Virus record (IMG/VR): IMGVR_UViG_3300033143_001219
Coordinates: 1 to 64,000 of that record
Origin: a virus
DNA: 64,000 nt
Direction: 5' to 3' (one strand)
The translations under genes and the position numbers were made by a program. This document shows positions 1 to 64,000 of the stretch, in pieces (position 1 is the stretch's first letter; each line of letters opens with the position of its first letter). Below the pieces are notes generated by a model. It did no database searches, was not told where the DNA came from, and saw only the letters and a list, made by a program, of their open reading frames with translations.

Positions 1-31
1 TAATCTGGTTCGATTCCAGTTATAATCACCA
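1..31 (+). tRNA. 3' end of a tRNA truncated by the window edge
   Basis: T-arm CTGG-TTCGATT-CCAG followed by acceptor strand and CCA. Confidence 0.75.
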
Positions 32-37
32 AACAAT

Positions 38-113
38 GGTTAGTAAGCTTAGATGGTCGAAGCGTCTGCCTCTAAAACAGAATAGCTGGGCTCGTTTCCC
101 AGACTAACCACCA
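38..113 (+). tRNA. tRNA with CUA anticodon (amber suppressor-type)
   Basis: Acceptor GGTTAGT/ACTAACC+A+CCA; D-stem GCTT/AAGC; anticodon arm TCTGC-CTCTAAA-ACAGA (CTA at 72-74); T-stem CTGGG/CCCAG with atypical loop CTCGTTT. Confidence 0.8.
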
Positions 114-134
114 TTTTAAAGGAGAATATAGGAA

Positions 135-218
135 ATGAAAAGAACATAGACTCATGATCCACCTTGGGATATTGTGCTAATAATAAACTATTATATCAAT
201 ATAAACAAGGAGAATTAA
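135..218 (+). CDS. Putative leader peptide with in-frame amber: MKRT(UAG)THDPPWDIVLIINYYININKEN
   Basis: GGAG/AGGA SD upstream, ATG at 135, TAG at 147-149, frame open to TAA 216-218, 1 nt before ATG 220; not in ORF track. Confidence 0.55.
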
Positions 219-219
219 A

Positions 220-537
220 ATGAAAACTGAAGAAGAAAAGAAAGAATATAAAGAAATTAAGCGTGCTTGGGCACGTTCAGTAAATAATGAAGAATACAAG
301 CCATATAAAGACGAATATGGTACAAAATATGAGGGAAAACTTAATGCTTTGCACTTTTTAGTGTATAACATTGTAAGAGGATTTCCTCAATCACGCGGAT
401 TTGAACCTTTGGGACAAGGATATGAGAAGGCGGTAGCGGACTTAAACATGCTTATAAAGTTTGAGAGGGAAGCGAAGCTCTTATTTCCATTTGATAACCT
501 GATAACCTTAGAAACATTTAAGGAGTTAGTAAAATGA
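220..537 (+). CDS. Hypothetical protein (HFLVYNIVRG motif), coupled to Pth2-like gene
   Basis: AAGGAG SD, ATGA overlap with next gene. Confidence 0.8.
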   Translation: MKTEEEKKEYKEIKRAWARSVNNEEYKPYKDEYGTKYEGKLNALHFLVYNIVRGFPQSRGFEPLGQGYEKAVADLNMLIKFEREAKLLFPFDNLITLETFKELVK

Positions 538-845
538 CCCCTTACATGTATATAGTTGTTAGAACCGATCTAAGAAAGGAATTCCAATTAGTTCAAGCCT
601 GTCATGCGGCCATAGAGTCTGCATTCACGTTTGATAGACCAGATGATATCATACATTTAGTAGTGTTACAAGTAGCTAATAAACAGGAACTTGCAGAAGT
701 TGCCCTCCAACTATATAATGAAGGAAAACCTTACGAGGAGTTCTTTGAGAGCTGGGGTAACTTACAAAATACTGCATTAGCAACTAAACCAATTACTAAA
801 CAAAAGGAGGGAGTGCTTTCTAAGTTATCCCTCCTTACTTATTAA
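534..845 (+). CDS. Peptidyl-tRNA hydrolase (Pth2-like) protein
   Basis: MYIVVRTDL...QACHAA motif, ~100 aa, typical of the PTH2 fold. Confidence 0.7.
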   Translation: MTPYMYIVVRTDLRKEFQLVQACHAAIESAFTFDRPDDIIHLVVLQVANKQELAEVALQLYNEGKPYEEFFESWGNLQNTALATKPITKQKEGVLSKLSLLTY

Positions 846-846
846 T

Positions 847-920
847 ATACCCGTAGTTCAATGGTAGATCACACGGCTTTCAACCGTCAGATGCGGGTTC
901 AACTCCCGTCGGGTATACCA
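847..920 (+). tRNA. tRNA-Glu(TTC)
   Basis: Cloverleaf, loop CTTTCAA, CCA encoded. Confidence 0.9.
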
Positions 921-1048
921 GTATTTCCCACCTACCAATGAGTAGAAAGGGGTATCCGCATTATCCGGACTATAATAGATGACCATAAAGGCCGTACTTG
1001 CCCGTCTGACGAAATGTACATCAGCCTCGATTGAACTCGGGGTTTTTT

Positions 1049-1124
1049 AGCTCCGTGGTGAAGTGGCAAACACATCTGGTTTTGATCCAGACATTCGTAG
1101 GTTCGAGTCCTACCGGAGCCGCCA
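1049..1124 (+). tRNA. tRNA-Gln(TTG)
   Basis: TCTGG-TTTTGAT-CCAGA arm, GTTCGAG T-loop, CCA. Confidence 0.9.
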
Positions 1125-1132
1125 AACAATAT

Positions 1133-1205
1133 GCCCCGGCCAGCGGAAGGGATCTAGGCTACGAACCTAGTTAATTTGTGAGTTCGACTCTCACTCGGGG
1201 TTCCA
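1133..1205 (+). tRNA. tRNA-Arg(ACG), reduced D-arm
   Basis: CTAGG-CTACGAA-CCTAG arm, T-arm, CCA. Confidence 0.85.
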
Positions 1206-1211
1206 AATAAT

Positions 1212-1298
1212 GGTAGATGCCGGCCAGTGGAGGCCGCCCAGTCTTGAAAACTGGTGGTGACCGTGAGGTTAGGGGTTCAACTCCTCCATCTACTTCCA
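1212..1298 (+). tRNA. tRNA-Ser(TGA)
   Basis: CCAGT-CTTGAAA-ACTGG, long variable arm, CCA. Confidence 0.9.
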
Positions 1299-1306
1299 AA
1301 CATAAT

Positions 1307-1381
1307 GGTGACGTAGCTAACAGGTAAAGCAATATCTTCATAAGGTACGAAATAAGGGTTCAATTCCCTTCGTCACTACCA
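1307..1381 (+). tRNA. tRNA with CAT anticodon (Met or Ile2)
   Basis: Loop TTCATAA, acceptor GGTGACG/CGTCACT, CCA. Confidence 0.85.
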
Positions 1382-1396
1382 AATATAGGAAACAAT

Positions 1397-1570
1397 ATGA
1401 TATGTCCAGTATGTGACATGGGGGTATTAGAGCCTTTTACGGATGAAAAAGGTTTACGATATAATATATGTGATGCTTGTGGTAGTGAAATAGCAACACC
1501 ACATGACTTACGATATAATAAAGCTAAATTTTTAGCTAAGAGGGATAAAGATGGAAACAAGAAATGGTAA
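1397..1570 (+). CDS. 57-aa zinc-ribbon protein resembling the MqsA/YgiT antitoxin N-terminal domain
   Basis: Hand-translated MICPVCDMG...YNICDACGSEIATPHDLRYNKAKF; AGGA SD; below ORF-track cutoff. Confidence 0.7.
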   Translation: MICPVCDMGVLEPFTDEKGLRYNICDACGSEIATPHDLRYNKAKFLAKRDKDGNKKW

Positions 1571-1778
1571 TGGTGACGTACTTAGTAATGAAGTATTTGA
1601 AGAGAAGAAAGAAATAACAGAAGCTTTTGAAAAAGCTATGGATAATGTAGAAGTTAAAACAATTAAAATTACTAAAGATATTCCTATGACCGAAGAGCGT
1701 AGAAGAACAGTAGAAAAGAAACTTAGACGTACATTATTAAAAGCCGCTGAACTAGAGCGAGAAATAAAAGAAGGATAA
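1551..1778 (+). CDS. Hypothetical protein
   Basis: ORF with GAGG SD. Confidence 0.7.
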   Translation: METRNGNGDVLSNEVFEEKKEITEAFEKAMDNVEVKTIKITKDIPMTEERRRTVEKKLRRTLLKAAELEREIKEG

Positions 1779-1780
1779 TT

Positions 1781-1869
1781 GGAAGGTTGGCAGAACGGTA
1801 ATGCAGTAGTTTGCTAAACTATACAACCTGAGAATGGTTGAGTGGGTTCGACTCCCACACTTTCCACCA
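1781..1869 (+). tRNA. tRNA-Ser(GCT)
   Basis: GTAGT-TTGCTAA-ACTAT, long variable arm, CCA. Confidence 0.9.
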
Positions 1870-1875
1870 AATACT

Positions 1876-2139
1876 ATGATTAAAACATTAAAAGATAACT
1901 TAGGTGCAACAATGAATTTAGTGGGTTTAATTACAGCATCTTTTGCTGTACTAATATACTTACAAGCAAACTTTGTACAAGCAGCAGACTTTAAAGATTT
2001 TAAAGTACAAGACTGGGAAGACCAAATTTATAAGTTAGCAATCAAAGAAAACAGATTAGCTGAAGAGGGTAAAGTTCTGAAACCAGAAGAAAAAGCCTAC
2101 TTGGAAATGCTTAAGGCTAGATTAGCTAAAGAAAAATAA
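1876..2139 (+). CDS. Small membrane protein
   Basis: Start moved to ATG after the tRNA; one hydrophobic helix. Confidence 0.65.
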   Translation: MIKTLKDNLGATMNLVGLITASFAVLIYLQANFVQAADFKDFKVQDWEDQIYKLAIKENRLAEEGKVLKPEEKAYLEMLKARLAKEK

Positions 2140-2142
2140 TAG

Positions 2143-2171
2143 TTGACATAGAGGTTATATTTTAGTATAAT
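2143..2171 (+). promoter_or_regulatory. Sigma70 promoter
   Basis: TTGACA-17-TATAAT with A-rich UP element. Confidence 0.85.
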
Positions 2172-2177
2172 ATGTTT

Positions 2178-2402
2178 ATGAAATCAGAAAAGCCAAAAAT
2201 TACAGAAATGTTTGATAAACTACCTAAAGTAATATCAAGCTGTAAGACAGAAATGCAATTAGCATATGCACAAAGATATGCACACTTAGCCTATAGACTA
2301 TATATAGATTCTAGAGTTCTGCGTATACTTGGTGATCAGTTACTAAGTAACAAAAGAGAAAAATTAATTAATGCTCCGGTGGTGGAACGGCATACACGCT
2401 AG
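2178..2402 (+). CDS. Hypothetical protein (possibly leaderless; 3' end overlaps tRNA-Leu)
   Basis: ATG 7 nt after -10 box. Confidence 0.6.
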   Translation: MKSEKPKITEMFDKLPKVISSCKTEMQLAYAQRYAHLAYRLYIDSRVLRILGDQLLSNKREKLINAPVVERHTR

Positions 2403-2458
2403 GTTTAGGTTCTAGTGCCTTAATCGGTATGAGGGTTCGAGTCCCTCTCGGAGTACCA
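2373..2458 (+). tRNA. tRNA-Leu(TAG)
   Basis: CTAGG-TTTAGGT-TCTAG, long variable arm, CCA. Confidence 0.9.
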
Positions 2459-2463
2459 AATTT

Positions 2464-2538
2464 GGGGACGTGGTGATAACGGGAACACGCCGCGCTTGCA
2501 ACGCGGAAATGAGGGTTCGATTCCCTCTGTCTCCACCA
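2464..2538 (+). tRNA. tRNA-Ala(TGC)
   Basis: CCGCG-CTTGCAA-CGCGG, G3:U70, CCA. Confidence 0.92.
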
Positions 2539-2673
2539 AATTAAAGATGCTAGACGATAACCCGCTACAGTCTGTGTGAGGCAGACCATCAATTTGATAT
2601 GTATTTAAATATAAAAATTCGTGCATGGCTAAAGAGCCCTAATGTTTTTAAGTACATATCAAATTTTAACAAT

Positions 2674-2748
2674 GCTGGGTAGGCCGATTGGCGAGGCGTT
2701 AGTTTTACATACTAATAGTATACGGTTCGATTCCGTGACCCAGTACCA
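2674..2748 (+). tRNA. tRNA-Val(TAC)
   Basis: TTAGT-TTTACAT-ACTAA, CCA. Confidence 0.88.
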
Positions 2749-2766
2749 ACTTATAGGAATAGAACA

Positions 2767-3579
2767 ATGTTTATCAGAGCAGTATCAGACCTACACCTAG
2801 AATTTAGCTATGGTGATGTGCGTTTGAATGAATTACCTACAGATAAAGATACAGTTCTTATTCTAGCAGGTGATATTGGCATAGCCAGTAAGCCACATAC
2901 TTATTTGAAGTTTTTTGAAGATAAAGCTAATCGCTTTCGCGATGTTATTTATATCTTGGGAAACCATGAGCATTACAAAGGTAGTTTTACTAAGTCTAAA
3001 AATAGAATTAAAGATACTCTAGCAGAATTCGTAAATGTTTCCGTTATTGAGAAAGAAACTATTGTTATAGATGGTGTAGCTTTTGTAGGTGCAACCTTAT
3101 GGACAGATATGAATCATCATGACTGCTTATGTATGAATAATTCTCAACTAATGATGAGTGATTATAGTAGTATCCGATTCGGACCTACTGCTGAGCCTTG
3201 GAAGTTTAATCTTAAGCCAGTTAATACGGTAGAAGACCATATTAATGCAAAGCATTATATCTTTAAAGAAATTAAAAAGCAAAAGGATGTGGGAAACAAA
3301 GTAGTAGTTATTAGTCATCATTTGCCAAGTTACTTATCTTTAGCACAGGAGTTCAAAGGTGATACATCAGGAGGTTCATTAAATGGCGCATACGCTTCAG
3401 AGTTATTTGAAGATATTATGGATACGCAGCCTAATATTTGGATTCATGGTCATACCCATAGCTCTTTTGATTATAAGATTGGTGATACAAACGTTATTTG
3501 CAATCCAAGAGGATACTTCACATTAGGTGGAAACTACTTAAACTTAGATTTTAATGAGGAGTTATTATTAAATGTGTAA
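2767..3579 (+). CDS. Calcineurin-like metallophosphoesterase
   Basis: DLH, AGD, GNHE, HH, HGHTH motifs. Confidence 0.9.
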   Translation: MFIRAVSDLHLEFSYGDVRLNELPTDKDTVLILAGDIGIASKPHTYLKFFEDKANRFRDVIYILGNHEHYKGSFTKSKNRIKDTLAEFVNVSVIEKETIVIDGVAFVGATLWTDMNHHDCLCMNNSQLMMSDYSSIRFGPTAEPWKFNLKPVNTVEDHINAKHYIFKEIKKQKDVGNKVVVISHHLPSYLSLAQEFKGDTSGGSLNGAYASELFEDIMDTQPNIWIHGHTHSSFDYKIGDTNVICNPRGYFTLGGNYLNLDFNEELLLNV

Positions 3580-3739
3580 ACTATTATATATTGTAAAATT
3601 TTGTACTAAAAGTCAGGTTTATGATAATAAACCTGACAGGCACTTTTATAATGAAAAGAAAGCTTATAGTTTAGTAGATGAATATAGAACTAATGATTAT
3701 CATTGGGCTACACTACATACAATTCAACCTGAGGAATAA
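3572..3739 (+). CDS. Small hypothetical protein (55 aa)
   Basis: GAGGAG SD, hand-translated MCKLLYIVKF... Confidence 0.55.
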   Translation: MCKLLYIVKFCTKSQVYDNKPDRHFYNEKKAYSLVDEYRTNDYHWATLHTIQPEE

Positions 3740-3741
3740 CA

Positions 3742-3888
3742 ATGAAAAATGAACGAAAAGATTATATGAGCAGAGCACAGAAAGATGCAATGGGTAACTT
3801 ACCAAGAACTCATGCCAACTGTAAGTTAAAAACTAAAGTAATGAGACCGGGCAAGACAGCTAAAGATAGAGCCTTATCGGGTCATTAA
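3742..3888 (+). CDS. Small basic hypothetical protein (48 aa)
   Basis: GAGG SD, MKNERKDY... Confidence 0.6.
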   Translation: MKNERKDYMSRAQKDAMGNLPRTHANCKLKTKVMRPGKTAKDRALSGH

Positions 3889-3896
3889 AGAACAAT

Positions 3897-3986
3897 AGCA
3901 AGGTCGAGAAGTCAGGTCATCTCATGGGGCTCATAACCCTATACGCTCTCGCGAGTTCGCAGGTTCGAATCCTGCCTTTGCTTCCA
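3897..3986 (+). tRNA. tRNA(CAT), initiator-like anticodon stem with long variable arm
   Basis: GGG-CTCATAA-CCC; variable hairpin CTC-TCGC-GAG; CCA. Confidence 0.85.
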
Positions 3987-3992
3987 AACAAT

Positions 3993-4068
3993 TCCTCGGT
4001 GGCTGATTAGGTAAAGCAGCAGACTGTTAATCTGTGACATGAAGGTTCGAGTCCTTCGCGGGGAGCCA
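3993..4068 (+). tRNA. tRNA-Asn(GTT)
   Basis: GCAGA-CTGTTAA-TCTGT, CCA. Confidence 0.9.
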
Positions 4069-4074
4069 AACAAT

Positions 4075-4145
4075 ATCGGTGATGCTGGGACTGGCAGAGG
4101 TCTCCAAAACCTTAGTAGGGGGTTCGATTCCCTCCACCGGTGCCA
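4075..4145 (+). tRNA. tRNA-Trp(CCA), reduced D-arm
   Basis: AGGT-CTCCAAA-ACCT, CCA. Confidence 0.85.
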
Positions 4146-4160
4146 ACTTAAGGTAATAAA

Positions 4161-4349
4161 ATGTCAACTATTTGTCAGAAAATTGAAGATTTAAAAGGTA
4201 CTTGTAATCACTTAGATTTAGATGATTTTACAGTAGTAGAATTACAATTATTAGATGAAGAAATATTTGAATGTGAACAATGCGGCTGGTGGTGTGAACT
4301 GAACGAAATGTCAGAAGATGCTATGGTATGTACGGATTGTGTAGAATAA
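4161..4349 (+). CDS. Small acidic Cys-rich (zinc-binding) protein
   Basis: CEQC...CTDC; AAGGT SD. Confidence 0.7.
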   Translation: MSTICQKIEDLKGTCNHLDLDDFTVVELQLLDEEIFECEQCGWWCELNEMSEDAMVCTDCVE

Positions 4350-4358
4350 AAGAATAAT

Positions 4359-4435
4359 ACCTCATTAGGCTAGCTTGGTAAGTCACTCCGTTTGGGGCGG
4401 AGAGATCGCTGGTTCAAATCCAGCATGGGGTACCA
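4359..4435 (+). tRNA. tRNA-Pro(TGG)
   Basis: CTCCG-TTTGGGG-CGGAG, CCA. Confidence 0.9.
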
Positions 4436-4538
4436 AATTTCCCTCTCTATAATAAAAAATGACTGGAGAGTATAACAGGTTCAAGGTCTGGCCTACCTAT
4501 TGTTGGTAGAGCAAGTCATTTAGGAAATAAATATTAAA

Positions 4539-4613
4539 GGCATTGTGGCAGATTGGTAATGCAGTTGATTGTCTATCAACCGAATGAGGGTTCGATTCCC
4601 TTCAATGTCGCCA
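4539..4613 (+). tRNA. tRNA-Asp(GTC)
   Basis: GTTGA-TTGTCTA-TCAAC, CCA. Confidence 0.9.
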
Positions 4614-4630
4614 ATTTAAAGAGAAATAAA

Positions 4631-4768
4631 ATGACTAAGCAGGAAATAGCAGCACTAAGGAAAATATGTGAAGATTATACTACAGATATTATATCTCGTA
4701 TAGAAGCTTCTTATGATGCTGCATATAAAAAGTATAATGTACCCGTGGTCGAATGGTTAGACTGCTGA
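4631..4768 (+). CDS. Small hypothetical protein overlapping tRNA-Cys
   Basis: ATG after tRNA-Asp with GAG SD. Confidence 0.5.
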   Translation: MTKQEIAALRKICEDYTTDIISRIEASYDAAYKKYNVPVVEWLDC

Positions 4769-4813
4769 TTGCAAACCAGTAACACGCAGGTTCGAATCCT
4801 GTCGGGTATTCCA
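4739..4813 (+). tRNA. tRNA-Cys(GCA)
   Basis: Loop TTGCAAA, U73 discriminator, CCA. Confidence 0.9.
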
Positions 4814-4883
4814 ATATTAAGCCTCTCACACCACGCAAGTAGAGCGGAAATGTCAAGCTTATTTAAATAAAGGAAGTAGTAAA

Positions 4884-5408
4884 ATGATCAACGTATTTTT
4901 TATCGCTGATTTACATTTTGGGCACAAGAACATTATCGGCTTTTGCCGACCACAGTTCCAAGACCATTTTGAAATGGCAGATAAACTAATTGTAAATTGG
5001 AATAAAGTAGTAAAACCAAAAGATGTAGTATATGTATTAGGTGACGTTGCCTTCGGCAAAGATAACCTACATTACCTTTCACAAATGAATGGCAGAAAGC
5101 ACTTAGTTATGGGAAACCATGATGTATATGCTATTAAAGAATATGTACCTTACTTTGACCATATTTGGGGATGTAACAACTATAAAGGTTGTATCTTAAC
5201 TCACGTCCCAATTATTGAGAGTCAATTTTATAGGTTTAAATTAAACATTCATGGGCATGTACATTGTGCAGATGATGATGTAAAATTACGGGACGACCCA
5301 CGATACTTCAATGTATGTGCGGATAGTATTGATTTAACACCAATTAGCTGGGAAGAAATTAAAGAAAGAACAAATTTCGACTTTATACCTACACGCTCAA
5401 TTTTATAA
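4884..5408 (+). CDS. Metallophosphoesterase (phage type)
   Basis: DLHFGH, LGD, GNHD, HGHVH motifs. Confidence 0.9.
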   Translation: MINVFFIADLHFGHKNIIGFCRPQFQDHFEMADKLIVNWNKVVKPKDVVYVLGDVAFGKDNLHYLSQMNGRKHLVMGNHDVYAIKEYVPYFDHIWGCNNYKGCILTHVPIIESQFYRFKLNIHGHVHCADDDVKLRDDPRYFNVCADSIDLTPISWEEIKERTNFDFIPTRSIL

Positions 5409-5431
5409 GTATTAAAACAAAGGACTGGATT

Positions 5432-5692
5432 ATGAAAACATTAGAACAAATAGAAGTTGAAATTAAACAAACTAATGAACACTTAGAAGATGTAGCGTTT
5501 ATGGCATTTGTTAAAGATAAGCATACAGAACTAATGGCTAGAGTAGATAAAGCTACAAATGACTTGAAGTGTTTAGAAAAAACAAAAGTGCAAAAAACGT
5601 TAGCTGTATATAGAGAACAATTTGATGGTTTTTGCCCTGAGCATTGTTCAACATATAAAGAATATTATATGGATAAAGTAACAATTAAATAA
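5432..5692 (+). CDS. Hypothetical protein
   Basis: ORF with SD. Confidence 0.7.
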   Translation: MKTLEQIEVEIKQTNEHLEDVAFMAFVKDKHTELMARVDKATNDLKCLEKTKVQKTLAVYREQFDGFCPEHCSTYKEYYMDKVTIK

Positions 5693-5693
5693 T

Positions 5694-5766
5694 GTAGCGA
5701 TGGCTCAATGGTAGAGCGTCGAGTTGTGGCCTCGAAGGCAAGGGTTCGATTCCCTACGCTACCCCA
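5694..5766 (+). tRNA. tRNA-His(GTG)
   Basis: TCGAG-TTGTGGC-CTCGA, C73, CCA. Confidence 0.88.
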
Positions 5767-5772
5767 AATTAT

Positions 5773-5847
5773 AGCCTCGTAGCTTAACGGTAAAGCAATC
5801 GGCTGATAACCGATAGAGTACAAGTTCGATTCTTGTCGAGGCTACCA
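5773..5847 (+). tRNA. tRNA-Ile(GAT)
   Basis: ATCGG-CTGATAA-CCGAT, CCA. Confidence 0.92.
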
Positions 5848-5862
5848 AATAAAAGGAAGATT

Positions 5863-6075
5863 ATGTCTGAAAAGATGCAAGAATATATTATGGATATATG
5901 TGTAGCTTATGAAGAAGGTTATGCTATTGGAGAACAAAATATGAGTTCTTCCCTCAATACATACCCCGTTAGTTCAGAAAGATATTATGCATGGTACTAT
6001 GGACATACAAACTCATTAACTAATCAAATGCTACAAGACGATGATATGGAAATAGCATTTAATTTGGAAGTATAG
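5863..6075 (+). CDS. Hypothetical protein
   Basis: AAGGA SD before MSEKMQ; stop inside tRNA-Phe. Confidence 0.65.
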   Translation: MSEKMQEYIMDICVAYEEGYAIGEQNMSSSLNTYPVSSERYYAWYYGHTNSLTNQMLQDDDMEIAFNLEV

Positions 6076-6141
6076 CTCAGTAGGTAGAGCAACTGGTTGA
6101 AGCCCAGTGTGTCGTAGGTTCGATTCCTACTACTTCCACCA
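6066..6141 (+). tRNA. tRNA-Phe(GAA)
   Basis: ACTGG-TTGAAGC-CCAGT, CCA. Confidence 0.9.
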
Positions 6142-6156
6142 AATTAAAGGTAACTT

Positions 6157-6681
6157 ATGTTAAAATATTTTAATAGGTATACATTAATAGCTGCAATCAC
6201 AACCTTAAGTATGAGTTTCTTCATGCTTCCAATACAAAATCAAAAGAAAATTATAGTAGCAAAACCAAAGCCTATCTCAATTCCATTAGAAATGGAGTTG
6301 AAGTGCTTAGCTGATAATATATATCATGAGGCTAGGAATGAGTCTATAAAAGGTCAAGTAGCTGTAGCATTAGTAACTATAAATAGGGTAAACTCTCAGT
6401 ATTACCCAAATACAATTTGTGAAGTAGTTTGGGAATACAAACAGTTTTCGTGGACATTAGATAAAGTATTGGCTAAAACTAAGTATAATAAAAGAGCCTA
6501 TGATAAAGCAGAGTTAATTGCATTAGTTTTTATAACTAAAACAATGGCTAATGAAGAAATTAGAGATTTTACTAATAACTCCACTCATTATCATGCTAAC
6601 TATGTAAGTCCTTATTGGGCTAGTAACTTAAAGTATATAATGAAAATAGACAACCACATATTTTATAAATTCAAAAAATAA
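6157..6681 (+). CDS. Cell wall hydrolase, SleB/Hydrolase_2 family
   Basis: CLADNIYHEARNE, VTINRV, QFSW, THYHA, IDNHIFY; N-terminal anchor. Confidence 0.9.
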   Translation: MLKYFNRYTLIAAITTLSMSFFMLPIQNQKKIIVAKPKPISIPLEMELKCLADNIYHEARNESIKGQVAVALVTINRVNSQYYPNTICEVVWEYKQFSWTLDKVLAKTKYNKRAYDKAELIALVFITKTMANEEIRDFTNNSTHYHANYVSPYWASNLKYIMKIDNHIFYKFKK

Positions 6682-6684
6682 TAG

Positions 6685-6713
6685 TTGACTTCGCAACTAT
6701 AATTTGATATAAT
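6685..6713 (+). promoter_or_regulatory. Sigma70 promoter
   Basis: TTGACT-17-TATAAT preceded by AAAAATAATAG as at 2143. Confidence 0.8.
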
Positions 6714-6738
6714 ATGTTTTAGAAATTGGAGATACTAT

Positions 6739-6855
6739 ATGAAATATTTATTAACTGCTCCATTTTGGATTCCACTATCTATATTATTTCTTATACTATG
6801 GATTAAACTAGGAAGAGAATATATTATACAACGGGACGCTAACTCAATTGGCTAG
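6739..6855 (+). CDS. 38-aa membrane peptide
   Basis: GGAG SD; MKYLLTAPFWIPLSILFLILW; ends inside tRNA-Lys. Confidence 0.5.
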   Translation: MKYLLTAPFWIPLSILFLILWIKLGREYIIQRDANSIG

Positions 6856-6909
6856 AGTATCCGGCTTTTAACCGGCAGGTTCCGAGTTCAAGTCTCGGGC
6901 GTCCCACCA
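6833..6909 (+). tRNA. tRNA-Lys(TTT)
   Basis: CCGG-CTTTTAA-CCGG, CCA. Confidence 0.9.
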
Positions 6910-7007
6910 AACAACTAAAAGAGTAAATAAAATGATAGATTTCGTAAATATATGCAGTATATTGGGACACTATTATTATATTTACTCTTTTTTTATCGAG
7001 AAATTAT

Positions 7008-7199
7008 ATGACACCAGAAAGGTACAAAGAATTACAACTATTTAAATCTAAACTAACACAAGAAGAAATTAAAGAAGGCTGGCATTACTGTTTAGAATGG
7101 GATGAAATGCTTTGTCATCCAGAATGGGAAGAGGCGAGAGTTTGTGGATGTGAAGTTAAAGAGTTTATACCCAATACAGGTAATGTAACAAAAATATAG
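7008..7199 (+). CDS. Hypothetical protein
   Basis: ORF track; GWHYCLEWD motif. Confidence 0.65.
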   Translation: MTPERYKELQLFKSKLTQEEIKEGWHYCLEWDEMLCHPEWEEARVCGCEVKEFIPNTGNVTKI

Positions 7200-7272
7200 C
7201 CGAGGTAACTCAGTCAGGCTAGAGTACCGTACTAGTACTACGGTGGCGGAGGTTCGAAGCCTTCCCTCGGCA
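7199..7272 (+). tRNA. tRNA-Thr(AGT), CCA not encoded
   Basis: GCCGAGG/CCTCGGC acceptor; CCGTA-CTAGTAC-TACGG; GTTCGAA T-loop. Confidence 0.85.
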
Positions 7273-7299
7273 CTTTATAAATTAACAAGTGAGAAACAC

Positions 7300-7947
7300 A
7301 TGATAAAACCATATATGAAAGTAATTACAGAAGATTTATATCCATATTTAGTAAGTATTGAAACTGTACCAAATTCGCCAAGAGAATTAAAGTATACTTT
7401 CAAAATTACCAATATGTCAAAACAAGCCTATAAACAACTTTTAGGCTTAACCCATAGATTAAAATGTTGGAGACACGTAAAAACATTTACTTTTACATGG
7501 AATACAGATTCCATAGTATTAAGGGATATGTACAATAATAAGAATAGTGTAATACGAAGAAGTGCACAATTAAAAGATGTGGAAGATATACCATCGGATA
7601 TGCTAGATTATACAATAAATGATACTAAAAGCTGCTGTAAAGGTACAACAGCCCCAATTATGAAAGGAAAAGAAATGAGCAATAAATTTAAAGTAAATTA
7701 TAAAATAAACATTAAAGTTAATGGTAAGGCAATTTCAATTAAAGATCCAATTAATTCTGACGACGCTTTAGAAGTAGTATTAGAATTAAATGAAAGGTTA
7801 AATGCGTTAAATGCTCAATTAAAGAACGTAGAAGCTATTAATGATGATAGTATTTCTGTTAATAAAGTTACTGAAGTTGTAACTAATGAAATTGATGAGA
7901 TCAAAGAATTTATTAACTACGTCAACGATAATATTGAAGAAGAATGA
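7300..7947 (+). CDS. Hypothetical protein
   Basis: Start moved past tRNA. Confidence 0.7.
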   Translation: MIKPYMKVITEDLYPYLVSIETVPNSPRELKYTFKITNMSKQAYKQLLGLTHRLKCWRHVKTFTFTWNTDSIVLRDMYNNKNSVIRRSAQLKDVEDIPSDMLDYTINDTKSCCKGTTAPIMKGKEMSNKFKVNYKINIKVNGKAISIKDPINSDDALEVVLELNERLNALNAQLKNVEAINDDSISVNKVTEVVTNEIDEIKEFINYVNDNIEEE

Positions 7948-8292
7948 AAACTATAATTGCGGGGTCTAGAGAAATAAATGACTTCGCATTAGTAGAAGAA
8001 GCCATTAAGTTGTCAAATTTTAAAATTACTACTGTTGTTAGTGGCGGAGCACGAGGTGTGGACTCATTAGGTGAATGGTATGCAAATAAAAATAACCTAG
8101 AAATAGATAGGTATTTACCAGAATGGAATAAGTTTGGTAGAGGTGCAGGCCACATACGTAATGAACTAATGGCTAAAAATGCAGATGCATTAGTAGATAT
8201 CTGGGACGGTAAGAGTCCTGGCACTAAAAAATATGATTAAAAATGCGCTAACGCACAAATTAAAAAAATATATATATAACACAGGAGAGTAA
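7944..8292 (+). CDS. SLOG-family (DUF2493/YspA-like) protein, apparently frameshifted near the C-terminus
   Basis: IIAGSR, VVSGGARGVD, AGHIRN, WDGKSPGT; the consensus-like tail (KNMIKNA...) continues in another frame after the A6 run at 8226-8231. Confidence 0.75.
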
Positions 8293-8293
8293 T

Positions 8294-9370
8294 ATGAAAA
8301 GAATTGGCTTATATGTTTTAGGCTTAACAGCAATGTTTAATAGTTACGCAGTAACATTAGACGCACCAGTTAGTGTAGAACTAAGTTCTGGTGGTGTAAG
8401 AACATACCTTGTTGAAGATTTCAACAACGGTGGAATTAAAGATTTAATGGTAGCAGATACAGACTCGGGTAAGGTAACTGTTTACTTTGGTGAGAATCCA
8501 AAAGAAGGTTTATACAATGATGGAAAGACACTACCAACATTAGGAATTGCAGCGTACTGGAATCCAGTTAATTTCCTAGTATCAGCAGATTTTGATAATG
8601 ATGGTGATTTAGATGTAGCATTAGGTGCTTATATGTGTGATGGTGATAATCACAACTTCCCCGTTATGTTAAATGACGGTAAAGGTAAATTTACTACAGC
8701 CCCATGTCTAAGACGTGCTGGTGGTAGTACATATATTGATACATATATTAACTTCATGTCTACAGGTGATGTGAACCTAGATGGTAATGAAGATTTAGTT
8801 ATCAGCGTTACTGGTAACTATGGTGAGAAAGGCGTATACTTATATTTAGGTAATGGTGATGGAACATTTAGTGACAGAATAACTGTATATGATGCAGGCA
8901 CTTCAGGGTTCAGACCTATAAATATGGTTGTTGGTGATTATACTTCAGAAGGTATTCCAGATATTATTGTACTATCAGGTATTAGTTTAACTGGTGAACG
9001 CGAAAATACATTATTTATTGGCGACGGTGTTGGAAACTTCACAGAATCAGTATATGAAGGTAATATTGAGTTTACAGACGAGTTTGAAAACGACCCCGTT
9101 ACTGCTTTAGTACGTACATGGAGTACTTGGCATCCAGTAGATGTTCATATTGTTAATGACTTTAATGGCGATGGTTTAACTGACGTAGTTACTTTACTTA
9201 CTGAAGTTGGCAAGAATACAACAGCAGTACTATATTTACAATATACAGGTAACACACCACCTCCAGCTCCAGTAAAAACTAAAGAAGTAGATCCTATTGA
9301 AGTTGAAGAAGTAGAAGAAATTGAAATTGAAGAAATTGAAGAAATTGAACCTGAAGAGGCTCAAGAATAA
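8294..9370 (+). CDS. Secreted FG-GAP/VCBS repeat protein with acidic tail
   Basis: Signal peptide; DFDNDGDLD, DVNLDGNED, LGNGDGTF repeats. Confidence 0.85.
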   Translation: MKRIGLYVLGLTAMFNSYAVTLDAPVSVELSSGGVRTYLVEDFNNGGIKDLMVADTDSGKVTVYFGENPKEGLYNDGKTLPTLGIAAYWNPVNFLVSADFDNDGDLDVALGAYMCDGDNHNFPVMLNDGKGKFTTAPCLRRAGGSTYIDTYINFMSTGDVNLDGNEDLVISVTGNYGEKGVYLYLGNGDGTFSDRITVYDAGTSGFRPINMVVGDYTSEGIPDIIVLSGISLTGERENTLFIGDGVGNFTESVYEGNIEFTDEFENDPVTALVRTWSTWHPVDVHIVNDFNGDGLTDVVTLLTEVGKNTTAVLYLQYTGNTPPPAPVKTKEVDPIEVEEVEEIEIEEIEEIEPEEAQE

Positions 9371-9381
9371 AGGAGAAATAA

Positions 9382-10443
9382 ATGAAAAAATTAATTATAT
9401 TACTAGCTATGCTAGTATCTACTAGTATTCACGCCACTAATTTTGAGCCTCCCGTTGAGGCAGAACTTAATGATGAAGGTGTCAGAACGTATTTAGTAGA
9501 AGATTTTAATGGTAAGGGTGTTAACGATTTAATGGTATCAGACCTATCAGGTTCTGTACGTGTTTATTTAGGCGAAGACCTTGAATCAGGATTATTTAAT
9601 GATAGTCGTGGTATTCCAAATACCAGTATACTAAATAATAACTTAGTTGTCAATGCACTAGCTAGCACAGATTTTGATAATGATGGTGACTTAGATTTAG
9701 CATTAGGTTCTTTTTTCTGTGAAAACTCATTAATTCATTTTGCAGTAATGTTAAATGATGGTAAAGCTAGATTCACTCCCGCACCTTGTGTAGGACCACA
9801 GGATGGTAGATTTACTTATCTTGAAACAGGTGTTGTTGATATTGAAGCAGGTGATTTAAACAGTGACGGTAACGCAGATTTATTAGTTGCTACATTTGGC
9901 GAAGATATTGGTGTATATTCTTATCTTGGTAATGGTGATGGTACTTTTAGTAACAGAGTTCTTGTTTATAAACCTAGAACTACGGCTTTTAGCCCTAAAA
10001 ATTTAACTATTATTGATGTTAATATGGATGGTGCAGTTGATATTATAATTCATACAGGTCTATATTCCCCAAATGAAACTTTATTGTTTGTTGGGAATGG
10101 AGCTGGTGACTTTATACAAACTGCTTGGAATCAAGTTGTACCTGTTGAAGCACCTGAATTCCCAGAAGTTCAAGCTATCGCAGACGCATGGCCAACGGAT
10201 TATTTAATAGATGCACATATCGTTGATGACTTCACAGGCAATGGCCTAGGTGATATTATTACTTTATATACACCAGCAGGTTTAAATACGGGTGCAATTT
10301 TATATGTACAATCCGGAGGGGTAGCAATTCCAACAGATCCAGTAAAGACTAAAGAAGTAGATCCTATTGAAGTTGAAGAAGTAGAACCAGAAGAAGTAGA
10401 AGAAGTTGAAATTGAAGAAATTGAGCCTGAAGAGGTTCAATAG
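9382..10443 (+). CDS. Secreted FG-GAP/VCBS repeat protein with acidic tail (tandem paralog)
   Basis: Colinear with the previous gene; same motifs. Confidence 0.85.
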   Translation: MKKLIILLAMLVSTSIHATNFEPPVEAELNDEGVRTYLVEDFNGKGVNDLMVSDLSGSVRVYLGEDLESGLFNDSRGIPNTSILNNNLVVNALASTDFDNDGDLDLALGSFFCENSLIHFAVMLNDGKARFTPAPCVGPQDGRFTYLETGVVDIEAGDLNSDGNADLLVATFGEDIGVYSYLGNGDGTFSNRVLVYKPRTTAFSPKNLTIIDVNMDGAVDIIIHTGLYSPNETLLFVGNGAGDFIQTAWNQVVPVEAPEFPEVQAIADAWPTDYLIDAHIVDDFTGNGLGDIITLYTPAGLNTGAILYVQSGGVAIPTDPVKTKEVDPIEVEEVEPEEVEEVEIEEIEPEEVQ

Positions 10444-10857
10444 TATTATTGTATGATGTTAATGATAGAGTTATAAGACGCGGGTTCGATTCCCGCCAGC
10501 TCCACCACAAGTATTCTCTAACAAGGTAGCATATTGTTCAGAATATGTTGCGTTAGACAGATATAAATAGTACCTTTAAGCTGAAACCTTATAAAAGCAT
10601 TGGGATTTGAAAACCTCGGTATGTTGGTACTTCATTACTAGAGTGCATAACCTAGTATAGTGTAAGATATTTGAGAATACTTTTGATGGGGCTGCCATGG
10701 CTTCGATTGTAATTGGATAATTAATTGACAATACGTTATCAGACGTAATCTGGTATAAAATAATTGCAAACGATAATGACTTCGCAATGGCTGCCTAATC
10801 TTTAAATAGATTAGAGTAAGCATGGGTTTGGGCTACCTTGAAACAGAAAGCCCACTA
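10443..10857 (+). ncRNA. ssrA: Circularly permuted two-piece tmRNA (acceptor piece ~10443-10507; coding piece from 10688; tag ANDNDFAMAA at 10766-10798)
   Basis: GCGGGTTCGATTCCCGCCAGCTCCACCA precedes GGGGCTG...TTCGA; G3:U70; resume context ATAATT-GCA; tag ends AA-stop. Confidence 0.9.
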
Positions 10858-10862
10858 ATTAT

Positions 10863-10997
10863 GGATGGAGCATGTAGTCATGCATCCTGAGAGTGCTGCA
10901 CAATTTACTATTGATAAGTAAGGGTTGTAAGCTGGGATACTTGCGATGTTATCAGCATTTAGAAAGTAGAAGTCACAGACGGTCTTCCCATCCACCA
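10863..10997 (+). ncRNA. Putative CCA-terminated, tRNA-like stable RNA (~135 nt)
   Basis: GGATGG/CCATCC+A+CCA closing stem with internal hairpins. Confidence 0.55.
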
Positions 10998-11014
10998 CAT
11001 TAAAGGAGAATATA

Positions 11015-11104
11015 ATGATAGTATTAATTATACTTAGTATACCTTGGATATTTTTGCATATTGAACATAGAGTTATATTTGGAGAATGGGAGTTCTTTTT
11101 ATGA
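11015..11104 (+). CDS. 29-aa hydrophobic peptide
   Basis: AAGGAG SD, ATGA overlap with next gene. Confidence 0.5.
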   Translation: MIVLIILSIPWIFLHIEHRVIFGEWEFFL

Positions 11105-11277
11105 AACTTATAATAACAGACAAATGGTTAAAGAGCAAGATTGAAAATTCTGATATGGAAGAAAGCTGCGAGGCAGGTTTTAGACCAACAACAGAGCGAT
11201 TGAAAGAGCTTTGTGACCAAAGTAGAATATTTCTTGAAAATGCAACAGAAGAACAACTAGGGGATTTTCATGAGTAA
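11101..11277 (+). CDS. Hypothetical protein
   Basis: GGAG SD. Confidence 0.65.
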   Translation: MKLIITDKWLKSKIENSDMEESCEAGFRPTTERLKELCDQSRIFLENATEEQLGDFHE

Positions 11278-11644
11278 AATATCATTATTAGAAGCTAAGA
11301 AGATAGTAGAAAATATAGAAGTAAAAGATACCTTTGCATCCTTAATTAATAAGACTGTAGCTGAAGACCAACTAAAATTATATACATATGAAATACTATG
11401 TGAGAAGATATTTGTAGCTGAAAGATATTTTAATCTTGATGCACTATATAACCAAATTAATTGTTTAAAAAGAAAGGAACAATATTATGCCCCATGTAAT
11501 GCTGTATTTTATTACAAAGAGGGTATAACTGCGGAAGATAAACTAACAAATAGAATTATATGGCTTGACATAATATCTCAATTCGAGTTATTAGAAGATA
11601 AGATTGAAAGTATATCTGAGCATATATACATTGAGGTAGATTAA
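11270..11644 (+). CDS. Hypothetical protein
   Basis: Coupled ORF. Confidence 0.7.
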   Translation: MSKISLLEAKKIVENIEVKDTFASLINKTVAEDQLKLYTYEILCEKIFVAERYFNLDALYNQINCLKRKEQYYAPCNAVFYYKEGITAEDKLTNRIIWLDIISQFELLEDKIESISEHIYIEVD

Positions 11645-11913
11645 TGAATTTAAGACCGATGAGAGATAGAGTAGTAATTAAAGCTACCAAAGTTGAAGAA
11701 AAGTCTGGTGGTGGAATTATATTACCAGAAGATGCTAAAAAAACGTCAACAACTGGAGAAGTACTAGCAATTGGTGTACATGAAAAAGATTGTAGTATGG
11801 ATATTGGGGATATGGTACTTTTTGGTAAGTTCGCAGGAACAAATATAAAAGTGCAGAATGAAGATTTTATTATAATGAACATAAGTGAAGTAATAGCAGT
11901 AGTACAAAATTAA
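11644..11913 (+). CDS. groES: Co-chaperonin GroES
   Basis: LRPMRDRVVIK...SGGGIILP...GEVLAIG...GDMVLFGKFAGT. Confidence 0.92.
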   Translation: MNLRPMRDRVVIKATKVEEKSGGGIILPEDAKKTSTTGEVLAIGVHEKDCSMDIGDMVLFGKFAGTNIKVQNEDFIIMNISEVIAVVQN

Positions 11914-11930
11914 CAATTAAAAAATAAGTG

Positions 11931-11959
11931 TTGACTTTATAAGTTAATATTGATATAAT
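11931..11959 (+). promoter_or_regulatory. Sigma70 promoter for the replication block
   Basis: TTGACT-17-TATAAT. Confidence 0.8.
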
Positions 11960-11998
11960 ATGTTTTTAAAATTAAAGAAGTAAAGGAGAAAATTTACA

Positions 11999-12367
11999 AT
12001 GGCAGAATGGAGTGATGAGTTAAAAGAACAGGTAGTTACAGATTATGAAGGCAAAAATCCAACACCTGATACAAGTACGGAAATCGTAAAAGACATAGCA
12101 GAAGATATTGATATGACAGTCAATGGAGTACGCGCAGTTCTAGTACGAGCTGGAGTTTATATTAAAAAGACACCTGCAACGGGTGCCAAGAGTGAATCTA
12201 AAACAGGTAGCACTCGTGTAAACAAGGCAGATGCTATTAAAGCATTAAAAGAAATTATAACAAACAATAGTCTAGATGTTGAGGACGACATCATTGATAA
12301 ACTTACTGGTAAAGCAGCAGTTTATTTCAAAGGACTCTTCGAGGGCTTAACAACTAAGGAATCTTAA
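11999..12367 (+). CDS. T5 D3-like DNA-binding protein
   Basis: W..ELK...PTPDTSTEIVK.IAE...NGVR.L.RAGVYIKK; synteny. Confidence 0.7.
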   Translation: MAEWSDELKEQVVTDYEGKNPTPDTSTEIVKDIAEDIDMTVNGVRAVLVRAGVYIKKTPATGAKSESKTGSTRVNKADAIKALKEIITNNSLDVEDDIIDKLTGKAAVYFKGLFEGLTTKES

Positions 12368-12368
12368 T

Positions 12369-13034
12369 ATGGCTCGTATCCGCAAAAAAGCAGGTGAAAA
12401 TCTTTCAGAACAGAATATTGAAAGAGTAATAACTCTTCTAGATCAAGAAAAACCCATAACTAAAAAAGAAGCGTGTGAGATATTAAATATATCTTATAAT
12501 ACCACTCGGCTTAATAAAATCATTGAAGAGTATAAAGCTACAATGAAGCAGCGTGTCGAGTTGAGAAAGCGTTTCAGAAATAAACCATTAGAGAAGGAAG
12601 ATTTAAAACTTATTATATCTTCATATTTAGAAGGGGTTTCACTTGCTGACATTGCGGATAGTATATTTAGAAGTGTTGCATTAATTAAGAGAACACTAAC
12701 TAAATACCATATTCCTTTAAGGAACGCTAATATTGATTATTGGCATCCGGTAGAAGTACCTTTAGAAGCAATGCAGGATGATTATATTAAAGATGATTTA
12801 GTATTCTCAGCTAGATATAATCAACCTGCTAGTATTATGAAAAAAATTAAAGAAGGGATTTATCGTATTTGGCTTTATAAAGACCATCAGTTTGCATTAC
12901 AACCTTATTATGAATTGTCTGATTTACGACATGTACAAAAGGAGTTAGGTGTAACTATTGCGGATTTCCCTATAGAAGAAATTCAAAGACTAATTTATGA
13001 AGCTAGATTAAAATCAAGGAAAACAAAGAAATGA
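12369..13034 (+). CDS. T5-like HTH-containing protein
   Basis: TKKEACEILNISYNTTRL; synteny. Confidence 0.65.
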   Translation: MARIRKKAGENLSEQNIERVITLLDQEKPITKKEACEILNISYNTTRLNKIIEEYKATMKQRVELRKRFRNKPLEKEDLKLIISSYLEGVSLADIADSIFRSVALIKRTLTKYHIPLRNANIDYWHPVEVPLEAMQDDYIKDDLVFSARYNQPASIMKKIKEGIYRIWLYKDHQFALQPYYELSDLRHVQKELGVTIADFPIEEIQRLIYEARLKSRKTKK

Positions 13035-13492
13035 AATTAAAAAGACACACATGGCATCACCAGCTCTATACATTTTTAGATAGGCACATGTACAATGGAG
13101 ACACCAATGTATGTAAATATATACGTGGTGTAACAACAGGAGCAATTCTAGCATTATTATTATCAATTGTGCTAGCAGCATTCTCACTAGTATTACTAGA
13201 CCCTATTGTAAGTGCATTAGCATACTGGATTACGGGTATATCTTTTGTATCGTTTTTTGGTGTAGCATTTGGAAGTATACTAATGCCATTATCAGCAGGG
13301 TTTGCTATATATGTAGCATTTTCTGTATTTTTAATAGGGTTTGGTATTTATCATGGATATCACTATATTTTACAGAAAGCTAAGCCCTCATATACAGATT
13401 CTAAGCTAAACACGTTTACAGATGTAGTATATGCTAAAATTAAGAGTAAACACGACAAAATTTGTCACAATATTGAATTTACAAATAGGTAA
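13031..13492 (+). CDS. Membrane protein
   Basis: 2-3 hydrophobic segments. Confidence 0.75.
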   Translation: MKLKRHTWHHQLYTFLDRHMYNGDTNVCKYIRGVTTGAILALLLSIVLAAFSLVLLDPIVSALAYWITGISFVSFFGVAFGSILMPLSAGFAIYVAFSVFLIGFGIYHGYHYILQKAKPSYTDSKLNTFTDVVYAKIKSKHDKICHNIEFTNR

Positions 13493-13497
13493 GAAAA

Positions 13498-13761
13498 ATG
13501 AACAAATTCCATATATTAACATACATGAGAAAAAATGGCGATAGCATATTAACTCTAAAGGACGAAGACGGAATCGTTGCAACAACTGACTTTTCTACTA
13601 AATATATTAGGGACAAGAAATATGGAAGGTTCACTATCAAAAAGAACCAAATACTGGTATTCTCATGGACAGATGATAGATTCAGAAATCTAGAAGTAGA
13701 TATTATTAGAAATATCAAAGCTTTAAGCTCACTATTAGGGAATAAACGCGATGAAAGGTAA
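13498..13761 (+). CDS. Conserved T5-like hypothetical protein
   Basis: TTDFSTKYI...VFSWTDD.FR; upstream of ligase. Confidence 0.65.
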   Translation: MNKFHILTYMRKNGDSILTLKDEDGIVATTDFSTKYIRDKKYGRFTIKKNQILVFSWTDDRFRNLEVDIIRNIKALSSLLGNKRDER

Positions 13762-14107
13762 GAAAGGATTTAGAAGTGGTTCTGCTTACAAAACGTACTA
13801 TAAGTTGTACAAATTAGGTAAGTGGGAATCAAATGCAGAGAAAGCATTAAAACGCCATATTAAGGCACAACCTAATGATAAAGCAGCTATTGAGGCTTTA
13901 AATAGGCTAGATCGTAATAGAAAGAAATATACACGGGATAGACAATCAGACGGGCATATTTGTAAAGTAGCCCCAAGTATTGCACTTAGAACTTCACGTG
14001 GTGATGATAGGCTAACGGTTATTCAACAAATGGAAAATATAGGATTCAAATATCGTGGAAGACGCAATAAAAAAACTACTAGACAGAGCGTGGCACGCGT
14101 ACGATAG
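13751..14107 (+). CDS. Basic hypothetical protein
   Basis: ORF track. Confidence 0.65.
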   Translation: MKGKKGFRSGSAYKTYYKLYKLGKWESNAEKALKRHIKAQPNDKAAIEALNRLDRNRKKYTRDRQSDGHICKVAPSIALRTSRGDDRLTVIQQMENIGFKYRGRRNKKTTRQSVARVR

Positions 14108-15005
14108 CGGTAAACCTTTTATGTCAGATGCTGCTTTTGACACTTTAGTAGCAGAATATGGATATGACGATTTTGGCTCGGAGCCAGACATAAAAGCTAA
14201 ACATCTGTATAAGATGTATAGTTTACAAAAAGTGTATGATAGCGAACCAGAACCATCTACAATGCAAGGAATTTCCGTATGCTCGCCAAAGCTGGACGGA
14301 GCAGCCATTAGTTTGATTTATGTAGATGGAACTCTAGTAAATGGAATTACTAGGGGTCGGGACGGTGTCGAAGGTGAAGATATCACACAGAATATATATC
14401 ATTTAGTGCAAACTGAAATAGCACTAAAGAGTATTGTGCAGATTACTGGAGAAGTAGTCTGTGACAAAGAAATAGATAATGCTAGAAACTTCGCAGCAGG
14501 TTCTGTTAGATTAAAAGATGTGGAAGAATTTAAAGAACGCGCTAAGCACTTGAACTTCATTGCTTATGGCTTACAACCCTATCAATGTGAAACTTATGTT
14601 GAAGACATGCATTTAGTTGAAGATATGCGATTCTTTACGGTATTTTCTAATGAAATAGAAGATCAGTATAGAATGGATGGTGAAGTTCATCGTTTAAACG
14701 ATAATAAACTATTTAAAGAATTAGGCTATACAGCAAAGCATCCACGAGGTGCATATGCTCGTAAACAGTCCAGTGATGTTGCTATTGTAGAGACAACATT
14801 ATTAAAGGTTGAGTGGGGAGTTGGACGTACCGGCAAAGTAACCCCAGTAGCTATATTTGAAACTATTAATATAGATGATGCAAATATAAGTAGAGCTACG
14901 CTGAACAATGCGGGATTTATTGAAGAAATGGAATTAGAGATAGGAGATACTATCCTTGTTACAAGAGCTGGTGGTATTATTCCTAAAGTAATAGGGAGAG
15001 TATAA
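14055..15005 (+). CDS. NAD-dependent DNA ligase subunit A (adenylation + OB domains)
   Basis: KLDG, TRG, NARNFAAG, GRTGKVTPV, RATLNN, RAGGIIP. Confidence 0.93.
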   Translation: MEDAIKKLLDRAWHAYDSGKPFMSDAAFDTLVAEYGYDDFGSEPDIKAKHLYKMYSLQKVYDSEPEPSTMQGISVCSPKLDGAAISLIYVDGTLVNGITRGRDGVEGEDITQNIYHLVQTEIALKSIVQITGEVVCDKEIDNARNFAAGSVRLKDVEEFKERAKHLNFIAYGLQPYQCETYVEDMHLVEDMRFFTVFSNEIEDQYRMDGEVHRLNDNKLFKELGYTAKHPRGAYARKQSSDVAIVETTLLKVEWGVGRTGKVTPVAIFETINIDDANISRATLNNAGFIEEMELEIGDTILVTRAGGIIPKVIGRV

Positions 15006-15178
15006 TGGAAGGTTTACAAATGAAATATTTTGTGCTTAGTCCAACTAAGCAGAGCGAATATGGTTCTGCATCTTGCAAAGCCTTGCTAGCCTATGCAGAA
15101 GAGATAGAAATAGTAAATGAAGAGTTGGCTAAAGACTTACGAATGTGGGTATATAATATACAACATGGTAGCAAGTAA
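15005..15178 (+). CDS. Small hypothetical protein (57 aa) between the ligase halves
   Basis: GGAG SD, hand-translated MEGLQMKYFVLSP... Confidence 0.6.
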   Translation: MEGLQMKYFVLSPTKQSEYGSASCKALLAYAEEIEIVNEELAKDLRMWVYNIQHGSK

Positions 15179-15252
15179 TTTTAACCCCGCGCCGACCACA
15201 CCAAATTTTGCAACATTAATCAACTTACACGTTAGCATGTAAAAAATTTGAC

Positions 15253-15281
15253 TTGACATTTTATTAAAAAGTGAGTATAAT
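15253..15281 (+). promoter_or_regulatory. Sigma70 promoter
   Basis: TTGACA-17-TATAAT. Confidence 0.85.
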
Positions 15282-15288
15282 ATACAAA

Positions 15289-16032
15289 ATGAAAATAGAA
15301 ATACCAATACAGTGTCCCGTTTGCAATTCTAAATTAGTTAGGATTAAAGACCAGTTATTTTGTCAAAATAATTTATGTGACGCAAAAGTATTTAAAAGCA
15401 TTATACATTTCGTCAAGGCTATGAAAATAAAAGGACTTGGTGAAAAAACAATTGAGAAATTGAATTTAGAAAGTATTAATTCAATCTATACTTTATCTAA
15501 AGAGTTGTTAACTAATGAACTTGGTGAGAAACTAGGGATTAAGTTATACAATGAGATAGAGAAAAGTAAAAATACCACGGTAGATAAATATATCACCGGA
15601 TTTGGTATCCCACTTGTGGGAAAAACAGCATCTGAAAAACTTGCTCAGCATACAGATAATATATGGAATATTAATGAAGAAGTCTGTAAGTTAGCTGGTT
15701 TAGGTGAAAAGGCAACAAATAATCTATTGGACTGGATATTGCACAATAAGTTAGAATATGAAAACTTACCTATAAAAACAGTGGAAGGAATTAAACAATC
15801 TGAAGCTACTTTAAAAGTATGTATAACAGGGAAGTTAAAGGATTTTACATCTAGGGAAAAGGCAAAAACATATCTTAAAGATTATGGAATACAAGTAGTA
15901 AGTAGTGTAAGTAGTAACATTGAATATTTAATTTGCGACGTAGAAAATAGTAGTTCATCTAGTATTAAGAAAGCAGAAAAATTAAATATACCTGTAGTTA
16001 CTATGAATCATTTATTAAATAAATTAATTTAA
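15289..16032 (+). CDS. NAD-dependent DNA ligase subunit B (Zn finger, HhH, BRCT)
   Basis: CPVC..C.N.LC, IKGLGEK, VCITGKL BRCT. Confidence 0.92.
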   Translation: MKIEIPIQCPVCNSKLVRIKDQLFCQNNLCDAKVFKSIIHFVKAMKIKGLGEKTIEKLNLESINSIYTLSKELLTNELGEKLGIKLYNEIEKSKNTTVDKYITGFGIPLVGKTASEKLAQHTDNIWNINEEVCKLAGLGEKATNNLLDWILHNKLEYENLPIKTVEGIKQSEATLKVCITGKLKDFTSREKAKTYLKDYGIQVVSSVSSNIEYLICDVENSSSSSIKKAEKLNIPVVTMNHLLNKLI

Positions 16033-16043
16033 AGGAGATTTAA

Positions 16044-16787
16044 ATGAGTAATAACGTACCTAAGTGGAACGAAGAAAGAGAAGCAACATTAACAAATATT
16101 GTTGGTTCAACAAGCCCAGTAACAGCAACTGTTGTAGCAAATGCAGCAGAAACATTAGAAACTACTACACGTTCAGTAGCATCTAAATTACGTAAAATGG
16201 GTTTTGAAGTTGACTCTGTAAGTAAAAATGCAACTAAAAAATATTCAGATAAGCAGGAAGCTGAGTTATCTAAGTTCTTAGAAAAGCATAGTGGTCAATA
16301 TACATACGCAGAAGTAGCTTCTGCAGTTCTTGGTGGAGACTTCTCTACTAAACAAATACAAGGCAAAATTCTTTCTATGGAATTAACAGGCCATGTTAAA
16401 CCTACCCCAAAACCTGAAGTTGTTAAAACTTACTCTGATGCAGAAGAAACTAAATTACTTGGTTTATTAGCTAAAGGTGATATGTTCATTGAAGATATCG
16501 CAGCTAAAATGAACCGTGAAGTTAACTCTGTTCGTGGAAAGATTTTATCTTTAAGTAGAACAAACGAAGGGATCACAATTCCAAAACAAAAAAATTACAA
16601 AGCTAAAGCTGCTGATGCCTTAGATACTTTAGGTGATATTGCTGACTTAACAGTTGACGAAATTGCTGAAAAGATTGAAAAGACAGCTCGTGGTGTTAAA
16701 ACAATGTTAACTCATCGTGGATTAACATGCAAAAACTATGATGGTGCTAAACGCGCTAACAAGATTGCAGAAGCTAAAGCTAGCTAA
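16044..16787 (+). CDS. T5 D5-like DNA-binding transcription regulator
   Basis: RSVASKLRKMGFEV, GQYTYAEVA, KQIQGKILSMELT. Confidence 0.85.
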   Translation: MSNNVPKWNEEREATLTNIVGSTSPVTATVVANAAETLETTTRSVASKLRKMGFEVDSVSKNATKKYSDKQEAELSKFLEKHSGQYTYAEVASAVLGGDFSTKQIQGKILSMELTGHVKPTPKPEVVKTYSDAEETKLLGLLAKGDMFIEDIAAKMNREVNSVRGKILSLSRTNEGITIPKQKNYKAKAADALDTLGDIADLTVDEIAEKIEKTARGVKTMLTHRGLTCKNYDGAKRANKIAEAKAS

Positions 16788-16812
16788 TACGTAACAAAAG
16801 TAGAGTATATAT

Positions 16813-16843
16813 ATACTGGGTATTAATTTACCCAGTATTTTTT
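16813..16843 (+). terminator. Rho-independent terminator
   Basis: ATACTGGGTA/TACCCAGTAT + T-run. Confidence 0.75.
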
Positions 16844-16887
16844 ATACTTTAAATTTTAAGCTAAAAATATAAAAAGGGTATATCAGT

Positions 16888-18213
16888 GTGTCAGATGTTG
16901 CAGGAATTGTATTACATAACGTACTAAAAAATCCTGAAAGTTCTTTAGAAATTTGGCCTAAACTTAAAATTCACTTTTTCAATTCAGACTATGAAGAAAT
17001 TTTCAGGTCTATTAATAAGTATTATAATAAAAATAATACCCTACCTACCTTCGCAGACTTAAAGATAACACTAAGAGAACAATCTATTATTCAAAAGATA
17101 ATAGCTCTAGAATTACTAGATGTTTCAGATGATATTGATAATTTAATAGCTACAGAAGCATTAAAAGATCAATTTACACAAGATGAAACATTAAATCAAT
17201 TATCTACTTTTGTAGATAAGATACCTACATATGATACCGTGGAAGTTAAAGAAGAATTAGCTAACATACTATTAGACCTTGAACAAAAAACAGAAACTTC
17301 AGAAGAAATATTTTTAATGAATGATATATTCGTTATAGATAATGAAGAAGTTCACAGTAGAGTTACATTGGGATTAAACAATAATTTTGATGCAATTACA
17401 GGGGGTCTATCTTTAACTGAATTAATCATGATAGGCGGACATAGAGGCTCTGGAAAAACTGTTGCTGCTTGTAACATTGCCGTTAACCAATATGAACAAG
17501 GAAATGTAGGACTATTTTTCTCTATCGAAATGCGATACAGAGAGATATTTAATAGATTTATATCTATATTATCCGATGTAGATAACAACAAATTAAGAAA
17601 TATGCGCTGTAATCTAGATGATTACATGAAGATTGCAAATACTAGAAGCAACATGTTTGTTGACAGTGAGGAAGTATTACAAGATTATATAAAACATAGA
17701 GACTATGAAAAATTTGAAATAGATTTAGTAAAGTCTAAACGACTGAAATCAGATAGCCAATTAATTATTGTAGATAATCAATCATTAACTATGGCTGATA
17801 TTGATTTGAATATCACTAAGTTTAAAATGCAGTTTGGAGACAAGCTAAAGGTTGTTATAGTTGACTATGTAAATCAGATACAAACACCAGACATATTTGA
17901 TTGGAAAAATCAAATATCAATGTCTAAAGGATTAAAATCATTAGCTAGGAAGCATAACATTGTTATGGTTACACCGTATCAAACAGATACATCTGGTGAA
18001 GCTAGATTTGCAAAGGGATTACTAGATGCGGCAGACGTAGCTGCAAACTTAGAAGCCTCTGATGATTACATAACATTTACAAGTACAAAAACTAGGAATA
18101 TTGCTCCATTTCAATTCAACTCTCCAATAAACTGGGATAGTTTTGCAATGTCATCAACGGATGCAGTGCTAGAAAGTGCAGATGGAGAGAAACCAGAAGA
18201 TACTCCAATTTAA
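16888..18213 (+). CDS. DnaB-like replicative helicase (T5 D6)
   Basis: GGHRGSGKT Walker A, FSIEM, IVDY. Confidence 0.9.
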   Translation: MSDVAGIVLHNVLKNPESSLEIWPKLKIHFFNSDYEEIFRSINKYYNKNNTLPTFADLKITLREQSIIQKIIALELLDVSDDIDNLIATEALKDQFTQDETLNQLSTFVDKIPTYDTVEVKEELANILLDLEQKTETSEEIFLMNDIFVIDNEEVHSRVTLGLNNNFDAITGGLSLTELIMIGGHRGSGKTVAACNIAVNQYEQGNVGLFFSIEMRYREIFNRFISILSDVDNNKLRNMRCNLDDYMKIANTRSNMFVDSEEVLQDYIKHRDYEKFEIDLVKSKRLKSDSQLIIVDNQSLTMADIDLNITKFKMQFGDKLKVVIVDYVNQIQTPDIFDWKNQISMSKGLKSLARKHNIVMVTPYQTDTSGEARFAKGLLDAADVAANLEASDDYITFTSTKTRNIAPFQFNSPINWDSFAMSSTDAVLESADGEKPEDTPI

Positions 18214-18227
18214 AAGGAAATTAAATT

Positions 18228-18701
18228 ATGTTTATTACACAAACAAAATATAGCAATATGAAAGATAGAATTACTAATCTTGAAGGTCAAGTAGAAGCAC
18301 TTCACGTAGATAAAGTATTAGAACGAGATAAAAAATTAGCAGAAATAGGTAATCTAGATGATAAAATAATTCACCTAGAAAAGTCAAAAAGAAAATTACA
18401 AAACGATGTAGATGATAAAGTAGCTGAAAATAAAAGAGCTGAAGAGAATATAAAACATAAAGTTAAAATTGTAATGGAAAAGCATGACCTAGAAGTAGCT
18501 CAGAAGAAACAAGACCTTGTAGTAGAAAAGAATGATGAAGTTGCTAGCCTTAAAGATAAGTTTAGGGATAAGCGTGAGAAACAATTAGAATTACAAGGCA
18601 GTGAAATGAAAGGTATGTATACTGAAATGATGAAAATCTTAACTAGTGTTCAAGGGACTATAACTGCCCCAACAGGTGCCCGTCATGGCAATAGCGACTA
18701 A
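18228..18701 (+). CDS. Coiled-coil hypothetical protein
   Basis: ORF, K/E-rich heptads. Confidence 0.7.
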   Translation: MFITQTKYSNMKDRITNLEGQVEALHVDKVLERDKKLAEIGNLDDKIIHLEKSKRKLQNDVDDKVAENKRAEENIKHKVKIVMEKHDLEVAQKKQDLVVEKNDEVASLKDKFRDKREKQLELQGSEMKGMYTEMMKILTSVQGTITAPTGARHGNSD

Positions 18702-18927
18702 TTATCCACAACCTTATACAGGCGTAGGTGGAGGCGCGGGTACAAGTACATTTACAGGTACTACTTGGTATAATCATTACGCTTTTGATGTATATAATAA
18801 TAGATATGTAGCAGAAAATAATATTATATTAGCTTATGACCCGGCAGCACCCGCAACTCCTAAGAAGAAAACTTTTGAAGAGAAAATGCAAAAAGAAGTT
18901 GATGATTGGTTAAGTATATTTAATTAA
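18685..18927 (+). CDS. Hypothetical protein
   Basis: ORF. Confidence 0.6.
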   Translation: MAIATNYPQPYTGVGGGAGTSTFTGTTWYNHYAFDVYNNRYVAENNIILAYDPAAPATPKKKTFEEKMQKEVDDWLSIFN

Positions 18928-18939
18928 AGAGAAATTATA

Positions 18940-19815
18940 ATGGACGTTAGAACTTTATTAGAAGATAAAGGTATTGTATTTAAATCTCAAGGAAGAGATT
19001 ATGTTACTAAGTGCTTAAATCCAGAACATGAAGATAGTAATCCCTCTATGAGAATTGATAAGATCTCAGGATTGTTTGGCTGCTTTAGTTGTGGTTTTGG
19101 TGGTGACATATTTGATTACTATAATATTAATAAAGAGAAGTTTATTGATATTAAAGTAGCTGAAGTAAAGGATAAAATACAAAATCTACTGGCACAAAAA
19201 TCAATTCCGATGCCATTAGATGCAATACCTTTCAAAGAAGATTTTAGGAATATTAAGGGAAGTACATATGAGTTATTTGGTGCTTTCACCACAGAATCCT
19301 TATATGGTATGGAAGGTAGATTAGTATTTCCAATTAAGGATATTCAAGGAAATATAATAGCGTTTCAAGGAAGATATATGTACTCGGATTTAGACCCTAA
19401 GTACAAATTCTACCCAGAACATACTACAGTACAGTTTCACCCCATGATACCTAAGCCTATAGATAATAGTATTATTTTAGTTGAGGGTATATTTGATATG
19501 ATAAACTTATGGGATAAAGGATTGCATAATGCAGTTACTTCATTTGGTATTAGTTTAGGGACTGTTAAGAGGCATAAGAAGAAGGCTCTAGTTGCTAGTA
19601 GATTTAATGTATTTAAACTGCAAGGCATTGAGACTATATGGATAATGTATGATGGTGATAAACGTGGTAAAGATGCTGGTGAAGGTTTGAAAGAAACTTT
19701 ACAGCAAGATAGAAAATTCTTTGTAGATACAATAGATTTACAAGAAGGAATGGACCCAGGTGAATTTACATTGGATGAAGTTAAAGGATTAAGAGTACAA
19801 TTGTATGGCGAATAA
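18940..19815 (+). CDS. DNA primase
   Basis: CLNPEHED..PS, CFSCG Zn finger; VEGIFD and YDGD TOPRIM. Confidence 0.92.
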   Translation: MDVRTLLEDKGIVFKSQGRDYVTKCLNPEHEDSNPSMRIDKISGLFGCFSCGFGGDIFDYYNINKEKFIDIKVAEVKDKIQNLLAQKSIPMPLDAIPFKEDFRNIKGSTYELFGAFTTESLYGMEGRLVFPIKDIQGNIIAFQGRYMYSDLDPKYKFYPEHTTVQFHPMIPKPIDNSIILVEGIFDMINLWDKGLHNAVTSFGISLGTVKRHKKKALVASRFNVFKLQGIETIWIMYDGDKRGKDAGEGLKETLQQDRKFFVDTIDLQEGMDPGEFTLDEVKGLRVQLYGE

Positions 19816-22000
19816 TATTGCAGTAGTAGAGAAGTACCCATCAAATTATAATTACGAGGCATTACTACCTTTTGATTTTGATAGATTATCTCTAGTAGAT
19901 GAAAGAATGGATAAAGTACTAAAACGAGATATTACTTTAGATATTGACCTAGTTAAGGAAGAATATGAATATATAATACTTATTGGAAAGGAACCCAGTA
20001 AGTTTGTAGGTAACATATCTTCTGTCACAGAATATCAAGGATACTTGTTAGATGATAAGTTCTTAGCTTTAATGAACCCCGTAGCGGTAGCTTTGCGACC
20101 CTCACTAAAAACAGCCTTTGATAAGTCTGTTAATGATATAATTATAACTATAACTAAGGGTGAACTAGTACTACAGAATGTAGATGTTACACCACTTGAA
20201 ACTGAAAGTGATATATTAAAGTACTTAGATGAAGTTATTGAGTACAATCCTGAGTTTATTGCAATGGATACAGAAACCTCAGCATTATACCCTAGAGATG
20301 GGTATGTACTAGGTATATCTATGACACACAGAGATAATCAAGGTGTATACATAGATAGTATGGTTGTATCGGATAAAGTAGTTGAAAAGCTACAATATAT
20401 ATGTAATAAATTTAAAATAGTATTTCATAATGCTAAGTTTGATATCAAGATGCTTGCATATCATTTTGGATTAGTATTCCCAGACTGGGATGATACAATG
20501 CTTCTACATTTTGATTTAGATGAAAATAGTCCACATGGATTAAAACATCTAGCTATTAAGTATACTAACTTAGGTGATTATGATGCTGAGTTAAACAAAT
20601 TTAAAATACAGTATTGTAAAGATCATAATATTAAAAGAGCAGACTTTACTTATGATTTAATACCTTTCCATATTATGTTTCCTTATGCAGCTAAAGATAC
20701 AACCGCTACTTTTGAACTATATCAAAAGTTTATGCCACTTATTGCTAAAAATACTAGACTTAAGTATGTATACGATGATTTATTAGTAAAGGGTACTAAG
20801 TTTCTAATAGATGTTGAAGAGACTGGGATTCCTATCAATAAGGAACTTATAGAGTTTCATATTATAAGAGTAAGTGATGAAATAAAAGTATTAACAGCTT
20901 CATTATATGAACATGATGAAATAAAGAAAGTAGAAGAAATTAAGAAGAAATTATTTAATGTTAATAGTACACATGATTTAAGAGCACTATTCTTTGATAT
21001 ATTAGATATGCCTTATACTAAGCTGACTGATACAGGGCAGCCAAGTACAGATGCAGAAGTGTTAGAAGAACTATCTACTACACACCCTATTGCTAATATA
21101 ATTAATAAAATTAAGAAGCTTAAAAAGATTAAATCTACCTACCTAGAAAAGATGTTACAAGGTTGTGACATGGATGGTAGACTAAGAACAGGATTTAACT
21201 TACATATAACTACATCTGGGAGACTAAGTTCATCTGGAAAGATTAATGCTCAACAATTACCTAGAAAGGATAAGACACCTAAACTTTGTATAGAAGCTAA
21301 GGAAGGTTTCAGTATTGTGAGTCAGGATTTGAAAACAGCGGAAATGTATATTGCCGCAGTATTATCTGGAGATAAAAACTTACAGAAAGTATTTATAGAT
21401 AAGCAAGATTATCACGGAACAATGGCAGTTATGAAGTTTGGGTTAACTTGTAAACCAAATGATGTTGCAAAGTTATTTCCAGATTTAAGACAAGCAGCTA
21501 AAACTGTTTCGTTTGAAATTCTATACAAACTAAATTATAGAGAGCCAGCATTAGAGAAGTTTAAAAGGCTTAAGCGCTGGTTACAAGAACAAGAAGAGTG
21601 GATTAAAGATAAAGGATATATCTATTCAGCCTTCGGTAGAAAACGCAGAGTATCTGACGTATTCTCACCAAATAGAAAAGAAGCACAACATCAAGTAAGA
21701 AGTGCAATTAACTTCTTAGTACAAAGCGTATCTAGTGATGTTAATCTATTGGCAGGAATTGAAATGCAAGAATGGATTGTAAAGAATGGATATACTGAAC
21801 AAATGAAAATATTTGGTTTAGTACATGACTCAATCTTAGCAGAAGTTAAAAATGAATATATTGATATGTATTTAGAAAAACTGGCTTACTTTACCCAGAT
21901 GGATAGAGGAGTTTCAATTCCAAACAGTCCTATAGGATTAGATATCGAGATTGGCAGTAGTTACGCATTTACTGATGAGAATTACAAATATGCAGCCTAA
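19805..22000 (+). CDS. Family A DNA polymerase with 3'-5' exonuclease
   Basis: DTET, HNAKFD, YAAKD; TSGRLSS, DLKTAE, RQAAK, VHDS. Confidence 0.95.
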   Translation: MANNIAVVEKYPSNYNYEALLPFDFDRLSLVDERMDKVLKRDITLDIDLVKEEYEYIILIGKEPSKFVGNISSVTEYQGYLLDDKFLALMNPVAVALRPSLKTAFDKSVNDIIITITKGELVLQNVDVTPLETESDILKYLDEVIEYNPEFIAMDTETSALYPRDGYVLGISMTHRDNQGVYIDSMVVSDKVVEKLQYICNKFKIVFHNAKFDIKMLAYHFGLVFPDWDDTMLLHFDLDENSPHGLKHLAIKYTNLGDYDAELNKFKIQYCKDHNIKRADFTYDLIPFHIMFPYAAKDTTATFELYQKFMPLIAKNTRLKYVYDDLLVKGTKFLIDVEETGIPINKELIEFHIIRVSDEIKVLTASLYEHDEIKKVEEIKKKLFNVNSTHDLRALFFDILDMPYTKLTDTGQPSTDAEVLEELSTTHPIANIINKIKKLKKIKSTYLEKMLQGCDMDGRLRTGFNLHITTSGRLSSSGKINAQQLPRKDKTPKLCIEAKEGFSIVSQDLKTAEMYIAAVLSGDKNLQKVFIDKQDYHGTMAVMKFGLTCKPNDVAKLFPDLRQAAKTVSFEILYKLNYREPALEKFKRLKRWLQEQEEWIKDKGYIYSAFGRKRRVSDVFSPNRKEAQHQVRSAINFLVQSVSSDVNLLAGIEMQEWIVKNGYTEQMKIFGLVHDSILAEVKNEYIDMYLEKLAYFTQMDRGVSIPNSPIGLDIEIGSSYAFTDENYKYAA

Positions 22001-22493
22001 GACATGGTCAGATATTAATTTTCCCATATTCGTTATAACACCAAATTATAAGAGAATATGGGATGAATTTAATGTTAAGTATATAGAAACCGAAAGTGGA
22101 ACATATGTACTTGACAATATGAACATGACTGGAGACACATTAGGCGAGCGAAGATTACAGATTAGAAACAGTTTGCGATACATCCCTCGCAAAGCATACT
22201 ACAATATTACGCAGCTCATAAAAAGTAATAACAAGACGTATATCGACAACACAGGATGTGTATTTACTTATAAGAAAACAAGGATGGTTCCTTTAAAGTA
22301 TTACAAAGTCATGGATGTAGTTAGCACGGAGGAGGGGTGTATCCTTTTAATTAAGGGTATAAACTTTAGAATTAGAACCCACTGTAGAGAAGCCTATAAT
22401 ATTAATTATGTAGGTTTATTAATTGTAGCTAACAATTATATTCTCTATGATACAAGTGAAGTAAAGAAGAAGGATACAATTAGGAAAATATAA
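21990..22493 (+). CDS. Conserved T5-like hypothetical protein
   Basis: Synteny between pol and D10. Confidence 0.7.
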   Translation: MQPKTWSDINFPIFVITPNYKRIWDEFNVKYIETESGTYVLDNMNMTGDTLGERRLQIRNSLRYIPRKAYYNITQLIKSNNKTYIDNTGCVFTYKKTRMVPLKYYKVMDVVSTEEGCILLIKGINFRIRTHCREAYNINYVGLLIVANNYILYDTSEVKKKDTIRKI

Positions 22494-22495
22494 GT

Positions 22496-23755
22496 ATGAA
22501 AGCAGTATTAAGTAACAGAATATATTTAACTAGGACTCCTGAGTTACACAATAGTTTAATTGAAGAACTAACATATAGATTGCCACCTAAGAAACCGGGC
22601 AATCCCTATGAAATAGAATGTGATGTAACTAGAATCAATAAAGATATACTAACAATACCCTCAGGTAGGTTAGACTTAATACCTAAAGATTACGAAGTAG
22701 TAGATAAACGTACGTTGAATCCAACTACGTTTCCTGAGTTTAAATTTACACTAAGAGAATCCCAGCAAGAGATATATGATTTAGTAGATGATAATTGTAT
22801 GATAATTGCTAACCCTAGTTATGGTAAAACATTCACGGCTATTTCAATTGCTACAAAGCTAAAGCAGAAAACTTTAATCATAGTACATACTAAATTTCTA
22901 TTAGAACAATGGGTAGATGAAATAAATAAAACTTTAGGCATTAAAGCTGGTATAGTAGGTGTAGGTAAGTTTAAAATTGATTCTCCTATAGTTGTAGCAT
23001 TATTTCAAACATTGCGAAATAAAGGCCACACCATAAGTAAAGAGTTTGGTACTGTAATAGTAGATGAAGTACATCATACACCAGCTAAAGTCTTTAAAGG
23101 TATTGTTGATAAGTTTAATGCACGATATAAAATAGGGCTAACAGCGACACCTTGGCGCAAAGATGGCAGACATGTAATGTTGGCAGATTACTTTGGAATG
23201 AAGGAATACAACCCTAAAGACGAGAATGAATTAACACCTAGTGTGATAATGGTTGAGTCAGGCATTAAGTTTGATTCTTCACCTATGACCCCTTGGGCTA
23301 ATAAAGTGAATGAATTAGTTAATAATACAAATTACTTAGAACTAGTACTAAATCTAGCACAAATTCAGGCTCAGCGTGGACACAAAGTGTTAGTAGTAGC
23401 TGATCGTACCGAATTTCTCGAGACTTGCGCCGACGTCCTAGATAATTCGATGTGCATTATAGGAAACACAGAAGACAGAGATTTCTTAGGTAGTGGAAAA
23501 GATATATGTTTTGGTTCTATTAAAATATTTGCAGAGGGTGTAAATATGCCACCTCTCAGTTGCTTAATAATAGCAAATCCACTTAACAATAGAGGCTTGC
23601 TAAAACAGCTAATAGGTAGAATAGCGAGACCGTGTGAGGGGAAGAAAAACCCTGAAATAATAGATATTATACTAACTGGTAAGACTGGTAAAAATCAAGC
23701 AGCACAAAGAATAAGCTATTATACAGAGAAAGGATATAAAATTAAATACATATGA
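22496..23755 (+). CDS. SF2 helicase (T5 D10-like)
   Basis: GKT, DEVH, GLTAT, QLIGR. Confidence 0.9.
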   Translation: MKAVLSNRIYLTRTPELHNSLIEELTYRLPPKKPGNPYEIECDVTRINKDILTIPSGRLDLIPKDYEVVDKRTLNPTTFPEFKFTLRESQQEIYDLVDDNCMIIANPSYGKTFTAISIATKLKQKTLIIVHTKFLLEQWVDEINKTLGIKAGIVGVGKFKIDSPIVVALFQTLRNKGHTISKEFGTVIVDEVHHTPAKVFKGIVDKFNARYKIGLTATPWRKDGRHVMLADYFGMKEYNPKDENELTPSVIMVESGIKFDSSPMTPWANKVNELVNNTNYLELVLNLAQIQAQRGHKVLVVADRTEFLETCADVLDNSMCIIGNTEDRDFLGSGKDICFGSIKIFAEGVNMPPLSCLIIANPLNNRGLLKQLIGRIARPCEGKKNPEIIDIILTGKTGKNQAAQRISYYTEKGYKIKYI

Positions 23756-24180
23756 TAAGATATAATTGGGAAGTAATTAAAAAGTATACAGAATGTAAAC
23801 CCGAATTAGTAATTGATTATTTTAAAAATATATATGTACTAAAAGGCGAAATGTATTCATACATGCAAGCAAATAAGTATGCTAGAAATATAGTTAGAAG
23901 TAAAGAAATTAAATCAAGTTATTTATTACATATAGATAGCTTAATTAAAAATGATGCTAAGGCAACACTCACAGAGCAGTTTATATACTTAGACTTAGCT
24001 AGTATGAGGGATGCCTTTTCATTATTTAATAGCAAGGGTCGTAAACGCTATCTGCACGAATGGGAGATAGCGGGTAATTACGATATTAAAAAACTAGAAA
24101 TAAACAAATTGTTAAATATAAGTGACAAGAAAATTTATTTTATTTATGAAGAAGGAGATGACTATGGGAATGGCTTTTAA
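23752..24180 (+). CDS. Conserved T5-like hypothetical protein
   Basis: Synteny. Confidence 0.7.
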   Translation: MIRYNWEVIKKYTECKPELVIDYFKNIYVLKGEMYSYMQANKYARNIVRSKEIKSSYLLHIDSLIKNDAKATLTEQFIYLDLASMRDAFSLFNSKGRKRYLHEWEIAGNYDIKKLEINKLLNISDKKIYFIYEEGDDYGNGF

Positions 24181-24838
24181 TGCCTCTAATGGCGCAGCAA
24201 AGAAAAGTGGTTTAGATTATATTAAATTAGAATTAGGTGAGAACAAATTTAGAATGGTAGGTGAGTTACTTGCCCGCTATTGCTATTGGAAGAAAATGGG
24301 TGATCATAACATCCCTGTTGAATGCTTAGCATTTGATAGAGATAAGGAAAGGTTTACTAATGTAACTCAGGATTGGTTTAGACATTATTACCCAGATCAA
24401 AAATGTGTATGGTCTTACGTTATTCAAGTAATTGATAGCAAGGACGGTAAACTAAAGTTAATGGGATTAAAGAAAAAGTTATTTGACCAGATTATGGACT
24501 TAGCAAATGATTTAGGTGATCCTACTGACCCAATTAATGGTTGGGATGTTATTGTAGATAAAAAGAAAACAGGCCCTCACATCTTTAATATAGAGTACAA
24601 ATTAAAAGAACGCTCTATTGAAAAACGTGAATTAACTGATGATGAGAAAGAGGCTATAAAAGATATCAAATCTATTGATGATTTAATACCCCGTCCAGAT
24701 GCAGAAGAACAAAAAGCATTTATTGAACAAAATTGGGTTAATAAGCAAGAAGAAAATACTGATAGTGAAGCTATTGATGAATTTGATGCTGCCGAAAAAC
24801 CTAAAAAGGATACTTTTGACGACGACATCCCGTTCTAA
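24164..24838 (+). CDS. ssDNA-binding protein (T5 D11-like)
   Basis: Acidic DDDIPF C-terminus; LGDPTD...GWD; AAGGAG SD. Confidence 0.85.
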   Translation: MGMAFNASNGAAKKSGLDYIKLELGENKFRMVGELLARYCYWKKMGDHNIPVECLAFDRDKERFTNVTQDWFRHYYPDQKCVWSYVIQVIDSKDGKLKLMGLKKKLFDQIMDLANDLGDPTDPINGWDVIVDKKKTGPHIFNIEYKLKERSIEKRELTDDEKEAIKDIKSIDDLIPRPDAEEQKAFIEQNWVNKQEENTDSEAIDEFDAAEKPKKDTFDDDIPF

Positions 24839-24861
24839 TAAAACCTAGCGTTTATTTATAG

Positions 24862-24892
24862 TGAGAGAGGCTAATAACCTCTCTCATTTTTT
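24862..24892 (+). terminator. Rho-independent terminator
   Basis: TGAGAGAGG/CCTCTCTCA + T6. Confidence 0.8.
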
Positions 24893-24943
24893 AACTTATG
24901 AAAACTAAAACACAAAAAGATTTAAAACAACTTGGAAATACTT

Positions 24944-25894
24944 ATGAAAATACTCTTCTCCGCGGATCATCACATAAAATTAGGTCAAAAGAACGTGCCA
25001 AAAGAGTGGCAAAAGAAAAGATATAGTATGTTATGGAAGAAGCTACACGAGCTTGAGGCAGAGTGTGATATTCATATTATGGGTGGAGATATCTTTGATA
25101 AGATACCTAATCCTGAAGAAATATCAATGTACTTTGAATTTATAGTTGGTTGTAATATACCTACATTTATATATGATGGAAATCATGAGGCACTTAAGAA
25201 AGGCCACACATTCCTAAAATATCTAGAGCAAGCCAGTAATGATATAAATAATAATGTTCACATTATTGACGGTATATATGAAATTGGAGATATAGATATC
25301 ATTCCTTATACATGCCTAAAAACTTTCAATCCTAAAGACTTCAATAATAAGATTCTATGCACACATGTTAGAGGTAATATTCCTCCCTATGTTATAGAAG
25401 AAGTTGATTTAGAAAAATTTGATGGTTGGGAAGTTGTGCTTGCAGGTGATCTACACTCTTATGAAAACAGTCAAGGTAATATACTATATCCAGGTAGTCC
25501 TTTATCAATTACATTCCATAGAAATAAAATAGATAATGGAGTGATTATATTTGATACTGAAACAATGGAACATGAGTTTATACCTTTAGGCTTGCCACAA
25601 TTACTAAGAAAAACAGTAGATAATAAAGACGATGTTATTCCCACGGAATATGATCATACTATCTACGAAATTACTGGTAACCTATTAGAGTTATCAGATA
25701 TAGATACTACATCTGAATTTATAGATAAAAAAATAGTAAATAAGAAAAATGATAGTGTACTTAATCTAAAAGATATTACATTAGAGAAAGAGCTAGATTT
25801 ATACTTAACAATTATTTTAAAGTTTTCAGCAGAAGAAGTAGTATCAGTACTAAAGGTTTTCAATGATTATACTAAAGAATTTGACATGGAGTAA
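24944..25894 (+). CDS. SbcD/Mre11-like nuclease (T5 D12)
   Basis: ADHH, GGDIFD, GNHE, AGDLH, YPGSP. Confidence 0.9.
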   Translation: MKILFSADHHIKLGQKNVPKEWQKKRYSMLWKKLHELEAECDIHIMGGDIFDKIPNPEEISMYFEFIVGCNIPTFIYDGNHEALKKGHTFLKYLEQASNDINNNVHIIDGIYEIGDIDIIPYTCLKTFNPKDFNNKILCTHVRGNIPPYVIEEVDLEKFDGWEVVLAGDLHSYENSQGNILYPGSPLSITFHRNKIDNGVIIFDTETMEHEFIPLGLPQLLRKTVDNKDDVIPTEYDHTIYEITGNLLELSDIDTTSEFIDKKIVNKKNDSVLNLKDITLEKELDLYLTIILKFSAEEVVSVLKVFNDYTKEFDME

Positions 25895-27710
25895 CTGGTT
25901 CTCATATGGTGAAGATAACTATATAGATTTAGAAGAGACTCCATTAATGCAGATATCAGGTAAAAACGGTAGTGGTAAAAGTTCTATACCTTTAATAATA
26001 GAAGAAGTATTATATGGTAAAAATCATATAGGTAAGAGAAAGCAAACTTTAGTTAATAGATATATAAAAAATCCTATCCTTACAGCAGAATTAAACTTTT
26101 CAAGGGATGAGGTAGATTATAAAGTGAAAATTTCTCGAAAAAGCACCGTGAAAATACAATTTTTTCGTGAAAATGAGGATTTATCATCACATACATCAAC
26201 CAATACGTTCAAGTCAATACAAGAGGTTTTAGGTATTGATTTCAAAGTATTCGTTCAACTTATATACCAAAGTTCAAAAATTAACTTAGAGTTCTTAGAG
26301 GCTACAGATACTAATAGGAAGAAATTCCTTATTAGCTTATTTAAGCTACATAAATACTTAGAGATACATGAAGTATTTAAGAAAGCTGAGAGTGGTATTA
26401 ATAATGAAGTATTAATACTATCAAGTAAGTTAAGTACTATTGAAGCTTGGATAACTAAGCATATTAATAAAGAGTTAATACATATAGATACCAAAGAACT
26501 ACCAGAAGTTAATAAGGATGATATAGATAAATTAGCAGTATTTAAAGTTGAATTATTAAATATTAAAGATACCAATACAAAAATAAATAAAAATAATGAA
26601 TATAAAAACTTATTAAAAACATTAGATTTAAGTGCTCTTTCTTATGTAGGTGAAGTACCAAATGATAAGGATAAGCATGAAGAGTACAGAAGATTAGGTC
26701 AACATAAACTGACTGAAATTAAAACTAAAATTAAAACACATAAAAATAGTATTGATAAGGTAAAGAGATTTGAAGACAGGTGTCCTACTTGTGCTCAAGA
26801 TATAACAGAAGATTTTAAAAATAAACTGATACATACTGATCAACGTAATATATCAGACCTAGAGACTGACGCCTCTATAGTTAATAAAGCTATAAAAGAT
26901 GTTGAAGATAAGTTAAAAAATTATCAGCAAATAGCTAATAAGGTAAAAGAACGTGAAAGGGTATCAGATGATTTCTCTACACTACAAAATTTAGTTGATA
27001 ATTCAATATTAAGTGATATAATGGTTGAGGGTGATATACTAAAAAATATAACTGCGCTAGAGACTAAACTTAGAAATATTACTGAAGATATTAAACGCAT
27101 ATCTACTTTTAATAACAAAGCTGAAAGTAATAATTCGACTGTTAAAGTTATAACTGCACAGCTAGAAGAGTACAAATTACAAGCAGAAGATGTACGTGAA
27201 CAATTATATGAAATAGAAGAACAGAAAAATAAATTAGGCATACTTAAAAAGGCTTTTAGCACAAATGGACTGTTGAATTATAAATTGGATTATTTAATAA
27301 AAGACTTAGAGTTACAAATTAACTCTTATTTACAAGAATTATCTTCAGGGAAATTCCAAATAGTATTTATATTACAGGAAGAAAAACTTAATATAGAGAT
27401 ATTGGACGAAGGTGCATCTATAACTATTGAAGAACTATCAGCAGGTGAACTAGCACGTATCAATACAGCAACACTGTTAGCTATACGGAAGTTAATGTCT
27501 GCAATATCTTCAACAAAGCTTAATATCTTATTTTTAGATGAGGTAATGGGAGTTCTAGATGAAGAAGGCAAAGAAAAGCTAATAGAAGTATTACTGAAAG
27601 AGAAGGACTTAAATACGTTTTTAGTTAGTCATGAGTATTCACATCCATTAATCCCTAAGATAAATATAATAAAGGAAAATAAAATAAGTAGGATAGATAA
27701 TGGTAGATAG
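25863..27710 (+). CDS. SbcC/Rad50-like ATPase (T5 D13)
   Basis: GKNGSGKS, CPTC hook, LSAGE, LFLDE. Confidence 0.92.
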   Translation: MIILKNLTWSNWFSYGEDNYIDLEETPLMQISGKNGSGKSSIPLIIEEVLYGKNHIGKRKQTLVNRYIKNPILTAELNFSRDEVDYKVKISRKSTVKIQFFRENEDLSSHTSTNTFKSIQEVLGIDFKVFVQLIYQSSKINLEFLEATDTNRKKFLISLFKLHKYLEIHEVFKKAESGINNEVLILSSKLSTIEAWITKHINKELIHIDTKELPEVNKDDIDKLAVFKVELLNIKDTNTKINKNNEYKNLLKTLDLSALSYVGEVPNDKDKHEEYRRLGQHKLTEIKTKIKTHKNSIDKVKRFEDRCPTCAQDITEDFKNKLIHTDQRNISDLETDASIVNKAIKDVEDKLKNYQQIANKVKERERVSDDFSTLQNLVDNSILSDIMVEGDILKNITALETKLRNITEDIKRISTFNNKAESNNSTVKVITAQLEEYKLQAEDVREQLYEIEEQKNKLGILKKAFSTNGLLNYKLDYLIKDLELQINSYLQELSSGKFQIVFILQEEKLNIEILDEGASITIEELSAGELARINTATLLAIRKLMSAISSTKLNILFLDEVMGVLDEEGKEKLIEVLLKEKDLNTFLVSHEYSHPLIPKINIIKENKISRIDNGR

Positions 27711-28155
27711 TCGAGCAAAAGGTGCAAGAGCAGAATCTAAAGCTAAAGAGATACTTACTAAACATACAGGATTAAATTGGCAAAGAATACCTGCTTCAGG
27801 TGCATTAGATGCAGTACATGGATTGAAGGGTGATTTATACATTCCTGATGAAAGTAATAAATATTGCATAGAAGTTAAGTCATATAAGGAGTCTGCAATT
27901 AATCATTTATTGGTTAGTGGTGCTGGACTACCTTTACGAGACTGGATGGTTCAGGCAATAAGACAAGGTATACAGGTAAATAAAAAACCCTTACTAATAT
28001 TTAAACATGATAGAAGTAAATTTTATATTTGTAGTTGGGAAGAACCTGCTAATTTAGAAGTATATTTAATGTACTTTTATGATGGTGAGGAATTACCAGT
28101 ATATATAGCACTCCTAGAAGAGTGGCTAATACACGAAAAGGTAGAGTTTATATAA
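27700..28155 (+). CDS. Holliday junction resolvase-like (T5 D14)
   Basis: SRAKGARAE, SGA, GDL, IEVK. Confidence 0.85.
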   Translation: MVDSRAKGARAESKAKEILTKHTGLNWQRIPASGALDAVHGLKGDLYIPDESNKYCIEVKSYKESAINHLLVSGAGLPLRDWMVQAIRQGIQVNKKPLLIFKHDRSKFYICSWEEPANLEVYLMYFYDGEELPVYIALLEEWLIHEKVEFI

Positions 28156-28979
28156 TGGGAACAGATTTTATAAAGAAAAATAGATACGAAAACTTGCTTA
28201 TAATAGATGGATTAAATCTAGCATTTAGGTATAAGTTTGCAAATAAGAAAGATTTTGCACCCTTGTATGTAAAGACAGTACAATCCTTAGCTAAATCGTA
28301 TGATGCTAGGAGAGTTGTTGTTCTAGGTGATGGAGGTTCCTCTTATAGAGAAGCTTTATACCCAGATTATAAAGCAAATCGTAAGGATCTTAGAGCAAAG
28401 CAAACGCAACAAGAGGCTGATGATTTTCAAGATTTCTTAGAGGAGTTTGGTGTAGCATTTGAATTGTTAGGCTTACAGTACGATACTTTTAGATTTAAAG
28501 GTGTTGAAGCTGATGATATTGCAGCCTATCTTGTTAAATACTACAAGGATAGTTTTGAGCATACTTGGATGATTTCATCTGATAAAGATTGGGATTTGAT
28601 GATTGCAGATAATGTTTCAAGATTCGCATATACAAGTAGGAAAGAAATCACATTAGATACATGGAATGACTTTTACGAGTATCAACCAGAACAACACATA
28701 AGTATTAAAGTACTTATGGGTGATAAGGGAGATAATGTACCGGGTGTGGAAGGTATTGGTGAAAAACGCGCTAATACCATACTAAGAGATTATGAGACTG
28801 CTTATGATGTGTATGCAAGCTTACCAATAGCTAGTAAATATAAGTATATACAGAACTTAAATAAATTTGGTGATCAATTATTAGTAAATTATGAGCTTAT
28901 GGATTTGCTCACTTATTGTGAGGATGCCATAGGTAAAGAAAATATAGAAAAAATAGAAGAGGTATTTAATGGCGATTAG
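28155..28979 (+). CDS. Flap endonuclease / 5' exonuclease (T5 D15)
   Basis: DGLN, YKANR, EADD, SSDKD, GDKGDNVPGV. Confidence 0.93.
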   Translation: MGTDFIKKNRYENLLIIDGLNLAFRYKFANKKDFAPLYVKTVQSLAKSYDARRVVVLGDGGSSYREALYPDYKANRKDLRAKQTQQEADDFQDFLEEFGVAFELLGLQYDTFRFKGVEADDIAAYLVKYYKDSFEHTWMISSDKDWDLMIADNVSRFAYTSRKEITLDTWNDFYEYQPEQHISIKVLMGDKGDNVPGVEGIGEKRANTILRDYETAYDVYASLPIASKYKYIQNLNKFGDQLLVNYELMDLLTYCEDAIGKENIEKIEEVFNGD

Positions 28980-29400
28980 AATAGTTTTAGATAATGAAGA
29001 TTGTGAGCCATATAAAGGCAATCGATGGGATGGTGGTTGGGACTTACGTTCAAACAATCCAGATATTACAATAGAACCCGGACAAAAGGTTAAGATATAT
29101 ACAGGTGTTAGAATGGAAATACCTGTAAGACACATAGGTATGGTAGTACCTAGAAGTGGTTTAGGATCTAAATATAGACTAACTTTAGCTAATACCGTGG
29201 GTGTAATTGATTCAGACTACAGAGGTGAAATTATAGTTAACTTAGTTAACGGCGGTGATGAAGCTGTAGAAATCAATCAATTTGATAGATTTTGTCAAAT
29301 ACTAGTTGTACCAGTTAGAATAGATACTTTTAGAGTAGTAACTAAACTACAGGAAACTGGAAGAGGCGAACAAGGGTTCGGAAGTAGTGGAGTAGAATAA
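28969..29400 (+). CDS. dut: Trimeric dUTPase
   Basis: PRSG, GVIDSDYRGE, RGEQGFGSSG. Confidence 0.93.
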   Translation: MAIRIVLDNEDCEPYKGNRWDGGWDLRSNNPDITIEPGQKVKIYTGVRMEIPVRHIGMVVPRSGLGSKYRLTLANTVGVIDSDYRGEIIVNLVNGGDEAVEINQFDRFCQILVVPVRIDTFRVVTKLQETGRGEQGFGSSGVE

Positions 29401-31440
29401 ATGCCAAGTACTAGAGCAGAGATTATAACAAGAAGAACATATAATAGACCTATTGACTTTGACGAAACAAGATTTGAAACTTGGGACGATACTATAGATA
29501 GAGTTGTTGGGCATCAAAGATGGTTATGGGAAAGAGCCTTAACACATAATAAACTTAAGAATATGCCTTTACATGATATCACGGAAGATATGCTAGAATG
29601 GGCATACTTAAATAGTGACCAAGAATATGAGTTAGAAGAGTTAAGAGAGGTCATGCTAGCACGTGAAGCTTTACCAAGTGGTAGAACACTTTGGTTAGGT
29701 GGTACTGAAGTAGCAAAACGAAGAGAAGCTAGTCAATTTAACTGTGCACATTTAAATGTTGAAACAGTTTATGACGTTGTAGATTCTTTATGGTTATTAT
29801 TACAAGGTACTGGTATTGGTGGTACTGCGAAAGTAGGTACTTTAACCGGTTTTAGAAAACCTATAAAAAATATACAAGTTATTAACTCTACTAGAACTGC
29901 TAAAGGCGGAAGATCTACTAATGAGGAACATTATATTAATGGTGTATGGACTATTTCAGTTGGTGATAGTGCTGAAGCCTGGGCTAAATCAATAGGTAAA
30001 CTATTGGCAGGAAAATACCCAGCCCATACACTTATATTTGACTTCTCAGAAATAAGACCAGCAGGTGACAGATTAGCCGGATATGGTTGGATCTCTTCAG
30101 GAGACGGACCTATATCTAGAGCGTATCCTAAAATTGCTGAGATACTTAATAAGAGAGCTGGTGGCCTACTTAGTAAGTTAGATATAATTGAAGTACTAAA
30201 TCATCTGGGAACTGTCTTAAGTTCTAGACGATCTGCTGAAATTATGCTAATGGAGTATGGTAGTGATGAATGGTTAGAGTTTGCTAACTTTAAAGAGAAA
30301 TGTTATGAGGAAGGCTATATACATAGACAGCAATCTAATAACTCTTTAGTGTTTTATCAGAAACCTTCCAATGAACAACTGACAGAGATATTCGATAAGA
30401 TGATAGCTGCTGGTGGTTCTGAACCCGGTTTTATTAATGGTCAAACTGCTAAAAACAGAGCTCCATGGTTCGCGGGAGTTAATCCTTGTGCAGAGATACT
30501 ATTAGGTAACAAGTCATTTTGTAACTTAGTGGAGATTGATGTATCAAAATTTATTGGTAACAGCGCCGACCTTCATAAAGTAGCAACCCTTGTTGCAAGA
30601 GCAAACTATAGACAGACTGTAGTTGATTTCAGGGATGGTGTGTTACAAGAAGCTTGGCATCTTAACAATGAATTCTTACGTTTATGTGGTACTGGTGTCA
30701 CGGGTATCGCGCAGCGCGATGATATGACAGAGTATGATTGGAAAGATTTACGTTACTCTGCAGTTACAGCTGCTAGAGGTATGGCGAATGAATTAGGTTT
30801 GCAACACCCAAAGAATGTAACCACAGTTAAGCCTAGTGGAACACTATCTAAAATAATGGATACTACAGAAGGCGTACATAAGCCAGCAGGTAAGTACTTA
30901 TTTAATTGGATTAACTTTAATGAGCTAGATCCCTTAGTTCAAAAATTAAAGGATGCAAATTATCGATCGTTGGTCAATCCTACTGATTCGACTGGTGTGT
31001 TAGTATGCCTTCCAGTAAAATTTGAAAATGTAGATTTTACAACGAAAATAGTAACTAGATCTGACGGTTCTGAAGATGTTCTCGAAGTAACTGATGAATG
31101 TGCCATAACGCAATTGGAAAGATATCGTAAGATTCAAACCCATTATTGTGACCAGAATGTAAGTAATACAATATATTACAATCCAGATGAAAAAGAAAAA
31201 ATTGTGAATTGGCTGTTACAACATTGGGACGTATATGTAGGTGTTTCATTTCTGTTTAAGAATGACCCGACTGTAAGTGCTAAAGACCTAGGTTTTAGTT
31301 ATTTACCACAAGAGTATGTTACTAAAGTTAAATATGATGAATATGTTAAAGACATATTACCAGTTAATTTTGATAATACTGATTCTTTTGAAGAATTGGA
31401 AGAGGACGACTGCCCACAGGGTGTTTGTCCTGTTAAATAA
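29401..31440 (+). CDS. nrdJ: Class II (adenosylcobalamin) ribonucleoside-triphosphate reductase
   Basis: PSGRTLW.GG, FNC, NPCAEI, TTVKPSGT, C-terminal CxxGxCP. Confidence 0.88.
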   Translation: MPSTRAEIITRRTYNRPIDFDETRFETWDDTIDRVVGHQRWLWERALTHNKLKNMPLHDITEDMLEWAYLNSDQEYELEELREVMLAREALPSGRTLWLGGTEVAKRREASQFNCAHLNVETVYDVVDSLWLLLQGTGIGGTAKVGTLTGFRKPIKNIQVINSTRTAKGGRSTNEEHYINGVWTISVGDSAEAWAKSIGKLLAGKYPAHTLIFDFSEIRPAGDRLAGYGWISSGDGPISRAYPKIAEILNKRAGGLLSKLDIIEVLNHLGTVLSSRRSAEIMLMEYGSDEWLEFANFKEKCYEEGYIHRQQSNNSLVFYQKPSNEQLTEIFDKMIAAGGSEPGFINGQTAKNRAPWFAGVNPCAEILLGNKSFCNLVEIDVSKFIGNSADLHKVATLVARANYRQTVVDFRDGVLQEAWHLNNEFLRLCGTGVTGIAQRDDMTEYDWKDLRYSAVTAARGMANELGLQHPKNVTTVKPSGTLSKIMDTTEGVHKPAGKYLFNWINFNELDPLVQKLKDANYRSLVNPTDSTGVLVCLPVKFENVDFTTKIVTRSDGSEDVLEVTDECAITQLERYRKIQTHYCDQNVSNTIYYNPDEKEKIVNWLLQHWDVYVGVSFLFKNDPTVSAKDLGFSYLPQEYVTKVKYDEYVKDILPVNFDNTDSFEELEEDDCPQGVCPVK

Positions 31441-31450
31441 GGAGAAGTAA

Positions 31451-31642
31451 ATGACCACAACTGTTAAGGTAGAAGCACATTGTGATGACAATACAGAAGT
31501 TATTGTCAGTGTTACTGATTATAGTATTAATACTGATAATGCTAATTTTGAAGATGTAGTAATGCAAGATGGGGAATCTGTAGACTTTTATGTATATGAT
31601 AATCGTGAAATTACAATAAAAGAAATAGAAAAGGAGAAGTAA
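31451..31642 (+). CDS. Hypothetical protein
   Basis: AAGGAG SD. Confidence 0.7.
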   Translation: MTTTVKVEAHCDDNTEVIVSVTDYSINTDNANFEDVVMQDGESVDFYVYDNREITIKEIEKEK

Positions 31643-31645
31643 GAA

Positions 31646-31894
31646 ATGGATGTTAAACTAGGAGATAGTGTAAAAGATATAGTTTCAGGTTTTATGGGTG
31701 TTATAGTATCTCAACATGACTACCTAAATGGCTGTACTAGATTTACTATACAACCAAGAGTTGATAAGGATGGAAAGTTACCTGAAACTCAAACTTTTGA
31801 TTTTCCACAACTTGAGTTAGTTAAATTTGAAGTGGCAAAGAAAGATGATGGAATGACCGGTGGTCCTTCAAAGTATGAAGATACTACAAGGTAA
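31646..31894 (+). CDS. Hypothetical protein (LGD.VKD..SGF.G...LNGC family)
   Basis: AAGGAG SD. Confidence 0.7.
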   Translation: MDVKLGDSVKDIVSGFMGVIVSQHDYLNGCTRFTIQPRVDKDGKLPETQTFDFPQLELVKFEVAKKDDGMTGGPSKYEDTTR

Positions 31895-31896
31895 AT

Positions 31897-31928
31897 AAAA
31901 AGAAAAGGGGCTTGCGCCCCTTTTTTTT
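31897..31928. terminator. Bidirectional terminator between convergent early and late arms
   Basis: A-tract-GGGGC-TTGC-GCCCC-T8. Confidence 0.88.
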
Positions 31929-32505
31929 ATTTCTTAAATAAGTTAAATAATGGTTTAAAGTCTTCACCCAATGCAGCGCGTTTTTCCTTACCACGTTGAT
32001 ATGCTGAAATACCTAGTACCGCTAAAGGTACAGACCAAAATACTTGTAAAGATGCTATAGAGCTAATAATAGCTGGTGCCGTTGCAGGTACTGCTATCAT
32101 AACATATATAAGTGCAACTGTCTGTATAAAGAAAGCCACCCCTGATATATACCCCCAGAAAGGTCTCCATCTACGTTGCCAAGCATCACCTGAAACAGCC
32201 TCTGTTCGCATAGTAGCATTTACTGATTCAACTTGAGAAGTTTCATGAGCTAACTCATTAGATCTACCTTGTATAATCAGTCTCTCAAGATCTACTTTAT
32301 GTGTATATTCTAATTCTTTTAGTTTAACAGCAGCTTGTGGATCTGCTTCAATTAGTCTAGCTAACTGCTCAGGACTATCATCTGGCTTTCCACCAAACAT
32401 ATTAGATATTAAACTACCTATTGCAGCCCCACCAGGACCACCCACTGCACCACCTAAAATCGGTGCTATACTTGCTAGGCTTGAGCCTAAATCACTCCAT
32501 TCCAT
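31927..32505 (-). CDS. Holin (3TM/GTA-holin-like)
   Basis: A.MRTEA.S.DAWQRRWRPFWGY, TM helices, next to endolysin. Confidence 0.7.
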   Translation of the reverse strand: MEWSDLGSSLASIAPILGGAVGGPGGAAIGSLISNMFGGKPDDSPEQLARLIEADPQAAVKLKELEYTHKVDLERLIIQGRSNELAHETSQVESVNATMRTEAVSGDAWQRRWRPFWGYISGVAFFIQTVALIYVMIAVPATAPAIISSIASLQVFWSVPLAVLGISAYQRGKEKRAALGEDFKPLFNLFKK

Positions 32506-32506
32506 A

Positions 32507-32923
32507 TTAATCTCCTACTATTTCAAAATGTACTAAGTCATCAAATTTATTATCGGTATAGTCATAATCTCTATCCCAATCACCACCCCACCTAATTGTA
32601 ATCCCTTTCTTAGCAGCTTCATAAAAGATAATTGCTTTTAGTTCATAAAATTTAGTGCGTTCTTTCCATTCTGTAGCACCCCAATCTGTGGGAATTGGCC
32701 AAGGGGCCACATCCACTGCCATTGAGGGTATAGAATTATGTTTACTATTTGGCCAACTAACCTCTGAAAGGTTTTGGTCAAATTTAGCGTTTTGTTCTTC
32801 TTTTGTTCTGTGTCCTGTGATAATAGTACAATCATAATATTTAACGACTTCGCTTAATATATGAAGCCATCTAGCATCACAAGTACCTAATCTATCCCTA
32901 GATGTTCTTCCAAAATTTGGCAT
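32507..32923 (-). CDS. Endolysin, peptidase M15 (L-Ala-D-Glu peptidase-like)
   Basis: GHRT..EQ, SKH...AVD, RWGGDW, DLVHFE. Confidence 0.88.
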   Translation of the reverse strand: MPNFGRTSRDRLGTCDARWLHILSEVVKYYDCTIITGHRTKEEQNAKFDQNLSEVSWPNSKHNSIPSMAVDVAPWPIPTDWGATEWKERTKFYELKAIIFYEAAKKGITIRWGGDWDRDYDYTDNKFDDLVHFEIVGD

Positions 32924-33219
32924 TATCTTCCTCCGTGATGTTCTTTCTCATGTTCTCTAATATTTGAGCCACAATCAAGTAACTTAACAACTACTTTTGT
33001 TTCTGTAGGATTCCATCTTTCGTGATCCTGTTTAGCTGGAACAGCATCAACTTCTTCCTCAATGACTATAGTCTCTACTGGTGTAGTATCAGATAAATAC
33101 GCCTGCATACCATTAGTACCAAATAAAGCTATTAAGAATAACCACATTTTATATGCGTCTACAAAAGCTTTAACTCTTTTATATAAGTTTTTCATATTAA
33201 TAGCTCCATGTATAGCCAA
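32923..33219 (-). CDS. Membrane-anchored hypothetical protein
   Basis: Short hydrophobic segment. Confidence 0.6.
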   Translation of the reverse strand: MAIHGAINMKNLYKRVKAFVDAYKMWLFLIALFGTNGMQAYLSDTTPVETIVIEEEVDAVPAKQDHERWNPTETKVVVKLLDCGSNIREHEKEHHGGR

Positions 33220-33577
33220 TACCTATACCTATTTGTGTATCATTATTAACGTTACCCGCTGATATTGATGCACTAAATAACCCACAATCTCGACACTCTC
33301 TATGTGCTAATGCAGCGGAGACTGCTGATGAATCTCCATATACTGCGGCAGTTACAGACTTTTGATATGCATAAGTACCATAATCAAAGTGATGTTGACC
33401 TGCAGCTATTGCTATAGCAGACTGTATGTTATATTCATTATATATACTTGTACTAGTATTAGTAACTACAGATTCTTTTTCCTCATCGTGATGTGGATTA
33501 TCTGCATATATATTCATTGAAATAGCCATTATAGCTATCATAATTATCTTATTCATCTTCTCTCCCAAAAAGTACAA
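33197..33577 (-). CDS. Signal peptide + YadA-anchor-like domain protein
   Basis: SAIAIAAG...YGDSSAVSAAL...IGIGIGYTW; likely start MNKII. Confidence 0.55.
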   Translation of the reverse strand: MYFLGEKMNKIIMIAIMAISMNIYADNPHHDEEKESVVTNTSTSIYNEYNIQSAIAIAAGQHHFDYGTYAYQKSVTAAVYGDSSAVSAALAHRECRDCGLFSASISAGNVNNDTQIGIGIGYTWSY

Positions 33578-33888
33578 CTATCAGCATTTTTAGCTGTATG
33601 GTAATGACCATATATACAGTGGAACAATTCATGTCCAGCTACACACATAGCTTTATCATCATATACATCTAATAATGGTAAAATGTAAATATAACATTTA
33701 TTATTTTTAAAAACCGTTAATCCTTGTATTGGTATCTTTATGTTATATTTTTCTCTAAGTTCAGTAAAATCTTCTGTGATATTTACATCTATTCTTGGTT
33801 GCATATTTTCCCAAGAGTGTATTGCTTTAGGTGATGAACATCCGAGTAACACCAATGCTATTAGTAATAATACTACCAGATTTTCCAT
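33553..33888 (-). CDS. Lipoprotein with HExxH motif
   Basis: Lipobox LLGC; GHELFHC..GHYH. Confidence 0.65.
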   Translation of the reverse strand: MENLVVLLLIALVLLGCSSPKAIHSWENMQPRIDVNITEDFTELREKYNIKIPIQGLTVFKNNKCYIYILPLLDVYDDKAMCVAGHELFHCIYGHYHTAKNADSCTFWERR

Positions 33889-34349
33889 TCAATTACAATA
33901 CCCAGTGAATCATATGCATTATCGTCAGGATTTAAAGCACAACTGTGATGCGTGTACTTTAAGCCAATATTCATAACATCATCTGTTATCATGTTTTGAA
34001 CAAATCCAATGTTACTGGACAAACGGTTATTTATACCGCCCCCTTTACAAAATGGGCTAGGCCTTAATGTATTATCTATACCTACAAATACCGTTGCGCT
34101 GTCGAAATATGTTGTATCTGCCGCATTACTATTACCAGCATATAATATTCCCGCTAGAATAATGGGAACTATTAAGATTACTGATACTCCTTTCCATACT
34201 GAGGTTTTACCACCTTCCGCATGTACCCAGTTCTTCATAAACTGCTCCTTAGACCAGTTTGCTTTATAAAAGGCATACACTATTAGTGCGCCTAATAAAA
34301 TCATTTCTAACCCTAGAAAGGTTAGTGCTTGTGCTATAAATATTTCCAT
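33873..34349 (-). CDS. Membrane / outer-membrane beta-barrel-like protein
   Basis: Two N-terminal hydrophobic segments, YTHHS motif, aromatic C-terminus. Confidence 0.55.
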   Translation of the reverse strand: MEIFIAQALTFLGLEMILLGALIVYAFYKANWSKEQFMKNWVHAEGGKTSVWKGVSVILIVPIILAGILYAGNSNAADTTYFDSATVFVGIDNTLRPSPFCKGGGINNRLSSNIGFVQNMITDDVMNIGLKYTHHSCALNPDDNAYDSLGIVIEWKIW

Positions 34350-34359
34350 TTGTTTCTCC

Positions 34360-34713
34360 TTATAATTTTGCTTTAATTGCAGTTTTTAATTGTTGAACTG
34401 TTCTACTAGGCAATCCTGCCTGAGTTCTAAGAATGTTAATTTCATCTAAAACGACTAAGGCGAAGGCTTTTAATGTTGAGTCAAAAACTAATTCTATATC
34501 TGCTTCAGCTGTTTTTTCTACATCAATTTCTATATCAATTGCAGCCTGATTAATGGTATCTAAACCATCATTAGTTGCATTTAGTCTCTCCGTTGTAGTA
34601 TCAGGAGTATATCCTATCTGTAAACTTACCTGCGTAACTGAGTCCCAACGTAAATCATCATATTGAGAAAAAACTTCTATTTTCTTGGTTATTTTATTAC
34701 ATATTACTTGCAT
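34360..34713 (-). CDS. Tail fibre-associated (assembly) protein
   Basis: Directly after tail fibre. Confidence 0.5.
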   Translation of the reverse strand: MQVICNKITKKIEVFSQYDDLRWDSVTQVSLQIGYTPDTTTERLNATNDGLDTINQAAIDIEIDVEKTAEADIELVFDSTLKAFALVVLDEINILRTQAGLPSRTVQQLKTAIKAKL

Positions 34714-36767
34714 TAATTCTTTCCTCTGAAATCAGTGTAACCTATAGAATTTATTGCTCCAGAAATACTAGCTGAGCTTGAAAAATAATAGTAAAGCCCA
34801 TCTTGTTGTAGTGAGTAAAATACACTACAACCATAATCGTAGTTGTCTCTTGTTGGGCCTATAAGATATAGTGTACTTTCTAAATCTGAACGATAATATA
34901 GTGATCCACCCCCCGTTGCACCACAAGTAGCATATCCCTGTATATGCGCCAAACAGTTTATACCTAGTGGTTTATACATATTTTCTACATAAGTACTAGA
35001 TGTAACAATAGAATTTGTAATTGTTTTATTATCTAGCCAAATAATAGTATCCCCATCTTGAACAAACGCATATATATTAGAACTACCATCCGTTCTTATT
35101 GAACCAATACGTCTATATGCTGTATATCCAGAAGGAATTCCAGCAGCACTAGTAGATAAATCAAAATATGCATCTATTACTCCATTTGAAACTTTCTTAA
35201 TTAAATGCGTATGATACCATGTATTAGGGGCTAGACCATTTTTCTTAACAGTATCTGCTACAGATACGTCTGTAGTAAATGCACTCTCTATTGTCATAGT
35301 AGTTGAATTAGTAACAACTGTTATCCTTCTACCTTCTACCTTATCATCAGAATATAGAACATCATTAACTGCAAATTCTGTATTAAAAGATGAACTAGAA
35401 CCAGTTACCGCCGTACCTGAAGTAGTAAATGTACCTGTCTCAGTAGTTATTACAGCCATACCACCAGCATTAGTACCCACTGCCCAAGTAGCATCCAATT
35501 GTTTAACCATAGTAGCAGATAATTCTGCAAATGTAGTATCGGATAAACCACACTCTCCAGCTGCTATATCTATATCTTTATTGGCATCTGTTGTATTATT
35601 TGATAAATTAAGTCCTGATATATAATTAAGAGGTACTTTAACAGCCGCAGCCTCCGTAGCTGCTGTATCGGCATATGCTGTAGTAGCTAATTTAGTACTG
35701 TTATCATCTATTGTTTGAGTAGTTGCAGTAGTACCAGTTGGCAAACTAGGAGTTCCAGTAAATGTTGGACTAGCTAAGGGTGCATAATATATACCTTCGT
35801 TACCATCTAATAAATCTGCATTTAAACCGGACCCTACACCATCATTACCAACATGCCATACTGCATTATTATTAACAAACATAGTACTTGCATTAATTGA
35901 TCCAACACCCTTAGGACCACCTGTAGGACTACCAATAACTAATCCACCTAAACTATCGAAGTATCCGCGTTGTGTATTTGTTGTATAAAATACAAGATCA
36001 CTCGCGCTCTCTGTAATTAATTCAAGATTACCTGTGCCTTTATGGAGTATTTGTGAGGTTGCATTAGCACCAGTATTATTTCGTACAATTCTTAAGCCGT
36101 AGTCTGTATGTGTAACATCACTAATTAAGTCTATGTGGCTGGTACCATTACCTGATCTTCCTAAACCTACTTCTATTGCTACAGTTTCTGTGCTTGGGGC
36201 ATTTCCTACAGTTATACCATTTAATGTCGTTCTTAGTTTTTCAGTGTCATCATGGTATAATCTTATATAGGGTGTAGGTCCACCAAGTATTATATTGTTT
36301 TTCTGTGTGTTACCACTATCTTGTGTTCTTAAATATGTATATTGGGATACTGTTAAATTATCTAAAAATAAATCACTAGTTACACCAGAATTTCTAATAT
36401 ACATATTCCCAACAGTATTAGATATATAGCTATTAGTACCACTATGATATAAATACATATCACTATCAGTACCTAAATATATACGGTTATTATCCCCAAA
36501 AATTGCATTGTTACTAGCATCTAATGTTAAAGTTGTAGCTGTGGAATTATCATCTATACCAGTAGAAGTAAAATTAGTAATAGTACCAGACATAGCTCCA
36601 CCAGCTAAACTTAATTTCAAGTTAATACTATCCAATAAATTAGCTTCACCATTCCTAGCTGTTTCTACTTCTGTATCTATAGCTTCACTTGCTACAATGA
36701 AATTAGATATTTGTACATCATATGTTGTAGATCCTAATGCTGGTATATATGCTGTATAATTAGCCAT
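34713..36767 (-). CDS. Tail fibre protein 1
   Basis: MANY anchor, NADLLDG, SPTFTGTP...KLATTAY, YRRIGSIRTD modules. Confidence 0.85.
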   Translation of the reverse strand: MANYTAYIPALGSTTYDVQISNFIVASEAIDTEVETARNGEANLLDSINLKLSLAGGAMSGTITNFTSTGIDDNSTATTLTLDASNNAIFGDNNRIYLGTDSDMYLYHSGTNSYISNTVGNMYIRNSGVTSDLFLDNLTVSQYTYLRTQDSGNTQKNNIILGGPTPYIRLYHDDTEKLRTTLNGITVGNAPSTETVAIEVGLGRSGNGTSHIDLISDVTHTDYGLRIVRNNTGANATSQILHKGTGNLELITESASDLVFYTTNTQRGYFDSLGGLVIGSPTGGPKGVGSINASTMFVNNNAVWHVGNDGVGSGLNADLLDGNEGIYYAPLASPTFTGTPSLPTGTTATTQTIDDNSTKLATTAYADTAATEAAAVKVPLNYISGLNLSNNTTDANKDIDIAAGECGLSDTTFAELSATMVKQLDATWAVGTNAGGMAVITTETGTFTTSGTAVTGSSSSFNTEFAVNDVLYSDDKVEGRRITVVTNSTTMTIESAFTTDVSVADTVKKNGLAPNTWYHTHLIKKVSNGVIDAYFDLSTSAAGIPSGYTAYRRIGSIRTDGSSNIYAFVQDGDTIIWLDNKTITNSIVTSSTYVENMYKPLGINCLAHIQGYATCGATGGGSLYYRSDLESTLYLIGPTRDNYDYGCSVFYSLQQDGLYYYFSSSASISGAINSIGYTDFRGKN

Positions 36768-36786
36768 TTGTTGTTTTCTCCATTAC

Positions 36787-37671
36787 TTATGCAACTGATC
36801 CTTTAACCTGATCTCCATTATTACCACCATCCCAAGTTATAGAATTACCATTTAAACTAACTGCGTTACCAGCTGAACCACCTGAGCCTCCAGCATTAGT
36901 AGGACATATAGCGCTACCACTAGAAGTACCAGAATTACCAGTAATACCATATTCACCGCCATCACCACCAGCACCCGTAGCACCATTTGCTACATTTGTT
37001 AATGCACCACCCGTACCACCTACTGTTGTACCTGCTAACCCTACATTACCTCCAGAACCACCGGATCCACCAGTATCACCGGCCCCGCCACCACCGCCGC
37101 CACCATCTGCTTCACCTGCATCTCCACAAGTTCCAGTACCACCATATGAATGACCACCACCGCCGCCGCCGCCACCACCACTAAATACATCACCATTTGT
37201 ATTATCTATAGTTAAATCTAGTGTAGTAGTTATGGCATCTCCACCGTTATTACCAACAGAGCCTATAGGAGTTCCAGAAGTACCACCAGCTCCACCATCA
37301 CCACCAGCTCCAATTATTTGTCCATTATTAATAATAGTTATTATTGAGCCTGAGGGAAAGTTTCCAATTGTTAGTGCAGCATTTGTTGTAGATGTTGAAC
37401 CTATAATTACTGCACTGTTAATTATTAGTTCATACTGAATAACTGCTGTAGGAGAATCAAATAAAGTAAACATATTTTGATCATCTGCATTTGTTGTAAT
37501 TGTATAACTTTTTAATGCATGTGATTTATGACCCGCTGCTGCTCTTAAACTTTTTAACACAGTTTTCTCCTGTTTTATTGGTTGTTCTATTAGTTGTTCT
37601 ATTGGTTTATTTTTTATACCAAATAGTCTTTTAAAAAACTTTATAATGTTATTAAGCATAATTCTGTCCAA
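36787..37671 (-). CDS. Glycine-rich adhesin, T-even gp38-like
   Basis: IIGAGGDGG, SGGGGGGGGG, GGSAGNAV...ITW...VKGSV. Confidence 0.65.
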   Translation of the reverse strand: MDRIMLNNIIKFFKRLFGIKNKPIEQLIEQPIKQEKTVLKSLRAAAGHKSHALKSYTITTNADDQNMFTLFDSPTAVIQYELIINSAVIIGSTSTTNAALTIGNFPSGSIITIINNGQIIGAGGDGGAGGTSGTPIGSVGNNGGDAITTTLDLTIDNTNGDVFSGGGGGGGGGHSYGGTGTCGDAGEADGGGGGGGAGDTGGSGGSGGNVGLAGTTVGGTGGALTNVANGATGAGGDGGEYGITGNSGTSSGSAICPTNAGGSGGSAGNAVSLNGNSITWDGGNNGDQVKGSVA

Positions 37672-38632
37672 CTAAGTTTCCACGCCACTTTGTACCTCCA
37701 TCATAGGTGAATACTGTTACTACATCTTCGTTACCTGATGTAGTGCCCCATGTTGGTAAAATACCTCCATCCCAATCAACAGATGCTGGAAATGCAGGTA
37801 CTCTATTACCGGTACCATCTTGAATTAATACAAAAGTAACTGTGGTACTTTTGCCTGTTATTGGTATATTTGAAAAAGATATTGTAGTATTTCCCCCCAT
37901 AGTTAACTGAAAAAGACTTCCAGTACTTAAATCCGCAGTATATGTAGTAGTTGGGGTAGCTGTAATACTAGTTTCAGTAATTAGTTTTGTATCTATAATA
38001 GAGAAAGTATTAGTAAGTGTAAAAGTATTAGTAACTCCAGTACCCGCAGCACTCAACGTTGCTCTAGCTGCTGTTGCACTAGTATCATCAATAAGACTTG
38101 CACCAAAGGTGCTAATTGTTGTACTGGCAGGTAAAGAAATAGAACCTAAATCAGTATCTAAACCCAGTGTAGTTAATACTGTATTAGCATCAGCATCATC
38201 AACAACAGTAGCACCGAAGGCGCTAATTGTTGTATTGGCTGGTAACGCTAAGGTTTTAATATCTGCATCAACTTCTGAATCCATTAAAGCACCGGCAGTA
38301 GTTACATTAGTTGTATCTGTTACATCTGCTAAAGCTTCTATAGCATCTAACTTAGTGCCATCAATAGATATATCTCTACCATCTACGGTTCCCGAGACTA
38401 TTATGTTACCTGCTGTTAGTGTAACACCCCCTGTCGAAATAGTTAAAGCCCCAGTCATAGTTCCACCTGATAGATTTAACTTTAAATTAATTCCATCTAA
38501 TAAAGTAGATTCACCATTTCTAGCTGTTTCTACTTCTGTATCTATAGCCTCACTAATAGTAATGAAGTTAGATATTTGCGTTGGGTAATCTATAGCGCCC
38601 ACAGCTGGTATATAAGCTGAATAATTAGCCAT
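37652..38632 (-). CDS. Tail fibre protein 2
   Basis: MANY anchor, TVDGRD..DGTKLD, QDGTGNR..FP.SVDW. Confidence 0.8.
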   Translation of the reverse strand: MANYSAYIPAVGAIDYPTQISNFITISEAIDTEVETARNGESTLLDGINLKLNLSGGTMTGALTISTGGVTLTAGNIIVSGTVDGRDISIDGTKLDAIEALADVTDTTNVTTAGALMDSEVDADIKTLALPANTTISAFGATVVDDADANTVLTTLGLDTDLGSISLPASTTISTFGASLIDDTSATAARATLSAAGTGVTNTFTLTNTFSIIDTKLITETSITATPTTTYTADLSTGSLFQLTMGGNTTISFSNIPITGKSTTVTFVLIQDGTGNRVPAFPASVDWDGGILPTWGTTSGNEDVVTVFTYDGGTKWRGNLVGQNYA

Positions 38633-39720
38633 TACTCTATAACCTCCATTGCGAACCAGTTATACTGTCCACCAGTTTTTAGCCAAATAGCTGCCCCACC
38701 TGAAGTATCTAATGTTATACTTACTGTAAAATAGTCTGTATCCGTTACTTCTAAAATAGGTGATGTTAACTGTATACAAGCCTCCTGACTTAAAGGTGTA
38801 TAATCAATCCTAGAATGAGGTGCCCCCGTATAATTACTTAATCCATTTTTAAGAATAAAATACTGCTCATCTGTTATAGTAGTTCTATCTGCATCAGACA
38901 TGAAAATTTGTGCAGTCATCCTAACTTTAGTTACACCTGTTGGTACATATAATCTATCTTTATTAGTAGTAAGATCATGTATAGTATCCGTATCATATTG
39001 TTCTATATTATAAAGTACACTTGTAGCAGACTCATCATTTATTGTTAAAGTATTTGTAAGTCCTACCAAACATCCCCTAAAGGAAGGTAAAACAGCATCA
39101 GCATAAGCTGTAGTAGCTAATTTAGTACTATTATCAGCTGCCGATTGAGTAGTGCCTGTTGTACCTGTTGGTAAACTAGGAGTTCCAGTAAATGTTGGAC
39201 TAGCTATGGGGGCTTTGGCTGCTATAGTGCCTACACTAGTTACTGCGGCGTCATCATATGCATTAGTATCTGCTTCTAGTTCATATGCAGTTTTAATCTC
39301 TGCACCTGTTTGATCTGCAGTTGCTAAAGTTTCAATATTACCTAATTTAGTTACAGCTGCATCATCATAAGCATTAGTATCTGCTTCTAGTTCATATGCA
39401 GTTTTAATCTCTGCACCTGTTTGATCTGCAGTAGCTGAAGCTTCTATAGCATCTAATTTTGTACCATCAGTTGCTATATCTCTACCATCTACTGTACCTG
39501 AGACTATCATATTACCAGCGGATAGTGTTAAATTTCCAGCTGTAAGCGTAGCACCTCCTGTAGATATTATAAGAGCACCAGTCATAGTACCTCCAGCTAA
39601 ATTTAATTTATCTGTTTCTAAGGCTGATACATCCGTAGTTAATGCTGTAAAACAGTCGTTAATGCTTACAGGGTATGTAGTACTATTTACAGCAGGTATA
39701 TATTGTGTATAATTTGCCAT
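38632..39720 (-). CDS. Tail fibre protein 3
   Basis: MANY anchor, ATADQT repeats, C-terminal beta domain. Confidence 0.8.
   Translation of the reverse strand: MANYTQYIPAVNSTTYPVSINDCFTALTTDVSALETDKLNLAGGTMTGALIISTGGATLTAGNLTLSAGNMIVSGTVDGRDIATDGTKLDAIEASATADQTGAEIKTAYELEADTNAYDDAAVTKLGNIETLATADQTGAEIKTAYELEADTNAYDDAAVTSVGTIAAKAPIASPTFTGTPSLPTGTTGTTQSAADNSTKLATTAYADAVLPSFRGCLVGLTNTLTINDESATSVLYNIEQYDTDTIHDLTTNKDRLYVPTGVTKVRMTAQIFMSDADRTTITDEQYFILKNGLSNYTGAPHSRIDYTPLSQEACIQLTSPILEVTDTDYFTVSITLDTSGGAAIWLKTGGQYNWFAMEVIE
39251..39432. repeat. Direct repeat, ~71 nt near-identical, period 111 nt
   Basis: Encodes ATADQTGAEIKTAYELEADTNAYDDAAVT twice. Confidence 0.85.
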
Positions 39721-39723
39721 GTA

Positions 39724-41310
39724 TTAAACCTCTTCCATTATATATTTTGATTTGTAATAGTTTTGTGCAAATTCAGTAAATTTAGGTACTTTTGTCATTT
39801 TTACTATTCCACTATAATCTTCTTTTTTATCATTTGATACATCTTCTGGAAATAAACTAACAAACATATCGCGCCTTAATCCAGCATTTCTTAATTCATG
39901 TTGTAAAGTTATTCTATCTGTTTCCGTAATAGTACCTAAGCTAAATTCAAACTTTCTGTAAGGAATAGATACGTCTGATCTTAGACTTCCGGAGTCTGTT
40001 CTATATTGTTTAGTTGTTTCTTCCCATGTTAATGAATGGCCATAACCAATATTATATGTAGGTTGTATATACTTACCTACTATTAATCTACCAACCTCAA
40101 AATATGAAATATTACTACCAGCACTAAATAATTCTATTTTAAAACCCCTAATACCGGTTTGAACTGTAGGTATCCACTCAACTATATTAGAGGGGGGGGA
40201 AAATTCTACAGTTATTTTATCTGATCCCCATGCTTCTACACCCCATAAAAATGATCCCCACTCCCATAAGCTAGTAGCTTCAGTTTCAGAAGTAACATTT
40301 AATATACCACTATCCCAAGCTAAGAAATCTGGTAATATTATACCATCAAAATTAGGTGTTGTGATTGTATTAGTAACAACAGGTATAGTAGTATATATAG
40401 GCAATATGTCCCCATCAAAGGAATGGCCTGAAATATCTTCTTCAACTGTAATCTCTGTTCTAGTAGATCCTCCATTATATGCTACACCCACTATGCTATA
40501 TGTAATATTAGAGGCTGTATTAGTATCTCCTGTTACAGTGATTGATGTAGCCCTATTTATTATAGCAGTTTGATCTCCTGTGATATAAAAAATATCATTT
40601 GTAGGATCTGCATTATCTACACCGCCGGTTACAGCAAATGTTGTAACGTTTTCTGTAGCCCCACCAGTATCAACAGTATAGCTTGCATAAGGTGCTAAGC
40701 TACCATCGAAAATAGCTCCACCTGTTTCTTCTTCTACAGTTATAAATGTATCTGGAGCACTATACGTAGAACTAACTACTGTATATATTCTGTTAGAAGT
40801 AGTTGTAGTATCCCCGGTATAATTAAACTTAGTTCCTAAAATATAGTCAGTAGTTACATCTGTAGCTACTTGAAATATATCTTGTGTAGGAGAAGTATTA
40901 TTAGTACCACCTGCACAAGAATGAATATATGAAGTATCCCCTATAACATCAAAATCAACACCAGCAATAAAAATACTTGCACGATTTCCTGCAATATAGA
41001 AATCATCATTGGCACTCTCTGTGCCACCTGTATTAGTATATTCTGTATCTAAAATACTACTATTATATAGTGTTATTCTATATTGCATATCTATAACAAA
41101 GTTATGTCTACCAATAACAATAGCTGAGACATCTTTAACACTTGAAAAGAACCCTTTTATTACTTGGTTAGTATTATCAACACTTCTAGTAATTTTTGAT
41201 CTAGAAGACTCCTGTACATTAAATACAGGTAAATTAGTATCCATAGTAGGCTCTGCAGATATACTTGCAGTATTTATATAATTATCTATAATGAATCTTA
41301 TTTTGCTCAT
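39724..41310 (-). CDS. Distal tail / tail-tip protein with inserted repeat domains
   Basis: Position; YFEVGRLIVGKY.QP.YN C-terminal module. Confidence 0.6.
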   Translation of the reverse strand: MSKIRFIIDNYINTASISAEPTMDTNLPVFNVQESSRSKITRSVDNTNQVIKGFFSSVKDVSAIVIGRHNFVIDMQYRITLYNSSILDTEYTNTGGTESANDDFYIAGNRASIFIAGVDFDVIGDTSYIHSCAGGTNNTSPTQDIFQVATDVTTDYILGTKFNYTGDTTTTSNRIYTVVSSTYSAPDTFITVEEETGGAIFDGSLAPYASYTVDTGGATENVTTFAVTGGVDNADPTNDIFYITGDQTAIINRATSITVTGDTNTASNITYSIVGVAYNGGSTRTEITVEEDISGHSFDGDILPIYTTIPVVTNTITTPNFDGIILPDFLAWDSGILNVTSETEATSLWEWGSFLWGVEAWGSDKITVEFSPPSNIVEWIPTVQTGIRGFKIELFSAGSNISYFEVGRLIVGKYIQPTYNIGYGHSLTWEETTKQYRTDSGSLRSDVSIPYRKFEFSLGTITETDRITLQHELRNAGLRRDMFVSLFPEDVSNDKKEDYSGIVKMTKVPKFTEFAQNYYKSKYIMEEV

Positions 41311-41311
41311 T

Positions 41312-43330
41312 TTATCCCCAAACCTCCAATATTACTCGTTTATCCGTTGGGTACTCTTCCAACCCTATTATTATTACTTTTTTACCTGGGTATGTAAAGT
41401 CATACCTACTATTTAATACTGTTATAACATCCCCTATACTTAATGTAAATGGAGAAGCTACGGCTTCTATTTTATTTATATATCTTTTTTTGCTTCTTAT
41501 TACTGATCTTCTATTTGCTTCAGTATCTGCATCTGTACTTGAATATATTAAAGTACCAACTAAATCTGAATCTGTAAGTAAAGGATATTCAGTATTAGTT
41601 AATCCAGTATATTTAATAACATTACTGTACTCAGTAGTAAGCTGATCTAAGAAGTCTAAATTATCACTCTCTAATACCGAACCAGCTACAGCGGCTTTAT
41701 CTTGTACTGTCCAATTCTTCATATAACCTAGATTAATAGACTTCTCTGGCAGTTCTATACTAGTTATACTTAGACCCTTTTCAACAATTAAATCTTCAGT
41801 TAACGTTAAATTAGATGTTTCAAAAAGTGGATCTACAAATCTGAATATCTGTAATACACATAAGCGTTCAAATCTAATATACCCACCAACTGAGGCCATG
41901 ACTTCTGTTATAACATTTAATACATTTGATTCATCTTTTATATAGATACCTAAACTATCTGTATTAGTAAAAGGTAGTGACCCTGTGGGACTGAATGTTT
42001 GTGGGCATATATCAGTATCAATAGTACTTACTACAGCTAAACTTGTTTTCTCTAGTGTTAAATATTCTACTATAAACGCTGCACTGTGTGAAATTATTCC
42101 CGGCACAATAGCGTTACTGGTATATTGAGTTCTAGCTGCTTGTCCAGTAATATCACAAGTAATTTGTGTACTTTGATCATGTACTAATAAACGTATGCAA
42201 CCAGCTTGTAAGTTTTCTTCATATTGTAATGCATCCACTGTTGGCGCCGTAGTACTTAACCAACCTTCATATGTATGCCCCGTTAACCATCCCGCTACTG
42301 TTGCAGTTTGATCTGTTGCATTAGTATTTACAGTCACGGTATCCGCATCTGTAAAACCTATAACGTATCTAGACTCATCTAAAGTTATATTTCTTATTAC
42401 ACCTCTAGAGTATGTGCCTGTAGTCCATGTTAAACCTGTGCAATCTATTACATTTCCTGTAATAGTTACACTTGTTAATGTTGTACCAGTACCATTTAAA
42501 CTATTATCAACTAACTTATCTAAATTAGCATCATTAATACCAGTTAACTTCACGCCATTAGCGCGCACTTCAGTTACTTCAGATATACCATAATTAGTAT
42601 TATCTGGACATTCATGTATTTGATATACATGATTGTAAGAATCTACTAATACTGGTTCAATATTAAATACTTTACCTAAACATATAGGTACTAAAGTGTT
42701 CTCGGTACCTGAGGGTATAACACCTAAAGAGGTGTCAAAATCTAAATATGCTCCAGAAGTATCATATAACTTCTTGGAAAATATAGTAGGAAACTTATCA
42801 TATAGTCCAACACTATTACCGTTTAAATAATCAACTGTAACACTTGTATAATAAAGTGTAGCTTCTTGCGTTGTTACATTTAAAACTTCTTTCTTATCTC
42901 GTATATTTATAGCTAATAAGTGAGGTTCTGGCGCCGTTAGTGAATCTAATACGCCTTCTAAAATTAAAATAAATTGATTTCTAGTCCAGTTAGGATCACC
43001 TATATATATTTTAATAGTGTGACCTTCCCAAGAATTACTTATACCTAGCATATCATCATATTCACCTTCAGTATTAAGTAATGTAATATTACCAATAGAC
43101 TTGGATGAATTGATTTTAGTTGTTATTCTAGATACATCAAATACTATATCATCATATGATATACTAGATATTGAATCACCCAAAATATTTATGAAGCTTT
43201 CCCCATATCTTTGAACATAGGGATAGCTACTAAAGTACTTTGTGTTTAAACTAGTTCCATCATGATAGGAAATATCTACTAAGACAATTTTATGATTATC
43301 TGCATCTAGCCAATCTTGCTCAGTTGCCAT
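41312..43330 (-). CDS. Tail tip / hub protein
   Basis: Follows tape measure; PICLGKVFNIEPVLVD. Confidence 0.6.
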   Translation of the reverse strand: MATEQDWLDADNHKIVLVDISYHDGTSLNTKYFSSYPYVQRYGESFINILGDSISSISYDDIVFDVSRITTKINSSKSIGNITLLNTEGEYDDMLGISNSWEGHTIKIYIGDPNWTRNQFILILEGVLDSLTAPEPHLLAINIRDKKEVLNVTTQEATLYYTSVTVDYLNGNSVGLYDKFPTIFSKKLYDTSGAYLDFDTSLGVIPSGTENTLVPICLGKVFNIEPVLVDSYNHVYQIHECPDNTNYGISEVTEVRANGVKLTGINDANLDKLVDNSLNGTGTTLTSVTITGNVIDCTGLTWTTGTYSRGVIRNITLDESRYVIGFTDADTVTVNTNATDQTATVAGWLTGHTYEGWLSTTAPTVDALQYEENLQAGCIRLLVHDQSTQITCDITGQAARTQYTSNAIVPGIISHSAAFIVEYLTLEKTSLAVVSTIDTDICPQTFSPTGSLPFTNTDSLGIYIKDESNVLNVITEVMASVGGYIRFERLCVLQIFRFVDPLFETSNLTLTEDLIVEKGLSITSIELPEKSINLGYMKNWTVQDKAAVAGSVLESDNLDFLDQLTTEYSNVIKYTGLTNTEYPLLTDSDLVGTLIYSSTDADTEANRRSVIRSKKRYINKIEAVASPFTLSIGDVITVLNSRYDFTYPGKKVIIIGLEEYPTDKRVILEVWG

Positions 43331-46300
43331 TTATACTATACCTTTTGTGCTCGCTGTTTTAGAAAAGCCTATACTAGTCCCAACATCTTTAGTTGCAACT
43401 CTAAGTTCTTCATTTTTATTAAGCATATCCTCATTTCCTGAAGCTACTACTTGAGTTAAAATACTAATTGCAGATACTATGTCAGAGTTGTCTCCACTGT
43501 TTGTAGATAGTGCATCTGCTGTACCATAAATAGAATCACCACTTCTAATAGATTTAGAAGTATCAGATGTTAATATTGTTTCACCTTTATGTATCATAGC
43601 TACTTGGTCATAACTGATTTCCTCAGCACCAGAAGCAAATGAATTCATTGCAAAGTTACCCATTGTATTATTTAACATTGTTAATTGAGTTAATATAGGA
43701 TTCCAAGAATCATTATTAACTTGATCTAGCTTAACTAATATAGCATCTAGATTATTAACAACTGAAGGCATTAATGCCGTTAGCTCATTATTTAAGTTAA
43801 TTGTATTTTGTTCGTTTAAAGCTACAAGTATATCATCTAATGTTTGTAGTTGTGTTATTGTTTGTAGCTGAAGCTCAGTCAGTGAGTCTTCTAGTGAATT
43901 AATAGCAAGAGTTTCCTCAGATAACCCAATTTCAGCTAATAGATTTTGATCTATAGATTCTAAAGCACCTACAACATTATTAAATATAGCTTGGTATTCC
44001 GGACCAATTGCCCAGAATACGTTTGCTAATTCTAATAATGTAGAAGCACTTTGTAAAAGATCTCCTCTAGCAGCTTCCGCTAACTCAGTATCTTGAGACA
44101 ATACATTTTGAAGGTTCGTATCAAATTGTGTTTGAGCCTCAGCTAATTTTTGTGCATTTGTTAATGGCGATAAATCACCTACAAATAGGTCATCTAAGAA
44201 GTTACCTATTTCTTCAGATAAGTCTTTAAGTGCAGATATTGAATCCATTATACTAGATTCTAAATCTTCTGCTGCTGCAACTTCTGCCTCATATCTTGCC
44301 ATTACTGCGTTTTGTAGTTCTTCAACTAAGTTGATTTGATCAGTAATAGTCTCACCACTACCAACAGTAATTTCTATAAATTTCTCTAATGTAGTTAAGA
44401 ACTCACTAGTATCAGATAAATCTGAAAATACTGAGAAGTTAATACCTTGTCCAATATTACCTAAGCTAGTTGCTAATTTATCAACTATCTTTGTAACACG
44501 AATACTTTGGTATGATACTTCATTCCAACCTAAAGCTGATTGAAGCACAGTTAATATTGAACCATTAATTGAAAGCATAGTATCTTCAATTGAATCAACT
44601 ATTCTTTGGTTATAATCTCTAATAATATCAAGGCGTAGTAAACCATAGTATGTTTCAACTAGTGACATTTCCGTACCTGTTTCCATAGCTTCTTTTACTG
44701 CATCTTCAAAGTCGAAACTTAATTGTAATAATTCTAACTCTTTACCCAGTAAACCAAATAAAGCTATTTGTCTTTCATATTGTTGGTTTAAATTATCAAT
44801 ACTATCTTCTAACTCTACTATTGCTTGTTGTTGATCATCTAAAGCTGCGCCAAGTTGAATCATAGTAGCAAATAAATCTGCACCTGATGAATCTATCTCA
44901 CCTGTTGCAACGTCAACGACTGTAGCGAAAGCATTTGTTTCTTGTCCTAATTCATATACTGCTCTTAGTGCTTCTGAAGTATTATCAGGACCTAGCGTAG
45001 CTAATAAATCTAAATCACCTCTAGCTATTAATTCTTGACGTAAAATGTCAAAACCATTACCTACTGTATCAGTTGCTGTTGCTAAACTTATTTCAAGTAG
45101 TTCTGTTTCTGTAAATAAAGCATTAGAAAACTTATCAAATAATACATTAAATTCATCTAAATCTTTAAAGTTTCTTAAAAATGCTTCTTGCCAAGAGGCA
45201 ACCATTTCTAGCTTTAAAGCTTCAAGTGCTGAATTTATAGTAGTACTTAAATTACCTGTAGATACAATAAATGAAATATCTAAACCTAGTTTATTAAATG
45301 AATTTGATAACTGTATAGTTGTATTAGTTATTCTAATTAATGTATCTGATAACTCTTCACCAGCTCTTGCAAAATCAGTTATAAATGGTATTACCTTCGA
45401 AATTACTGTATTACCCATATTAGAGAACCATGCTGCAATTGCATCACTTTGCTCTTGTACTGATTTATCTTTTAAACTAATTCTTAATGTATCTATACTT
45501 ATAATACCTATATCTGAAAATAATGTTGTTAAATTAGTATCTACAGCGTTGCCAAATACTGTAAAAATACTTGTAATAGTATTAAGAGTATTTGCTAATG
45601 CAAAACTAAGTGCGTTTTCTAATGTCTGTGGTAATGCTCTGTATAATGTTTCTAATCTTGTACTTGTTTTAGAAATTAAACCCCACCAATCATTTGTAGT
45701 TGTAGTTACTTGTGTAACCAATACTGCAGAAGCGTTTTCTAAATTAAATGACAGTTCACTACCTACTAATTGAATTGTAGCACCAAATTGAATACCAGAG
45801 TCTACTAATGAATTAGTTATCTCTTGGGTACTGAAACCTATTTCTTTTAAGAAATCAGATATCCCTGCTTCAGCTAATCCTGAAGTTTCTGTTTTATTTA
45901 TTAGTTCATTGATTTCAGAATAACTTTGCCCACTACCTGACTTTATAGCAAATTCTTGTTTTCCAAATACTTGACCAAAATTAGTAGCTGCTGAAGCCTC
46001 ACCAAATCCACCTAATTGAACTGCAAATACTCTAGCAACACCTAAAAATATATCACCTAAATTATTTATAGCTATTTGTAATTCTCTTTCTGCACTAAAT
46101 AGTTCAGTGTTAGTTTTAACTAATTCATCTATAGAGTTTACTAATGAGTTAGAAATTAAATCAGTACCAACTAAGCCTTGTGATCCTATTGTTGCTGTGT
46201 AATCTTCACCAGCAGTTGCACTACCACTAACACCACCAAATGACATATTAGCTGCAGAAAGTATAGACGTAACTAATCCAGCCATTGCCGCTATTCTTGC

Positions 46301-49300
46301 AAAAGCTGAGTAAGGGTCACCTTTACCTTGTTCAAGTACTGCGACTACGGCGCTTATTATTGCTAACCCTTGTTGTACTGCTGCGAATGCTTCTGCTTGT
46401 TTAGAACCCTCATCAAATGCTTTAGATAATGCACCTACAGCTTGACTAGCTAGTTGTAAATAATCTTGCATTTCTGCTTTATTCTTTCCAGAGAATTTCT
46501 CCCCAAAAGATTCAAACGCTAAGGCTAGTGAGAATATAGCTTCACTAACATTGTCTCCAGCTTCTTTAGCTATTTTAGTCATAGCTAATAAACCTGCAGT
46601 GAAATTATTAATCTTGTCATTATCTAGAGCAGCGTATAATTCATTTATAGTTTCTCTAAAAGGATCTAAGTTATCTATTACAGATTTTATTTGTGAATTA
46701 ATATTAGTTGCAAAATCAATATCATCTTTATCCTTTAATTCTTTTTCAATATCATCTGTATTAGTAACACCATTTTTCTTTAATTTAGCTATCACCTGCA
46801 ATCTTTTAATCTGTGCCAGCTCTTGTTTAGTAGCTAAAGCACCCGCTTTTAGTATTTCGAAAGCATTAGCATTAGTAGCTTTTAATTGTAAAACCATTTC
46901 CGCAGTTAACTTCTTAATATTAACTAATCTACTTGCATCATTAGCGGCTATGTTTTTAGTTATTTGTTCTACAAGTTTCTGGGCTGTTGCATATGCCGTC
47001 GTTTCCTTAGTACCCTTTAGCGCAAGTTCTGCGGCTTTAGCAGTCGCTAGATTTGATTGTAGTTTTTGTTTAGTTATTATAAATTCTTTATCCACACGAT
47101 CACTTAGTAGTACACCAAATTCACGCATATACTCTAACTCTGCTTTTTCAGATACAATTCTCTGCTGTATAATTTTGTTCTGTGCTATCAATGAGTCTAC
47201 AGAAGGAAGGCTATTTTTAGATATAGCTATAGCGAAATCTTCTGCAGCTTTTGAAGAAGCTACCATACGCTCTGCTAATTCCAAAGCTTTTACTGATATA
47301 CCTTCTATAGATATAGCAACATCAAGATAACCTTGATACAATTCTTCTCTAATTACTCTTGCTTGTTCTACAGACACACTTAAGCCTGCAGCAACTTCCT
47401 TAGTAGTTTTACCAAGTTCTTTCTGCAATACCTTAACTTGCTTTATATAATTAGCAGTAATTTTACTTCTATTCTCTAACAACTTATTATTTAACTGTTG
47501 TCTTAAACTTTCACCAGACTTTAAAGACTTCTCAAGTCCTGCAATATCTTTTTTAGGTGCCGTTTCTATTTCTTTTTTAGTATCTTTTATAGCTTGTTCT
47601 ACAGCTTTTAAATCAAATCTAACTTGTGATGTAACAGTATTTACATACTTGTTCTCAGCATCTGTTAATTCATTTAATAACCTTAATCTTGTTTTTAGTC
47701 CCTTACTTTCCTCAATATTAGAAACAGCATTTCTAGACCTTATATCTGCTATTTCTTTTTGGGCATTTACTATTGCTTGGAATCTTTTTTGTACCCTACC
47801 AAGTTGCTCAATTATGCCTGCAGATTGTTCTTTAAGTTTTGCATTAATTTCCTCTATACTACTTGAATACGATTGTATAAGAGATGTTAAAATCCCAAAC
47901 TCCCTTTCTGTTTCTTTAGTTATAAATGATGTATAATCTTGGCCACCACCAGTAGCTAGTCCACCAGATGAAGCTCGTAGATCTTGCAACTTCTTTAATT
48001 CTTTCTTAGCATTTGTAAGATTTTTAGTATAATCATCTAAGTCAACTTTAATATTCGATATATTTTTAGCAATACCCGATAAACCTAGTTGACGTAAATC
48101 AAAATTATTTAACTTTTCTATTGCTGATATTACTGTAAAAATATTCGTAGCATCTAGGTTGCGTAGTATAACATTTAAATTAAAGAAAGCTTTTTCAATA
48201 CCAGTCAATGCTGGTAGCCCGTCGTTTAGTTGTGTTAAACCTTTACTAAGTTCATCCAGAGATTCTGTAATAACATTATTTAAGTCTAATGTTCCAGCAG
48301 CATCCTCTTGCTTAGCTCTTAATAATTTAAATAATTTTTCTGCAGCATATTCTGCTTCCTCGCCACTAAGTCTAGTTAGTTTATTGAATTGTTTAAGTAT
48401 TCTATTTGTATCTTCGCTAAACCCAAATTTATTCAATACCTTAGTAATTGTTACTAATTGGTCTTTTAATTCATCTAGATTTCCTAATGCGAATGCATCT
48501 AAGAAATTATCTATGCTATCAAATCCACCACTTAAGTCAAGATCTTTTAATGTATTTTCTAAGTTAGCTGATAGTGTACCAAATGTATTAGATAATAATT
48601 TTGCTTTCTTTGCTATGTTATCTAAAGTATCTGGTAAATCTTTTAATTTTGAGTTATAGTATTCCGCACTTTTAGCTGCCGTTTTAAGTGCCTCTGTATT
48701 ATCTTCTAATGTTTCACTAAAATCTACTAAAGATCCCTCATATATGAATCCTTTAATTGCCTCAAATGCTGAGGAAAGTAGTGACCATGCAAATACAACT
48801 TGCCCTATAATAGGTATCCATTTTAGAAAAGCCCCTCCAATACCACCTATAGTAGCACCTAATAAAGAGAATGCTCTAGTTAAACCTTTCGTAGTTAGTG
48901 CTAGATACTTAAGTTCATCTCTCAATCCTGCAAAACCGTGCTGATAACCTGCTAATGCACCTGATATAGTTGCTGAGGAAATCGCACTAGTAAATGCTAG
49001 AACCTTAGTTTTTGCAAAGGCAAATGTTGTTGAAACACCTTGACCAAATTGTTGCAAGCTACTTTGAGCCTTTATAGCACCACCGCTTATTTTTTTTATT
49101 ACAGAATTTGTTTCGCCTAACTCTTCACGTAATTCATCTAAGTGAGTTTCATTAAATCCCTGTGATACTTTAGTACCATTTTCCAGAGCTCGTATAACTC
49201 CCTGTAATCCTTTCTTATAAGATTTTAAACCCCTCTCCGTATCAGTACCAAATTTAAATGCATCTTGAAAGTTTTTACCTACTCTGTTAGTTTTCTGCAC

Positions 49301-50431
49301 TACCTTTTGTATACCTTCTACACCCCTAGCAAACTTAGTTAATTCTTTCCTAGCAGCTTCGCTGGTTCCCTTTATATTTTTAGCCCAGTTGACTTGAGTG
49401 GCTTCAGCTTTCTTTAATGCTGCGGAGGCTCTTTCTGTAGCACTTATTAATTTAGTTTCCATTACTTCTACAAAGTTAGATAACGCCGGAAATGCTTTTC
49501 TTAATATAGAAACTGAAAACAATACTATGGCGGCAGTTAGCGCAGCCACATTCTCAGTTAAAAAGGTTAATACCGGAGTAATAGGTACATTTATTATTTG
49601 TATTAATGATGCCGAAATATTTTGGAATGATGAAGATAGTTGTGTAAATGCATTAACATCTACTTCAGAAAATTCACTAAATTTATCTTCACCTTGTTCT
49701 AGTACAGCATTTACAACTGCTTGTTGTTTTTCAAAAGTAGTTAAGGCATTAGCTGACTTACCTAAAGCAGCGGCGTAATTTCTAGCTGCAGTATCTAATC
49801 TAAGTATAATACCTAATTCATCTAATAGTTCCGGTTCAGCTTTTATGGCACCTTTAAATACACGATTTAAAGAGTCTGTCATATCTCTACCTAAAGCTAC
49901 AGATGCGTTTCTAGCTACTTGAGTTAGGTTTTTAATAGTTTTATCATCAAAACCTGCAGACGCAGCTATACTAGCGCTTTCCAACGCTTCTTTCATAGTT
50001 ATAGCATTATTTGTAATTTCTTGCATACCTTCACTTAAGGTAACAAGAGATCTACCAGTTTGTACGGCTAAAGTTTCTGCAGAGTCTGTTAGAATTTTCA
50101 AGTCAGCGGCACGTTTAAGTGCGCCGAAAGCAGCTGTTAGTGCGAAGACGGTAGCTGCTACTGTTGCATAGGCGGGAACAAGAGTGCCTGTCATACCTTG
50201 AGCCATTTTAGAAAATGACTTAGTTTGATTATTAGTAAGCTGACCTACACCTTTAGCTTTTTTAGAATACTTATCTTGTTTATTACTAACCTTATCAAAT
50301 GATTCACCAGTATCTTGTACTGTAGAACTCATACCCGTTAAATTACGGTTGAGATTTTGTATCTCTTTTGTAATGCCTTTAAATCCAGTTCCGATTAACT
50401 TTAAAATATATTCTTGCTTAATTGCTGCCAT
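43331..50431 (-). CDS. Tape measure protein (2366 aa)
   Basis: T5 pb2-like N-terminus (FSKMAQGM...AYATVAA, KAEPELLDELGI), TM segments, follows chaperones. Confidence 0.9.
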   Translation of the reverse strand: MAAIKQEYILKLIGTGFKGITKEIQNLNRNLTGMSSTVQDTGESFDKVSNKQDKYSKKAKGVGQLTNNQTKSFSKMAQGMTGTLVPAYATVAATVFALTAAFGALKRAADLKILTDSAETLAVQTGRSLVTLSEGMQEITNNAITMKEALESASIAASAGFDDKTIKNLTQVARNASVALGRDMTDSLNRVFKGAIKAEPELLDELGIILRLDTAARNYAAALGKSANALTTFEKQQAVVNAVLEQGEDKFSEFSEVDVNAFTQLSSSFQNISASLIQIINVPITPVLTFLTENVAALTAAIVLFSVSILRKAFPALSNFVEVMETKLISATERASAALKKAEATQVNWAKNIKGTSEAARKELTKFARGVEGIQKVVQKTNRVGKNFQDAFKFGTDTERGLKSYKKGLQGVIRALENGTKVSQGFNETHLDELREELGETNSVIKKISGGAIKAQSSLQQFGQGVSTTFAFAKTKVLAFTSAISSATISGALAGYQHGFAGLRDELKYLALTTKGLTRAFSLLGATIGGIGGAFLKWIPIIGQVVFAWSLLSSAFEAIKGFIYEGSLVDFSETLEDNTEALKTAAKSAEYYNSKLKDLPDTLDNIAKKAKLLSNTFGTLSANLENTLKDLDLSGGFDSIDNFLDAFALGNLDELKDQLVTITKVLNKFGFSEDTNRILKQFNKLTRLSGEEAEYAAEKLFKLLRAKQEDAAGTLDLNNVITESLDELSKGLTQLNDGLPALTGIEKAFFNLNVILRNLDATNIFTVISAIEKLNNFDLRQLGLSGIAKNISNIKVDLDDYTKNLTNAKKELKKLQDLRASSGGLATGGGQDYTSFITKETEREFGILTSLIQSYSSSIEEINAKLKEQSAGIIEQLGRVQKRFQAIVNAQKEIADIRSRNAVSNIEESKGLKTRLRLLNELTDAENKYVNTVTSQVRFDLKAVEQAIKDTKKEIETAPKKDIAGLEKSLKSGESLRQQLNNKLLENRSKITANYIKQVKVLQKELGKTTKEVAAGLSVSVEQARVIREELYQGYLDVAISIEGISVKALELAERMVASSKAAEDFAIAISKNSLPSVDSLIAQNKIIQQRIVSEKAELEYMREFGVLLSDRVDKEFIITKQKLQSNLATAKAAELALKGTKETTAYATAQKLVEQITKNIAANDASRLVNIKKLTAEMVLQLKATNANAFEILKAGALATKQELAQIKRLQVIAKLKKNGVTNTDDIEKELKDKDDIDFATNINSQIKSVIDNLDPFRETINELYAALDNDKINNFTAGLLAMTKIAKEAGDNVSEAIFSLALAFESFGEKFSGKNKAEMQDYLQLASQAVGALSKAFDEGSKQAEAFAAVQQGLAIISAVVAVLEQGKGDPYSAFARIAAMAGLVTSILSAANMSFGGVSGSATAGEDYTATIGSQGLVGTDLISNSLVNSIDELVKTNTELFSAERELQIAINNLGDIFLGVARVFAVQLGGFGEASAATNFGQVFGKQEFAIKSGSGQSYSEINELINKTETSGLAEAGISDFLKEIGFSTQEITNSLVDSGIQFGATIQLVGSELSFNLENASAVLVTQVTTTTNDWWGLISKTSTRLETLYRALPQTLENALSFALANTLNTITSIFTVFGNAVDTNLTTLFSDIGIISIDTLRISLKDKSVQEQSDAIAAWFSNMGNTVISKVIPFITDFARAGEELSDTLIRITNTTIQLSNSFNKLGLDISFIVSTGNLSTTINSALEALKLEMVASWQEAFLRNFKDLDEFNVLFDKFSNALFTETELLEISLATATDTVGNGFDILRQELIARGDLDLLATLGPDNTSEALRAVYELGQETNAFATVVDVATGEIDSSGADLFATMIQLGAALDDQQQAIVELEDSIDNLNQQYERQIALFGLLGKELELLQLSFDFEDAVKEAMETGTEMSLVETYYGLLRLDIIRDYNQRIVDSIEDTMLSINGSILTVLQSALGWNEVSYQSIRVTKIVDKLATSLGNIGQGINFSVFSDLSDTSEFLTTLEKFIEITVGSGETITDQINLVEELQNAVMARYEAEVAAAEDLESSIMDSISALKDLSEEIGNFLDDLFVGDLSPLTNAQKLAEAQTQFDTNLQNVLSQDTELAEAARGDLLQSASTLLELANVFWAIGPEYQAIFNNVVGALESIDQNLLAEIGLSEETLAINSLEDSLTELQLQTITQLQTLDDILVALNEQNTINLNNELTALMPSVVNNLDAILVKLDQVNNDSWNPILTQLTMLNNTMGNFAMNSFASGAEEISYDQVAMIHKGETILTSDTSKSIRSGDSIYGTADALSTNSGDNSDIVSAISILTQVVASGNEDMLNKNEELRVATKDVGTSIGFSKTASTKGIV

Positions 50432-51006
50432 TAAGGTACCTTGAATGTTTCTGTATTACCAGACGTTAATAATCCAGTATTTATTTTTAAATGATCTATA
50501 TTTTTAGACCATTGTTTTTCTAATTCTCTAGCTTCTGAGCCTAGAGTAAATTCTCTCAGTAATATTATTTCCGGAATGCTACCGAAATGCTTAAATCTTA
50601 TTGAGGGTTTATTACTAATACCAAATTTATATATGTCATAATCTGAAAAATATATTAAGTAAGTTGTACCTGATATACTGCTATTGAATGAACTATTACA
50701 CATAGGACACCCATGACCACTTAATATTGTGCGTGGTGGTACTTTCCATTCAAAGCCACATGAATGCTTATGTAATATTTTAATATTTGCACCCAAATAT
50801 AATTCAAGCACTAGTATATCGGTAGGTACTTGAGTTATATATTTAGCATGTGTTTTATTATAATTTGTACTATATAATTTAAATCTATTAGCTTGATGAC
50901 TTACTGATATTGAAGTCCTTTTAAGCTCATTTCCTATTTCTTTATGAGTCCATCCTTTTTCTAAAGCTACACTCATAAAATCTATTTCATCTAATTCCCA
51001 TTTCAT
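50431..51006 (-). CDS. Free-standing homing endonuclease-like protein (Zn ribbon + GIY-YIG-like)
   Basis: HSCGFEW...GHGCPMC; YLI...YKFGIS; inserted between chaperone and tape measure. Confidence 0.6.
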   Translation of the reverse strand: MKWELDEIDFMSVALEKGWTHKEIGNELKRTSISVSHQANRFKLYSTNYNKTHAKYITQVPTDILVLELYLGANIKILHKHSCGFEWKVPPRTILSGHGCPMCNSSFNSSISGTTYLIYFSDYDIYKFGISNKPSIRFKHFGSIPEIILLREFTLGSEARELEKQWSKNIDHLKINTGLLTSGNTETFKVP

Positions 51007-51073
51007 ATTTATCCCCAATAAGATAGGCTAGGGGATGTATTGGCATCCCCAAGGTGATCAAACCGTTTCGCCT

Positions 51074-51403
51074 TTATTTTTTACTATTCTTGTTTTTTCG
51101 TTGTTTATGTTTTTGTTCCGCAGCCCTCTGTGCCATAATTAATCTATCTATTAAAGTAATAAACTGAACTAGCTGAGCCTTGTTATCTACCTTATAAACT
51201 TCTTCTGCTAAATAAGGTAATAATATGTAGTCTTTACCCATATAGGTTCCACTCATACCCTCCCACTTGTCTGGGAGGATTGCGTGAATATTCATGGCTG
51301 TTTGAACGATATGTGGAAAATCTTCAAAGTCGGCAGGCATCTCGTCATCTAGAGGTACTTTGCCTAACTGCTCACACATATCAATATACTTATTTTTAGT
51401 CAT
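51074..51403 (-). CDS. Tail assembly chaperone, frameshift (GT) portion
   Basis: PDKWEGMSGTYMGKD; reachable by -1 shift from upstream gene. Confidence 0.8.
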   Translation of the reverse strand: MTKNKYIDMCEQLGKVPLDDEMPADFEDFPHIVQTAMNIHAILPDKWEGMSGTYMGKDYILLPYLAEEVYKVDNKAQLVQFITLIDRLIMAQRAAEQKHKQRKNKNSKK

Positions 51404-51447
51404 TTTAACACTAGAATTATTATAAAAATTCTTTAATTTAATTTCTA

Positions 51448-51864
51448 TTAATTCGAGCTGCTTTTCGAAAAATTTTCAACATCATCAAGTACCGAAGTAA
51501 CCCAGTTGTCAAAGTCTACACCATTCTTCATTAGCATTTCTGCATTTGCTGTACTAAATTCTAATTCATCTTCCATATCATCGACAATAGATAAGTCTAT
51601 TGGTAACATAGTTTTTAAGTATTTATACTTAAGGCCTTCCCATCCATTAAGGATAGCTGCTATATATAACTCTTGAAACAAGTCATTATCGACTTCTTCC
51701 TTCATTTGTCTTGTTTTTCTATCTAATTTTTGACTAGTACACTTATCTCTTATTTTCATTAATTCATCTTTAGTAAGATAAGATAATGTTACCACGAAGC
51801 CAGGCATACCTGGGTAGTCTACTTCCGTAGTTGAAATTGGTACCATTAATTTTGATAAATCCAT
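51448..51864 (-). CDS. Tail assembly chaperone (G)
   Basis: YPGMPGF.V.L.YL; downstream of tail tube gene. Confidence 0.85.
   Translation of the reverse strand: MDLSKLMVPISTTEVDYPGMPGFVVTLSYLTKDELMKIRDKCTSQKLDRKTRQMKEEVDNDLFQELYIAAILNGWEGLKYKYLKTMLPIDLSIVDDMEDELEFSTANAEMLMKNGVDFDNWVTSVLDDVENFSKSSSN
51469..51475 (-). other. -1 ribosomal slippery site A-AAT-TTT
   Basis: The -1 frame is open from here into the 51403 ORF (FEKQLELIEIKLKNFYNNSSVKMTK). Confidence 0.75.
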
Positions 51865-51912
51865 TTTGTAAATCTCCTTAAAAGTGAGGGGGATTAATCC
51901 CCCTCTATATTA

Positions 51913-53316
51913 TTATGTTGCTGGTAAATATTGAACTGTTATTTCATTTGTATCTTCAAAACTAGCAATACCGTTACCAGTATCCCAAGGTTGAGCACTA
52001 AATGTAATTTCTGTTGTTAATACGTCTTCTACACCTGTACTAGGAATACCTATCTGTGCATAAGGTATATTGAAGTATACTCTTGGATTAGTAGTTGTAG
52101 TACCACCCATTTGAAATGTTAACGTAAAGTTATTTGACACTTCATTGATCTTAACTAATAGATCTTGTAGTAACCCACCTGAACCTTCGGCACCAGTATT
52201 TAAGTATGCTGTTAATGTACCTGAAGTTGATCTGCTTCCTGAAAAACCAGCTAAAGGTTGGTTAACCACTGCTAATTCTTCCGGTGTTAAATATGTGAAG
52301 TTATTTTCAATTGTTAGAGTTGCTCCAGTAATTGGAATTGTATAAGAAACAGCTGCATGTGACCCTGGTAAATGTAAATCAAGGACATCTGCTGCGTTCC
52401 ACGCAGTAATATCATCTGCACCAGATACAGTTACTGTAGAGGCTGCACCAGTTGTATGTGAAATAATAGTTGCCCAAGAAGTTGTATCTGTATTATATAT
52501 TCTACCACCATCATATTCATTAGCAGTAACTATATTAATATCTGTAGTTATAACTTGAGATGCTGCAGAAGTAAAGGTTCCTGATTGCTCACCTGTACCT
52601 GCCACACCTTGATTATCAGTTAATACTAAAGTACTTAACTTATTACGTATAAATGATGCTGACGTTGTTGTAGGCATCGCTGTATAATCAGTTCCAGCAA
52701 TCCAAGTTGCAACTTCTGTATCCATATTTTCACTTTCTGTAAGTGTTGATCCTTGTCCAGACCAGTTAATTGTTGCAATACCATCAATACTGAAATCAAC
52801 TTCTGTAGTAGAGATATTAAAATCTTCTATTACATATGTTGTATTACCTAGATCAAATATTAGTGTTAAAGCTAATAATTCATTAGAATTAGATGTTTCT
52901 AATCCAAATGTCATATCTTCTGTACCTGCACCATTAGTTGAACTATAAGTAGATGGTGGTGTACCTGCACCTGCATCGTTACTATTAGTGAAACCTGTTG
53001 CAGTACCTAAAGCACTAGACCATAGAATTTTTTCACCTGAATCTCCATATGTTGATGTTATAAATGATCTGATATATGTACTGAATGATACATCTACAGG
53101 ATTAAGAGCAGTATTAAATGTTCTTGATCCACGTACTGGTGATGTACCAGCTTCGTTAATACTAATCTCTTGATTAGTTAAGTCTTGTGAGAAACTGTAC
53201 CCGTCTAATACCTTTACTTCGAATGTATCTGCTGTAGATGCACTTCCTGCTTCTAAAGCAGTTCTAGTTAATGTAGATGCATACAGTTTCGTATCTCTTG
53301 CTAAACTTCTAGCCAT
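51913..53316 (-). CDS. Major tail tube protein (T5 pb6-like)
   Basis: LDGYSFSQ, FNTALNP, DFSIDGIATINWSG, FIRNKLS. Confidence 0.9.
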   Translation of the reverse strand: MARSLARDTKLYASTLTRTALEAGSASTADTFEVKVLDGYSFSQDLTNQEISINEAGTSPVRGSRTFNTALNPVDVSFSTYIRSFITSTYGDSGEKILWSSALGTATGFTNSNDAGAGTPPSTYSSTNGAGTEDMTFGLETSNSNELLALTLIFDLGNTTYVIEDFNISTTEVDFSIDGIATINWSGQGSTLTESENMDTEVATWIAGTDYTAMPTTTSASFIRNKLSTLVLTDNQGVAGTGEQSGTFTSAASQVITTDINIVTANEYDGGRIYNTDTTSWATIISHTTGAASTVTVSGADDITAWNAADVLDLHLPGSHAAVSYTIPITGATLTIENNFTYLTPEELAVVNQPLAGFSGSRSTSGTLTAYLNTGAEGSGGLLQDLLVKINEVSNNFTLTFQMGGTTTTNPRVYFNIPYAQIGIPSTGVEDVLTTEITFSAQPWDTGNGIASFEDTNEITVQYLPAT

Positions 53317-53364
53317 TAGTTTATTCTCCTTAATATTTGTAGTTTAGATTTATTAGATTTTTAT

Positions 53365-53805
53365 CTAATTACTCTCTAAATCATACAATATTTTAATAGT
53401 CATCTCGCCTACGCCGATAGGTGCTAATAACCCTTCATCTGTGTTTATAGTTAATATTTGCATATCTTCTATCATTTTATTTGTATCATACTCTAGGGTG
53501 CCGAACCCATCTATGATTCTTTCTATATCTTCTAGAATCCCTTCTAATTCTTCCTCTGGGTTTTCGCTTTTAACATATATTCTTATGTTTACTAAAAGGT
53601 TTGCCCATTTAAATGCTGATGGGAGGTAGTCTCTTGTTTCTTGTCCTGCTGTTAAAAATACAGTAGGGTAGTCATCTACCTCGTCCCAAAATTTTAATTT
53701 GTTGTAAACTCTACGTCTTAAGTCTGAATTATAGAGCCCTGCTCCATTCACTTCTTCAGAAATTGTGTTTACTAATGCAGTTACTATTTTTGTTCTATAT
53801 GACAT
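53365..53805 (-). CDS. Tail terminator (T5 p142-like)
   Basis: RTKI..AL, TDEGLLAPIGVGE. Confidence 0.85.
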   Translation of the reverse strand: MSYRTKIVTALVNTISEEVNGAGLYNSDLRRRVYNKLKFWDEVDDYPTVFLTAGQETRDYLPSAFKWANLLVNIRIYVKSENPEEELEGILEDIERIIDGFGTLEYDTNKMIEDMQILTINTDEGLLAPIGVGEMTIKILYDLESN

Positions 53806-55068
53806 TTATACTAACCCCAATGCTATGCCAGGAAACTTTCTCTTCATGATAGCTAATGCTAATTCTCTAATAGAACCCTCAATATATAAACTAGGGTTTC
53901 TTTTGAGTGTACCTAATCTATGACCGGGTGCAAATACTTCATAAGGATTTTTCTGATACGTATAAGTACCAGCTAATACTCCTGCTTTATTTCTTGTCAA
54001 TGTAAGCATCTTTGCTGACTCAGCAAATCTACCTGTTTGATTTCTTAGTAATACCGGAGGATCATGTGGCTCTCCCATATTATCTTTAATTTGTTGAGAT
54101 AGTGATTCATTTATTAATGCCATTATACTAAATAATGGTAAATCCGCACCAGCTCCTAACTGTTTGAATGTTGGTAACTTTGGTAACTTTTTATTTTTAA
54201 GCTTATCTCTAGCAGCTCTTACTTTCGTAGACCTTGCCTTTTTGATTTCAGTTTTACTTACATTCTTTCTATTCTGATTTCTACCTTTCTTACCTAGTAT
54301 CGCGGTAGTTAACATATTCTGTACATCTTTTACAAAGTTTGGCGAAAAGCCAACATTTTGTATTCCTAGTTGTTGTGCTAACTCTTCCACTTTGTAAGTA
54401 GTCTTCAGTTCTTTTTCTACCATAGATACAACTAACTTAGACAATTTACCTTTATAAGCATTTATTGCAGTTGGCTTTACTTCTATGGAAATTTTGCCTC
54501 TACCATTACTTAAACTAACATTTGTTTCTTTCAGTAGTTTAACTGATAATGACATATCATTTTCTGATAATGATATAAGCTCTGGTATTTCTTTTATGGT
54601 AGCTCCAGAACTGTTAAGATTTTTAATTTTACTTAGTACTACTTTAGCTTTACTTATAAGTACAGCTTGTCTTTTACTTATATTTCCTAAGTGTCTTAAG
54701 TTAGTTTCAAGTATATTCATTTTTAATAATGCTAATGATATATCACCCTTATCTAACATATCATCACTAAATATATTTCTAATATCTTGTAGATAAGCTA
54801 AGTTTTCTATACTACTGCCATCTACACTTTCATCTTTATTAGCTTTAACTATTTCTAAATTTATTATACTTATTAAGTAATCTTTTTCTTGTGCTAATAA
54901 ATTCATGTATTGCAAAGGTAAATCTTCTAAGATTCTACCTATTGATTTTGCTGTAACTGCGGATCTTTTCTTAGATGCAGTTTCAAATTGTTTTATTGAT
55001 AAATGCACGGAATCAGAACTTGAGTTACCTAATACTTTGAAACTTTTAAAACTTTTAAATTTTATCAT
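53806..55068 (-). CDS. Tail completion/neck protein (T5 p143-like, extended)
   Basis: C-terminal LRNQTGRFAES...YTYQKNPYEVF...SIRELA. Confidence 0.7.
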   Translation of the reverse strand: MIKFKSFKSFKVLGNSSSDSVHLSIKQFETASKKRSAVTAKSIGRILEDLPLQYMNLLAQEKDYLISIINLEIVKANKDESVDGSSIENLAYLQDIRNIFSDDMLDKGDISLALLKMNILETNLRHLGNISKRQAVLISKAKVVLSKIKNLNSSGATIKEIPELISLSENDMSLSVKLLKETNVSLSNGRGKISIEVKPTAINAYKGKLSKLVVSMVEKELKTTYKVEELAQQLGIQNVGFSPNFVKDVQNMLTTAILGKKGRNQNRKNVSKTEIKKARSTKVRAARDKLKNKKLPKLPTFKQLGAGADLPLFSIMALINESLSQQIKDNMGEPHDPPVLLRNQTGRFAESAKMLTLTRNKAGVLAGTYTYQKNPYEVFAPGHRLGTLKRNPSLYIEGSIRELALAIMKRKFPGIALGLV

Positions 55069-55070
55069 AA

Positions 55071-55646
55071 TTATAAATCAACAGACCTATAGTGATCTAG
55101 TACTCTTCTTATATGTGCAGGTAATCTAGCTGTGTTATCTGCCATAATTATATTTTCAACTGTAACGCCCGAAAAAGCTTTCTTAGCTGTATATTGTTCA
55201 TCTAAAAAATACTCTACTAGATGCGCTGATGATAGTTTTAAATCTTCAGGTATTTTCTCATACCCTCCCTTATAAACTAACTCTACGCTGTTTGTTGGCA
55301 CTACTGCGTCAACAAAACAATCAATAGTAGAAACTATTCGAGAATTCGCTGTATCTATTACATAGTGAGTATACTCGTCCAATGTAGTAGCATATGTTTC
55401 TCCGTTATCCGAAGAAGTCTTTAATGTAGTTACTGATACGATTGGGTATACAGATGGGTATATTTCAATATTTGTACCATCAAAGTATTCCGTTTTATCA
55501 GTTGTATAATAATCAGTAAAAGACCTATTACAGTAACTAGATATAAATGAGTTTGTTGCTTTTATCACTTGCGTAATACCAGCATCTCTATCTGTACTTG
55601 TAATATTTTTTATTGCTTTATACTCTTGTAATGTTAAAATTGCCAT
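55071..55646 (-). CDS. Head completion/adaptor protein (T5 p144-like)
   Basis: YKGGY..IPEDLKL, LPAHIRRVLDHYR. Confidence 0.85.
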   Translation of the reverse strand: MAILTLQEYKAIKNITSTDRDAGITQVIKATNSFISSYCNRSFTDYYTTDKTEYFDGTNIEIYPSVYPIVSVTTLKTSSDNGETYATTLDEYTHYVIDTANSRIVSTIDCFVDAVVPTNSVELVYKGGYEKIPEDLKLSSAHLVEYFLDEQYTAKKAFSGVTVENIIMADNTARLPAHIRRVLDHYRSVDL

Positions 55647-55656
55647 TGTTATCCTT

Positions 55657-55690
55657 AAAAAGGGTGGGGGTGCAAAGCACCCCCTACCTA
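55657..55690 (-). terminator. Terminator after capsid gene
   Basis: GGGGGTGC/GCACCCCC hairpin + T5 on - strand. Confidence 0.75.
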
Positions 55691-55751
55691 AGCCAAATTA
55701 AGCAGCTCAAAAGTAAACCTAAGAAGGTTCACTGTTATCTTATTATGTAGC

Positions 55752-57116
55752 TTATGATGCTGGGTAAATTAATGCTGAAGAGCTTTTAGCTCCTGGAATT
55801 AATTCACTGAAAGCAAATCTACGTGTAGCAACTAAAAGATTCTTTTGGTTTGCAATATCACGGTCACGTTCAACCATCATACCACGTAACTCACCAAATA
55901 AGAAGTTAGCTGAATTTAATGCAACTGCAGCTACTGTTCCAACTGCTGGTACAGCAAACGAATCAGATACAACTACTGGCGAACCATTAACTGAACCAAT
56001 TTGTCCACGTAAGATAGTAGCCTTATCACCAACTAAATCAGAAGTACGGAAATCCGGATCTTCTAATAAGTCATAATATGCACCTTCACTTACAATGTAA
56101 ACTACGTCACTAGGATTTAAACCATAAGGACCCATTTGTCTACGTGTAGATTGTAAATCCGCAACAGTAATTGGGTTATTACTACCAAATGTACCATCTT
56201 GTGTGAAGCTACTACCATTATCTGTTGCAAGTGTTGCAACACCACTAATTAATGCAAGACCAGTTTGACCTGCAATAGTTTCAACACCTGCGTTACCACG
56301 AAGTAATTCAGTATCTGTTGTGCGAGCCATTCTACGAACGATAGCGTTACGTACAATTGGTGCAATTGCGATAATTGAATCTTCTTCTTCTTCATATCCT
56401 AAATACTCTTTAGAAGCTAATTTCTCAGCTTTTAATAGATTATCTGCTGGAGTATGAGTTCTAGCAACACCAGATGAATCTCCATTAGTAGATTTATATG
56501 CTGTATCTGCTACCCATGATGCGTGTCCTGCTTCTGGGTTATATGGGAAAACTAAAGTTCTAGAAGTCATTTTAACTCTGTTTGAGAACATTGGCTCTAA
56601 GATTAGTTTATCTTGCATATCTTGATATAAGTTAGTAGAGAATAAAGTCTCCCAATCACTACCATCACCAGCTCCACCGGAATCCATGCCACCTAAGTGA
56701 TCACCAATTTTTTCGATGTATGCTTTATATGAATCTAATTCCACAATACTCTTGCCCATAATTTTAGATGTTAAAACGAACTTATCAATTTCGTCCTGTG
56801 CAACTTGCTTATTAGAACGATTATCATCAAAACGCATTTTAGATGTAGTTAAAGCAATAATTTCATCTTGCTTTTCTTTCAAATCAGTTTCTAATGCTTT
56901 TAATGATTCCGCTATAGTTTGATCTTTAGCTTCAAGTCGTGCTTCAAGCTCTTTAACTAAACGTTCTGCGCCGGACGTACCAGCTTCAGCAGCAAGAGTA
57001 GCAATTTCTGCTTTCTTCTTGTCTGCAGCTTCTTTTTCAGCAAATGCTTTTTCAATAGCCTTTGTTTCTAATTTTTTAACCTCTTCAGGTGTTAAATTAA
57101 TTGTGTCTTTACTCAC
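55752..57116 (-). CDS. Major capsid protein (HK97 fold with delta domain), internal GTG start
   Basis: AAAGGAG SD + GTG at 57116; 454 aa, similar in size to T5 pb8. Confidence 0.85.
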   Translation of the reverse strand: MSKDTINLTPEEVKKLETKAIEKAFAEKEAADKKKAEIATLAAEAGTSGAERLVKELEARLEAKDQTIAESLKALETDLKEKQDEIIALTTSKMRFDDNRSNKQVAQDEIDKFVLTSKIMGKSIVELDSYKAYIEKIGDHLGGMDSGGAGDGSDWETLFSTNLYQDMQDKLILEPMFSNRVKMTSRTLVFPYNPEAGHASWVADTAYKSTNGDSSGVARTHTPADNLLKAEKLASKEYLGYEEEEDSIIAIAPIVRNAIVRRMARTTDTELLRGNAGVETIAGQTGLALISGVATLATDNGSSFTQDGTFGSNNPITVADLQSTRRQMGPYGLNPSDVVYIVSEGAYYDLLEDPDFRTSDLVGDKATILRGQIGSVNGSPVVVSDSFAVPAVGTVAAVALNSANFLFGELRGMMVERDRDIANQKNLLVATRRFAFSELIPGAKSSSALIYPAS

Positions 57117-57692
57117 AGTTATTTCTCCTTTGTTTACAGTAGTATCCAGATCTGTATCTGGTAACTGTATATTATCATTGTTGAATAAGTTTTTAAACTC
57201 ATTATATTCTTCTTCATCTTTAAAAGATTTTTTCACAGAAAATATAGATTCGGCATTTGCTGGAATACTAACTACTGATAGTTCATATAGTTCGAGATCT
57301 TTTATTACAAAGATATCGGTGTCAGTGTCATAGTCGGCATCTTTGACTCTAAACCCTACTGAAAAAGCTTTTAGTACTCCTTCTTTTACTAGGTTATAAA
57401 CGTCACCAGCAGACTTGCTGATTTCGGCTATAACTCGTAAACCTTTATTATTTACGCTATAATCTGTTACCTCTCCAATAGGTTTTTCGTGATTATGAAA
57501 AGCAAGAACAATAGGATTTAGTAGATAATTATCCATCCCACCCTTAGTCCATGCTTCTTCAAGTATTACATCACCTACCCTATCTTTGTTTGTAGTATTT
57601 GCGTAACCTTCGATCGTGATAGTTTCTTTATCATCACTAACAGACTTAACTCTAAAAATAGAAGTTAGCTGCATATTTTTATTCATTTCCAT
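55752..57692 (-). CDS. Prohead protease fused in frame to the major capsid protein
   Basis: IEGYANT..KDRVGD, HNH.KPIG, FSVGF, ELSVVSIPAN; no stop before the capsid start. Confidence 0.85.
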   Translation of the reverse strand: MEMNKNMQLTSIFRVKSVSDDKETITIEGYANTTNKDRVGDVILEEAWTKGGMDNYLLNPIVLAFHNHEKPIGEVTDYSVNNKGLRVIAEISKSAGDVYNLVKEGVLKAFSVGFRVKDADYDTDTDIFVIKDLELYELSVVSIPANAESIFSVKKSFKDEEEYNEFKNLFNNDNIQLPDTDLDTTVNKGEITVSKDTINLTPEEVKKLETKAIEKAFAEKEAADKKKAEIATLAAEAGTSGAERLVKELEARLEAKDQTIAESLKALETDLKEKQDEIIALTTSKMRFDDNRSNKQVAQDEIDKFVLTSKIMGKSIVELDSYKAYIEKIGDHLGGMDSGGAGDGSDWETLFSTNLYQDMQDKLILEPMFSNRVKMTSRTLVFPYNPEAGHASWVADTAYKSTNGDSSGVARTHTPADNLLKAEKLASKEYLGYEEEEDSIIAIAPIVRNAIVRRMARTTDTELLRGNAGVETIAGQTGLALISGVATLATDNGSSFTQDGTFGSNNPITVADLQSTRRQMGPYGLNPSDVVYIVSEGAYYDLLEDPDFRTSDLVGDKATILRGQIGSVNGSPVVVSDSFAVPAVGTVAAVALNSANFLFGELRGMMVERDRDIANQKNLLVATRRFAFSELIPGAKSSSALIYPAS

Positions 57693-58875
57693 TATCGGAA
57701 TCCTCTTTTTTAGGTGCTCCACCTTCTCCTGCATCTAAAGCTGATCCAGCTATGTTTGCGGGTAAGATTAAGTCATCTGCAAATTCAGAATCTGAATCTT
57801 CGTAGCGTAATTCCGCCCTAGCTTCATTTCTTGATATAATACCAGCGTTAACTAAAGTACTATAGTAATTTGCAGAATCTCTAAGTTCCGGTCTCAGTGC
57901 TAATACATTTTGCGATATAGGTTTTATATCATAACCAAAGAAATATTCTAAACTTTGTATGGTCTTATTAACTAAGGGCATAACTGTGTTTATATAAAAC
58001 ATTCTTAAGTTTGGGTTTATATTTGCGTTGTTCCCAGAATCTAGTAATAGTGGAGGTACTCCTAAAGCTTTAAGTATTGCTTGCTCTTGTATTTTAATAC
58101 TTTCCGAGAAATCAAGTTCTTTAAAGTTATACTTAGATAAGGATTCCACTGAGAAATCTCCATCTAATACCATAGGTCTCTTTCCACCCCTACGTGGGTT
58201 ATATTTTGACATCCATTGGTGAACTATTCTATCCTTAACTCTCTGCGAAAGAGGATTAGGGGTTTTAAGAATAATACCCGGTATTGCTGAGTTGTCAAAA
58301 AAGTTCTTTTGAAAATCATTCATGCTCATTAATAGGTTAATATTTGATTTAGCGGAGTCTAATCTAGATTTTCCTTCGTAGATCGAATCTCCGGAATTAT
58401 CTTTGATATGTATTACTTCATTTGGTTTAAATGTAGTATTTCCATATCTAAATCCTTTTATGTATGTTTTTTTGTCCGTAATAATTTCAGTCTTCAAAGC
58501 TGGAAGATTGTACATAAATACACCATCATAGTATATAAACGCATCACCTTCTAGTATTAAATCTGTATATATATTCCTAAAGAATACATCTGCACTATGA
58601 TACGGATTAGGTCTAAATGTAAGTAACTGAGTTAGTTTCTTCTTTCGTATCCGTGTTTCTGAAGTAAACCAATCCTGTATTTCACCTACATCCATCTTGA
58701 TATCAGCACATGCGTCTATAATTAAATCTACACCTCTACTGACAGTTCCAACTGTATTATAAGCCTTTTGATTATTATAATGATCTCTAGATGGAGATAC
58801 TGTATCTCCAAAATCATCTGATATTTCGGGCTGAGCTGGGTTAATTTTTTCTCTTATTTTATCCCATATATTCAT
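57679..58875 (-). CDS. Portal protein (HK97-like)
   Basis: RPNPY, EVIHIKD, FFDNSAIPG, ALGVPP, SRNEAR. Confidence 0.92.
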   Translation of the reverse strand: MNIWDKIREKINPAQPEISDDFGDTVSPSRDHYNNQKAYNTVGTVSRGVDLIIDACADIKMDVGEIQDWFTSETRIRKKKLTQLLTFRPNPYHSADVFFRNIYTDLILEGDAFIYYDGVFMYNLPALKTEIITDKKTYIKGFRYGNTTFKPNEVIHIKDNSGDSIYEGKSRLDSAKSNINLLMSMNDFQKNFFDNSAIPGIILKTPNPLSQRVKDRIVHQWMSKYNPRRGGKRPMVLDGDFSVESLSKYNFKELDFSESIKIQEQAILKALGVPPLLLDSGNNANINPNLRMFYINTVMPLVNKTIQSLEYFFGYDIKPISQNVLALRPELRDSANYYSTLVNAGIISRNEARAELRYEDSDSEFADDLILPANIAGSALDAGEGGAPKKEDSDNGNE

Positions 58876-58887
58876 GTGTTTACCCTT

Positions 58888-58916
58888 AAAGTAAGTAGCC
58901 CCTTTCGAGGCTACCC
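58888..58916 (-). terminator. Probable terminator
   Basis: GTAGCC-TCGAAAGG-GGCTAC hairpin + T-rich tail. Confidence 0.55.
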
Positions 58917-58930
58917 ATATCCATAAACTA

Positions 58931-59713
58931 TTAAGCTGATGGTAAGAACGCTAATGCTGTTCCTTGACCTTCTCTTAATAATTCCCAAGCTGCGCCGTCC
59001 CATCTAAATTCAGCACTCATACCTATTTCACCAGTAGTGAACAATGCTTCTACGGAAGCTGTTCCTGCGTCTGCTAAATGACCAACTAATGTTGGTGTGT
59101 CAGAACCTGCTGCTGCTTTGATAACTACTAGTACTGTATCGCCTACACTATTTCCGTCGTCTACAACATAGTACTCTTTATCTTGCGTACTACCTGTAGT
59201 ATCAATTGAAGAGTATTTATAGTTACCAGATACAACTTTTGCTGCTCTACCTAAAGATGCAGTTACTGGTTGAGTTAAAGTTGTAATATCCGCTGTCCCA
59301 CCTAAAGTTACTCCATTACCTCTAACTCCTGGGTAGAATGTTAACGTTAATGTAGCTGTTGTGAAATCACAACCTACTGCATCTACAGGATATAAATAAC
59401 CCCATGCACCAGTAGTTTCTGTTTCTGCTAAAACCTGAGCTTCTAAACTAGCTCCTGCTGTTGCTAAGTCAGTGATAGCTTGAAATAAATGTGGATCTGC
59501 TGCAGTACCTGCTGATGTTCCAGCAGCTTCTGATGCACCCGCTTGCGCTTCAAATACATAATCACCAATAATTACTGTTTCACCAGCTAAAGGGATATCT
59601 GTAAATAAGATTGAACCTACTGCCAATCTACCTGCGGCACCTACAAATTCTTCTGTACCCATCATAGCATTATAAAGACGTGCTCTTGATTTGTTTTTAC
59701 TAATATTTTTCAT
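58931..59713 (-). CDS. Putative virion structural (decoration-like) protein
   Basis: A/G/T-rich, own SD and terminator, in head module. Confidence 0.5.
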   Translation of the reverse strand: MKNISKNKSRARLYNAMMGTEEFVGAAGRLAVGSILFTDIPLAGETVIIGDYVFEAQAGASEAAGTSAGTAADPHLFQAITDLATAGASLEAQVLAETETTGAWGYLYPVDAVGCDFTTATLTLTFYPGVRGNGVTLGGTADITTLTQPVTASLGRAAKVVSGNYKYSSIDTTGSTQDKEYYVVDDGNSVGDTVLVVIKAAAGSDTPTLVGHLADAGTASVEALFTTGEIGMSAEFRWDGAAWELLREGQGTALAFLPSA

Positions 59714-59758
59714 TGTTTCTCCTAGTCCTTCTCTACGTTATTATAATTATTGTATAGA

Positions 59759-60130
59759 TTAGTTATTATATTTAAGTTTTTGTTTTTCGCACCAGCGTTC
59801 TTGCTTCGCAGCAGTACTTAATGCCGGTACTTTACCATAGACTTTATGAAGTCTATTCATGTGATGAAACTTACATAATGTAATAGTCTTATTATATATC
59901 TCATCATGAAATTTTTCTTTAAAGACTTCACGATGTTCTAATATATCATCCACACTATTAATTGTGATTTTTTCATCTTTCTTCCACTTTAACCAAAGCA
60001 GAGTCATTGAAAAGAAATGATGGAACTGTAATTCTTCTTCTGAGTTGCATATATAACAAGCATTTGCTTTCTTATATGCACCTTTAGCTAAGTCTCTTAC
60101 ATATTTTATCTCATCTCTTTTTAAATCCAT
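59759..60130 (-). CDS. HNH-type nicking endonuclease (T5-like)
   Basis: CYIC...LQFHH...TLCKFHH..LH.VYG; T5 synteny upstream of portal. Confidence 0.8.
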   Translation of the reverse strand: MDLKRDEIKYVRDLAKGAYKKANACYICNSEEELQFHHFFSMTLLWLKWKKDEKITINSVDDILEHREVFKEKFHDEIYNKTITLCKFHHMNRLHKVYGKVPALSTAAKQERWCEKQKLKYNN

Positions 60131-60132
60131 TT

Positions 60133-60510
60133 TTACTTTTCCTTATGTATATGTATACTGTCTTTACGTCTAGATTGTTCCCTATCTATTCTATATACTT
60201 TTCCAGATTGCTTATCAATTTTTCGTTCTAATTTATCAATTAAATCAATAAGTCTACCTAGACCTCCGTTATATTCAGCGGTGAGAGTTTCTAATTTAAT
60301 AACTCTCTCTAATAAATCAGGTCTTTGTTTAAACTGGGCAACGTCACTTGTTAATGTTGCTGCCCACCAAACTGTAGATACTATATTAACTAGTAATAAA
60401 CCTATAATAGATAGTGATAAACTTTTTGTCTGATGCCAATGTATATCACCAACTATAACTCTTCTTTCTTTACCTTGATATAAGGGTGCTTCATTTTTAT
60501 CTTTTGACAT
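60133..60510 (-). CDS. Membrane-anchored coiled-coil protein
   Basis: One TM helix (TVWWAATL) + heptads. Confidence 0.65.
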   Translation of the reverse strand: MSKDKNEAPLYQGKERRVIVGDIHWHQTKSLSLSIIGLLLVNIVSTVWWAATLTSDVAQFKQRPDLLERVIKLETLTAEYNGGLGRLIDLIDKLERKIDKQSGKVYRIDREQSRRKDSIHIHKEK

Positions 60511-61644
60511 TTATTTTAGTCCTAAGTATTTTGGTAAACTTAGTGCAGCACTTTCTTCCCACACACGTGTGGATGTTACTTGGTCTGCTATTGTAGTTCC
60601 CGTACTATTATCTGATATTTTCATTCCATCTCGTAAAGCTACTGTTCCATCCGTGTTTCCAGCTTGTAAAACACATAAACCCGATAACACATCTATACAT
60701 ACTATAGAATTGGCATCTGTTATGCCTGTTACTTCAAAAGGTCCTGCGTGACCCCTTATTGCACAACTTGCATGTCCATTTACATCTAATACAGGTCTTA
60801 AAATAGACTCTGCTCTAATAGTAAATGATCTAACAATTGTAAATACTCCACCAAGCACATAAGGCCCAGCACCTGCATATCCAAGATTATGAGCCTCTCC
60901 CTGTAAACCTGTCACACCATCGGGGTGCAGATCAACATTTTCAAAACGCATAGTAGTTCCATTTAAATCACCCTTAATACATAGATTTTTAAATACTGTA
61001 TTTGTAGTTGAGGAACCCGCAGTTAAGTCTAAAATTGTTGAATTAGAACTAACGGCTTGTACTACATAATTATCAATATTTTCTGCTGCACCTATAGTTA
61101 GGTTTCCAATAATATGTATTACTTTAATACCATAAATATTAGAAATAGCTTTCGTATCTGTTAAATTATTTGAAGGACTACTAGGAGTTCCTGCAGGATA
61201 ATCAGTTCCAGATATTCCATTTGCAACATCTATTGTTATTACATCATTAAATGTACCATGATTTAAGAATATAGGATCAATGAAACCAGTAGTATTATTA
61301 GTATTAACACTTACTTGATTTTTTACCTCTACATCTCGAATATTAGTATTACCATTAATAATGTTAACGGAGTATAACCCATCTTCAAATTGTAGTTCAT
61401 AATAATCTTCATTAACTTCTGTAATACTTGGTGTGGAAGAAGTTGCTGATATACGTGAATATATTACAGGAGATACAATACCTTCTGGACTATCTGCATA
61501 ATCTCTTAATAGTTGCCAAAATACATCTACTGTTAACTTGTATTTAGTACCTATATCCAATGTTAAATCAGATTTAGGTAATGTTATTAACCAAGGGGTA
61601 ACTGTATAATCAACACTAATTGCCATTTTCCGTACTTCCACCAT
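60511..61644 (-). CDS. Putative virion protein with beta-helix-like C-terminal half
   Basis: Composition; GT...P..NL.D motif. Confidence 0.5.
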   Translation of the reverse strand: MVEVRKMAISVDYTVTPWLITLPKSDLTLDIGTKYKLTVDVFWQLLRDYADSPEGIVSPVIYSRISATSSTPSITEVNEDYYELQFEDGLYSVNIINGNTNIRDVEVKNQVSVNTNNTTGFIDPIFLNHGTFNDVITIDVANGISGTDYPAGTPSSPSNNLTDTKAISNIYGIKVIHIIGNLTIGAAENIDNYVVQAVSSNSTILDLTAGSSTTNTVFKNLCIKGDLNGTTMRFENVDLHPDGVTGLQGEAHNLGYAGAGPYVLGGVFTIVRSFTIRAESILRPVLDVNGHASCAIRGHAGPFEVTGITDANSIVCIDVLSGLCVLQAGNTDGTVALRDGMKISDNSTGTTIADQVTSTRVWEESAALSLPKYLGLK

Positions 61645-61825
61645 TGAAGCTTTTAGTTAGCATTAGATTAATCTTATTATTCATTAGACCCAATTTTTCA
61701 TCTTGAGTTCTAATTAATGCCTCTAAAAAGTCTACTTTTAATCTTAATTCATCCACAGCTTTTAAAGCCACCATAGTATTGCGCTTTACAACTTCTTCTC
61801 TTGCTTTTGCTATTGCATCATCCAT
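61616..61825 (-). CDS. Small coiled-coil protein
   Basis: ORF with SD. Confidence 0.6.
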   Translation of the reverse strand: MDDAIAKAREEVVKRNTMVALKAVDELRLKVDFLEALIRTQDEKLGLMNNKINLMLTKSFNGGSTENGN

Positions 61826-61834
61826 ATTATTTCC

Positions 61835-63679
61835 TTATTCGTCTGAGATCATTACTGCCGTTGAACTATATCCTGTAGAACTAGATATTATTCCAGTTAA
61901 TACACCCTCTTGTAAGAATGGTGATGCACTTGATTTTCTAGTCCAACCAACTACAGGTTGATCAGATGCATAAACTCTAGATGTACTTATTTCACCATTT
62001 ACATCTGTTAATCCAGTTAATGCTACAAATGTAGACTTAATTGTACCAGTTGGTGAAACCCCGGGTGTTGAATTCATAGTATATGTATATTCATTAGTAT
62101 TAGTTACTGTTATTTGCCAAACACCTCTATTAGCAGATACATCACCTTGTGTTATCTGTACATAATCATTAGTAGACATAGAATGTCCTGTATGTGCTAC
62201 AGTAGCCGTAGTTCCTGAATTTGATATTGTTACAGTTGCATTATATGGAAAAGGTCCTGTACCATCGGAGGCTCTTAATAATACTCTAGCTGATTGTATA
62301 CCTGTACCTGTATTACTAGCAGCTTTAGCTAACACTGTTACTGTTCCTGATACTATGCTAGTTGTAGCACTAGTACCATTTAAATATGTTGGAGTTGATG
62401 CACCATTAATTACGTTAATTGTTACTGCACCACCACTGTTATTGTATATAGTTGCATCAGTTGTACCAGTTGTACCATATCCACTCTCTGTATTTGCATC
62501 CCAATTATAACTGCCAGCCGTTGTTATTGTTACAGCATGCCCAGTACCTGCTGAAGTAAATGATGTACCTGTTACATTAGACATACTAGCTGTAGTTATT
62601 GCTGATGTTGCCGTACTACTATCTATAGTACATCCATCTAATGTTCCTGTTAATGTAATTAAATCACACTGATTAAAACTGCTTCCTGTTATATCATTAG
62701 CTATAGTAGAGGTCCCACCGGACTGGAATACTATACCACTCATTGTTTGCCCAGATGCTGTTGTTAGTGTATTAAAACCACCAAGTGAACCACCTGTCAT
62801 TGTGAAAGCAGTAGCGCCGGATGCATCAAAATTAAAATCTACAGCTCCGGAATTATTAATTATTGAGTTAGTTAAAGTTACTGTTCCAGTAATATCACAT
62901 TGATAAGTATAAGTACCACCTAATGTATCAGTAAATACAAGTGTTTCAGCAATAGATGTTTGAGCAGTACCACTAAATTCAATACTACCTTGAGAAAATA
63001 TAATACCATTAGATTCTGAAAGAATACCTATAGCTGTTGTACTATCAGCCACTTGAGACTCAGAAAATAATAAATCACTAGCTGTGGTTCCTTGAAATGT
63101 TAAACCATCACCAACTTCCATCGCGTCAACAACAAAATTATCAAATCTAGCTGTTGTACCACCAACATCAGTAACAAAACCAATCTCAGTAATATCCCCT
63201 AAATCTGCAGCTGTTCCACTATTTTCACTCTCTGTAATTCCTGTAAATGCAGCCCATTTTTGAAAGCCACCAGAATAGTCATCACTACCAGCCACATTCC
63301 AGTAAGAAATATTTGTACCATCACCTAAATAAATCTGTAAACCACCATTGGCTTTTGTAAATGCAGAACCTGCCGCTAAAAACGCCGCCCAGATATAAAT
63401 AATTCCATCAGGTATAGCAGTTGCTCCTGCTCCTGTAGTACCTGTAGTAAAATCAAATCCAGCTGTTTCAGTAAAAATTATAGCTACGCGTTGCTTATTA
63501 GTACGAGCAGCTCTAGCATCACTACCTTCAGCAACTAAATCAATAGTGCCTACGGAGGCAAGTAGAGTCGGTGCACCACCGGCTCCCTCTAGTTTAATAG
63601 CAGACCAATTGGTTGCTGTATCAGCTGTATCTACCCTTGAAACAGTGTAGGTACCCCCCGTATTAATAGTAATAGCCAT
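61835..63679 (-). CDS. Putative virion structural protein (T/G/S-rich)
   Basis: Composition; late strand. Confidence 0.6.
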   Translation of the reverse strand: MAITINTGGTYTVSRVDTADTATNWSAIKLEGAGGAPTLLASVGTIDLVAEGSDARAARTNKQRVAIIFTETAGFDFTTGTTGAGATAIPDGIIYIWAAFLAAGSAFTKANGGLQIYLGDGTNISYWNVAGSDDYSGGFQKWAAFTGITESENSGTAADLGDITEIGFVTDVGGTTARFDNFVVDAMEVGDGLTFQGTTASDLLFSESQVADSTTAIGILSESNGIIFSQGSIEFSGTAQTSIAETLVFTDTLGGTYTYQCDITGTVTLTNSIINNSGAVDFNFDASGATAFTMTGGSLGGFNTLTTASGQTMSGIVFQSGGTSTIANDITGSSFNQCDLITLTGTLDGCTIDSSTATSAITTASMSNVTGTSFTSAGTGHAVTITTAGSYNWDANTESGYGTTGTTDATIYNNSGGAVTINVINGASTPTYLNGTSATTSIVSGTVTVLAKAASNTGTGIQSARVLLRASDGTGPFPYNATVTISNSGTTATVAHTGHSMSTNDYVQITQGDVSANRGVWQITVTNTNEYTYTMNSTPGVSPTGTIKSTFVALTGLTDVNGEISTSRVYASDQPVVGWTRKSSASPFLQEGVLTGIISSSTGYSSTAVMISDE

Positions 63680-63682
63680 TTT

Positions 63683-64000
63683 TTAAGCATCCACTGTTCT
63701 AATCGCGTTAGATGAACCACCTGTATTTGTTAGTGTACCTGTAGTAATGTACTCCTTAATAGGAGTTCCACCACCGTCTCTAACTTTAATAACTAAAGTT
63801 CTATCTGCGTCATATACTCCAATAAATGAATGTGAAGTATTATATGTATAAGTATCTCCTGTTCCCGTGCCTGGGCCAGAAGCTGTAAATATTGTACCTG
63901 GGTCACTATTTGCTGCACCAATTAAAGTGAAATCAGTAGTACCCGTAGTTTGGATTACATATGTTGTACCATTTACACAACCTGTAGCCACAACCGTTGT
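63683..64000 (-). CDS. 3' end of a putative structural protein, truncated by the window
   Basis: VKVRDGGGTPIK-like C-terminus; the frame appears to run off the edge. Confidence 0.6.
   Translation of the reverse strand, partial: TTVVATGCVNGTTYVIQTTGTTDFTLIGAANSDPGTIFTASGPGTGTGDTYTYNTSHSFIGVYDADRTLVIKVRDGGGTPIKEYITTGTLTNTGGSSNAIRTVDA

Follow-up and report, generated by a model that had tools for sequence, protein, structure and literature searches.

Many recoded phages encode CUA tRNAs. In phages that reassign stop codons (code 15 or 4; crAss-like phages, Lak phages and others), a CUA or UCA tRNA of the phage itself overrides a stop codon of the host, and some genes depend on it for their expression. 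Lambda bar minigenes are two-codon ORFs that poison peptidyl-tRNA hydrolase (Pth)-limited cells by drop-off. For the CUA suppressor tRNAs of jumbo phages, the papers on XacN1 (PMC5852040) and RsoM2USA (PMC8504454) report that no target was found.

Here we describe a viral locus in which a CUA tRNA directly precedes a short leader ORF with an in-frame UAG, followed by a conserved gene, ORF220, and a Pth2-like gene. The arrangement resembles stop-codon recoding in that a phage tRNA would override a host stop, but the contig reads the standard code over 81 kb and the stop lies in one tiny leader, a single regulatory target as opposed to a recoded proteome. It resembles lambda bar in its very short ORF led by a Shine–Dalgarno sequence (SD) and in its link to a peptidyl-tRNA hydrolase, but differs in having 4–9 variable codons before the stop, a stop that is always that of the neighbouring tRNA and a frame that stays open beyond it. 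We propose, with a probability of roughly 60%, that the phage's own CUA tRNA, by reading through the leader UAG, gates ORF220 and the Pth2-like gene, acting together with a predicted hairpin that hides the ORF220 SD. The window analysed here is the whole 64,000-nucleotide stretch taken from positions 1 to 64,000 of IMG/VR record IMGVR_UViG_3300033143_001219, and the features of its first 845 nucleotides are as follows.

1–31, + strand: 3′ part of a tRNA-like element (T-arm, acceptor strand and CCA), cut by the contig start (sequence)
38–113, + strand: tRNA of the amber-suppressor type, anticodon CUA, with encoded CCA at 111–113 (Rfam RF00005)
119–124, + strand: Shine–Dalgarno sequence AAGGAG of the leader ORF (sequence)
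135–149, + strand: leader ORF through its amber codon, ATG AAA AGA ACA TAG (MKRT-UAG; TAG at 147–149)
150–218, + strand: read-through part of the leader, 22 codons (ACT CAT GAT CCA CCT TGG..., THDPPWDIVL...), then TAA at 216–218
152–166, + strand: predicted anti-SD and anti-AUG strand UCAUGAUCCACCUUG, including the Pro-Pro codons at 159–164 (MFE fold)
206–223, + strand: predicted 3′ strand of the hairpin, with the ORF220 SD (207–212) and start codon (220–222) (MFE fold)
220–537, + strand: ORF220, a conserved 105-aa protein
534–845, + strand: Pth2-like protein, 103 aa, overlapping ORF220 in ATGA (Pfam PF01981)

The CUA tRNA, the leader and the genetic code of the contig

The tRNA at 38–113 scores 49.5 bits against an Rfam RF00005 cut-off of 29 (38–110; a full-length match, 1–71). 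The Rfam alignment gives its anticodon loop as CUCUAAA, seven nucleotides with U33 and a purine at 37, and the anticodon is therefore CUA, which upholds the assignment made in the initial annotation. ARAGORN made no call for 38–113, probably because a C31·A39 mismatch closes the anticodon loop and the T-loop, CUCGUUU, is non-standard. On the Rfam score and perfect conservation we reject the pseudogene that the missing call could suggest: the tRNA is 100% identical in the relative L011, where the spacer 3′ of it has diverged. It has the discriminator A73 and a short variable arm, and a similarity comparison with the phage's own tRNAs yielded no close paralogue from which its amino-acid identity could be inferred. 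The tRNA-like element at 1–31 is likewise identical in L011, which carries a complete copy (about 2729–2801) with an acceptor stem and T-arm; Rfam makes no tRNA call on that full element. The leader region as a whole lies among about 20 densely packed tRNAs.

The leader ATG follows the tRNA by 21 nt. Its frame meets TAG after four codons and then stays open for 22 more to the TAA at 216–218, one base before the ORF220 ATG at 220, in agreement with the initial annotation on each of these points. The SD-to-ATG spacing is 10 nt in the window, which is rather long, 7 nt in L011 (AAGGAG) and 6 nt in the distant relative L012 (AGGAG). To gauge how often such an arrangement arises by chance, we scanned the whole contig for an SD and start followed by at most 15 codons, a TAG and at least 20 open codons. 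The scan returned 16 rows, mostly with TTG or GTG starts or within longer ORFs, and by our reading the leader at 135–149 is the sole clear intergenic case, one odd look-alike aside. That look-alike, at contig position 77396 on the minus strand, has in common with the leader an ATG-5 codons-TAG ACT CA layout and a C-rich tract; it matched neither an Rfam family nor a phage and showed no fold signal (z +0.35).

A CUA tRNA would have a ready explanation if the phage read TAG as sense throughout. Under translation table 11, however, 87% of the 81-kb contig is coding; TAG ends 10 of its 84 long ORFs (12%), and the next stop lies 1–17 codons beyond in each. Total ORF length rises from 21,746 aa to 25,764 with TAG as sense, versus 26,009 with TGA as sense. 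Genome-wide TAG recoding (code 15) is thus rejected within the 81 kb on the coding density and the ten tightly packed TAG-ended genes, and for this span the earlier statement that the standard code leaves the tRNA unexplained by recoding holds. A narrower version, in which the tRNA serves TAG recoding of late genes in an unsampled part of the genome and the leader is a real 27-residue protein with one recoded codon, draws on the state of the assembly: the contig is an incomplete fragment that starts inside a tRNA-like element, a 59-kb relative has a rated completeness of 53%, and the remainder of the genome could contain recoded genes. TAA is also strongly preferred as a stop in the contig, a bias that has been reported in phages related to recoded ones. 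We nevertheless consider this version very improbable, given that the 81 kb already include structural-size genes, that the peptide after the TAG is conserved for at most ten residues between close relatives and wholly different in L012, and that lab-grown phages using the standard code carry the same pairing of stop and suppressor.

ORF220 and the Pth2-like gene family

ORF220 has 19 homologues with 50–100% identity, all on metagenome contigs, and an AF2 model with a pLDDT of 89. It belongs to no Pfam or PHROG family, Foldseek found no match to a solved fold, the best VIA-align Z is 3.7 and the protein atlas yielded nothing of use. GenBank phages contain neither a homologue of ORF220 nor a near DNA match to positions 1–3600. 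Scans of DNA for the ORF220 family returned a single locus, L012, from metagenomes, L011 only from viral sequences, and no match from genome contigs. The gene that overlaps ORF220 in ATGA was read as Pth2-like from the outset, and both the overlap and the assignment are confirmed by the ORFs, the Pfam match (PF01981, 27.0 bits against a cut-off of 23, residues 5–91) and the predicted fold. The family profile matches the solved Pth chain 24bt_A (E 1.3e-5), and the top 12 Foldseek matches of the AF2 model (pLDDT 89) are all Pth2/Bit1 structures, with archaeal and human Pth2 among them, at probability 1.0 and TM 0.67–0.76. The motif VQxCHA and the residues E28, E72 and T80 are invariant in the family; compared with 2zv3, the loop that leads into the QxxHA helix has two residues fewer and no GKGK.

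The Pth2-like gene itself starts with M-x(1–4)-stop, with the stop at about codon 3–5, in ten or more further phage lineages, lab-grown phages included. These are L002, L007, L006, Yersinia phage fHe-Yen9-04, Serratia BF, Pectobacterium CBB, Cronobacter GAP32, Ralstonia RsoM2USA, Acinetobacter ME3 and LR756511. A matching suppressor tRNA was present wherever it was looked for: L002, L007, ME3 and GAP32 carry a CUA tRNA, and L006, which reads the standard code, pairs a TGA stop with a UCA tRNA. A CUA suppressor tRNA is also described for RsoM2USA (PMC8504454). GAP32 has a separate canonical PTH2 as well, which indicates that the Pth2-like protein is a diverged paralogue. GenBank records leave these genes unannotated or truncated, and gene callers thus routinely miss or truncate such Pth2-like genes in deposited phage genomes.

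Conservation of the leader and its predicted pairing

We compared the leader across the window, L011 and one cold-seep contig, which form one lineage, and L012, which represents a second, independent lineage. The flanking proteins of L011 are 70–82% identical to those of the window, and L012 is a distant relative at about 55–58% (58% for the ORF220 match and 56% for its Pth2-like protein, P0038). Among the sequencing runs listed for the locus none was of RNA; those examined were cold-seep and marine-sediment metagenomes, whose DNA contigs shared few words with the locus and yielded at least one extra leader, that of the cold-seep contig. The SD-led leader of L012 contains two TAGs and is immediately preceded by a CUA tRNA with a sequence unlike that of the window.

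Across this set the in-frame TAG is kept and the codons that precede it vary: MKRT in the window, MKSTETI in L011, MKVTDN in the cold-seep contig and MIGGLPGGD in L012, with a length difference between the window and L011 leaders of 9 nt, in frame. The initial annotation had proposed looking in relatives for a fixed pattern, M-x(3)-TAG-x(2)-DPP, linked to CUA tRNAs. The TAG and its tRNA are indeed retained in L011 and L012 and the DPP in L011; the length before the TAG is not, and L012 has R-A-P-P in place of D-P-P. A pre-TAG part of 4, 6, 7 or 9 unconserved codons argues against the drop-off by a lambda bar-like minigene that had been suggested. The L012 leader ends I-R-A-P-P-stop on the anti-SD strand, and its TAA lies 47 nt before the next ATG, which speaks against coupling at the TAA-A-ATG junction as the essential step.

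Conservation between the window and L011 is concentrated in two blocks. Positions 146–175 and 206–227 are identical, and the intervening 176–205 are variable, but their 1-nt indels offset one another and the overall length is unchanged. The degenerate codons of T-H-D-P-P-D-I are unchanged in seven of seven cases, versus 61–64% of same-residue codons in both genes. At the level of sequence comparison, this pattern of identical strands and a varying apical part fits an RNA helix.

The MFE folds of the window, L011 and L012 leaders all predict that the Pro-Pro codons after the TAG pair with the ORF220 SD. In the window fold, 162–166 pair with 206–210 and 152–158 with 214–223, and the leader strand is thereby predicted to pair with the ORF220 AUG as well as with its SD. 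The window duplex has an energy of −8.1 kcal/mol, reached by 2.6% of random genomic 21-mers, and a second duplex one of −10.5 kcal/mol, reached by 0.9%. The z-scores of the leader folds are modest (−1.0 to −2.2), and the predicted core helix of the window has just 5 bp plus imperfect extensions. A ribosome at UAG 147 would cover the RNA roughly up to 159–162 and so open the outer part of the helix, and the off state may accordingly leak.

These weak fold scores leave room for another account, in which the mini-ORF is untranslated, or an ordinary uORF that happens to end in TAG, and the blocks 146–175 and 206–227 form an RNA element for mRNA stability, processing of the tRNA transcript or constitutive damping of ORF220; conservation at the nucleotide level fits such an element. 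The CUA neighbour would then be accidental, since with some 20 tRNAs packed closely around the leader a tRNA neighbour is inevitable. Four features make this account unlikely. The tRNA that adjoins the leader is a CUA tRNA in both lineages although the two tRNA sequences are unrelated; TAG ends only 12% of long ORFs but every leader seen, twice in L012; the leaders retain an ATG and a properly spaced SD even though the codons up to the TAG change in frame; and the match of stop to anticodon recurs across the Pth2-like family, including TGA with UCA.

A proposed read-through switch and its relation to known systems

We envisage the gated operon as follows. Ribosomes would start at ATG 135 and, lacking an active suppressor, be released by RF1 at UAG 147–149, leaving the hairpin of 152–166 with 206–223 to hide the ORF220 SD and AUG and the two genes poorly translated. 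Once the CUA tRNA is made, charged and able to outcompete RF1, ribosomes would enter the Asp-Pro-Pro-Trp codons. These codons form the predicted anti-SD strand, and ribosomes passing or pausing there would open the hairpin and make the ORF220 start accessible. In the window phage a ribosome may also proceed to the TAA at 216–218 and restart at ATG 220. The Pth2-like gene would then be translated by ATGA coupling to ORF220, and the operon as a whole would be tied to suppressor-tRNA activity. The core of the interpretation offered in the initial annotation, a read-through gate, thus survives: TAG and the CUA tRNA are kept in L011 and L012, TAG is kept in the cold-seep contig, and Pth2-like genes elsewhere start with suppressor-matched stops. 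For its other parts, minigene drop-off, a link to GNAT toxins and obligatory coupling at TAA-A-ATG, we found no support.

A variant would assign the regulatory step to stalling, with the hairpin playing a minor part. Read-through would bring the ribosome to an EF-P- or stress-sensitive stall site (D-P-P-W, or R-A-P-P in L012), and the ribosome, stalled there for long, would keep the ORF220 start open, as in the SecM, MifM and RAPP leaders. Pro-Pro follows the TAG in both lineages, and in L012 the exact RAPP motif stands directly before the stop; the window and L011 have D-P-P-W, an EF-P-class pause motif. In cells, EF-P normally relieves pausing at motifs of the DPPW type. The predicted anti-SD pairing also requires these CCN CCN codons, and Pro-Pro could be a by-product of it. 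DPP and PPW are among the strong proline pause motifs (PMC4739656), but DPPW differs from RAPP and RGPP, at which arrest is robust and not relieved by EF-P (PMC12992588). The nascent chain in the window and L011, at just 8–11 residues, is short for tunnel-dependent arrest. On balance we regard the stalling variant as rather doubtful and retain melting of the hairpin by read-through as the preferred reading.

Beyond this locus, we tentatively suggest, at somewhat less than even odds, that in standard-code phages 'orphan' suppressor tRNAs provide the input to a self-contained genetic switch. The matched stop would stand at the start of the Pth2-like gene or on a leader with an anti-SD hairpin, or take the form of a four-base codon, decoded by a tRNA whose loop has 8 nt (L003 and L004). 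The enzyme would then be made only during non-standard decoding, implying that it acts on the products of such decoding or on the suppressor tRNA itself. Our guess is that the Pth2-like protein serves in clean-up or feedback control of the peptidyl- or aminoacyl-tRNA that arises from suppression.

The papers searched contained no description of either the leader form or the in-gene form, in keeping with the initial statement that no system of this layout has been described. The locus and its relatives provide a concrete, conserved candidate target for the CUA suppressor tRNAs of jumbo phages and make the question of what these tRNAs act on testable. If our reading is correct, the locus is a natural switch with stop-codon read-through as its input, a signal that to our knowledge no leader is known to sense. 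It would also tie a diverged enzyme of the Pth2 fold to suppressor tRNAs, hinting that during infection tRNA quality control includes a step not yet described, and the tRNA and leader together would make a compact natural part for gating synthetic expression.

Among described regulators, leader-peptide attenuation (ermC and cat; SecM, MifM and ApdA/ApdP) is similar in its upstream SD-led ORF and in a predicted SD-hiding hairpin with one strand within the leader, where a ribosome held in place would free the start. Unlike in ermC, cat, SecM and MifM, there is here no antibiotic, secretion or membrane-insertion signal, the critical codons would be reached through suppressor read-through, and the product is tRNA-hydrolase-like. 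The release factor 2 gene prfB likewise uses an early in-frame stop to sense termination against alternative decoding and to set the output of a translation-factor-type protein; in contrast to its +1 frameshift and sensing of its own product, we propose plain read-through by a dedicated tRNA on a separate leader. Also related are the putatively amber-gated Pth2-like genes of GAP32, CBB, BF, fHe-Yen9-04, ME3 and RsoM2USA, which share the enzyme family, the pairing with a suppressor and the order SD, ATG, a few codons and stop. The window differs from this in-gene form in carrying the putative gate on a separate leader with a predicted anti-SD hairpin, and in placing ORF220 between the gate and the Pth2-like gene.

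A suppressor tRNA beside a stop-interrupted leader

At the start of the window, a tRNA gene with a CUA anticodon is followed by a short interrupted frame and a two-gene operon, within a + strand array of about 20 tRNA genes and a permuted tmRNA.

Features in the early part of the window
1-31: tRNA-like element (full copy at L011:2729-2801, in a close relative); good acceptor stem, T-arm and CCA, aberrant body
38-113: tRNA, anticodon CUA; Rfam 49.5 bits (cut-off 29)
135-149: leader ATG AAA AGA ACA TAG, starting 21 bases 3′ of the tRNA CCA, with AAGGAG before it
220-537, +: ORF220, 105 aa
534-845, +: Pth2-like gene, 103 aa
10402-10889, +: two-piece (permuted) tmRNA; Rfam tmRNA_permuted 108.9 bits, alpha_tmRNA 61.3 bits

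The gene at 38-113 is a genuine tRNA. Its Rfam alignment gives the anticodon loop CUCUAAA, and hence a CUA anticodon with U33 and A37; the gene is rejected by ARAGORN and has a C31·A39 mismatch at loop closure and the T-loop CUCGUUU. The exact 18-nt anticodon arm GUCUGC-CUCUAAA-ACAGA, mismatch included, recurs in the otherwise different CUA tRNAs of jumbo viral contigs L014-L018 (125-373 kb). In the distant relative L012, the CUA tRNA (L012:1-74) has the mirrored mismatch A31·C39. Judged from these sequences, selection may favour a mismatch at 31-39 in suppressors of this kind.

Past the leader TAG, 22 codons stay open (T H D P P W D I V L ...) to a TAA at 216-218, one base before the ATG at 220, and ORF220 overlaps the next ORF by ATGA. 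All sequence observations of the initial annotation, namely the tRNA, leader, open frame, ATGA overlap and standard code, hold on re-reading. The 103-aa product matches Pfam PTH2 (27 bits, cut-off 23), and a profile of its family retrieves a solved Pth chain (E 1.3e-5). Modelled with AlphaFold (pLDDT 89), the protein resembles Pth2 structures from archaea and humans (probability 1.0, TM 0.67-0.76). The ORF220 model is also confident (pLDDT 89), with no match among the protein families searched or solved folds.

The window covers the leading 64 kb of one virus contig, 81,105 bp long and 34% G+C. Because this contig opens within a tRNA-like element and lacks a terminal repeat, the genome is incomplete; the 59-kb close relative is rated 53% complete. 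Under table 11, coding density over the contig is 87%, and TAG terminates 10 of 84 long ORFs, each with a second stop 1-17 codons beyond. Recoding therefore does not explain the CUA tRNA in the contig sampled.

The tmRNA, a ribosome-rescue RNA with the ARAGORN tag peptide ANDNDFAMAA, shares the early region with the suppressor tRNA and the Pth2-like gene. Two further tRNA-like genes missed by ARAGORN lie at 4075-4145 and 1132-1206 (+): one reads as Trp(CCA), at 34 bits in Rfam; the other combines a fully paired 5-bp anticodon stem and the loop CUACGAA (Arg ACG) with an odd D-arm, and receives no Rfam call. Six nucleotides separate the element at 1-31 from the suppressor tRNA that follows it; this element is identical in the window phage and L011 and receives no Rfam call even at E 10.

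Leader conservation and predicted pairing

Homologues of ORF220 (n=19) and the Pth2-like protein (n=21) come nearly all from short metagenome contigs, and leader DNA was compared in three relatives: L011, a cold-seep or sediment contig, and L012. L011 (IMG/VR, 59 kb) encodes proteins 70% and 82% identical to those of the window. The tRNA and its preceding 37 bases are identical in the two, and the spacer and first leader codons have changed (ATG AAG AGT ACT GAA ACA ATA, seven codons versus four). There follow 30 bases in common, A TAG ACT CAT GAT CCA CCT TGG GAT ATT GT, then a segment that varies, its 1-nt indels offsetting one another, and a further 22 shared bases, CAAGGAGAATTAAAATGAAAAC. 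In the two genes, just 61-64% of same-residue codons are unchanged, whereas the degenerate leader codons T-H-D-P-P-D-I are unchanged in 7/7, which points to constraint on the RNA, beside or in place of the peptide. The cold-seep or sediment contig has ATG AAG GTT ACA GAT AAC immediately 5′ of the TAG, in frame, and also carries compensating indels at 184 and 201.

L012 (JGI, 1.1 kb), with proteins 55-58% identical to those of the window, begins with a CUA tRNA (51 bits) that is unrelated in sequence. AGGAG and six bases then precede the leader ATG ATT GGT GGA TTG CCT GGC GGT GAT TAG ACT TTA ACA TAG ATA CGT GCT CCT CCT TAA, and 47 bases further on come the SD and ATG of an ORF220 homologue that overlaps its Pth2-like gene. 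The run TAA-A-ATG, present in the window, L011 and apparently one contig, is absent here; the coupling through it that the initial annotation stressed is thus not the core of the design.

In minimum-energy folds of the window, L011 and L012 leaders, the ORF220 SD is paired to the Pro-Pro codons. In the window and L011, CCUUG (162-166) pairs with CAAGG (206-210), extended imperfectly by UCAUGAU (152-158) with the AUG region (214-223); in L012, CUCCU is predicted to pair with AGGAG and CGU with ACG. Against the same targets, random 21-mers from the genome attain the duplex energies of -8.1 and -10.5 kcal/mol in only 2.6% and 0.9% of cases, and z-scores for the whole folds are modest (-1.0 to -2.2). 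The L012 peptide ends in I-R-A-P-P; RAPP is reported to be a robust arrest motif unrelieved by EF-P (PMC12992588), and DPP and PPW are listed as strong pause motifs (PMC4739656). Since the Pro-Pro codons both supply the anti-SD strand in the folds and encode such motifs, two reasons for them are possible, pairing and pausing.

A leader look-alike lies in G+C-rich intergenic sequence at about 77275-77396 of the whole contig, minus strand (L030:13275-13396). It reads AAAGGAGACT ATG GTA GGG GGC GGT TAT TAG ACT CAG TCT AAC CCT CCC ..., with TAG ACT CA in common with the leader, as well as a C-rich tract resembling an anti-SD; it has no Rfam call, a fold z of +0.35 and no match among phages.

Pth2-like genes with an early in-frame stop in other phages

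With the Pth2-like protein as query, tblastn returned hits in 34 records of GenBank phages and in 10 viral contigs. Read at the DNA level, the Pth2-like gene itself very frequently starts with an SD, ATG-x(1-4)-stop and an in-frame continuation:

MT-TAG: L002, Acinetobacter ME3
MGFS-TAG: L007
MK-TGA: L006
MSH-TAG: Yersinia fHe-Yen9-04
MTH-TAG: Serratia BF, LR756511
MAQ-TAG: Pectobacterium CBB, Cronobacter GAP32
ML-TAG: Ralstonia RsoM2USA

Because TAG stands at codon 3-4, the gene is missing from, or begins too late in, the GenBank entries for jumbo phages grown in the laboratory (fHe-Yen9-04, BF, RsoM2USA, CBB, GAP32 and ME3); it is unannotated in L019, L025 and L029 and a truncated CDS in L027, L028 and L022. 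GAP32 also encodes a canonical annotated PTH2 (GAP32_382, L031:13205-13633), so its gated short gene is a diverged paralogue and not the sole Pth2 of the phage.

A matching suppressor tRNA lies nearby in every case examined: CUA in L002, L007, ME3 and GAP32, and, in L006, a UCA tRNA lying 250 nt before the gene with the early TGA; the L006 phage uses the standard code across 40 kb sampled elsewhere on its record. RsoM2USA carries a CUA suppressor according to its paper, which gives no target (PMC8504454). In two viral contigs of 73% G+C (L003:2862-3100 and L004:646-880), the Pth2-like gene has no in-frame ATG, GTG or TTG. Directly upstream are a tRNA with the 8-nt anticodon loop AC-UUCA-AA and the SD-led mini-ORF ATG TCC GGG TTT ACG TGA A, in which UGAA taken as one four-base step leads into the Pth2 frame. 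The early stop is absent from RaK2, L005, L008-L010 and the Xanthomonas/Stenotrophomonas group; L008-L010 have a CUA tRNA just downstream of the gene, and in the Xanthomonas/Stenotrophomonas group the domain is fused into a longer protein.

According to the XacN1 paper, no targets could be assigned to the two CUA tRNAs of that phage (PMC5852040). Recoded-phage surveys do not mention a hydrolase link, and a full-text literature search turned up no account of a Pth2-like gene or leader gated by a stop.

Proposed read-through control of the operon

The likeliest mechanism, to which we assign a probability of about 60%, is a suppressor-tRNA read-through switch on the operon. Release at the first leader UAG would be expected to leave the core helix closed, and a ribosome reading through would be positioned over the anti-SD strand (152-166). 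The leader stop would have to be read through before a ribosome could open, or stall on, that strand, and expression of ORF220 and the Pth2-like gene would thereby be coupled to suppressor-tRNA activity. The interpretation in the initial annotation is thus supported in part: a stop-gated leader tied to a CUA tRNA is retained as the probable core, and TAA-A-ATG is dropped as its centre. The Pth2-fold enzyme may recycle peptidyl-tRNA or rescue read-through products; alternatively, the suppressor tRNA may be its own target, giving feedback. The read-through switch proposed for the window leader would belong to the same class as leader-peptide attenuation, from which it would differ in its input, suppressor-tRNA read-through.
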